The notes under the pieces were generated by a model. It made no database searches. It was not told the DNA's origin and saw only the letters and a program-made list of their open reading frames with translations. Made by a program: the position numbers and the translations under genes. This document shows, piece by piece, positions 1 through 64,000 of a stretch of 64,000 nt of DNA; position 1 is the stretch's first letter; each line of letters starts with the position of its first letter. The DNA comes from the human T2T-CHM13v2.0 reference genome, Homo sapiens. Location of the stretch: the NCBI RefSeq assembly GCF_009914755.1, contig NC_060929.1; one strand, given 5' to 3'.

Positions 1-879
1 TTTAAATTGATTCCAAGCAGGATGAATATTTCCTAAACTTTAGTCCAAGATAAAAAAATTTTGAAAACCATTATTGTTAAGGGCATTTCTCATAATTCTT
101 TCCTTTACATTTGTTTTTGTCTACATATGACTTTTAGCTTCATTACTAGAAGGATTTCATTTTAACAAATACAATTATTCTTGTAACCAAATAAGTTAAT
201 AACTAAAATCATGGCACAAATTATAGCAACACTTAAACTTAATTACCTCAAGTAAATAATAACTTAGTTACTTGGGAAATGTGGATAATCCCAGAAATTA
301 TAAAATCTATACATTTTGACCTGCTTTGTACCCAGCTGAAGTATTTCTCCAGGCTACACTCACATTAATCTTTTAAAAATGTACCAGGTTAGGTTTATGT
401 TATTAATACGTCTTTTAGTTGATGCAGCTGATTCTGATTCATGAATATGTCATATTAAAGATGGTTGCAAATTTTTTGACACACTGGGCAATAAGAGCCC
501 TCTTTAATTTGCCACATCTGTAGATTTGTTTTGTGTTTTCTCTTTGTTTTGGGTCCCTGTTGATTTCCTTTACTTTTTTGAAAGCTCAGTTATGCAATTA
601 AAAGGATATTTAGGATTTTCAGCTTCTGCTTAGCATGTAGTAAGCTGAACAGAGCATTGCTCCCATATTCACAACAAAAGAAATTATTGAATATTCTGCA
701 AAACCAAAACCTTTTTTGAATTTGTCAGTGAGCTGAGGTCACAGGGAAAAAAATCATTCCTGAAATCTGAAGGAAAACACCTTCCTTCAAGGAGAGAAAA
801 TACATAAGCACTTGCTTATCTGGGGCAGATTCCTGACACTCAAAATCATACAAACTTTTTAGAATGCAACAGAATTTCT

Positions 880-3800
880 TTAAGTTTTCATTTGAACTAA
901 TTTTATTCTTACAGAAAAGTTGAAAAAATCATACAAATAGTTCCCTTTTGCCCTTCACCCCTCTATCTATAATATTAACAGTATATATAACCATTGTACT
1001 ATTATCAAGAGCAGAAAAATAACAATGGCATGATATTATTGACTAAACTATAGACCTTATTCAAATTTCACCAAGTTTTCCATTAATATCTGTTTTCTCT
1101 TACTGGATCCTATCCAGTGTTGCATATTGAATTTAGTTGTTATTTCTTTTTATTCTCCCCCATTTTTAATAACTCTCAGTGTCTCTTAGTTTTTCATGAC
1201 CTTAACATAGTTGTAGAATATCCCTCAATTTGGAGTTTTCTCATGATTGGAAAGAGGTTATGCATTTGTGGGAAGAATGTCACAAAAATGCTGTGTATTT
1301 GTAATTATATTGTATCAAGGGGTTCATTATGTCAATATGTCTCATTAGGTGATGTTTATCTTGGGTCTTGTGTGTCACTATTATAATTGTGGTGTTTGTT
1401 TAATGGTGATGCTCTATTTTATTCTTCTTTCTATATTAATTAACTTGACCTGTACTTTAAGAGCTATCTCTTCCTATTTATTTTTCATTCATATTCATAG
1501 ATGTTTATTTTAATCTATAGATGAATATTTTAATACAGATAAAAACAAGTAGTTGTTATTTACAGATGAATACTTTATAGATTAAAATCCAATACTACCA
1601 TTATTATTTGCCATTGCTGTTGTTGCTCAGATAGTTCCCACTTTGGTTATCAGGAAGTCCTTTAGATTGGTTCTTTGTTTTTGAGCACTTCCTTGCTTTT
1701 TTGTATAGTGAGGATGTTCGGATGTTTGAGGCTCATTTTTTATTTTCCGTGCCCCATCTCTGGAATCAACAACTTCTCTGAGGAGCCCTGCTTCCTCTCT
1801 CTTTTTTGGAAAATGATACTTAACTATCAAGATCTGGGTTTTAGGTGTGCTCATAGAATCTGGGTCATTGCTTCTAGGCCTGAGCAGAGAGGACTAATAA
1901 ATATGTGTATTTATACAAATCTACAGATACACACATCTGTATTTCCTGTTAATTGGTACCTATGTTAAAAGCCATGAGTTTATACCGCTACCTCAGATTC
2001 TATCCCAACACCACAGGGTTTAAGGCCCTCTTCTCCCAGGGCTTAAGATTTATAACATCTTTCTCCCACACTGAAAACTTGGCTCTCATTATCTGTAATA
2101 TATTTACTTATTTGTTCTATTATGGTAGTTTTGAAATTGCTAACCTATATCCCTGTGGGAAGCACTTTTACAATTAGGTTACAGCTTTTATACACAGCTG
2201 CTCTTGTCTTTAGCTGTATGATATTCAGTCAAGATACTGTTTTCCACAAGTACTTACAGTAATTTTCTTCTTCCACTCCTCCACTCTTGAGTGTGGAGAT
2301 TGTTCCACAACCTAAAATAGTCAGGCTTGTTAGATAGTAAAGTAAAGATAGCTTTACTTCATTTATTTTTGGCTCATTCTTTTCTATTTGGCCTAATTGA
2401 CTTATTTGGCCTAATTGACCTATTTGGCCTAATTGACCTATTTTCAAATATTTACAAAACTCCTAATGAATGCCTAATGTTAGTGTTTGAATCCCACTTT
2501 GGATTGCCTTTATAAACTTAGTGTCTACTTTTTTGTATGTGAAGAGTATGTGAAATATCACTATGATTTCTAAGAGTCTATATACATAAGATATACTCAA
2601 GGAGTGTTAGTCCTTCTTCTTTCTTGCCACTCTCTTCCCATCTCCCCCTTTTCTCCACTCTTTCCCACCTGCTGCATGTAGGTTACCAATCTCCTTGATT
2701 TCTGTTTTCTGTTTTCTGTTTCCTATGTTTCTTTTGCCAAAATCTTTTGCACATGAGCAGATACATGTGTATTTTTTTTTTTTTTTGGCTTGAAAGATGG
2801 CAAACTATGGATACTCATGGAGGCTGGGACTTTTTCACTTAACAAGATGTCTGGAAATCACTGTATTTCAGTTCATAGAGATCTTCATCATTTAAAAATA
2901 TATAGCCAAATAATAATCCTTTGCGTGGCTGTACATAGTTAATTCAAACACTCTCTTATGGGTGGGCCAGTAAGTTGTTTCCAGTATTTTTTACAATATA
3001 AACAATGCTACTATAGCTTTGTGTATATGTATTTTCATATGTTCTGAAGGTATGTCTACAGGATCTATTCTGATAAGTGGGATGCTGGGCCAAAAATAAA
3101 TAAATATATAATGTTATTATTAGATATTGCCAAGTTACCATCCAGAAGGGCTGTACTCATTTGCTTGCCCATTAGCAATATATGTTAGTGTCTGTTTCCC
3201 ACAGCTTCACCAGCAGAAAGTATTTTCATAGTTTTGAAATGTTTGCCAATGTGATTGATTAGAATGGCATATCATATGTTGCTTTAATTTGTATTTCTTT
3301 AATTATGAGTGAATTTGGATATTTTTATATATTTGAGAGCAACTTTTGTCTCTTTTTAAAAATGGTCTGTTCATGTCTTTTTTCCCCCATTTTTCTATCA
3401 GATTTTTGTGGGGTTTTTTTTGTCCCTCAATTTATAAAATTCTTCATATATAAGTGACATTGGCACTTCTTCTGTGGTACATGTTTCAAACATTTTCCCC
3501 TAGTTTGCCAGTTTACGTATGGTGCTTTTTAGTGATGTAAATTAAAAAAAATAAGTTGGCTGTATAGGATAATTTCTAAGAGTCCATATACATAAGATAT
3601 ACTCAGGGAGTGTTACTCCCTCTTCTTTCCTGCTACTCTGTTCCCATCGCCCCCTTCTTGCCACTCTTTCTTACCTGCTACATGTAGATTACCAATCTCT
3701 TTAGTTTTTGGTTTCTCTTTCCTGTATTTCTTTTGCCCAAATCTTTTGTACATGAGCAATGATTTTTTTACATGCAATATCGTGTTTACATAGACAACTA

Positions 3801-4860
3801 TATTGATCTATTCTTTTATTGACTCAAATTTGAGTTATAGTTAGAAAGCTTTTCCCCACACACAGTTTAAACAAAAATTTACCTGTATTTTCTTCTAGAA
3901 ATTACATGGTTTCCATTTTTACATTTAGATTACTAATCTATTTGGAGCATATTCTGTGTATGGTATGAGCTATGGATCTGATTTTTCCAAATGGCTACTC
4001 AGTTTTCTTAATACCATTTATTAAACATTTCATCTTTACCTTCAGCAATTTGTGATATTGCCTGTATCCTACGTTACATTTATATACAAATGTAAGTCTA
4101 ATTTGGAATTAATTCTATTCCATTGATCAATTTGTCTATTCACATGTCAGTACAACATTGTTTTAATTATAGGGCCTTAATAGGCTAATAAATACTAATC
4201 TTTGTATTTTATTAATACTAAGATTTATTAATAAATACTAATAAACCCTTTTCTGATGTTTTTATGGCCACTCTTCCTTATTTATTTTCACATATAAAAT
4301 TTAGATTCAACTTCTCTAATTCAATAAAATAATGTGTCTTTGTTGTCACTGGGATTCCATTGACTTTATAGACTTAGACATCTGACATCTTTATAATATT
4401 GAGATGTCCTATCCAAGAACAGGGTATGTCTTTCAATTTGTTTAAGTTATTCTTATCTTTCAAGAGGGTTCTTACATTTTCTTCAAACAGATTTTGCGTA
4501 TTTCTTGTCAACTTTATTGCTAGAAATATAATCTTCTGTGTTTCCCTTATAAATGAAGTTTACTTTATCAAAATGGTTGTTTGTGTACGTGAAAGCTATT
4601 TCATATGTAAATTTTTTAATCCTAATACTTCACTGCATTCTTTTAATGCTTAAATTAATTTATTATTCTTTGGGACATTCTAGGTATATTATCATGTCAT
4701 CCTTTGATAAAGATAGCTTTACTTCATTTATTTTTGGCTCATTCTTTTCTATTGACCTATTTGGCCTAATTGACCTATTTTCAAATATTTATAAAACTCC
4801 TAATGAAAGCCTAATGTTAGCCAATGCTTATGGCATTTTAATTCTACTGGTGTGAAAGCA
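880..4860 (-). mobile_element. Old, degenerate L1 (L1MC/L1MD-like) 3' UTR plus ORF2 3' region
   Basis: T-rich plus strand with motifs resembling antisense L1M 3' end and ORF2 (e.g. 'gttgtttccagtattttt', 'atcatgtcatcc...gatagctttacttc', 'atccaagaacagggtatgtctttc'). Boundaries approximate. Confidence 0.7.
2384..2443. repeat. 18-bp tandem repeat (ctatttggcctaattgac) x3.3
   Basis: Units at 2384-2401, 2402-2419 and 2420-2437 plus a partial unit, read directly. Confidence 0.95.
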
Positions 4861-5103
4861 AATTAATACACATTTTGGAAGACATGATATTGGAAAAGTA
4901 AGTTCATTTTAAAAAATAATAGCAAGTATTTGGAAATAAATGTCTAGTAGATGAAGAATGGTCAAATAAATTACGGTCTATGCAAACAAAGCAATACCAT
5001 GAAATCATTCTAACTAAATTATTGCTTAAAATAACATTTCCTAGAAGACGTTCTGACAAACAGTACTCCAAGAGAAACATTTCAGGTAGAGAGTGGAGGG
5101 TCA

Positions 5104-5723
5104 TGATGATTGATTAATTTTATGTGTGTGTCAGTATGACTAGGTTATGAGATACCCAGATAACCTGTAAAAAATGATTTCTGAGTATGTCTATGAGTGT
5201 GTTACCAGAAGAGATTAACATTTGAATCAGTGGACTGAGTAAAGAAGATCCGCCCTGACCAATGTGGGTGAGCATCATCCAATATGTTGAGGGTTCTAAT
5301 AGAACAAAAAAGCAGAGGAAGGGACAATTCTTGATCTCTTTTTAAGCTGGGACATTCATCTTCTCCTGCCTTGGACATTGGAGCTCTTGGTCTTCAGGAC
5401 TTTTAATTCTAGGTCTTACATCAGATTTCCCTCAACCTTCCATTCCAACTGGTTCTTAGGTCCTCAAAATATCACTGAATTGTACTGCAGGCTTTCCTAG
5501 TTCTACAGCTTGCAGACAGCAGATCATAGGACTTCTTGGCTTCTGTAATCATGTGAGCCAATTCCCATATGAAATATCTCTTTCTCTTCTTTGTCTCTCT
5601 CTCTCTCCAAATATATATGTGTGTGTGTGTGTGTGTGCGTGTGATCATGTATATATCATACATACGTGTGTGTGTGTGTGTATCATATTGGTTCTGTTTC
5701 TCTGGAGAACCCTGACTAATACA
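5104..5723 (+). mobile_element. MLT2-family (ERVL) solo LTR with internal (TC)/(TA)/(TG)n
   Basis: Typical MLT2 motifs 'gagattaacatttgaatcagtggactgagtaaagaagatccgccct' and end 'ggttctgtttctctggagaaccctgactaataca'. Confidence 0.85.
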
Positions 5724-7084
5724 AAAGGGCCATGACCAACATATCTGGGAAACAAATCTATCATTTGGAGAATCAATGCAGATTAGCTTTGAAAAGCTGA
5801 GATGTACTGCAATAAATAAGTATGGTTAACTCCATCTAACCTGATTTCTCCCAAATGCATTCTACTACAGAATGTTTGGTTTTCAAATAACACATTGTCA
5901 CATAATTTTTGTTTTGCAAGTATCATACTTTATGAAAATGAAAAACTGCCTTAATAAAAATTTGATGACATGGGAAAATATGCATGCTATTCGTTAAGTT
6001 GAAAGGCAGACTACTAAAAAAAAAACCAATATTGTTCTATTGTTCTACTACTTGAAAACATGCTTATATATGGACATGTGGAAGTATGTACATCAAAATG
6101 TTAGCTAAATATTTACTGAGCAGTGGGCACCTATCAAATTTTAATTTTTGTATTATTTTAAAATTGATGATATGTACTATGTTTTTCTAACAAAAACGTA
6201 TTTTTCTGATAGCATAAAATTGTTTAAACACTAAATATTTTAATGAAAACATTAAATATTCAATGAACATTAAATTATAATTTTCAGGATTGTTTAAAAT
6301 TTGTAAAGTGAGCATATATGTATTTTTCAAGGGGGGAGGGAAAGGATTAGTTGTTAGAGAAGGCATTACATAATTTTGACACTGTCTGAAGATGAAAGGA
6401 AATTATTTTTAAAAACTTAAAATATAGAAACTTGTTATTCAAATGAGCAGGTATATTCTAATTGTAATTAATTAAACCATGTGACTTAAAAAATCCTGAA
6501 AGCAGATGACATTATCTTATTGAAAATGTAAGTCTTTATCTTTTTATTAACTCATTTTCTGTTAAGTTTTTGGCATTTTAAAAATTGTACTTTGGCACAA
6601 GGAAATCCAGATTTTCTTTGTTGACTGTAGCATTAAGAATGAGACATATGAAGCCAATTTGAATAAAGATTTGTTGAAAGCTTAATTCCTTCTTTGCAAA
6701 AATAGCAACAATATCATGAAAATAATGTGCAAACAGAAACAGAATCCCTGAGGCTTCTACTAAGAAAAACACAGAGAACCAGTATTTTTACCAGCAATTC
6801 AGGTCACAAGAAAGTTCTGTATGTTATAGTTCAGGGACATTTGCATAAATCTCTCATCTCAGACTATTTGCACTTTGTAGTGGTAAAAAATTACTTATCC
6901 TAAGACCTCTTTTTGTACAGAAAAACATTTTTTTCAATTCTTTTCCATTGTTTTCAATTTAAATATGGTGCCTGTTTAAACAGTAACTTTCTGCATATGA
7001 AACAAGAGATTTTGTTAAAACTCTGGTACTACTACAATATTTCTTAGAGACATAGAAAATGATCATCATGATGATGATGTAATA

Positions 7085-7290
7085 CTATGGATGAAACTGA
7101 GGTCTTCCATGTGCCAAAAACTCTTTTAAGGACTTCACATGCATTAATTTATTGAATCTTTATAAAATCCATATGAGAGAGGAGCTATTATTACCTGAGC
7201 TTTACTGAGAGGAAAATTGGGATGTATAGGGAAAATGAACTTGCTCAAGGTCACATAGCTAGGAAGTGGCAGGGCCCAAACCTAAACTCC
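7085..7290 (-). mobile_element. MIR SINE fragment
   Basis: Core 'tttactgagaggaaaattggg...aacttgctcaaggtcacatagctaggaagtggcag'. Confidence 0.7.
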
Positions 7291-9973
7291 TAACTGAGTC
7301 TCTTACGATAAAGAGAAAGTGGTGTAATGACCTACCTACCTGAATATTGTGAAACTATAGAACTGCTTTTAATAGAAAAGGGAGTTTTTCATTTGAAATT
7401 TTAAAATAAGAGAAATAGAAATAAATGAAGTATAAGTAAATTTATACTCAAGTGTTTTTCTTTGTCCAGGGCATGCTGTAGTTAATATACTATTTGAAAT
7501 GTGTCAAAAACATATGCACACACATATATTAAAAAAAAAACATTATGCGACTAGGGCTCAAAAAATAGATGGCTCTTCAATTTGTTAGGTATGTTTGGAT
7601 TTACTTACATACAACAAGAAAAATAGCAAGGCAAAACAGTATTTTCTAAGTCTCATAGAGATGTGCTATCTGATAAAGACGATGCCAGGAAAGGTTTAGA
7701 GGTTTTGAAGAAAGTGCAGGATTTGACCTTACGTTGGACCACTTAGAGGAGGGAACATTCAAGGGGAAGAGAGTAAGTCCATAAACAGTGGCATGACGAC
7801 GTTTTGGTTGTTGGGGTCTGCAAGGAATTGTAAACATCAGACAAATATGGCTGCTTTGGAGAGTTGTCAGAGTCAGCTTGTGCAGTAGCTTAGTGAAGGC
7901 ATTAAGTGCCTTGCACAGAGAGCTGGTGTGTGTCCTAGGTATAGAGCAAAATTTAGTTGATACCTTTGTATCTATCTACCACAGCACAGTAAATCATAAG
8001 ATGTCATCAAGCCCTAACCAGTTATCTTGCTTCTCTCTTAAACTTGGAATCTCCGTTTTTCTTTATCCTGTCAAGGTCATCCTGTTTCAAAGTTGGTGGA
8101 TACTTTCTTCATGATGTCTCTCAGATCTTCCTTTCTAATTACCTTATTTTTCTAGTATGGTTCTCCATGATCTCACAACCCTGTAAATGGTACAGACCTC
8201 TTATTGTGTCAACTTCTATTCTTTAGGGCTTTTAAAGTGAGTTAGTTTAAATGAACAAGGAGAGTTTTTGGCATATGTAGGTAACCTGGTTAAAAAAAGG
8301 AGTAAACCTCATCTGGGAGACAAGTGAATCCAAGGACTGGCAAGCTGTCAGATCTCTCTTCCCATCTCTTGATTCCTGTCTATGTTAGCTTCATTCTTAT
8401 CTTCTGCATACAAGCTAACTTTGTGTGGTAAGGAGCATGGTCTCAGCCTACTTCATATTCATATTTCTGCAGTGTAGTTATCTAAGAGGAAATAAACTCT
8501 TTCTTGTCAGTTGTGTTCAGAAAGTAACTTAAGTGCTACAATTGGTTCTGCTTTGATTAAGAGATTGTCGCCAGAGAAATCACTATAGTCAAGGAGATAG
8601 GGTACTGGAACTGGGGCTTCCATCAGAACCACTTAGTGGGTGTAGAGTAGTAGAAAATTATCCGGCCTAGAGAAATATGTTTCTGAGAAGATAAAAAAAT
8701 AAATGCCCACTGCCCTCTCTAATCTCTGAGTAACAGTCTTTAAATATATTTTCAGCATAATACTTTCACATTCAAATTGAACTATCTTTTCTAGCATTAA
8801 ACTTTTTTTCCAATGGTTGTTATACGATGACTTCTCTCATCATTGTCAATATGTTGATCCCATTTGTTGTGGGTTTAAAACTAGGCTCTCCAATTTACTA
8901 GTTAGGTGATCTTAAGCAATTTATCGTCTCTAACCTTGAATTTTCATCCCTAAAGTCGGGATACTAATGTGCTAACTTTATGAGTTAATTGTGAGGAGTA
9001 AATCAGCTCACAAAGTACATAGAAGGCACTTAACATTTCTTATTCCTTGGTATGAATAGAGTATGTGTAGGATGAAAGTTGCATGCTGTGTTAAAAAAAG
9101 CAGAAGACTAGGTGACACAACCTGTTATTGTCCTTCCCAAAGAGCATGGATAAGGCTAGGGAAAAAAAAAAAAAGACAAGCTCCTTAATAAAATTTCTGG
9201 AAAACATTCATTTCATTCTATCTTCAAAATTCTGGGGATATATTTCCTCAGAAAGCTCCATACATAATGGGCTTTAGGCACTGAAAACATATCAGGGCCT
9301 TTGCCCAACAATGGAAAATTCACTACTTCAACCATTTTCTTTAGTATTCTTTAGCAACTCCTTGGTTTAATCACTGGATAATGTTGAAAGATTTGGTGAA
9401 AAACACTTGTTTGAAGGGTCTGTTTACTTGAAGTGAAACTAAGGGCCATGAAGGTGATCCAGCTAGCTTTCTCTTGTGTAGCCAAAGACAATTCTAGATC
9501 TTCCTGCTGTGTCTGATTTTTGATCAAAGATTGGGATTGGGGAGCACTGAGTTCAGCGGCACTGAGTTTGGCACCGTATGTTAGGAATGGCGGGGGTCAT
9601 AAAAAGAGAAAATGGGGATGAGGACATGGGAAGTTCTCAATTCTTGAAGTGGAATTAAAGAAATGTGAAATAACATTACGTGAGAAAATACTCAGGAAAT
9701 ACCAATATAACATACAAATTCCCATTACGCTGTTTCTGGGTAGGCGCTGAGTCAGAATTTCTAGGATAGAAGGAATATTGACGGAGGCAAGCAGTTTTGG
9801 TGAAATGATGGCCAACACGAATCTTGTTCAGACTCTTTGTCCTCTTCTATTTTCTCTGTGGAAATTCTCCCAAATGCCCGCCCCTCTCTCTACTCTCCCC
9901 TGTAAGCCTTGCCTCCCAGGGTTTGCCCCCTTACATTTTACTGTCAGATATTTCAGATATTTTTATATTTTCA

Positions 9974-10536
9974 TGTAGTGATAGGTGTAATTCTAAGATG
10001 GTCCCCAAATTCCTGCCCCCTGGCATGCCCACCATGTATAATTTCATACTCTTGACTGGGGGTGGCACCATTAATATGATTAATGATGCTAATGGCATAG
10101 CAAAGTTTGTATAGTTACTCAAGTGATTACATTAAGTTATATAAGACTCCTTCTTAGCATCCTGGAGAAAGATTCTCCTGTTGGCTTTAAAGAATAAGCT
10201 TCCATGTTGTGAGAGGGGCATGTGACCAGGACTCAAAGGCAGCTTTTAGGAGTTAAAAGCCACTCCCATCCCCACAGCCAACAAGAAATGGGGATCTCGG
10301 TTCCTCCCTCAAAAGGAACTGAATCCTGCCAACAACCTGAATGAGCCAGAAAAAATATCCTAATCTCCAGATGAGAATGCACCCCATACAGCACCTTAAT
10401 TTCAGCCTATGGACTCCTGAACAGAGAATCAGCTATACTCTACCCAAGCCCTTGCCACACAAAGACCATGAGATAAAACATTTCTATTTTTTTAAGTAAA
10501 GTTTGCAGTAATTTGCTATGCAGCTTTAGAAAACTT
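9974..10536 (+). mobile_element. MLT1 (MaLR, MLT1D/E-like) solo LTR
   Basis: 'aattctaagatggtccccaaattcctgcccc', 'aaggaactgaatcctgccaacaacctgaatgagc', and 3' end 'gtttgcagtaatttgctatgcagc'. Confidence 0.8.
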
Positions 10537-11049
10537 TAAATTCTAAAGAATTTTTTTAAAAATCTAATTTAAATTAGAATTATGCCTTATCCTTAATTAA
10601 TTTCTTCATACCTTTCAGTGCACATACTTTAGTACTTTGTACAAAGTAACCATACAATTAAAATTTGCTGATGGATTAATTTGTTGATTAGGATAATTAT
10701 CCTAAAATTTTATTTCCAATGTCTATTTTCCCCCCACCAGAAAAGTCCTTAAAACTTTTTCTAAGTATTTAGTAAATATCATCTTTTTTTTTCCCCTGGA
10801 AAATTCCTCCACTTATTAACCTGTCAACATATTCGTGCTGACCCAAACCAAATAAGTAAGCAGTGTAGGTCAAAAGATACTTTGGAAAGGAAGATCATGC
10901 TATTTGGGGACAGTTTCAGTGGGTAGTTATAATCAGTCAAGTATTAAATTATGAAAAAATGTCATATGAAGTTTGGTATGAACACATTAGAACTTTAAAT
11001 TTTTTCCTGATGTTTCCCAATTATGTTAATATACATTGAGAGTAATAAA

Positions 11050-11425
11050 AATGATAATAACAATAGCTAACTTTTATTAATCACCTCATATGTTCCTGGC
11101 AATTAAGAGTTTAATCTGTTAATATATTTAAGCTCTAAAAATATTTGTAACCTCAGTTACTATTACTGTCTTCATCTTATTGATAAGGAAACCAAGGCAA
11201 AAAGGTTAAATAATTTGTCCAGGGTCAAATAGATAGCAACAACAGTAATAATAAACTTTTGCAGAGCACTTCAATGGTGCTTTACTTATTACGTTGGCGC
11301 AAAAGTAATTGCAGTTTTTGCCACTACTTTAAATGGCAATATATTAACTCATTTAATTTCTATGATTATTGTGTGAATTAAGTACTATTATTCCTTCATT
11401 TTAGAGATAAGAAAACAGAGGCTTG
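11050..11425 (-). mobile_element. Two adjacent MIR fragments
   Basis: 'aataacaatagctaac', 'gataaggaaaccaaggc...taatttgtccagggtca', 'attttagagataagaaaacagaggctt'. Confidence 0.65.
11289..11339. mobile_element. Truncated MADE1 (Hsmar1-derived MITE) inside a MIR
   Basis: 'ttacgttggcgcaaaagtaattgcagtttttgccactactttaaatggcaa' matches the MADE1 left TIR and spacer; the right TIR is missing. Confidence 0.8.
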
Positions 11426-13963
11426 CAAATCATTTTAGAGCACTTTTCTTCTCTAAATGCTTCACTGTTATAAGCTAATAACAGTAAACTTATTTTAAAA
11501 ATCAATTTTTTTTCAAAATTCCAAAATCAGTTCAATACTGCCAGATTAATCTTCCTTGCATACTAGCAGAGTCTTCTACAGGAAACATTCAATGACTGCC
11601 TGTTGCTAACTTACGAAATTCCAACAACTTATGATGGCCATTTAGGGTCTTCCATGCTCTCACTCCAATGTGTATTTCTAGTTAAATTTTCTACTATGCC
11701 TCAACATGCACCCTGGGTTCAGTCAAATCAGCATAAGTAATGTTCATTACACCCAGGCTTTCATGGCTCTGTGGTTTTCTGATTTAATTTTGGCCACCTG
11801 GAAGGCCCTCCTCCACCTCCACTTGTCAAAATAGCATTTCCTTCTATTTCATATCTCAACTTCTCCAGCAACAGTTTAATTCTATAACCAGACATGTTGC
11901 TTTCCTTTACTTTGCACATAAAGGAATTATTTAACATATTACAATTATATTTATATTACAGACTTTTCTTTCTTCCATATCTTCCCTAATGACTATATAT
12001 TTCTTGAACGGGAAAAACAATGCTCATAGGAAAATAACGTATCTAATATTATTTGAGAGTTATATGAATTCATTCAGTATAAATTCTCTTCTAAGGGACT
12101 TTGAATTTATTTCTCTAATTGTTTGATAAAAGAATTACACAGAGATGTTGTTTTTTAGATTCTTTCCTCATATCCTGGAAAGTTCATGTCTCAATTTCCC
12201 TTAGTTTTCCATTTTTAAGGGCTATGATCTGATCTACATAATAATATAAAAAATGGAAATAAGTAAATTGAAGCTTTTTTAGTGGAATAAGGATATATTA
12301 CATTATTGAGCATTACTAAGTGCCAGACAACAATCCTTGTCCTCATGGAGCTTAGATTCCAATAGGAAAAAATAAAAAATAAACATATATATATAGAAGT
12401 TCTATGATAGGTACTATAAAAACATAGATCAAAGTTAAACATTGGTTGTGGCAGAAGGTGAGATAAGGCATATGTGGTCATGGCAGGCCTCATTGGAAAG
12501 GTGATAAGTGAGTAGGAAGAGCTGCCCAAGAAAGTTTTTTCCTCCCTTGAGTGTGGATTATTGAGGGGAAGGATGCTGCCTCTCTATTGATGAAGAGAAA
12601 ATCTTTTCTTACCTTTGGTTTTATTGAGTGTAATGACAAATGATTTGAAACTGTTTGACATTCCTAGTCACTCAAATAAATGTAGAATTTGAGTAACTGG
12701 ATCTGACATACACTCTTTAAAGTGTTAAGTCAGAAGCATGATGCTATGGGCTGAATTATGTCTACCCCAAATTTATATATATGTATATGTATGTGTGTAC
12801 GTGTGTGTATATAAAATATCTTATCTTTCCTGCCGATTTTTCTTCCCTGGTTGAACCCCAAATGACAACTTACAAAAAACAAATGAGACTTTTTTTCTAA
12901 GAGTGTACAAATTACCATTTGATTAGATAATTCAATCATATATCAGTAATCAATTTAGATCAATTTCAAAATAGTTAATTTGTTATGTATACACTCTAAG
13001 AATGAAAGATTCTATGAATATGTTACACATTTTCCCAAAAAGAATGAATTTCAAACCAAAAGAGTAGCATATGCCTTCCGGGAAAATAAACTGTTTCTGA
13101 AGTCAATAATTTATTCTTTGCTCATAGCAAGCGTACATCCTTCCCAACTTAAAATAATCAAAAATTTCAATCAAACTTACTTTCACCTTAGACCCTTTCC
13201 TCTTCTTCATTGGTCTCTCAGAATTATAGCTTACACCCATAGTTTCAATTTTTTCACTTTTCATTTACTCCTCAGTCATTAACATTTGGCTTCCATTCTT
13301 AAAACTCTACCAAAATAATCCTTGATGATTGCTTTGCCATTAAATGACTGTATTTAATGATCACTTTACGTGACCCCTCAGCATCACTCAATAATATTGT
13401 CCCCTTCTTCTTTCCGGGAAATCTTTCTTTCCATTTGCATCAATGACATCACAATCTGGTTTTCCTACTGTTTCCAGATTACTCTTTTTCTGACCCTTTT
13501 TCTTTTTTTTTTCATGTAATACCATTTTAATAAGCCATGTATGTTTATTATTTAATTACATGTTTGTTATGCACAAACTGCTCTTATACAGTTCTGTTAG
13601 CCAGTATAATAACGTTTTTAACTTTGTCGATAACAAACTTGTATTTGTAATGTAACATATGCTGTGCTCTAGTCTAAAAATTGGTGCTTAAACTGTTCAC
13701 TAATTTAATTATGTAGGATGCAATATGTTCCAAAATCCAGTGCACTTAATTGTATTTAAATTTGGTTTTCATTTAAGATCCTCACATGCTAAGAAGTAGA
13801 GCAGCCTTGTAGAATTGATCCTTTCTCATTTGAAGCCAAGTCTGATCATCTCTTGACACCCAGGTTGGGCTGAATGCAGAGGATGGGTCTTAGTTTTTTT
13901 TTTTTTTTTATTCAAAGAGCATTGCATCTTTCCTAACTCAAGTAGTTTCTATCCTCATTTCAG

Positions 13964-14133
13964 ACCTCCAGCTTGACTACTCATTAACAGATGAGTTCTG
14001 CAGAAACCACTTCTTGGTGGGACTGTTACTGAGGGAGGTGGGGACAGCCCTCCAGGAGTTCCATCTGATCGCCATCAGTGTGCTCAAGAACCTGCTGATA
14101 AAGCATTCTTTTGATGACAGATATGCTTCAAGG
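13964..14133 (+). pseudogene. DOCK9: DOCK9-derived exon A, (D)LQLDYSLTDEFCRNHFLVGLLLREVGTALQEF-HLIAISVLKNLLIKHSFDDRYASR
   Basis: Acceptor 'cctcatttcag|' and donor 'agg|gtgagt'. Translation matches recalled DOCK9 (Zizimin1) sequence, apart from an apparent 3-codon deletion (QEFREVRLIA to QEFHLIA). Confidence 0.9.
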
Positions 14134-14370
14134 GTGAGTGGTCCCCAATGGAAGGAATGTGCATTAATAATGTCCTTTATTTTAAGTGGTGTAAAGAAAG
14201 TAATCAGTTAGAAAATTCATGGTAACAGCACTAAGATTTTGCTCTGTTTTGGGACTAAAATCAAATATCTGTCTTTATAGGAAGGATCCAAATAAAGGAG
14301 ATGGTCAGCGCCAACTTAGTTCGGTTCTCAGAATCCTGGGCCAAACTTACCATGTATGTCTTCTTTTCAG

Positions 14371-14484
14371 AGTCATCAGGCAAGGATAGCCACCCTCCAC
14401 CTGCCTCTGTTTGGTCTGCTGATTGAAAACGTCCCGCGGATCAATGTGAGGGATGTGTCACCTTTCCCTGTGAACGTGGGCATG
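14371..14484 (+). pseudogene. DOCK9: DOCK9-derived exon B, SHQARIATLHLPLFGLLIENVPRINVRDVSPFPVNVGM
   Basis: Acceptor 'ttcttttcag|' and donor 'atg|gtacgt'. In frame with exon A across a 237-bp intron; matches recalled DOCK9 SHQARIATLYLPLFGLLIENVQRINVRDVSPFPVNAGM. Confidence 0.9.
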
Positions 14485-14539
14485 GTACGTAAGCGTGGTC
14501 ACGTCAACTCAGCCTATATCGGGTCCCAGGGAAGCCAGG

Positions 14540-14622
14540 AAAAGTGCCATAAGCTGGGTGGCTTAGAGCAGCAGCAATTTATTCTCTCCCAGTCAGGAGT
14601 CCAGAAGTCCAAAATCAAGGTG
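14540..14622 (-). mobile_element. MLT1 (MaLR) LTR 3' fragment at the 5' end of the retrocopy
   Basis: 'aagctgggtggcttagagcagcagcaatttattctctcccagtcaggagtccagaagtccaaaatcaagg' is the reverse complement of the MLT1 3' motif. Confidence 0.75.
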
Positions 14623-16611
14623 TTTCTGACCCTTTTTCTAGCTTATAAATCTCTGATTATACTTTAATGGACTATACATTTCTCTCATGATGAACACTCT
14701 AAAAAGGAAAAATTCTAGGAATACATTATGTATTTTCTAAAAAAGAATGAATTTCAAAAAAAGTAGCATACGCCTTCTGGGAAAAGAAACTGTTTCTGAA
14801 GTCAATAATTTATTCTTTGCTCATAGCAAGCTTACATCCTTCCAAACTTAAAACAATCAAAAACTTGGATCAAATTTACTTTCACCTTAGACCCTTTCCT
14901 TTTTCCTTTAGCTCCTCAAGTTTCAGCCATCTTTTTCCTTCCTTTTTAATATTCTCTTCTTAGGAACATATCACACATGCATGGCTTTCCTATCCAACCA
15001 TATGCCAATGACTCTAAAATGTGTATCATCACCTAATGTTTGACCTTTTAATCCAACCATGTCTTTAATATCTTGACTCAGTTTTCTCAAAAACACCTCT
15101 AATGCAATGGGTCCAAAACGTATCTCATGATCTTCCCCCTAAATCTGCCCTCCTCCAGTATTCCTCAGTTTGGTAAGTAACATAATTATTCATTTGCATA
15201 AGTTAAAAATCTGAGAATATTCTTCATATTTACTTTTGCTTCACTTCCTTTTCCCCAGTTCCTCTATCATACTTACTACTATGTCCTACTAATTTTACCA
15301 TGTAGAATCTGACTTCTTCTCTGTACATTATCCACTCCAATCTAATTTCTAGCCACCTTCATCTCAAAACTAGACTGCAAAAGCCCCCTAATGAATCTCC
15401 ATGCAATCACTCTTGCTCTACACCCTCCAATTCATTTTTTTTACTGCATGCAAGTCTTTTCGAGCCCTAATTCTTATCTTGTTACTTCCATGCTTAAAAG
15501 CATTTAGTAGGTTTTTACTCACATAATTATTGTCATTTCCTGTGATTCCCTCTTAATTTATCTGTCCCAATAATAGTAATCTTTGTTCATTTTCACTACT
15601 GAGCCATCCCTTCTCCCACTCTGAGGACTGAACATGCTGTTCTTGGCAAACCACCTCCACTGGCATCCTCACTTACTTAACTTCCACTTATTATAGGTAT
15701 TTGGATTTTGGCTCAAATGACTTTCCTCGGGGAAACGTTTTCTTATGTCCATAGTCAGATTCTCCTGTCATAACTTCTCAAGCATCCTACATTTTTGTTT
15801 AATAATACTTATATCTGTGTGCTTCATGAGGAACTTGGGGGTGCCCATTTTATCGCTTATGTCCAGGTAGCAGAATAAGCCTGATGCGTAGTAGACGATC
15901 ACAAAGTACTTGAGGAGCAAGTAAATAAATGATTGAAGCATCATTACAATATCATAGATAGTTTCTCCTGTATTAGTTTTGAAATGTGACAAGAATCTGA
16001 GGAGTCTGACCTTGAAGATTTCCATACTTATTCTTTCTTATTTACATATACTGTGCATTTTCTGTTTTGAAATCGCAGGCTGATTTTTAAAAACTATTAG
16101 AGCTGAGAATCCAGCCTGTGATGTGAACATCAAGCTGTGCGCTCTCTACCTAGCATCATCAATAAACCACAAATTCTGCAATTAAAAGTAAGCTTTGTAG
16201 GTGAAGCATGAGAATACCCAGCTTCTCTACCCACAAGCTTTATTGGCTGTATAGATCTACTGGGAGAAAAACATTCTTTGCATTATAAGTTACTGACACA
16301 AAAATGCATAGCAAGCAGAAAGAGAAAAAGTTATCTTTTAATAACTCATATCTACTGTTTACATAATTATCAAGCAAGATTTTTATTTATCTAAATTCTG
16401 AATTTTTTCTCTTGAATATTCGATGAAGGACAGTCAATAATAATTGCTAACTAACTTACCTTCTAAAATAGAATCTACATATATATGAACTCTTCAGAGT
16501 CGGAGTTTTAATGTAGTTGTGTCAGTAAGCAAAATATAAGGACTGGAAGTAACTTGCATATGCATAAGAGGAATCACACATTGAACCAATAAGATCCTAA
16601 ATAAAAAAAAA

Positions 16612-17806
16612 TTTAAATTTATTTTTAGAAATTTGGTTCAGGAGTACATGTGCAGGTTTGTTATAAGGATATACTATGTGGTGCTGAAATTTGGGCCTCT
16701 ATTATTGATCCTGACACCCAAATAATGAACATAGTACTCAATAGGAAGTTATTCAGCCCTTTCTCACCTCCTTCCCTCCCTACCTTTGCAGTCCTCAGTG
16801 TCTATTGTTCACATATTTATTCCACTGTACCCAATATTTAACTCCTACTTATAAGTGAGAACATACAGTATTTGGTTTTCTGCTTCTGTTTTAATTTGCT
16901 TAGGATAATGACCTCCAGTGCACCCACATTGCTGCAAAAGACATGATTTTGTGCTTTTTTATGGCTGTGTAGTATTTCATGGCATATATGTACCATATTT
17001 TCTTTATTTAATATTCTGTTGATGGGCATCTAGGTTGATTCCATGTGTTTGCTATCGTGAATAGTGCTGCAGTGAACATGTGACTGGACATCTTTTTGGT
17101 AGAATAATTTGTTGTCTTTTGGATATTTGCCCAGTAATTGGATTTCTGAGCTTAACAGTAGTTCTAAGTTCTTTGAGGAATCTCCAAACTGCTTTCCACA
17201 ATGGCCAAACTAATTTATGTCCCCATCAACAGTATATAAGTGTCTTCTTTCTCCACAACCTCGCCAAAATCTGTTATTTTTTTTCTTTTAACCATTCTGA
17301 CTGATGTGAAATGTTATCTCATTGTGGTTTTGATTTGTATTTCTCTGATGATTAGTGATGTTGAGCATTTTCTCATATGGTTGTTGGCTGCTTCCATTAT
17401 CTTCTTTAGAGAAGTGCTTGTGCATGTCCTTGGCTCATTTTTTAATGTTTCTTTTTCTTGTTCAATGGTTTAAATTTCTTATAGATTCTGGATATTAGAC
17501 CTTGTCAGATGCATAGTTTACAAATATTTTCTCCCATTCTGTAGGCTGTTTACTCTGTTGATGGTTTTGTTTGCTGTGCAGAAACTCTTTAGTTTAATTA
17601 GGTCCCAATTGTCAGTTTTCATCTTTGTTGCAATTGCTCATGGGGACTTAATCATAAAAGTATTTCCTAGGTTTTCCTTTGTGTTTTTTTAGTCTGCAGT
17701 CTTACGTTTAAGTAAGTCTTTAATCCAACTTGAGTTAATTTTTGTACATACACAGTGAGAGGCAGGGGTCCAGTTTCATTCGTCTGTATATGGTTAGCCA
17801 GTTTTT
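16612..17806 (-). mobile_element. 5'-truncated L1 (L1PA13-16/L1PB-like) 3' end
   Basis: Antisense L1 3' UTR and ORF2 C-terminus ('gtacatgtgcaggtttgtta', 'ataagtgagaacatacagtatttgg'). A-rich 'aataaaaaaaaatt' flanks both sides as a possible TSD. Confidence 0.9.
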
Positions 17807-18293
17807 ACAATAAAAAAAAATTCTTGATCTTATTTTTGTTTTCCATGTTCCTAGAATTTCAGGCACCAACTGGTTAGGTCACAAGATACATAGATTTTTA
17901 TTAAAGTCAATAGAATTATTTGAAGAGCTGGATGCATCTTCAGCAATTGCAGGTGTTGTAGCGATATAAAAGTTCAGTACTGTCAAAGTGCTGTGGAGCA
18001 TCCCAGACCTGAGCTTTGATACTATTTTGATATCATTTTGATGCCAAGCACATAGAGATTAAGAATCTTGACTTTATCTTCTTCCCCTTGTCCTGTAAAT
18101 CCTGTTTTCAATAAGACAGGGAAAAAAATAGGTCTCTAGTAGCCTGATAGCACTTTGCTTATTTCATATTTGAGTCTGATTTCTCAAACTCTTCAAACTG
18201 TTTTATAGCTCCTTTACAGTAGAATTCTAGCAGACAGCATTAATATTTTGTAGGACCAGGTCATCATATGCTACCAGTGAGATTTTTTTTTCT

Positions 18294-18334
18294 CTCCTTC
18301 TCTCTCTCGTGTGTGTGTGTGTGTGCGTATGTGT
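18294..18334. repeat. (TC)n-(TG)n microsatellite
   Basis: Read directly. Confidence 0.8.
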
Positions 18335-21123
18335 GACAGAGCAGTCATATAACAGGGCTAAATATCCGGCATGAAAAGAGTCCAGCTGTAGGCCACACTT
18401 CATAGGGGGAAGTCCATAGACACGAGTCCTTTCATCTCTCTGGGATGCTGGGTTTTCTATCTGACAAGCACAAAACACTGCTACTGTTCTGCCATGCTGC
18501 AGGCTTCACTCTGTAAAAACAGGTGTAGACAGGTCATTAAGGCTACAAACTCCTTTCTGGGATTAAGCTTGGAGGAGGCAGGTAGGAAAGGTAGCTATTG
18601 AAGTCTAGAGTTAATTCATAGACATTTATGTAAAAATGCAATCAAATGATAAAGGTGGAATATACATTGATTCTAAAAGAGCTCCACTGGACGTCATTTC
18701 TGTGGAAAGTGCACTCATTTGGAGGAACCACCTCTGCCACAACCTCAGGAGTAATTACATAGCAATAAGTAGATGTTATCTCAGCAATTTCCACAGTTTT
18801 TCTAAGATTTTTAAAAAGCAGTTTGTAAAATGTCCTAGGGTAATTTCACAAATGACTACATTTATTGATGTTTACCTACAGTTATAATCAAGAATTAGGC
18901 TTTCATTTTTCTTTCTGAGTTAAATAATAAGGTTCCATGTAATACTGTGAACTTTCTCCCTCAGAGTTAAGAACTCATTATTTTGATTCCTTAGAATGAA
19001 GAATAATGTTCTGAAGATAATAGGCACTGCTGCACACTACCTGTTGAGAGAGAGAAAGAATAAGGCACTGGTATTAAGGAGGTACTTACTAACACTTTTT
19101 TGGAGGCAGTATTGGATCGGTCTTATTACATAATAAAAGATTTAACCTTGGTCAATAAAAATAAAACAAAAAACTTGTGGAACTAGCCAAACACTTACTT
19201 ATATTGACTATGAAATTAAATGATCAGTTTGATTAAACACTTCATTTGTCATCATCTGTATTGGTATTGTGTTGAGACAGTTTAAATCAATTTAAATTTA
19301 AATTATGACCACTAGCTATTGGATTAAAACAAAATCACAGTACTTTTAAAGTTTACTAGACATTTGGAAATATGCTGTTCTCTAATGTCTAGTAATAAAA
19401 GTACATACAATATTACTTATCCCAAAATCCACAAATATTTTTCATGAAGACCAGGATGATATTTTTGATGTGTGTATTTCAGTGTTTATAAAGTATGTGC
19501 AGTTTGCGGTTCATACTTAGGGACACTAGCTGGTGGTTAGCCACAAAAATCAGAGTTCTGACCCACTGAGTTAGTGAGGACAGCAGATCAGAGCTAATTT
19601 TAGCATCCTGACTACATTGCAAAGAGAAACTTTATATTTCTCAGTTTATTCAGTGTATTAAAGTGTTCTTGTTCATTTTACACCACACTCTGCCCTTGTG
19701 GAATTGGGATATTAGCATGATTTCCTTAGGAATTTTGGAATCAGAACTACTCGAGAGTATCAAGGAACTAAGAAAAAGTTTGACAGCATAGAAACACTTC
19801 TGAAAAGAGGAAAAAGATAGGTTAGATGGGGGAGGGGGTTGAATTTCTCAATGAGTACCTGTCTTCTAGGATGCCCCCAGAAGTATGAGGTCACTTTATT
19901 TATTTGATCAAATGATCTCTGAGATTATATCTAGCTAAGCCATGAGATAAGCCTGGCATTAAGCAAGGCCCTGATTATTAAGCATATACCTAGACACACA
20001 AATCTACTTATTCAGAAATGGTCTGATTTAAGTGCCAGAGTGACAATTCAAACGCAAATTTTTCATATTACAAAGATCTTGCTCTGAACCATTGCATTGT
20101 AACATGGGATATATTTGGGAAACAAATATATGTAAGGATACACATGTTTTCTGGGCCATCTTTTAATTGTGAGACATTTTTATAGAAATATTAAAATTGT
20201 GGAAAAGGTAGAGTTGGGTTAAATTCTTGCCTTAACTTTCCTATGTAGCAGGACAATACTCAAGCTTTTACATGAAAAATAAAACATAAGTCTGATGAGC
20301 TGGAAAAGGATATCCATTCCTTCTTCTCATTACTGGTAGTAATGAGTATTTGACTATTTAACTTCCCAGGCAATAAGAAAAATATAGAGGAGAATATTTT
20401 CACATTTATTTCCATGCACCAGTCAAGATCTAGACAAATTCACAAATAAGAGATAACTGAACAGTGCTTTAGGAGATTTTTTTTTCAGAGAAAGATCAAT
20501 AACAATTTAGAACGAGTAATGTACCCATAGAAACAGCATCAAATACAAATCAGTATTATGCACCCTGGCATTCTAGGTCTGTTTCTGATATTGATTTACA
20601 TTTTGGAAATCACTTAATCTTTTAGTCCCTGTTCCAACATTTATGAAATGAGGAGTGATTCTCTGCATTGTAAATACCCTGGGTGCAGCAATGCACTTCT
20701 CCAACTACGGAGCAAAACAAATCTTCTTTGTTTTACTTTGCTGATTCACCAGGGGCAGTAGCTATTGTACCTAGCAAGACAAAGAAAACTATAGCAGTGG
20801 AGCTACCACTTATAGAATCTCAGAGAGATTCTTCAACCACCTGGCGATCAGAACTTGGAATAATAGCATACTGAGAGCCATTAAAGAAGAAGGATTATCA
20901 CACAATAGTCAAGAATAAAATGCCCAGATGAACAATACCTGCTTCCTCAAACTACTATGCAATTATGAAAACTATGTGACATAATTTTGGTGAATAAGCA
21001 CAAGCTGAGGTCTTCAAGACAGGTTTTGGCTTTCTTGATTCAGAAGATTTCCATTTTCTCCCCATCTTGAATGTGGACATGATGTGTGGAGTGTAAGAGC
21101 CATGTTGCCACCATGGAGCAGAA

Positions 21124-21197
21124 CGCTTATGAATAAAAACCAAAGGAAGGTAGAGGCTGGCGCTTATGAATAAAAACCAAAGGAAGGTAGAGGCTGG
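21124..21197. repeat. Perfect 37-bp tandem duplication inside an MLT1-like LTR remnant (about 21030-21340)
   Basis: cgcttatgaataaaaaccaaaggaaggtagaggctgg occurs twice with no mismatch. Confidence 0.95.
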
Positions 21198-21347
21198 CCT
21201 GATCTTTGATGGTGTCACTGAGCCACCAAACCAGCATGGGACCACATCCCCCTGGACACTTTTGTATGAGGAATGAGGCAAATATATCATTATCTACACC
21301 ATCATTAGTTAGGATTTCTGTTATGTGTAACTGAACTCTAACTTGTA

Positions 21348-21845
21348 TGTATTAGGAGACACCTCTTCATAGTCTCTGTTGTTTCTGCACATCTTGCACG
21401 CAGAAGCATTGACTCCTTTGTTCTGGACTGTCTTTTCAAAGATGCTTGTACTATAGCAAGTAACTAGAAAATAAACATACTGTCTTCACTCCCAGAGCAA
21501 AGGGTGGTTTGCTTATGCCAAAGTATAATAAAGATAATGCTTTCTTCAGGTATGCTTATTGTCCATTGTAAAAAGTTCAGATTTTCTAAGCTTGGGGTTC
21601 CTCTCCTGTAACAAAACCCACTGTGTTTGTAGCTGTTACCTGGCCCTAGTTATATTATTCTGAAGGAATTGGAGTTAGAGGAACTGGTGAAAATGCTAAT
21701 AACCATTACTACTATTGGTTTGAGTAAAAAGTACTTTGTCTCAGACCCAGGGGTCTCAAGTCTTCTGCCTGCATCCATGAAAGTGTGGCAGTATTACTTG
21801 TCAGTTTGTAGGTACGGTTAAACCTCAGACTCTGAACAGTCCTCA
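21348..21845 (+). mobile_element. ERV solo LTR (MER90-like; subfamily tentative)
   Basis: TG start 'tgtattaggagac...tttctgcacatcttgc', AGTAAA poly(A)-like site, and LTR-type 3' motif 'tgtctcagacccagg'. Confidence 0.6.
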
Positions 21846-22489
21846 ATAAATTGATTTTGAACAAAGTTGTCAAAATCAGTATACACACAAACTCCATTGA
21901 TAAAGACTTCCACTCCCAACACATGAACTAAAATGCCAACTAAATGGCTATTATGTATTAGATTAAAGAAAACAAAGAAATTCTAGTTAACTTCATATTT
22001 GTAAAAGCTAGCAGTGAAACTATATGTACATATGATTTTAACTGGCCACACTTCCAGCAAGCAGAGTAGAACTGGAAAGTGTAAGACATGTTCATAAAGA
22101 AATTACCAACTACTTTAGAGTCAGTGAAAAGAACAATAGTATTAATTCTGCATAAAATTAGATCTACATTAACAAGTTTGAGATGCATCCACAATTCAGT
22201 GAATCAGAGAGAATAATATATATTCTAAAGACTAAATAGGTGGTATAAAAAACAAATAACTGATGTTCCAAGAGTGAACAGAAAGAGTATTCAAATACAA
22301 TGATGATAATGTTGATGATGATAATAATAAAAATGCATTATTGAAATGGGAGAAGACCTGAATTTGAATATCAAAATAATCCATAAATTATAAGAAAAAA
22401 GAAAGGAAGAGCGGACAATTAGATATTACTTCAGGAAATTCCTGAGATTAAAAAATGCAAAACAGATGTTATAAGAATTGTGAAAGAGT

Positions 22490-22816
<327 letters not shown>

Positions 22817-22819
22817 TCA

Positions 22820-23275
22820 CATTGGAGAAAAAAATCAGACCACATACTGTATGATTCTAATTATATGACATTTCGACAAAACAGAACTGTGGTGATTGAT
22901 AGTAAAAAAAAAAAAAGAAAGAAAAAAAACTGTCAGTGGTTGCCAGAGATTAGAGGGGAGGCAAGGATGAACAGGCAGATCACAGACAATTTTTAGGGCG
23001 GTGAACATATTCTGTATTTTACTAAAACAGTGAATACGTGTCATTAAACATTTGTCAAAACCCATAGAATGTTCAACACTAACAGTGTATCTTAATGCAC
23101 ACTGTGGATTTTGGGTGATAATGATGTGTCAACATAGGGTCATGGATTGTAAGGAATACTATTCTGGTGCAGGATGTTGATATTGGGAGAGGCTAGCATG
23201 GGTGGGGGTAGGAGATTTACATGGTAAATCTCTGTACTTGCCTCTCAGTTTTGCTGTGGACCTATGACCTAAAAA
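22820..23275 (+). mobile_element. L1MC-like 3' UTR fragment
   Basis: 'catactgtatgattc', 'tcagtggttgccagag', 'tttgtcaaaacccatagaatg'. Confidence 0.8.
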
Positions 23276-26200
23276 AATCATCTTTTCCAAGAGTTAGACT
23301 GTTCTTAGCTATCTGTTTCACAATATTGAATGCCAGAATACCACAGAGCAAAAGTAATTAAAACTCAATTGCACAAGAATAGAGATCAGTTAATAAATTA
23401 TATCAACTTCATAAAAACACTTTGACTTTTAAGCAATGATCTAACACTAGTATACTAATGTGGACAATTTTAGAAAATGTCCGTGAATTTAAACTAAAAG
23501 AAAAAGTGCAGACTGTGTATTTCTCCCTGTGCTTCATTCTGTACATTTTCTTCAGGTCTGTCTTCATTTTTTTTGTCTATCTTCTTTTCATTCTTCCTGC
23601 AGCAGTACCTGTACCAGTGTTTATCCTATCTATTTTAATTCTAATTTCAATAATCAAATTTTTTATTCTTAATATTTTCATGTGGATTATTCAAATATTA
23701 TATATCCTGACTCCTTTTTTATTCGCTGATTTTATTTGTAAACAGACTAGCATGGACCTAAAATGGTAGATATAAACAAACATAATCTACAAAATTAAAA
23801 CATAAGAACTATGAAACTTAGAATTAAAGTAATTTAATAATAAAATATTAATGCTATACTTTTAGTCATTGTTAAAACCAGAAATAACCTTTAATGTCAC
23901 TTTTTCCACTTTAATTTTACTAAGACCTTTGAGATCAAATTTTTTGGCCAATGTCACATAGCTAATTAGTGCCAGAGGTGATATTAGAACCCTGTTCTTT
24001 TGATTTCCAGCTTAGTTTAAGTTCCTTCATAACAAGTCCCAAGGCTATAATTCCAGTAGAAGTGTAATTATTTAAGAAGCTCAATGTAACTATGAAATAA
24101 ATACAATAGTACAATATCAAAAATCAGAGTGTTTCAGCATTATAAAAATTTGACCTATTTAAACCAAGTAGTCTAGAAAAACTAAATAGTAATTAAGAAT
24201 CTGTTATTTATTTCCTTTACAGCACTTCTGGAAAAATTTAGAAGGTGTTTTATTTTCAAAGTTGACTAGAGATGTCTAAATTCATAACTTTAAATTTTTC
24301 CCCTCAATCATAAAAACTAAAGTTTATTTCACTGATATATTTTTAAAAGCCATTGAAACTAGTGCCTCATCTAGCAAATAGCAAGTATTCAATAAACATT
24401 GGATGAATGAATTATTTCTTAAGGAAAAGACTTGGACAAACTCATAGGCTATTATTCATGTCTTGCCATTAATTAAATAAATGGACATGACAGGAATACA
24501 CTCTTATCCTGTTTTTATATCTGTGAAATGACATCTTTGGTCAAGGTCACTGATAGTAAATAGGTTTTCATGTGTTCAATAATTCTGATTGAGAATAGTT
24601 TCATGGCACTAACTTTATAATAATTTTGATGCTGCGTTCAGGCTCAGCTAGGAAAAAGCATCATTTTTAGTTAATGACGTTTGTCTTGTACAGAGGATAA
24701 GAAGAGGTCACATATGGACCACATATTTTCCCATACATTTGGGAATGTGTAAAAGACATTTCTATTCACCTGTGGGCTAGTTGTTCCATTTCGAAAGTAT
24801 AGCTTAAAATCCTATAGTTTTGATTATTGATAACTTTGGGGGGTCCTCTTGTTCTTATTTTCTCTGGTTCATACTTTCCAATGCAATGCCCTGAATATGC
24901 CATCTCACCAAAGTGCCCAAATCAATAATAAACAATAGCTGTCACATCTCTTAAGGGGAAGCTTAGGAAAACACACACGCAAGAAAAAACAGCCTAAGGG
25001 GTATGTGGAAGGAAATAGGCAGTTGGGATACTTTCTTTATTTCGTTCATGGATTTTCAAAATTTTCCACCCCACACCCTGATAAAAACAAAAAAATAATT
25101 AAAAGCCTGAAGACCAAATCTCAGTGTTTGCTACAGATTCCTCAGCTATGCAGAGAAATAGCATCTGATTGTTTTCAAGTTAGATATATTCAAGCTCAGT
25201 AGCTATTTTATTATAAGTTAACTACCATGCATATGACTTCATAAACCAGTTTTTTCTACCTTTTTTTTTCAATAAAGCTCAATAAGAAATAAATAGGAAG
25301 TTTGAAAGCTAATTCCTCATAGTATCTTAGAGTTGATGGAAATCTAAAAAACATTGTTTAATCAATGCCCCATCCTCATCCCCATGAGGGAAGACACAAT
25401 GTTATTTTCCTAACTGCTATAATTTTCAGTGCCTAGCCCAGTGCGCACTCATTAGGTGCTCAGAGGAAGAACAAATATGACTGTTACTTGAATGAATGGA
25501 CCATCAGGCCTTTCAGTCATCTGTCATTATACTTTATCTATGAAGAACACACTTGGGTTGGAAAGGAAGAGGAGAGGGTGCTGTGGCTCCTGCTGAAATA
25601 CTCAGCTACTGTATGGATTAAAAGCCAATTCCTCCTTCAAAGTTCAACTAAAATAACACCTTCTTTTTAAGCCTTCTTTAATACATCTGAAGTGTAATAA
25701 ACTATAATTTCTCTATGTTCCTGTAATGGGTTTCTTTGTCCTCTATTTCATCATGGGTATTCTATATTATAGGCAGTTGGTTGCAAACTCTTACTTCTAA
25801 ATTTTAAATTAATTGAGGGTAAGGATTGGGTCTTATTCCTTTTTCTTTGATCTTAGAAAAATAATGAGAAAATATTGTTTGTTAATTAATGGAGAGACTC
25901 AAAAGGCAGCCATGGTTCAATTAGGAGTAGCTTAAATTGGTCAGAGGGAAACAAGTCAGGGAAGACTGTGGAGACTAAAGTAGGCAGCTGTAGCACCCAA
26001 ACCACTCCCCACCCAAGAGGCTTTTGAGGCATTTTCTTCATTCAAATTGGAGTATCAAATGAGAGTCAACAGAGTCTGTATATTTTCTCAGAAAAATTTT
26101 CACTTTAGGAAATAAGACATGAATTATTCCTATTACCACTGACCAACAATAAATAAATATTTTTGAACTTTAAAAATGTGGAGGCAATGCTTATAATTAT

Positions 26201-28961
26201 AAATAAATACTGATTCCAAGTGTAAACTTAGCAACAATTGTGATTAAATATTAAAGATAGGATGGATCCTGAAGATCATCCAAGTCAATCCAGTGATTTT
26301 CTAAGTGGAAAACAATATCCAGAAAGGTTTAGAGATTGGCCTGAAAACAGAAGTAAACAGTACTCAGTCTACAAGGGACTGATCTAAGTCCATCCACGAA
26401 GTTTTGAAAGTTAAAGGCACTTAACTAGAAATAACAGACAAATTTATTTATTGTTCTAAGATGAGAAATTATATTTCAAAAATATCTAAATCATTTTAAT
26501 GTACTATTGCAATATCTCAGGAGATTAAAAAAAATCTTCATTTTGAAAAGATCTTTGCAGCTCGCAAATGACAATAAAAGCTTTACCTCAGACAAAGGGA
26601 ATAATGAAAACATAAGAGGGCCATGATAATATACAGTCCAGTTTCTGTGGAACACTAAGGCCTCTCTAGTGTGTTGGTGGGTACTTAACAGATATTAAAA
26701 CATACCTCAGATTTCCCTAAACTTCTCTTTTCTTGCTTTCTTTTCCTTTATCTGACAATAGCTATAAACATATGCTGAAATACATAGTTTCAATCTCTAT
26801 TATGTAAATAAGCATTTTTAAAAATTGCACATTCTTAAAAAGCAGAGGAAACAATCATCTGGCTTTTTTCTTTAAAAATCCTTAAGGTTCTTTTAATTTG
26901 CATATATGTTTGAATTTTTCTTTCTGTGTCAGAATATTTGTAGAAAAAGAAGTTCTTCAAAAGTAGAACAGCTATAATGCTAATTTCAGCTTGATTGTGA
27001 TTTCTGTCAACTCTGATCTTCATTTTTTTTTTCTATATAAGGACCCTGTGAAAATTTACCTAAGAGTAGAGGAGTCTAGGAGTCCCAAGCAAGCGCTTTA
27101 TAGAGATGATTTAGTATTGAACTCGAAGAGATATGGATGAACTTTTTCCTTTGTAATTGTAACTCGCTCTGAAGTTGCTTAATAATACGACACAGACTTT
27201 AACCCTTTGGATTTCATCTGAAGGGCTTTATGATTAGAGAAATGGGAATGGCCTCAATTAAGACTTCTTCAATTACACCATACTCCTTAGATTTCACTTT
27301 ATTCTCACAGTTTTATACCACTTTTCTTAAGAACTGAACATTCCAACCCCCGGGTGTTTTGTCATCATTTAAACGCTCTCTACTTCCAGGATATATCATG
27401 GGAAAATTGCACCACAGTGCATCTATTTTTTCATACTTTAAGCTGAAAGATGGTTCAATTAATTTTCCCTAGTTGATTACTGCCAGTTAAATATTTTCTT
27501 AGCCTAAATTATGTAAAATTCAGATTATCTTCAACCCTAAATATGGTTTATTGCAGGTTCGTATTTCCTATTGGCACTCATCGCTCATGTGATCATTGCT
27601 TTCCCTGCCAAAGTTATGCATTTGAATCATGGTCATAATGTATAGTTATTTACAGAGAAAATGAAGATAAAGTAGGAGAGTCTAATTGTCTGAAAAGAGA
27701 AGCCAATAATTAGGCTGTAGAAAAACTGGAATTGTTTATAGAGGAAGTTTTGCCTGAATAAGAACTCACAAGTTATTTTTCTAAGTTTTTACTTATTCTT
27801 CTTTTATTAAAAAATAGCAATAGCACACCTTTGAACACTAACTCTCTCTAGCTATACACTATTTTAATACTTTACTTCACACAGCTCTGGTGTTGTACAC
27901 AACTTAGGACTGTGTAGTTACCATTGAATTAGTTTACATAGTTTGTTATAAAACAAATGCCTCAGACCGAAGGCCTCTTCATAAATAAAAAGAACAGAAA
28001 TTTTTCCTTCAAAGTTCATTCTGCAGGGATTTATATAGCTTCTCCCTTTTCTTTTTCTTACAATTTCCTTCCTGGCTCACTTATATTATAACCCACACAG
28101 GCATATGTATCAAAGTGCACAACTATTTATAGCAGTTTGAATCAAATTTAACATAAAGGTTATATGGTGTTTTGATATCAGACAATATTTAAATTACATG
28201 GTTTCATTAATATTATAGAGATGAGGCATTTCAGTAACGAAGAAGTTAGATAACTTGTTGAAAGTCAGTTATAGCATCACACACTCCTCAATTGGCTTGG
28301 CTCAGTTTGAAAATGTAAGCACTTTCCATGCCTTATAATCTGGAGTCAGTCTCCTTTATTATTAGTTCTCCCAGCTTCCCCACCAGATATAAGTTATGCA
28401 TCATTAGATAGATATTTTTATTCCATAAATAAATAATATTAAGCTTCAGTGAGATGCTAGACACTTTGCCAGGTTCTGAGGATTCAAAGGTGAACAAAAG
28501 AGATCTGATACAACCAAGAATTGTAGACTGGTGTGGATAATCAAATAATCTCATGAAAGAATAATTCATAGTTGTGATAAGTGTTTTGGGGGAAAATACG
28601 GATGCTTTCTATGCAGGGGATATGATAACTGAAAGATGAAAAATAATAAACAGGAGTTAGAAGGTGAAGGAAAGTAATCTTAAGCAGATGGAACATAATA
28701 TTCTCTCTCCAGAGATAGGAGAGAGCATGGGTTCTCCAAGCAGTGGGACAAAGGCAGAGTTGTCAGAAGCAGAGAGAAGACAAGAAAGTGGAATGCATTA
28801 GACGCTGAGGACAGAGGCATAGACCAGCATATCCAAGTCTCTGATGGCAGTATTGGAGATTTTCAACTTTATCCCCAAAGTATCCTAAGAGTAATGGGAA
28901 GCTTCTGAAAAGATACAATAAGGAAAATAACAAATTGGAATTTCACCTAAAATGTATTATC

Positions 28962-29390
28962 TAGCAAAGACATGGAATCAACTTAAATGCCCATTAGTGA
29001 AGATTGGATAAAGAAACTGTGGTACATATACACCATGGAATACTATGCAGCCACATAAAAGAATGAGAACATATCTTTTGTAGGAACATGGATGGAGCTG
29101 GAGGCTATAATCCTTAGCAAACTAATGCAGGAACAGAAAATCAAATACCGTATGTTCTCACTTGTAAGTTGGAGTGAAATGACAAGAAATTATGAACACA
29201 AAGAAGGAAACAAAAAACAGAGTTCTACTTGATGGGGGAAGAGTGGGAGGAGGGAGAGGAGCAGAAAAGATAACTATTGGATACTAGGCTTAATAACTGC
29301 GTGATGAAATAATCTGTACAACAAAACCCTGTGACACAGTTCACCACCTTCACATAAACCCCCACACCTAAAATAAAAGTTAAAAAACTA
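28962..29390 (+). mobile_element. L1 (L1PB/L1MA-like) 3' end
   Basis: 'gtggtacatatacaccatggaatactatgcagcc'; ends 'cctaaaataaaagttaaaaa'. Confidence 0.9.
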
Positions 29391-31551
29391 ATTTAAAAAG
29401 ACTATACCATACATAAAAAGGAAAATGAATTGGAAAGAATCAAAATGAAAGCTGAGAAACTAGTTACACATCTATTACAAAAGTCAAAAGACACGGTGGG
29501 AGGGTGGACCAGGATGAGAGTAGTAGAGAGGCAAGACATTGATATAAGCCAGTGATATTTGGGTATTAAAAGTGAATAGAGTTCAGGACAGTTGAACATT
29601 TCTCATGACTTACTTCATTTCCAGAGAAAGTCTTTTTTTTTTTTACATTCAGAATGTCTCTTTATAGCCACTAAATCCAGATTTATATGGTCTTCCCAGA
29701 TGCATGAACTCTGTCTTTTTGTATACTTATCTTTTTGAGTTACCTTCTCAACCAGGTTTTTATCCCTGTTTTTACTTTTAAATAATCACATTATTTCCAA
29801 AACCTTCCAGCTTATATATTTGTGGTGAAACAGGCACTGTTAAACACTGAGCTTAGAAGGAGAAACAGATACAACCACTTAAGATGATAATTGGTATTGT
29901 GTTCTCATGAGTCTGAAACATGCTTATCTCTTTCGCCTAATAATTTTTCATCTGGGAAACCTTTCTAAAGAAAATCCTAAGGTACACAAGGCTTTTATGG
30001 ACAAAAATGTTTACCAAAGCATTTTTCCTTAATAGCAAAATTTAAAAATTACCTAAATGTTCAACAATAGTGTAAAGGTTAAGTAAATTATGATATAGTT
30101 ATCATCATTATACTTTTCTATAATTTTTTTTACAATAAATATGCCTTTTTAAAATAATTAGAAAGGTAATTGTTACTCAATTTCTCAGCAACTCTGTTCA
30201 TATTTTTTTTTTCAGATTTAAAACCTGTGTTAATGGTTTTTCTTTAGTCTGAGTTATCTCGTGGATTGGATGGAGCGTAAAGGGAGGTGAAGGCTTCAGT
30301 AAGGTAACCTTGGTGAGAATATTTCATAAACTATACAACAGTAAGCACCAATAATTGAGTATCTTGGTTTGTTGGCCCTGGCCTTGTCTACTGCAAAGTC
30401 TGACATTGGCAGTGAACATATGTTAGGCATTCATGCAGTGGTATGCTCTCTTAACAGGTTTTATGGAAAGGCCAAGTAAAGGATACTTTGGTCATAACTG
30501 ACTCCCAATTTTGAAAGGATCCCCCTTTTAACCTTACCCCTACCAGAGCCAGATATTAGTTAGAAACAATACATTCAAGGAGGAAGAGAGTTGAAGTACA
30601 TGGGCTAGCTGGAGTCAGCAAGGGTGAGTGAGAGGAACAGTAAGAGGGGCAGGGGCACAATATTTTGCATAGGGCATAATGCATCTCTCCTGTGTGCTAT
30701 CCTTCCCACCGAGGATTTTTATAGAACTCTATGGGGAAGATGAGGCATATAAAGTGTGTTAAATAAGTAAATGGAACATCTACTGTTTCTGTAAGACAAG
30801 ACAGGCACAGGCGCACTGCTTTAATGCCCCCAAACTGACTATTAGAGTACAGAAGGAGGGATGACAAAGCTATTAATAGTAAAGTAATAAGTAACGTCAT
30901 CAGAGAATCTGGTATGGTACAAGATGAATTCAGCAGAACTAGGAAAGGTGGGCCTAAAGTGAGAGAAACTGGCAATCAGATGTTCCAGGCAGGTGTGATA
31001 CACAGCTTTACTTCTGGGACCCAGAAGAAAAATGATTTTTCTCCTTTCATTGTGGCTTTATGGTATCCTTGGAAGGAGAAACCTGGGGAAATGAGTTAAC
31101 AAAGCCATTCCATCACCCTAACTCACTCTTAGTTCATAATACTTTGTCCACCTACTAGAGACCCTCAGGTCAATAACAAAGGAGTTCAAAAGGGAAAAAG
31201 GTTGGCTGTATTTGTTTGTTTTTCCTTTGTAGCACCTGCTCTAATTTGCAATTATATCATCATCTATTTCTTTAATGTCCGAATCCTTCTTGGACTGTAA
31301 GTTCTATGGGATCAGGTATCTTTTTGTTTATTACTCTGCAAATTGTAGCCAGCAGAGTGGATCTATATTAATTGACTAAATGGATAAGTTAGTAGTATGT
31401 GATAAGGCAAGGGAATATTGGCTGGGGAGACAGGGAGGGAAAAGGTGGAGTCTGACCCTCAAGGCCATTAAATGTAGGTCCTGGCAGTGCTCTGCTGCCA
31501 AGGCAAGTTAAAAGGTCCAAGCAGAAGAGAGCTAGGACCATCACTGCTCCT

Positions 31552-31681
31552 GAGAGGGTGTGCAGGGGAACTGCCCTTTATAAAACCATCAGATCTTGTG
31601 AGACTTATTCAGTATCACGGGAACAGCATGGGAAAAACCTGCCCCCATGATTTGATTACATCTCGCTGGGTCCCTCCCACA
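31552..31681 (-). mobile_element. Isolated internal fragment of a THE1 (MaLR) LTR
   Basis: 'tgcaggggaactgccttttataaaaccatcagatcttgtgagacttattc...ggtccctcccac'; both LTR termini are absent. Confidence 0.8.
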
Positions 31682-32169
31682 TCACCAGTGATGTGAGGAT
31701 AGGAGAGAACTGTCTCAGGAGCCAAGTCCATGTGCACATTAGTAGGCAATGGTTGCAGGAAGCTGGCCTGTTTAAAAGGCAAAGAACATTTGGATACAGG
31801 TTAAGAGGAGAGAGAAGCAACCAGAAACCTATTCTTGGTAGGGTCAGTTGGAATGTAGTTTTAAGTAAAGAAAAAGCCATGTTGAGCACATATACTCTAT
31901 ACTCTGAAGTATTTAGTAAAGGAATCTTTTAATTCCTACCATAGAGGGAATGCCTCTGTCTTAAATTATCAGATTAAAAAACAGTAGAAGTGAAGTTGTA
32001 TGAAAACTTATTTCAAATTTGTACCCCAAAGATTAAATGATATATAAATACAAAATTAATGAAAGCAGATTTTCATGTGTGTGGGGGTATGAATACTGTG
32101 GGTTATAAATGAATAGCATTGAAAAATAGTAATTCTTCATATGTATTTTCCCCCTCACTCACCACAACT

Positions 32170-35171
<3,002 letters not shown>

Positions 35172-36289
35172 TTACACCTTTACCCACAGGAACACAAAGG
35201 AAATGACTAATATCCTCTCTAATTCTAACTTTCTTACAACATAATTTTGTGGTATTGAAATGAATAATTAGAGTCTTTATTATTAGTGCACTGGGATGCA
35301 CTAAAATATCTGTACGCTGCTTCTAACAGCTAAGTAAAATGCAACAATCTAGCCAACTAACATTTTATAGCTGTGATATCCACCAGAGGTGGTATTTCAT
35401 GATTCAACCAGGATGCCAAGAAGTGAGTGAGGTTTAAATTTATAAAGGATTGCAAGAGATTACATTTAATATTGGTTAGACTATTTAGCAGTATAGACTA
35501 GAAGTTTATAATATTCAAATTGGGAGTACTTGTATATTAATAATTAGTGTATCCCCCAAATACTGCTTTCCTTTACTGTAAAGGCAAGACATTTTTAAAA
35601 TGGGGGTTTTATAACTTAGTTACATTCAAATATATATATTCACATTCAAACAGTGCCTTTGGAGAAAATGCATCCAATTAAACAATGCTGCTATTGTTCA
35701 AGGGAAGTTCACAAACTACACAAGAAAATATTTCTAGCTATTAGCAATTTTCTCCCATTTCTGAGGCTAGCAGATTTTTAAAATGTAATTTCCTTTTTTA
35801 TTTGCCTTGGCTTTAGTAACTACTTTTGGCCATTACTTGATATAGAATTCACCAATAAAGGATGATTTAACCTCACTTAAGATATCAAAATATGAACCAC
35901 AGCATGGAAGTCAATCCAAGAGAAGAGTTCTAGGATAGCACTGGGCATTGGCAGCACCAATGAATAGATGTGCAGCCCCTTACCACCACCTGGATGGCAG
36001 GTAGAAGAAAAGAAGGAATGGTGGGATGAGAATCTGAAAATATTATCTCCAATTATGCTGCTGATTTATGATAGGATGGATGCTCCCTGCCCTACCTTCT
36101 ATGGTACACCTCCTGCTCCTGCATTGTTTGATATCTGAGTGGTTTAAGCTGAATTAACTTACCTCTACCTCCAAGAGTGTGTTCTGAAAAACTGAAACCA
36201 GTCAGGTCATTCCAATTTCTCTTGTCAGAGTTATTGTTTGAGAGATTGAGAGTTTACCACTTCTAAGCCAACAAGTGCGTCGTTCTTTT

Positions 36290-36720
36290 GTAAGCAGACA
36301 GAGAAGGTCTCCAGGAACTATAGGGATTTAAGCAACTTGAACAATCAGCTTGTTTTACAGCCTCCTGCCTTGCAGCCTGTTTTTTCCCAAACCTTTCATG
36401 AAATACCATAAATAGAGTCACCTACTAGGTTGAAACCAACTCCTGGCAACTTACAGATGAACTTATAGATGAACCCCAGTGTCCTTGCCTCATTACCATG
36501 CTAAAGTCTCCATCCTGGGAGGAGCTATAGCTTCATTTCCATTACATGGGACCTATATATTGGCATGCTGACTCACCTCAACTGTGCAACTGGGAACCTT
36601 CATCTACATAAGACAACACATCCTCTTCCCTCTCCATTGCCCCTTAAAACCGTCCTGTCACATACCCTTAGAGAGGCACAGCTTTGGAGAATACTCTCAG
36701 TGCTCTCCTTACCTCCAAAT
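36290..36720 (+). mobile_element. ERV LTR (LTR47-like; tentative)
   Basis: TG start 'tgtaagcagacagagaaggtctccagg', LTR-type composition. Confidence 0.55.
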
Positions 36721-36849
36721 ATTTGCCAGATTTACTCAAAAATCTGGCAAATATTAAAGAGAAGGACTTTTGCTCTATACTTGGGGAAAATATCCTCTCT
36801 TTCTATTTCCCCCTATTCCTGATCTGGCTGAGGAATCACGTTGCCCAGA

Positions 36850-37877
<1,028 letters not shown>

Positions 37878-38231
37878 ATTATAACCATGAGAAAAGCCAG
37901 CCTGAAGATGAAGCCAGCATGTGGAGAAAGACAGAGCTGTGAGCATCCTCACAGAGTAATGGAGATGGAGCCTTGGCTGGAGTATTGCTGCATATTTAGA
38001 CTTCCTTTAGACTTTCAATTATATAAGCCAAGATATTTGCTTAAGAATGTAAGGCAGACTGAAATAGCTATATTGTTTCTCACAACTGGAAGTGTTCCGA
38101 GCTTTTCCTACACATTTAATCACAAATATCTTTTTCCTCATGAAATGCCTAAGAACATCTTGCAGGACTGCTGTTTTATGGAACACATTTTGGGAAACAC
38201 TTTTCTAAGTCAATTATCTATTTATTCAACA

Positions 38232-38510
38232 TTTTTTTTTTCTTTTTTGAGATGGAGTCTCACTCTGTCACCCAGGCTGGAGTGCAGTGGCATGATCTTG
38301 GCTCACTGTTACCTCTGTCTCCTGGGTTCAAGCAGTCTTCCTGCCTCAGCATTCCAAGTGGCTGGAATTACAAGCATGCACCATCATGCCTGGCTAATTG
38401 TTGTAATTTTGGTAGAGACAGGCTTTCAACATGTTGGCCAGGCTGGTCTCAAACTCCAGACGTCAAGTGATCCACCTGCCTCATCTTCTCAAAGTGCTGG
38501 GATTACAGCA
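38232..38510 (-). mobile_element. Older Alu (AluJ/Sx-like)
   Basis: Antisense Alu with heavy CpG decay. Confidence 0.92.
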
Positions 38511-40048
38511 CACATGGCCACAACAATTTTTTAATATTAAAAAGTATTTCCTTTGAGAATGTATCATTATTAACAAACTTACTTCCTTGGTCATTATATA
38601 ACTTACGTTTTCCACCATTATAAGAAACCTGCATTTAACAACCTTGATTTGCTTCTGTTTCCATGTACTTACTGATGACTATATCCTCAGGATAAATTCC
38701 TGTATGTAGATTTACTAGGTTGAGAATATACAGATTTCTGTAGCTTATGGAATATAAATTTTGACAGTAAAACAATTGGAGTCTAGTACTAATATTCATA
38801 ATTGGAATAATGCTTAAGCAACATGACTCAATGGTCTAATAATGTCATTCAGAATAAATGTTGACTATAGTAACATGATCATATACGTTTTACTAGAATA
38901 AGAGCATAAATAATGAACAATGATAAAATAATGTATCAAATGACCTCCTTAGCTCTCCTGCATTCAGGAAGGCTGGGTTTGCACTTTTACTGCTGATCCT
39001 TCATGTGGGTAGCACAGGCTAACTGGCTAATAATATAATTTATCCCTACCTGAGAAACTGTATTTTTACACAGTTTTCTCAGAAGGAGCTAAGGGTGTAA
39101 TGAACAGAAAAAGAAGAAAAAACACAGACTTATGCTTCCAGATTAAAAATAAAAATCAATACTTCTGCCCATGTCTTTGTGAAATAATGATTCAGTGATT
39201 TCAAGGTTTGCTGTAGCTTACAAGCAAATTTTAAATAAACTATGTTCATAGTGAGCCAATAAAACATGAGTCACATTTTGTAAACAGAATTCTGTACCTT
39301 ACTTTAGGTTTTGTGAATGGACTTTGAATTAACATATAGCTGTGCTATAAGTTAATTATAATTTTTGTTGCACTTAACCCATCAAGATGTATACTTGAAG
39401 TTTGCAGAAAATAGAACGAGACATCTCTTCCTGCCAGATGGGAAATTTTCACACAGAGGTGGTCCAGCAACTGAACTGAACGGATGTAAATATTCAATGG
39501 CCAAGAGTTTGGTGGCACTCTACAAAAACAACGACCTCCTGGTCATGGGAACATTCCTTTTTGGTCCTCTTGGTTAATCTCTGTGGATTTGATTTTCTTA
39601 AATATATATTATACAAATACTGCACTTTAATCTCTGAGGTCTTTTGTCTAATTTCCAATTTGTTCAGGAGTTCAGAGGAGAAAATGTAAATTATGTCAAT
39701 ACCTACTAGGAAATATTCATAGAGAAGATATAATCTGTGCTCAGTATTGAAGAATGTGTAATCAAAGGTCAGAGATAAATGTATAACCCCTCAGTCAGGA
39801 GTAGATGGATAGAACTAATACAAACAGGTAGAAATGCTAGTTAAGCTGGAAAACAGTGAAGAGACCAAGTTATAAAGGCTGAAGGTAGGATATGGATTAT
39901 TTTAATTTTTAATATTTTCTTGATTTTGTAAAGTTTCAAAATGACCATACATTATTTCCATATGAATAAATCAACAATGACAAAAGTAGTCATTCATTGA
40001 GTGTTTATAGTTTGAGAATTTTATTTCAAATCCCATCATCTTGCAAGG

Positions 40049-40218
40049 CAGTGGTGGTCTTTAAACCAGCAGCAGCATTAGCAGCACCTGAGAACTTGTT
40101 AGAAATAAAATTTTAGAAACTTACTGAATCAGACATTCCGAAGGTGGGGCCAAACAATCTGTGTTTTAACAAGGTCTCCAGGTGGTTTTGGTACAACTCA
40201 AGTTTAAGAAACATTGCT
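40049..40218. mobile_element. MER5A (hAT-Charlie) DNA transposon
   Basis: 'accagcagcagcattagcagcacctgagaacttgttagaaat', 'aatctgtgttttaacaag', terminal 'aagtttaagaaacattg'. Confidence 0.8.
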
Positions 40219-40234
40219 ATAAAGTAAGAATCCT

Positions 40235-43200
40235 TTTTATTTTTCCTTTTCAAATTTTATTTTAGATATTCAAAGGGTACATGTGCCGGTTTGTTACCTG
40301 GGCATATTGTGTGATGCTAAGGTTTGGGGTACAAATGATCCCAACACCTGGGTACTGAGAATAGTTTCCAATAGTTAAGTTTTTCAACACTTGCCTCCCT
40401 CCCTCACTGCCTTCTCCAGGAGTTCCTAGTGTCTACTGTTGCTGTTGTTATGTCCATGAATACCTGGTGTTTAACTCCCACTCATAAATGAGAACATGTG
40501 GTATTTGATTTTCTGTTCCTGAATTAATCTGCTTAGGACAGTGGCCTTCAACTGTATCCATGTTGCTGCAAAATACATGATTTTGTTCTTTTTTATTGTT
40601 GCATAGTATTCCACGGTATATATGTATTACATTTTCTTTATCCTATCTGCTATTGATGGGCACGTAGGTTGACTCCATGTCTTTGTTATTGTGAATAGCA
40701 CTGTGATAAACATACAAATGCAGGTGTCTTTTGGTAGAACAATTTATTTTCTTTTGGATATATATCCACTAAGGTGATTGCTGGGTCAACTGGTATTTCT
40801 GCTTTAAGTTCTTTGAGATATCTCCGAACTGCTTTCTACAGTGGGTGAACTAATTTCACATTTCTACCAACAGAGTATAAGTGTTCCTTTTTCTCACAGC
40901 CTTGCCAACATCTGTTTTTTTTTTTTTTTTAACTTTTTAATAGTAGCCATTCTGACTGCTGTGAAATGGTATCTTATTGTGGTTTTCATTTGCATTTCTC
41001 TGATGATCCATAATAATGAGCTTTTTTTCATACGTTTGTTAGCCACTTGATGCCTTCTTTTGAGAAATGTCTATTCTTGTCTTTTGTCCATTTGTTAATG
41101 GGGTTATTTGGTTTTTGCTTATTAAATTGTTTAAGTTCCTTATAGATTCTGGATCTTGACCTTTGTTGAATCCATAGTTTGTGAATATTTTCTCCCATTC
41201 TGTAGGTTGTCTTTTACTGCATTGATACTTTCTTTTGCTGTGCAGAAGCTTTTTAGTTTAATCAGGTTCTACTTGTCAATTTTTGTTTTTCTTGCAATTG
41301 CTTTTGAGGACTTAGTCATAAATTCTTTTCCAAGGCCCATGTCCAGAATGGTGTTTCCTGGGTTTTCTTCTAGGATTCTTATAGTTTGAGGTCTTACCAT
41401 TAAATATTTAACCTAACGTGAGTCAATTTTGTATATGGTGAGAGGTAGGGGTCCAATTTCATTCTTTTGCATATGACTAACCAGCTATCCCAGCACCATT
41501 TATTGAATAGAAAGTCCTTTCCCCATTGCTTATTTTTGTCAACTTTGTGGAAGATTAGATGGCTGTAGGTGTGTGGCTTTATGTCTATGTTCTTTATGCT
41601 ATTCTATTGGTCTATATGTCTGTTTTTGTACCAGTACCATGCTGTTTTGGTTACTTTAGACTTACAGTATAGTTTGAAGTTGGGTAATGTGATGCCTCTA
41701 GATTTGTTCTTTTTCCTTAGGACTGCTTTGGCTATTTGGGCTCATTTTTGGTTTGATATGAGTTTTAGCATAGGTTTTTCCAATTACGTAAAAAATGACA
41801 CTGGGGGTTTAATAAGGATAGCATTAAATCTTGGGACAGTATGGCCATTTAAACAATATTGGTTCTTTTAATCCATGGCATGGAATGTTTTTCCATTTGT
41901 TTGTGTCATCTATCATTTCTTTCAGCAGTGTTTTGGAGTTTAGCTCTCCTTGTGGAGTTCAGCTCTCCTTGTGGAGTTCTTTCACCTTCTTGTTTAGATA
42001 TATTCCTAGGTATTCTATTTTTTTTGTGTGTGGCTATTGTAAATTGGGTTTAATTCTTGATTTAGCTCTCAGCCTGAATATTATTGGTGTATAGAAATGC
42101 TACTAAATTTTATACAGTGATTTTGTATCCTGAAACTTTGCTGAAGTTATTTATCAGTTCCAGAAGTCTTTTGGTGGAGTTTTTAGGGTTTTCAAGATAT
42201 AGAATCAAATTGTCCATAAAGAGACAGTTGGACTCCTTTTTTTCCTATTTGGATTTTTTATTTATTTTTTTCTTTTATCTGATTGCTCTGTCTAGGACTT
42301 CCAGTACTATGTTGAATAGGAGTGGTGAGAGTGGACATCCTTGTCTTATTCCTGTTCTTTACTTTTTGCTGAAGTTGCTTATCAGCTTAAGGAGATGTTG
42401 GGCTGAGGCGATAGGGTTTTCTAAATATACAATCATGTCATCTGCAAAGAGAGACAATTTGACTTCCTCTTTTCCCAATTGAATACCTTTTATTTCTTTC
42501 TCTTGCCTAATTGCCCAGGCCAGAACTTCCAACAGTATGTTGAACAGGAGTGGTGAGAGAGGGCATCCTTGTCTTGTGCTGGTTTTCAAAGGAAATGCTT
42601 CCAGTTTTTGCCCATTCTGTATGATATTGGCTGTGGGTTTGTCATAAATAGCTCTTATTATTTTCAGATATGTTCCATCAATACCTAGTTTACTGAGAGT
42701 TTTTAGCATGAAGGACTGTTGAATTTTGTTGAAGGTCTTTTCTTCATCTATTGAGATAATCATGTGGTTTTTGTTGTTGGTTCTGTTTATGTGATGGATT
42801 ACATTTATTGATTTGCATATGTTGAAGCAGCCTTGCATCCCAGGGATGAAGCCGACTTGATCATGGTGGATAAGCTTTTTAATGTGCTACTGGATTCGGT
42901 TTGCCAGTATTTTATTGAGGATTTTCGCAATAAAATCCTTTTCAGACAAGCAAATGCTGAGAGATTTTGTCACCACCAGGCTTGCCTTACAAGAGCTCCT
43001 GAAGGAAGCACTAAACATGGAAAGGAACAACTGGTACCAGCCACTGCAAAAACGTGCCAAATCGTAAAGACCATTGACGCTATGAAGAAACTGCATCAAT
43101 TAACAGGCAAAATAACCAGATAACATCAAAATGACAGGATCAAATTTCCACACATAACAATATTAACCTTAAATGTAAATGGGCTAAATGCCCCAATTAA

Positions 43201-44466
43201 AAAACCCAGACTGGCAAATTGGATAAAAAGTCAAGACCCATCAGTGTGCTGTAGAGGTATGTTCCTTTGATGCCTAGTTTCTTGAGGGTTTTTATCACAG
43301 GGATGTTGGATTTTATTGAAAGCTTGTCCTGAATCTATTGAGATAATCATACGGTTTTTGATTTTGATTCTGTTTATGTGGTGAATCACATTTATTGATT
43401 TGCGTATGTGGAACCAACCTTGTATCCCAGTAATAAAGTCTACATGATCATGGTGAACTAACTTTTTGACATGCTATTTAATTTGGTTTGATAGTATTTT
43501 GTTGAGGAATTTTGTGTCTATTTTCATCAGGGATATTGGCCTGTAGTTTTATTGTTTTGCCTTTGTCAGGTTTTGGTATCAGGGTGTTGCTGGCTTTGTA
43601 GAATGAGTAAGGGAAGAGTCCCTCCTCAATTTTTTGAGATCGTTTCAGTAGAATTGATATCAGCTCTTATGTGTATGTTTAGCAGAATTTGGCCATAAAT
43701 CCCTCTGGTCTGGGTTTTTGTGTGTGTGTGTGGTTGGTAGGTTTTTTTTTTTTTTTTAATTAACTCAATTTCAGAGCTCAATATTGGTCTGTTAAGTGTT
43801 TCAATTTCTTCCTGATTCAAGCTTCGGAGATTGCACGTTTTTAATAATTTGTTCTTTTTTTGTTTTTAGACCTTCTTGTATGTATACATAGAGGTGTTTG
43901 TAACAGTCTCTGAGGAGCTTTTGTATTTCTGTGGGATTGGTTATGATGTCACTTTTGTCATTTCTGATTATGTTCATTTGGACTGTCTTTTTCTTTGTTA
44001 ATTTGGCTGGCAGCCTATCAATTGTGTTTATCCTTTCAATTAATCACCTTTTGGTTTTGTTGGTCCTTTGTATGGATTTTTGGATTTTGATTTTATTCTT
44101 CTCTTCTGCTAGCTTGGGGTTAGTTTGTTCTTCTTTTTCTAGTTCTTCTAGGTGTGATGTTAGGTCATTAGTTTGAGATTAATTAAATTTTTAATTTTTT
44201 TGCATAGTTAAAGATTAATGCATCTTTCCAACTTTTTGAGATAGGCATTTAGCACTACAAACTTTCCTCTTAACACTACTCTTGCTGTATTCTAGAGATT
44301 TTGATATGTTTTGTTTCTGTTTTCAAAGAATTTTTTAATCTCTACCTTGACTTCATTGTTTACTCGACAGGAGCAAGTTGTTTAATTTTCATGCTATTGT
44401 GTGGTTTTGAGAGATCTTGTTGATATCTATTTTTATTTCACTTTGGTCTGAGAGTATGGTTGGTAT
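40235..44466 (-). mobile_element. 5'-truncated L1PB/L1PA15-like element inserted in a MIR, with a nested younger L1 piece
   Basis: Antisense 3' UTR and ORF2; degenerate TSD 'taaagtaagaatccttt' / 'taaggtaagtgtcttt'. Confidence 0.9.
42365..43253. mobile_element. Nested rearranged L1PA5-7-like fragment (minus ORF2 RT 42365-42929; plus ORF1 end/ORF2 start 42929-43253)
   Basis: ORF track shows RT motif '[11 protein letters not shown]' on minus and ORF1 C-terminus 'RLALQELLKEALNMERNNWYQPLQK' on plus; ORF2 start 'atgacaggatca' at 43131. Confidence 0.88.
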
Positions 44467-45593
44467 AAGGTAAGTGTCTTTAGCTCAACTTAAAAAATGA
44501 GGTAAAGGAAGCTCAGTAATAGTAAGTTCCCCAAGGTCACTCAGGTATCAAGGGCTACAGCAAGGATTATAAATGAGTGTTTTTCACTCCTAAGCATATG
44601 CATTTTTTACTAAGCCACATTACCTTTAAAATAAATTTATTACAAAAAAGAGAAAAGCAGGGATATAAAAGGTATTATTGGGCTCCTCTAATTTATTTTC
44701 ACTCTATCTGTAAGTGTATAATTTCTGAAATTGTTGTTAAATGAGGAGTTGAGGTTTACTTATAGTTAGACTATGTACAAAACTCAATAATTGAGTGAAC
44801 TCCATTGCATCATCTTGTAAATTTCTGAATAATATCATAAAATGAAGTGAGAAATAGCACAAGTTTATACACTGTACAGGGTATCTTTGGGAAACACAAA
44901 GAACAAACATTTGTCTAATAATCCCAATAATTCCTTTGACATGCAGGGGCGACAGTAGACCCCAGTATCGTGAACACAAATTTCCTTCTGTGCCTTGAAA
45001 GCATGAAGGTAATTTATTTACATGAAGAGCCTTAGAGGTTAAACCTGTGAGTTCAAAATTCAGGCTATTAAGAGTACTGTATCGTCAATATTGGAAAATA
45101 TCATTTAAACTTGTTTTATTAAATACTCGCATTTTTATTTTGCCTTCATAAAAGTGCTTTAAAAGTAGAAAAATATATTGATGGCAATACTGGTTTCCTT
45201 CTAGTACATTTGTTTTGACTCCTTTCCTTTCAATTGTCTTTCTTCCAAGAGTTGTAAAATTGTAGTTGCTTTAGCATCTAAATGTCTTTATGCATAGTAA
45301 AAACCTGTATAAAGAAAGCATCATGGGTAAAGCTTGATTTAAGTGTTTCATTTATGTTCCATTTCCTTGTCATGTAAAACCAAATATGTGGAAATTTCTT
45401 CCTAACAATTTTTTATATGTGAGTAAAATCCTAAGTTTGGACATTAGAAAGAGTAATGACATCAGATTTTAAAAGAGTTACTACTCATATAACTCAGAGA
45501 CTTGAGAAGCTTGGGTCCAGTAGATAATTGGAAAATTTTATTGGATTTTGATGCTTATCCACTCTGTTTATCAGCAATAATCTTACTCGTATT

Positions 45594-50077
<4,484 letters not shown>

Positions 50078-51899
50078 TAATCAAATGTAGATGAGTAGAG
50101 AATAAAATATATCTCATTTCCAAAGCACAGCCACTCATAACTAAAACCAATATATTAATTGATATCAGGTCTACTCTTTGTACCAGTTATATCCTCCTCA
50201 AACAGAAAGTTTACATTTTTAGGATAATTATTTGTTGGAGTGATAGAAAGGCTGTATTGTACTCTGAGCTATGGCTCAGAACAATATCTTTATATATGTT
50301 GAGCCTACTTTTAGAATATGTTAATGCAGATCCTTCTTTTATAGAGGTTAGGAATATACACACTATGCTCATTTATGCTAATTTATTTTATCAACCAGAT
50401 GTGAAATCAATAGGTATTGACTCTACTTTCCAACAAATGCTATAACAAATGACTGCTATAAAACTAAAATCAATTTTGTAAAGAGTCTCCAAAATGTATC
50501 TGGCTTAAGTTCTACAACTTTTTGTCGAAAGTAGCATCATTTTTTTGTATCAATCAGTTTTCATTAAAAATTTTAGAAAAATCTGTAGTGTGTTCACCAG
50601 TAAGGTAAAGTATTAAGTGATTTCGAGTGCAATATTAATAGTTTTCTAAGGCAATTGCTATTGATGGCTAATAAGCATTTTGAAATAAGTCAGGTAAAAT
50701 AATTATGGCCATTTTGTCAGGTGTTATGCTCTTATTCATTGCTTCATGTTGAAAAGACTCAGGATTATTTCCTTAAAAACAATCTTTGCTGTTTTCATGG
50801 CTCTTCTTTGACAACTCTCAATGTAAAGAGATGACTATTCTCAGAATATTTCGTATATTCTAAAAATAATATAGCACTCTTTCACTCAGCTAGATTTATA
50901 ATATGGACTACCTACACACAATCAGCATTACATAATATATGTATCCAGCTCTTTCCCTAAACTGTGATCCTCAAAGATCTACTCAACTTGTTCTCAAAGC
51001 CAACCATGAGCATTAATACTCAAGCCATCTGTAAATATGTTTTATGGAATCAATATTTGCACTGACATACAGAAGAAGATAAGAAGAAAATAAAAATTCA
51101 TGGTACAAATATGACAATCACAATTCATATTATTTGGAGAGGCAGAATATTCAACAATGTATTGACTTCTATTTGCAAAAATGAGAGTCACATTTCCTGA
51201 CTTCTTTATTAGTCAGTGGTTTAAATATATTTAATTCTATTGAATTTTCACTACAGAAGTTACTCAAGGAATTAGTTAATACTGTCTCCAAAGTAGTCTG
51301 CTTGATATAAAAATCCAGGAATAGAATAATTCCATTTGATTAATAGTCCTAACATTTGAGTTACCAATATTTTGTAAAAGAATTTTATTTCTAATTTCCT
51401 CAGATGTTGAGAAAGTATTTGAAGGCACCTGACAACAAAACCCTCAGAAGACTCAGGAGAAGGGTCATTAGCCACACTCTCTTACAGTCCTTCTCCTGTT
51501 TGGAATTCCAGTTTCCTATACAAAGGTGGCTGCGATGGGCCAGGGCCATGGCTGGAAGAGGTAAGACCTTCAACATAGCAGTCAACTTGGACATTATCAG
51601 ACTTGTTTTAACACAAAATGGTAAATATCCAATTATCAGATGAGATTCAACATTTTATGGCCTGCCATGTTGAAAACCCTAATGATAGGTCGCATTGTGA
51701 TCCCTGTAAACTGTCAACCAGGACTGCGAAAAGCACCATGACAAATGACTAAACATTGTCTCTACTAATCATATTTGGGGTTGGCCTGATGTACTAGCTA
51801 GAGTTTGTTTATTTTTCGTAAACAAATAAAATAGATAAAGCTCAAGTTTCCTATGTTCTTCTACAAGGCAGATTTTCTTCACCCCTCCCCTCAAAAGAA

Positions 51900-54800
51900 A
51901 ATCACTATTATTAATTTTAGTATCTCATTTGTCCAGATTTTAAAATTGTTATTACATACACATATATCCATGAAAAGATACCAAAATACTATGTTATTAA
52001 TATGTATCCAATAGTATTATATTCTGCATACTATCCTATAACATGTTTTTTTCTACTCAAAATTACCTTTTTGAGTTACCTCATGTAAATTAAACCATTT
52101 AGATATAGTGAATCTAATTTATTTATTTTGGTGCTATGTAGTAAGTATTCCAGTGTATATATGTACTATCATTGAATTCTCCATCCCTTTATTGATGGGT
52201 TTTTGATTTGTTTCCATTTCTCCCTATTACAAAAAAGGCTAGTGGATATCCCTGTGCATTTAGCTTTACATGCATATGTGAGTATAGAGAGAACAGAACT
52301 GTTGGGTTGTAGGATATGCTTATTTTCCACTTCAAGAGTTGCCCTCTAAAAGAAATTGGTATTGATTTACATCCCCACCTGCTGTGTGTCAGCAATCTAT
52401 TCTCACATCCTCCTATCATTTGGAATAGTTATAACTTTTGCCGTTATAATGAATTTGAAATGGTATCTCATTTTGTTTGGCATTCTTTTTCCCAACCAGT
52501 ACTATCTGTTTTATACTTACTCACCTGTTACCTGTTTTTTGAATAAATGATACATGTCCTTTGCCTACTTTCCACTGGATTCTCTTTTATCATATTCTTA
52601 TTGACAGATAAGAATTATTTGAATTTTTCTAATGTCTGCAATATATATTGGTTACATTTTCCAGCTTATTGCTTTTCTTTTAACTTGATAGTCCCCTTTT
52701 AATATAGAAATTTTGGATGTTATTATAATTAGGAATTGCTAATTTCTTACTTTATGATTTATGTCTTTTTCAAGAAAAATCTCTGCCAAAATGTTATATT
52801 AGTCTTAAGTATAGTTTTAAAGCTTTTTTTTCATGTGTTTATGTCTATATCTTATACATAATAATTTTATGTATGGTTTGACTCAGGTATTAAATTTTAT
52901 TATGGACATGTATTGCTCTGGCATTGTTTATGGAGTAACTACAGTTTCCCTTCTGATTTTTAATTCCTCCTATAGTGTAGAAAAAGATCCCAGAAAACAT
53001 TTAGTGTCTTAATTGCTCATCTGTTTCCTATCAATCTATCTTTTCCTGAACAAATATTACAGATCTTAATTACTATAGTTTTACAATAAGTTTTGATATC
53101 TGATTAAAGCAAGTTACCCCAACCTATGCTCCTTCAAAATATTGTGCTTACTAATAGTCCTTTAGCTCTTTGGTGTAAATGTTAGAAATTGCTTTTGAAA
53201 TTACAAGGTGTTTGAGTTGTAATTGCATTTAATTTTGTGATTAATTTAAAAAGATTTATATCTTTAATAATTGTTTTCAAATCTAAAGATTGTAAACATA
53301 TTTTTCCTTTTTATTCATGCATTCTCTAGGTCCCCATATGCCTTCTATTTTTAAAGTTGGGTGTATTGAGATATAATTTATATAGAAATTATAATAATTT
53401 CAGTATATTAACAATATATTAAACCATTTTAAGGTGTACAGTTCAATGAGTTTTGACAAATGTATAAAGTCATGTAACCATTACCTCAGAATATAGAATT
53501 TCTATCACTCCTTCTGTGGTTTGAATGTTTGTGCCTTCCCAATCCTAACTCATATATTGAAATTCTAATCCCCAAGGTCATGGATGGTATTAGGAGATGG
53601 GGCTTTTGGGTAGGTGATCAGGTCATTAGGGTTCCATCCTCATGAATGATATTAGTGCCCTTGTAAAAGGGGCAAGAGAGAGCTGCCTTGTCCTTTATAC
53701 CATGTGAGGACACAGGAATAAACCACCATCTATGAGGAAGGGGTCCTCACCAGACATTAAATTTGCTCATGCCTGGATCTTGGAGTTCTTAGAATCCAGA
53801 ACCATGAGGAATGAGTGTTGTTTACAAGCCACAAAGTTTGTGGTATTTTGTTATGACAGATGAAATGGACTAAGACAGCTCCAAAAAGTTTTGTTGTACC
53901 TCTCTGTAGTTAACCCACTCTCCTATCAGTAGCCCTTGGCAACCACTGATCTGATTTCTGTTCCTGTAGTTTCACCTTTTCCAGAGTATTATATCAATGA
54001 ATCATACAGCATGTATGATTTTCTTTACTTACAACAATGCTTTAAGATACATTCATGTTGTTCTATGAAAGGGTAATTTGCTCCTTTTTAGTTCTAAGTA
54101 GTATTCCATTGAATGGACGTACCATGACTTATTTATCCATTTACTTACTGATGAACATTTTTTAAAATTTCCACTTTGTAGTGATTACGAATAAACATTC
54201 ATTCACAGGTTTTGTGTGAACATATACTTTTATTTATCTTGAATGAACACCTAGGAATTTGGTTGCTGGGTCACATGGTAAGAGTATTTTTAACTTTATC
54301 AAAAAGCAGCCTACTTATTTTATTAATGACGTTAGCATTTTGCATTCTTACCAGTACTATATGAGAGTTCTAGCTGCTATGTAGTATCACTAGCACTTGA
54401 TACTTTCACTTTTATATTATTTTGGCTATTCTCAGAGATGTGTAATGGCATCTTATTTATGTTTTAATTTACATTCATTTACTAATGAATAATAATGTTG
54501 AGCATCCTTTTGTGAGCATTTTTTCATGTGCTTATTTGTCATCTCTTCTTGGTGAAGTGTATAATCAAAATATATGTTTAATTGGGTTGTTTCTTTCCTT
54601 GTTACTTTATAACAAAAATTGATCATTTTATTATTGCTATTGTACATAGTATCTTTTCTACTACATTTTGGGATTATTTTTGGTATATAAAATGTTATGT
54701 ATTTTTGAAGCCTAATCTTGCAGCTAAAAATGTGTTGAGTTTTTTTGTTGTTCTAATAATTTGCTATGGTTTTCTTGAAACTTCTAGATATATAATCCCA

Positions 54801-55690
54801 TTGTCTTTAAAAAATGAGTTTACCTCCTCTTTTTCACTATCTATATGCCATTCCATTTTCTGCACTGTTGATAAGTCTAATAAAATAGTGAATGAAAGGA
54901 ATTGTATCATTGATTTTCTCTTGCCTGTCATGAAAATACTTTTAAATTTTTACTCTTATGAATAATGCTTACTGTTATTTTTTAGAACACATCTTTTGTC
55001 CTGTAAAACATTTTTTTCTATTTCTAGTTTTCTAAGAGATTTTTAAAAATGCATGAACAAGTACTAAATATGGTTAGATATTATAATTCTGGAAATTTGA
55101 TTTATTAATGTGGTTAATTTTAATACTTAGTTTTTCTGAAAATGAAATAGTTTTGAATTCTGAAAGTAAATTGGATCTGATTATTACATTTGAAAATTGA
55201 TTCAATCTGGTAATATGTTATTCGGGACTTTTATATGTTATAAGTGAGATTGGTCTATAATTTTCTTTATTTTTAAAAAATATTTCTTGATTAGATTTAA
55301 TAACATATTTATGATAGATTTAGAAAATGTATAGAATAGCATTCCTTTTTTGCTATTCTCTGAAATAAGAAATATTCTGTAAAATATATTTACATTATAT
55401 TTCGTATATACTCTTTCACTTTATTAATTTTTAAATAAATTTTAATATATTTTAACATTTGTTTTAAAATACATTGATATAAAGATATTTGAATAATTCA
55501 CTTCTAAAATAATATATATATATAGTTTATACATTCTATTTTATGTTTCATAGTGTTCATTTATTCCTTCTCTCTCATTTCTTGAACACTGTTATGGAAG
55601 ATATGCTTGTTTTATTTTTTCAAAAGTTCATTTTTGTTGTAGTTGATCATTGCCATTCAAAAACATTTCTATTTCACTAATTCTGCTGCT
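51900..55690 (-). mobile_element. Degenerate L1M (ME/MC-like) with nested L1MB-like 3' end (about 53345-54590)
   Basis: Antisense L1M 3' UTR motifs ('gtgtacagttcaatgagttttgacaaatg', 'cccttggcaaccactgatctg'). Confidence 0.7.
53515..53877 (+). mobile_element. MLT1A-like solo LTR
   Basis: 'tgtggtttgaatgtttgtg...' to '...aatggactaagaca'. Confidence 0.85.
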
Positions 55691-55708
55691 AAAGATTTAA
55701 TTTTTCTA

Positions 55709-56007
55709 AGCCAGGTGCGGTGGCTCACTCCTGTAATCCCAGCACTTTGGGAGGCCGAGGAGGACAGATCACAAGGTCAGGAGATCAAGACCATCTTGGC
55801 TAACATGGTGAAACCCCGTCTCTACTAAAAATACAAAAAAAATTAGCCAGGTCTGGTGGTGGGTGCCTGTAGTCCCAGCTACTCTGGAGGCTGAGGCAGG
55901 AGAATGGCATGAATCTGGCAGGCGGAGCTTTCAGTGAGCCGAGATTGCGCCACTGCACTCCAGCCTGGGTGACAGAGCGAAACTCTGTCTCAAAAAAAAA
56001 AAAAAAA
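55709..56007 (+). mobile_element. AluY-like
   Basis: 'gagaatggcatgaa...ggcggagctt', A-tail, degenerate TSD aaagat...tttttct. Confidence 0.95.
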
Positions 56008-56842
56008 GATATCCTTTTTCTTTTAAAATTTCTTTAGACGTTTTGTGAGTCTATGGTAGAGAATTTCTTTTTCTCATTTTAAACCTCTACATGGTAAATG
56101 AGGTTCTCTGATCAGAACAGACAGGGAAGAAAACTATTGGGATAAATCAGTTCTTTAACAACTAAAATAAATATTTGCCTTAATTATGGTACCAAACTTA
56201 GTGATTAAAAAGCTTAATCATTAACTAAAAGTAATTATTATCATATACATGTATTCAGAACAAGATAGGTAACATGAAAGCCTTTACATTCATACACTAT
56301 CTACGTCATATTTCAACTCTGCCTAAAATATTATTTTATTCATTGTTTCACTCACTTATGGTAAAAAAAAACGTATTGAGAAACTTCCAAGGACCAGACA
56401 ATGTGCAAGCCATTCTAGAAGACAAGATTTTTTTCCCCTTATCCTCTATTTGAATAAGGAAATCAGGCATAGGAACTAACAATTGTAATGCAAGATAATA
56501 GGTTCTATTGCAGAGGCCTGTGCACCTACAACAGATGTGCTGCTGGGGTGGGTATGGGAGCAGAAGAGGTGAAGTGTCAGAACTGGTAAATGACTTTTCC
56601 TTGTTTCTTCAATGAGATGAACAAAGAAGGTAAGATGAGCATATGAAAGGTATAGTGATGTGGATAATCCAGATCTTTTGGTTTAGCTTGTTTGGTATGG
56701 CTGGGGCGCAGCGTGTGCAGAAGAGTTGAATGATTAAATGTAGCTGAGGGTGCCATAGATGCCATACTCACGCTTGGTAGAATGTTCATGATGGAAGTAG
56801 ATCATCATCTTCAAAGCTATTTTCCTCATTTTATAGGAATGG

Positions 56843-57130
56843 TGCCACGTATGAGTTCTCCCAAAGCGGAACCTGAGACAGACAGATGCAGGTAGTTTAT
56901 TTGGAGGTTATCCCAGGGAGATGGAGAGTGGGAGAGGGAAGAAAGCCAAAAATGGGTGTGCGGCGGCTGCTGCTGCTGCTGCTGTAGACAAGAGGAGTCA
57001 ACCCTGCAGGGACCTCTGAGAAACACGTGGAATGCCTTCCAGAGCTATCTATCTAAAGCCAGGGGCGGTGAGGGGGTGGGTGCTGGGCCACTTATCCATT
57101 GATACATGATTCCATTGACTGAGGGTTTTG
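56843..57130 (-). mobile_element. ERVL LTR16-like remnant with a (CTG)6 run
   Basis: 'cctgagaca...gtagtttatttggaggttatcccagg'. Confidence 0.6.
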
Positions 57131-57361
57131 AGAGAGAGTGGACAAACATAGCTTGTAACTGTGTGCCACAGCTATGACTGGAATCTAAGAATAAAAACCA
57201 TGTGCTACAGATGAAAAACGGAGGTAGGATTGGAGCCTAGGTCTCAGCTATACTGCACACTACCATGGGGTCTGATCACAGGATCTAACTTGCTCATAAG
57301 ATCTCCACTTGCTTTCCAGCTGTAGCGAAGGCAATTATGGAAAATATTTTCACTTATTTAT

Positions 57362-58070
57362 TGTATTAGTTTGGGTTATCTAGAAAGTGTATGCCAAGTT
57401 GGGATTAAGTATGCAAGAGCGTAATTAAGGAAAATGCATGTGAGACAAAAAAAGACACTTCTGTCTGTTGGTTTAAGAGTTGAATATTTACATATTAATT
57501 ATACATACTAAAATAAAAGGTGAAATATTATTCTTGTGCTATCCAAATTTTATACAGACTTCAGTGTTCAGTGAACAAGCTTTTGCAAAACTTTGTAAGT
57601 CTTTTCCCTCTCTATTAGATGGAGATATGAGTTCATTTGGAATTACATCAAAGGAAAAATTTTGGGAGAAACACTATGCTGTCATAATGATTTCTTTTCC
57701 TTTTGATGGCAAAAAAAGCCAGAGGTTGGAAAAGCTGTAAGTCCATGATGCAGATTACCCCTGTGGAGGAGAGGGGAAGGAAGGATGCTTGGGTAGAAAA
57801 GACCACAAGACTATAGCAGAGTTCTAAGGTAGGTTTGGAAAAGTTGATGAGAAGTCTTCAAGCCTAGGTGCTCATCAGTATAGTCTAGTACCACTCAGGA
57901 ATGAGCCTGCCTCAGTAGCCCTACCATGCTCAGTTATCAGCTTGTAGCAGCCTGTCAGCAGCGTGGCTGTGGCACCAACTTGCTGACGAATTTCTGAGTG
58001 CAGCAGCAGGGCCAGTTACTTACACACTCTGCACTGGGAAAGCTGAAAGGGACACTTTCATCCTCACCAC
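57362..58070 (-). mobile_element. ERVL LTR33-like remnant interrupted by a ~255-bp local duplicate
   Basis: 'tgtattagtttgggt...atgccaag...gcaagag' continues after 57710 with 'ccatgatgcag...cctgtggaggagaggggaaggaagg' and 'ccatgctcagttatc'. Confidence 0.6.
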
Positions 58071-59669
58071 AATTATCTTTTGATAAATGAAAGAGCACTC
58101 TTTTGAATCAAAAATAAGGTATCAGCTCTCCATACTTTTCTTATAATAGAGCAGGTGGAAGAGGGTACATTCCAGTATTTCTAGAAGACTACTCAAATTT
58201 TACCTAGAAGAGAGAGTGTTGTACTCATCCTGAAGAGAACACAAATTTCTTTCTGTGGAAACGCAAACTGGAACAACTGCCAATTTGCAAAACTGCCCCA
58301 GATTAGCTCTAAGAAGCATCTGGAACAACTTGGACCCCAGAACAGAAAGCACCTAGGAGCAGAAGCTGCTCTCATGAGGTTTATTCTTGTATCTGCAGCA
58401 TCTGGCATTTCATACAACCCAAGTTTTGCTGGCACTTGCCTTACTTACTTACTGTTAAAGTACTTTTTGCCTCCCCACAAATTTCCTTTTGCTACACTGT
58501 TTCCTAAATTCTTTTGGGAATGTCCCTCAACTTCAAAACCAAATCCTGTCAGCTATTATGAAGCATCTGATTTTTAAACTTCCATCCTAGTCTTCTTACA
58601 TTAGACACCTCTAGTAGCTGTTTTAGACAGCTATTTTGCTGGGGTTCTAAATGGGTTAAACTCTCCTGAAAGTATAAGTTCTTTAGTGAAATAAAGCCAT
58701 GTTGTATTCATGTGGAAATGAAGAGACTATTTCTCTTTGTCTGTTTAGAATTGAATATGTACATATTAATTACAGGTACCAAAAAGAAAAGGTAAGATAT
58801 TATTCTTGTGCTATCCAAATTTTATAGAGATTTTAGTGAACAAGCTTTTATCAGAACTTTGTATCATTGCTTTCTCTATTATATGGAGATATGAGTTCAT
58901 TTGAAATTATATCATTTTCCTTATGTCAAAGGAAAAATCTTTGGAAAAACACCATGCTGCCCTCATAATTTATTTTCCCTTTGATGACCAGCTCTTATCA
59001 AGCCAACATGGTTTGCCTGACTGCCTCTTTTCTGAGGAAGACTTCTCCCCTAGGAGACTCCTCAATTCCTTTTGCAAATATGTCATTGCTGGCTCATCCT
59101 ACCAGTTTGCTAGCCATGCCTTGACATGTTTCAATCCCAGTGGTGGACAGGCTTAAGCAGCAACCTCTGTTATATATGTCACTCTGAATGAACACCTATA
59201 GTTACTGTTCCAGGAAACCAATATCCTCTAATATCTGGTGTGGCATTTTATTTCTTCTTCTGAGCAGCCCTATTCTTTTAAACCAGAATTATCAGAACAT
59301 TTACTAACTGATTACCTCTCTGAGCACAGTGATACAAATATATTCTTAACTCGAAGATAACCTATGCCAAATTGATTCTACGTTAATACATTTGGCTTTC
59401 TCTTTTCATCCATGCCCTCCTATGAAGTCCAACTGAATTTTTGTATTCATCTTAAAAGTAATAGAAGAGAAAAATAGAAAAATAACACTTGGTCACTCAT
59501 CAAAAAACATGAGCAAAATGTATAGTGCATTTTCAGTTCAGTACATTGTAATTTTTATGAAATAAAAGCCAATAGAAATTATAACAAAAAGAGCTATCCT
59601 TTATGAAACCTCCTTGCTGTGCATTGATAGGCACTTCCGGTGTACTGCTTCTAATTTTTATAGTTACCT

Positions 59670-60383
59670 TGTGCTAGGATTTGGATGTTTCCCACTAAAA
59701 TTCATGTTGCAGTTTGATCGTCAGTGTGGCAGTGTTGGGAGGTGTGGCCCAGTGAGAAGTGTTTGGGTGAGGGGGGTGGATTTCTCATAAATAGATTAAT
59801 GCAGTCTAATTTAGAGAAGGTAGTTATAGAGTGAGATTCCTCCTTTTGTTTGGTCCCATTTTTGCACATGTCCGCTTCCCATTTGACCTTCTGCCATGTT
59901 GTGTTGCAGGACCAAGGCCCTTACCAGAAGCCAGCACCATGTCCTTGAACAGAGCAGCTTGCAGGACTATGAGGTAAATAAACCCCCTCCCTGCCTTTTT
60001 TTTTTTTTTTTTTTTTGAGATGGAGCCTCACTCTGTCACCCAGCCTGTAGTGCAGTAGCCTGATCTCCGCTCACTGCAACCTCCGCTTCCCAGGCTCAAG
60101 TGATTCTCTTGCATAAGACTCCCAAATAGCTGGGATTATAGGTGTGCACCACCACATCTGGCTTTTTTATTTATTTATTTATTTTTTGTATTTTTAGTAG
60201 GGACAGGGTTTTGCCATGTTGGCCAGGCTGGTCTTAAACTCCTGACCTCAGGTGATCTGCCCCTGCGTTGGCCTCCCAAAGTGCTGAAATTATAGGCATG
60301 AGCCACTGTGCCCGGCTAAAACACTTTTCTTTATACATTACCCACTTTTGGCTATTCCATTATAGCAAAACAAAACTAAGACA
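59670..60383 (+). mobile_element. MST-like (MaLR) solo LTR split by an Alu
   Basis: 'tttggatgtttccc...attcatgttg...gtgttgggaggtg'; ends 'aaactaagaca'. Confidence 0.75.
59996..60317 (-). mobile_element. Alu (AluS/J-like)
   Basis: Antisense full-length Alu with poly(T). Confidence 0.95.
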
Positions 60384-61154
60384 CCCTGCAAGTTTTGTAT
60401 GATTATCATACCACTTTATTCATATGAAAATTGAGGACTACTTCTCCCACCTTTATAATTCTGCAGTTATTGGTATTTTTTTGTTTCCAAAAACAGCAAT
60501 TCACATTGTTTCATTTAATTAAGAATAAGCACCTAAGAAGTGTGATACAAACTGAATGAAAAAGCCATGTTTATTGTCTGTGGATCACTTGTCTTAACGT
60601 TCCTCTTTTAAAGATGACTCATAATTTAATCCTGATTCAAAATAATAAACAACTATATACAGCTCTTGGTTTTTTTTAAGTGTCAAGTGAATAGTTGGAT
60701 TGGATCACCTTAAAGGTCACTCCGAATCCTGATAGTCCAGTTCCCAGAGGGTTCCAATTTGTGTTCTTCGGAATCCTAGGATTCTTCTGAGGTATCTCAG
60801 AAGCTGCAAGGGGACCAGGGAACAGATTTGGGGATAGTATTGTAGGTTCTCTAATTACTATAAATAGAACAGCTTCAGTTTCACTTGTTTTACTCAGTGA
60901 GGTTATACATAAAACACATTTTAATAATCTGAAAGCCACTGATATATGTGACAAGTATCACAGGAGTTTAGGGAAAATCTCACAATTTCTTCAAGTGTTC
61001 TCTTAAATTTGTTTGCCTCTCTTTTTGTTTGGCAGCCCAATCATACCGAAATAAGTTTTCCACATTCAAATTCCTTCTGCTTTGCTTTATGGTCGCTTCC
61101 TGGATTACAAAATCAGATAGCGTTTGAGAGCATAAGTAATGGCATCACATTGCC

Positions 61155-61350
61155 AGTGTTAGATGTCTGTCACCAATACTTAATACTACCTGTGTGACAT
61201 TGAGCAATTTACTCAACCTCTCTGAACATCAGACTTCCGTGCTCTAAACTGGGGATCATATTAACACTTTTTAACTGGGTTGCTTTAAGGATCAGATGAA
61301 TATAAAACAGATGCCTCTTTCAAGGTAAGTCATCAATAACTGTTAGCTCT
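61155..61350 (+). mobile_element. MIR fragment
   Basis: 'ctgtgtgacattgagcaatttactcaacctctctgaacatcag'. Confidence 0.7.
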
Positions 61351-62388
61351 AAGTATTAAATAGCTGCCTAATGATGGGTGTCACCTTTAATAATGCTTAA
61401 ATTCTTTTGGACATGACAAAAAGGCCATCTTCAATAAACTTTAATGTATCTAAGTTTCAGACATGGTATTTGATTTTATTTGACTTTCTAGTCATATGGT
61501 GCATGGCTTAATTTGCATTCTTTAGTAATATGAATTGCTATTCTCTCATTGTGTTGTTTTCTGGCCTACTGGCCCTACAACAGCAGCTTTAATATTATTT
61601 CTTTTTCTATAGATATATATAATGAAATACAGGATTTATTTTAATATTCTTCTGTATGATCTCCTTTTTTCATTATAACATATTTATAAGGACCTTAGAA
61701 ATATGAAAAAGAGTGCCTTCAATTTACATTTGACTCCAAGAGAACTGGACACATCTTCCTATGTGAATATGTTAATATTTAATACTATTGTGGCCTTGAT
61801 GTAGATATCTATAGATATGTCTTATTTTTCAGACGTTTACCTTTAGTCACTTTTTCCAAGGACCTGGGTTTTTTGGCCAAAATATGGTTCTTTAAACAGA
61901 GATTTGTTATAGAAGAGCTAGATTTACTTCAGGTTTATTGACTATTTAGTAGAAGGTCTCTGCTCAGGAAAACAGTCTTGTAATTGCTTAGCAATAATCT
62001 GGTATGTCTTCAATTGAGGCTTCACCCCATAAAAAGAATGTTTCTTATTTGTTAAATTGTTTTAGTCTTTTGCTTGAGTGCTTGAAACTCCATTTTCCTG
62101 GGCCCAGGTGTAATGTCACTGTCTAGGCCCTCCAGGTTTGTTACCTCAGACTTCTGGATAAAACTGATGAACTTCACGGAAGCATTTCTATTTATTTCTT
62201 GCTTCTGAATACCACAGCAACACGATGGAAACAAACTATGATACCATCTTAATTAGAGAATTATATTTCAGAGCCCACACCATCTATGTTTCCATATGTA
62301 GTAAATCACCAGAAAAAAGAAAAGACATTTTTGTTAAGGATAATGCCCATTGAATTTGAACTTTCAGAGCACGCATATTTTTTTCTAA

Positions 62389-62739
<351 letters not shown>

Positions 62740-64000
62740 TAGAAACATCTTTTGGCAGTCTATGCTTTTGTTTCTAAAGCCTAATTGATGATTATATTTA
62801 TTTGGGGATTTGTTGTTATTTTATACTTTGAAGATGATTTATTATACTGCTTAAGATTTCTTCATGTGGCTTCCTTTATCCTGATTTTGCTAATATACAA
62901 ATAATGCTCTTGGTTTGGTGAGCTGTCAACCACAAGATAATTGATTTTAAATATCTTCCCTCTGACTAATATTAGTACATATTGGAAAATTTTCTAAGTA
63001 CTAATGGAAACTTCAAGTGAACATAACACATTCTTAACCAAAAATATGCACACACTATGATATCAAGGCTAGGCAAGGATGGAAAAAGAAACATTTTTAG
63101 GATGAGTATAAGAGAAACCATTAGTAGAATGTGTCAAAAGTGCATAGATTCAGGTACACAAGTATGTCAACAAAATTGCAAAACCTGCAATTAGGGAAGT
63201 GACTGAGATTGGAAAACAACATGATCACATATCAGGAGTCACTTGAGTGGCTTGGATTGACAGCTTATTATACTGTGTTGATTGATTTCCTTTTTCCCTA
63301 GGATAATTTTGAATTGGTTATTCCCATTTCTAAGTGGCATTAACCTGCCATGTTTTGAAAGAACCCCGATATCTGATACAAACCATTATGTTTTCAGCCT
63401 CCTTTAGAAGGAGTCCTAAGTTTTCCTTTTCCTTACCAAATTCTCGCAAGTCAATCATATTTAATAATGAGAATATCCTTTTTAATTGGTGCTGTTCTTC
63501 CATCCTGACAATATCCTTGACAGTAAGGAGGTGCAATAATGGCAACACATATAAAGCCTCAGTTCAATCTGTTCTTATATTGAGACTCCACATACAAATG
63601 GCATTTAGATATCTACATGTTAGATATAATGGAAACAGATCTGAGGCTTAAGTATCACAGGTTTTGAAAACCACCTACAAGCAATTGGAGTCCTTTTGTT
63701 GGTGATTCTCCCACAAATAAAAATTTCCATTCATGGTCCAGGAATTGATATGAATTCTTGATCAGTGCTCCCTAACCACTTCTCAAGGAGTAGTAAATGC
63801 AGATGTCTATGGTAAATTTTGGCATGGATTTTCATTGGCTATATTAGTCATGTATATGTCAGAATAAATTGTGAGTCAGCAAATGCATTTTAGAGACTGT
63901 ATTTATGTGAACAAACCATAAACTTTCTCCATGTAGTGTGACGAAACAGTGACCTGTCTTTTGAAATGACAACTATTTTTGATAATCATTTTATAATCAC

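What the first reader, a model, noticed from the sequence alone, without database searches (positions are those of the whole stretch)
13487..14639. Intron-containing DOCK9 exon pair moved by L1 machinery on an antisense RNA
Seen: a 1119-bp insert bounded by a perfect 17-bp direct repeat (tttctgaccctttttct) splits an L2. It has a 9-10 nt T-run at the left end, minus-strand ATTAAA and AATAAA 13 and 31 nt before that tail, and a TTCT/AG nick context. Established: these are hallmarks of L1 ORF2p target-primed reverse transcription of a polyadenylated RNA, here running on the minus strand. Seen: the cargo is two DOCK9-like exons with the intron between them and flanking intron, all sense on the plus strand. 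Inference: the RNA was transcribed antisense through DOCK9, which is why the introns were not removed. This is a fossil of a germline-expressed polyadenylated antisense transcript, or of an orphan 3' transduction, rather than an ordinary processed pseudogene.
Basis: partly seen in the sequence, partly recalled or inferred. Interest (0 to 1): 0.88.

Follow-up and report, generated by a model that had tools for sequence, protein, structure and literature searches.

The report
Antisense DOCK9 RNA copied by L1
A 1.1-kb piece of the DOCK9 gene, two exons with their introns, was copied to chromosome 5 some 7-16 million years ago when the L1 retrotransposon machinery reverse-transcribed an RNA made from the gene's opposite strand; it is a tidy, inert example of a known process.

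Summary
A perfect 17-bp direct repeat (13487-13503, 14623-14639) brackets a 1119-bp insert; 0 of 500 simulations gave a repeat that long. The genome has one colinear source, C13:98072774-98073907 on the minus strand. That site lies between DOCK-C2 and DHR-2 exons of the chromosome 13 DOCK gene. Homology stops exactly at the repeats. The nine T at the left end are absent from the source. ATTAAA and AATAAA sit 13 and 31 nt before the tail on the minus strand, in copy and source alike.

This is L1-type target-primed reverse transcription of a polyadenylated RNA antisense to DOCK9. On that strand the introns cannot be spliced out.

The orphan L1 3' transduction alternative is disfavoured. I found no L1 remnant in the 20 kb upstream, and positive controls worked. 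The RNA's retained 5' end lies inside an old dispersed repeat in the same orientation, which has a TATA-like box and its own AATAAA. That repeat may have been the promoter (untested).

Divergence is 32 of 1110 sites, roughly 7-16 My. The "splits an L2" claim could not be tested.

Exon-plus-intron copies moved by L1 and semi-processed pseudogenes are already in print. This is a new member of a known kind, of modest interest.

The parts
13487..13503 (.). Left copy of the 17-bp target-site duplication (3' TSD in the orientation of the RNA)
   Evidence: D12, 100%; 0 of 500 simulations reach 17 bp
13504..13512 (-). Poly(A) tail remnant, 9 nt (T9 on the plus strand); 8 are certainly untemplated and the innermost may be templated
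   Evidence: The source reads GAAC-T-CATG at this junction
13513..14622 (-). Reverse-transcribed body: the 3'-terminal 1.1 kb of an RNA antisense to DOCK9, colinear with C13:98072774-98073907
   Evidence: 32 substitutions in 1110 aligned sites plus gaps of 13, 9 and 1 bp
13526..13531 (-). ATTAAA poly(A) signal, 13 nt before the tail; conserved in the source
13544..13549 (-). AATAAA hexamer, 31 nt before the tail; conserved in the source
13894..13909 (.). Internal T16 run; the source has a (TTTG)n microsatellite here, 13 bp longer. Not a second tail.
13964..14133 (+). Copy of a DOCK9 exon (179 bp in the source, 170 bp here) with a 9-bp in-frame deletion near 14059; frame still open
   Evidence: The source peptide matches DOCK6 residues 1103-1160, E = 0.01, the only hit. 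RefSeq row supplied with the finding.
14134..14370 (+). Copy of the DOCK9 intron between the two exons, with GT...AG retained
14371..14484 (+). Copy of the next DOCK9 exon (114 bp), 5 substitutions, frame open
14541..14622 (-). 3' part of an old dispersed repeat carried in from the source, same orientation as the RNA, with its own AATAAA on the minus strand at 14583-14578. The retained 5' end of the RNA lies inside this repeat.
   Evidence: 38 of 40 genome matches fall only here. The source continues through the repeat. Mapped onto a full copy.
14623..14639 (.). Right copy of the 17-bp TSD (5' TSD in the orientation of the RNA). The first-strand nick lies between 14639 and 14640 on the plus strand (TTCT/AG).

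Best explanation
This is an L1 ORF2p-made retrocopy, produced by target-primed reverse transcription (TPRT). The template was the 3'-terminal 1.1 kb of a polyadenylated, unspliced RNA polymerase II transcript that ran antisense through an intron-exon-intron-exon-intron stretch of DOCK9 on chromosome 13. Shown: the RNA strand, its cleavage site (after ...TTACATGA, 13-14 nt past ATTAAA), the untemplated tail, the 17-bp TSD, and the exact end of homology at both TSDs. Inferred: the L1 endonuclease nicked the chr5 plus strand at TTCT/AG, the T-rich 3' end primed on the poly(A) tail, and cDNA synthesis stopped or switched 1.1 kb in, inside an old repeat, with 1 nt of microhomology. On the antisense strand the DOCK9 splice sites read as CT...AC, so nothing could be spliced, and the copy looks like an unprocessed pseudogene although it arose through RNA. 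Substitution divergence places the event at very roughly 7-16 My ago, which is an inference. The copy sits in a gene desert and is most likely inert.
For: Perfect 17-bp TSD; 0 of 500 simulations give a repeat that long. One colinear source at C13:98072774-98073907, minus strand, 95% identity with gaps counted. With flanks included, only window 13512-14623 aligns to the source. At the source the junction reads GAAC-T-CATG, with no T-run and no TSD sequence, and the source runs on through the dispersed repeat beyond the insert's right end. ATTAAA and AATAAA lie on the RNA strand in both copy and source, and the 60 nt downstream of the cleavage site in the source are T-rich. The source lies in a DOCK gene on the same strand: DOCK-C2 exon at 98095636, DHR-2 lobe A at 98039201 and 98020072, lobe C at 98007034. 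The exon peptide matches DOCK6 residues 1103-1160. No known RNA family lies in the region: 2 hits, both far below gathering score, E = 0.28 and 0.48.
Against: I could check no transcript annotation, stranded RNA-seq, CAGE or poly(A)-site atlas for contig 13, so the antisense RNA is known only from its fossil. No primate genome was available, so the empty site is predicted and not seen. The nick site TTCT/AG departs from the TTTT/AA consensus (recalled) at one position on each side. The tail is only 9 nt. The 5' end shows no extra G or other mark of a capped full-length RNA, so the promoter is unknown. That the contig 13 gene is DOCK9 rests on the RefSeq row supplied with the finding and on my recollection that DOCK9 is the DOCK gene on chromosome 13. 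My own tests show only that it is a DOCK-family gene.
Confidence: 0.85

Rival explanations
1. Orphan L1 (or SVA) 3' transduction. A retrotransposon lying antisense in the DOCK9 intron was transcribed through its own poly(A) site into the flank, terminated at the ATTAAA site, and severe 5' truncation left only the flank.
For: The anatomy is identical to an orphan transduction: unique sequence, tail, TSD and an arbitrary 5' end. Such events are documented in PMC7393826 (passages) and PMC12533184 (passages).
Against: In the 20 kb upstream on the RNA strand (C13:98052775-98072774), 0 of 129 stop-free frames of 55 aa or more hit any Pfam family. tblastn with five L1 protein pieces from the window gave one marginal hit on the opposite strand (E = 0.001, 38% over 50 aa), and blastn with 6 kb of window L1 DNA gave only a 20-mer. 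The same methods found RVT_1 at E = 5.5e-42 and 1.9e-19, and tblastn E values down to 1e-136, in the window's own L1s. The only tailed element nearby is an Alu ending 176 bp upstream.
Confidence: 0.07
2. DNA-level duplication: a segmental duplication or templated repair insertion of a DOCK9 fragment, i.e. a true unprocessed pseudogene.
For: The introns are retained, and RefSeq lists it simply as a two-exon pseudogene (row supplied with the finding).
Against: Homology ends exactly at a 17-bp TSD on both sides. There is an untemplated tail at the end that follows two poly(A) hexamers at canonical distance. The target has an endonuclease-like T-rich nick site. The insert is only 1.1 kb and lies on another chromosome.
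Confidence: 0.02
3. Retrocopy of the sense DOCK9 pre-mRNA, through internal priming on an A-rich stretch or twin-priming inversion.
For: DOCK9 pre-mRNA certainly exists, and semi-processed sense copies are known (PMC4151081, passages).
Against: On the plus strand the right end has no A-run...AAGGTG is followed directly by the TSD. The only untemplated homopolymer is at the left end and reads as poly(A) on the minus strand. There is no inversion breakpoint, and the alignment is colinear on one strand throughout.
Confidence: 0.02

Closest known systems
Orphan 3' transductions and L1-moved exon-plus-intron fragments (CFTR exon 9 amplification, Rozmahel 1997; Ejima & Yang 2003)
   Same: Unique genomic DNA that includes an exon with flanking intron, inserted elsewhere with a tail and TSD and no retrotransposon sequence. 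Both papers are cited for orphan transductions in PMC12533184 (passage and reference list). An example is described in PMC7393826 (passage).
   Different: No L1 was found upstream of the source here, so the template looks like an ordinary cellular antisense transcript used in trans. I could not read the two primary papers (not held). What I say of their content beyond the titles is recalled.
Semi-processed pseudogenes (e.g. TMF1 into CYBB; mouse preproinsulin I)
   Same: L1-made retrocopies that keep introns and end at an alternative intronic poly(A) site (PMC4151081, passages).
   Different: Those derive from the sense pre-mRNA and have some introns removed. Here the template is the opposite strand, so no DOCK9 intron could be removed, and the exons lie antisense to the tail.
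Retrocopies of non-coding RNAs used as fossils of how the parent was transcribed (MIR302CHG, mir-373, mir-498)
   Same: The same logic: the tail position and extent of a TSD-flanked retrocopy reveal the 3' end and structure of a non-coding parental transcript (PMC7692494, abstract).
   Different: The parent here is an unannotated (as far as I could check) antisense transcript inside a protein-coding gene, not a miRNA host gene.
Ordinary processed pseudogene
   Same: Same machinery and hallmarks: TSD, tail, poly(A) signal, dispersed location (PMC4151081, passages).
   Different: It fails the 'lacks introns' criterion, and the coding strand is opposite to the tail.

Membership tests
L1 ORF2p TPRT insertion (retrocopy made in trans) | Target-site duplication of about 5-20 bp flanking the insert | tested here: met
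   17 bp, perfect; 0 of 500 simulations reach this length
L1 ORF2p TPRT insertion (retrocopy made in trans) | 3' poly(A) tail not templated at the source | tested here: met
   9 nt in the copy; the source has a single T at that place
L1 ORF2p TPRT insertion (retrocopy made in trans) | Similarity to the source ends at the TSDs | tested here: met
   Only window 13512-14623 aligns when flanks are included
L1 ORF2p TPRT insertion (retrocopy made in trans) | Poly(A) signal 10-30 nt upstream of the tail, on the strand of the tail, present in the source | tested here: met
   ATTAAA at 13 nt and AATAAA at 31 nt, in both copy and source
L1 ORF2p TPRT insertion (retrocopy made in trans) | Nick site resembling TTTT/AA (consensus recalled; Jurka 1997 seen only in a reference list) | tested here: inconclusive
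   TTCT/AG within a T-rich run, CCCTTTTTCT/AGCTTA. It is close to the consensus but not an exact match.
L1 ORF2p TPRT insertion (retrocopy made in trans) | Empty site with one TSD copy in outgroup species | not testable with these tools
   No primate genome is held, and states the genome has no relatives here
Processed pseudogene in the strict sense | Lacks the parent's introns; coding strand is the same as the tail strand | tested here: not met
   The intron at 14134-14370 and flanking intron are retained, and the exons are antisense to the tail
Orphan L1 3' transduction | Source segment lies downstream of a same-strand L1 | tested here: not met
   No L1 remnant on the RNA strand within 20 kb upstream, with working positive controls. 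One haplotype only.
Segmental duplication / unprocessed pseudogene | DNA-level copy without tail or TSD, usually larger than the gene fragment | tested here: not met
DOCK9-derived sequence | Source lies within a DOCK gene, same strand, in the right order between DHR-1 and DHR-2 | tested here: met
   The name DOCK9 itself comes from the RefSeq row and recall.
LTR-initiated transcript (MaLR-type LTR, family name recalled) | Repeat is an LTR and the transcript starts at its promoter | not testable with these tools
   Orientation, a TATA-like box and AATAAA were seen. The one candidate LTR pair examined turned out to be a segmental duplicate. There is no repeat library and no CAGE data.

The most novel reading that the evidence does not exclude
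The antisense RNA may have been launched by the old dispersed repeat itself. On contig 13 a ~450-bp element (C13:98072110-98072854, now split by an Alu) lies in the same orientation as the RNA. It has a TATA-like box about 215 repeat-bases upstream of its own AATAAA, and the retrocopy begins 40 nt before that AATAAA. If the element is a MaLR-type LTR (my recollection, untested), the chr5 insert would be the 5'-truncated fossil of an LTR-driven germline transcript. That transcript would have read through the LTR's poly(A) signal, crossed two DOCK9 exons antisense, and ended at the next ATTAAA. This would be a dated record (about 7-16 My) of LTR promoter activity in the ape germline or early embryo.
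Probability: 0.25. Interest if true: 0.45.

Novelty: new member of a known kind. Interest (0 to 1): 0.3.

Why it matters
The mechanism is textbook, so the value lies in two narrow points. First, the locus looks like an unprocessed pseudogene because its introns are kept, yet it arose through RNA. Pseudogene catalogues that sort by presence of introns will misfile such cases, and counts of DNA-level interchromosomal duplication will be slightly inflated. Second, the insert records something RNA-seq cannot recover: a polyadenylated antisense transcript crossed these DOCK9 exons in heritable cells of an ape ancestor, with its 3' end mapped to the base. I found no paper naming this locus: one search returned 0 papers for LOC100420027, DOCK9P1 or 'DOCK9 pseudogene'. 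That search covers only the held open-access library.

Tried and rejected
- Six-frame Pfam on whole 10-kb stretches failed because of stop codons. I replaced it with stop-free frames of 55 aa or more.
- Pfam on the two source exon peptides gave 0 families. A PDB search with the exon-2 peptide gave only a designed ankyrin protein at E = 0.064, taken as chance.
- Rfam on window 12900-15300 gave two hits (snR40 at 20.8 bits against a gathering score of 50; RMST_1 at 18.5 against 40), taken as chance.
- CpG-island scan of the 20 kb upstream of the source: 1 of 394 windows of 300 bp barely met the criteria, at C13:98065225, 7.5 kb upstream. I did not follow it up, and it is too short to call an island.
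- Test of whether the dispersed repeat is an LTR: two same-strand copies 3.8 kb apart on contig 3 proved to be a 420-bp segmental duplicate made of part of the repeat plus unique flank (96.7% identical), not an LTR pair. The LTR nature therefore stays unproven.
- Placing DOCK9-AS1, DOCK9-AS2 and DOCK9-DT relative to the source: the papers found give no coordinates or primers in their main text, and 'DOCK9-AS1' together with 'chr13' returned 0 papers. I did not open supplements.
- Ejima & Yang 2003 is not held.
Recounting shows a 9-bp in-frame deletion.
Full report
**What is in the sequence**

The 17-mer tttctgaccctttttct occurs at 13487-13503 and again at 14623-14639, and both copies are perfect (family D12). 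In 500 first-order Markov simulations of window 13000-15200, the longest exact direct repeat was 9-16 bp and none reached 17.

Between the two copies lie 1119 bases. They begin with nine T (13504-13512). On the minus strand, ATTAAA ends 13 nt and AATAAA 31 nt before that run. On the plus strand the right-hand repeat is followed by AGCTTA. The first-strand nick would therefore fall at ...TTTTTCT/AG. That is one mismatch on each side of the L1 endonuclease consensus TTTT/AA, which I recall rather than tested.

**Where the insert came from**

I searched the whole genome with the insert. It returned 40 scored matches out of 511 first-look candidates.
- Two matches cover the unique part: the window itself, and C13:98072774-98073907 on the minus strand, covering query 9-1119 at 95% identity.
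- The other 38 cover only query positions from 1021 onward, so the last 80-100 bases are a dispersed repeat.

I then aligned window 12500-15600 to the source with 1.5 kb of flank on each side. The single alignment was 13512-14623, so homology stops at the TSDs.

At the left junction the source reads ...GAAC-T-CATGTAAT..., with no T-run. At the right junction the source continues through the dispersed repeat where the window switches to the TSD. Both poly(A) hexamers are present in the source. The 60 nt after the cleavage point on the RNA strand are T-rich.

**Is the source DOCK9?**

On contig 13, all on the minus strand, Pfam models place these exons:
- a DOCK-C2 exon at 98095636;
- DHR-2 lobe A exons at 98039201 and 98020072;
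- lobe C exons at 98007034-98007408.

The source lies between DHR-1 and DHR-2 on the same strand. Its first exon peptide has a single PDB hit, DOCK6 residues 1103-1160 (E = 0.01), which is the matching part of the protein. The second exon peptide gave only a chance hit, and neither peptide hit Pfam.

The two source exons read through in one frame. The name DOCK9 comes from the RefSeq row attached to the finding and from my recollection of the gene's chromosome.

**State of the copy**

There are 32 substitutions in 1110 aligned sites (27 transitions, 5 transversions, 10 in CpG context). K2P distance is 0.032 over 826 intronic sites and 0.0215 over 284 exonic sites.

The gaps are 13 bp in a (TTTG)n tract that is now T16 at 13894-13909, 9 bp in frame in the first exon, and 1 bp. 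Both exon frames remain open, but at 57 and 38 codons that means nothing.

With recalled substitution rates of 1.0-2.2e-9 per site per year, K/2mu gives 7-16 My. This is a rough inference.

**Mechanism**

A TSD, an untemplated tail directly after a canonical poly(A) site, a T-rich nick site, and homology ending exactly at the TSDs are the defining marks of L1 target-primed reverse transcription of a polyadenylated RNA. PMC4151081 lists these criteria (passages).

The tail is on the minus strand and the exons are on the plus strand, so the template was antisense to DOCK9. On that strand the gene's splice sites are not splice sites, which explains the retained introns without invoking a failure of splicing.

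The 5' junction shows one base of microhomology and no extra G. This fits 5' truncation or a template switch rather than a capped end.

**Orphan transduction?**

I examined 20 kb upstream on the RNA strand (C13:98052775-98072774).
- 0 of 129 stop-free frames of 55 aa or more matched any Pfam family.
- tblastn with five L1 protein pieces from the window gave one marginal hit on the wrong strand (E = 0.001).
- blastn with the window's two L1 copies gave only a 20-mer.

As controls, the same frame-to-Pfam method found RVT_1 in both of the window's large masked repeats (E = 5.5e-42, 1.9e-19, 7.7e-07). The tblastn queries also found the other L1 copy at E values down to 1e-136.

An L1 young enough to have been active at about 3% divergence should have been seen. 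The limits are that I scanned one haplotype, only 20 kb, and that very short L1 3' ends of other subfamilies could escape.

**A lead on the promoter**

On the contig 13 plus strand, the repeat in which the copy begins is a single ~450-bp element split by an Alu. L002 837-1029 aligns to the left part and L002 1330-1581 to the right part of a full copy on contig 3, at 65% and 69% identity. The Alu (L002 1031-1325) ends in A13.

The element points the same way as the RNA. It has a TATA-like tataag just before the Alu and an AATAAA at L002 1540-1545. The copied segment starts at L002 1501, 40 nt before that hexamer.

From memory the family looks like a MaLR-type LTR. I could not test this: the one candidate LTR pair I checked was a segmental duplicate. 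If it is an LTR, an LTR-started transcript that read through its own signal is an attractive source for the RNA. I give this reading about 25%.

**What could not be settled**
- 'Splits an L2'. The flanks are single-copy at blastn sensitivity, show no coding remnant, and no repeat library was available.
- Whether an annotated antisense gene (DOCK9-AS1, DOCK9-AS2 or DOCK9-DT) ends at the source site. The papers found give no coordinates in their main text, and I did not open supplements.
- The empty site in other primates.

**Comparison with the literature**
- Orphan transductions and the CFTR exon 9 and Ejima & Yang cases appear as citations in PMC12533184. I could not read the primary papers.
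- A germline orphan transduction is described in PMC7393826 (passage).
- Semi-processed pseudogenes, including TMF1 ending at an intronic poly(A) site, are described in PMC4151081.
- Using non-coding retrocopies to infer parental transcript structure is the theme of PMC7692494 (abstract).
- A review notes that intron-containing retrocopies may be overlooked by search pipelines (PMC5470649, passage).
- My search for retrocopies + intron-containing + antisense transcript + target site duplication found 25 papers holding at least three of the terms. I saw titles and abstracts of 15, and none described an antisense-templated exon-intron copy.
- No paper names this locus.

**Verdict**

This is a clean, datable instance of a known process, not a new mechanism.

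Noticed in passing
window 12991-13201 and 14694-14900: A local direct duplication of about 210 bp, 87-88% identical, brackets the insertion site. It is found nowhere else in the genome at blastn sensitivity. Before the DOCK9 insertion the two copies were about 567 bp apart. It is older than the insert and appears unrelated to it.
   Followed up: partly
window 32556-34952: An L1 with a twin-priming-type inversion. ORF2 reverse-transcriptase sequence lies on the minus strand at 32556-33472, and the ORF2 C-terminal part plus the 3' end lie on the plus strand at 33473-34952. About 10 codons overlap at the junction. There is an A-rich tail and a ~12-bp TSD, aaatacagtcaa, at about 32553-32566 and 34940-34951.
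   Followed up: partly
window 46374-49933: A minus-strand L1 fragment with long open ORF2 frames of 308 and 225 aa; RVT_1 at E = 5.5e-42.
   Followed up: no
G000:C14:39052409-39056555, minus strand (outside the window): DOCK-C2, DHR-2 lobe A and lobe C all match as long contiguous stretches with a few stops. This looks like an ordinary processed pseudogene of a DOCK gene, a useful contrast to the intron-containing chr5 copy.
   Followed up: no
L002 1031-1325 (C13:98072304-98072598, plus strand): An Alu with an A13 tail is inserted into the old dispersed repeat immediately after its TATA-like box. A short duplicated gaagagaggg-like target flanks it.
   Followed up: no
L018 2510-2929 and 6276-6695 (C3:160396009-160396428 and 160399775-160400194): A 420-bp local duplicate, 96.7% identical, made of the 3' part of a copy of the same dispersed repeat plus about 250 bp of unique flank. 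It is a small, recent segmental duplication.
   Followed up: no
window 12766-12815: A compound (TA)n/(TG)n microsatellite about 700 bp left of the insertion site.
   Followed up: no
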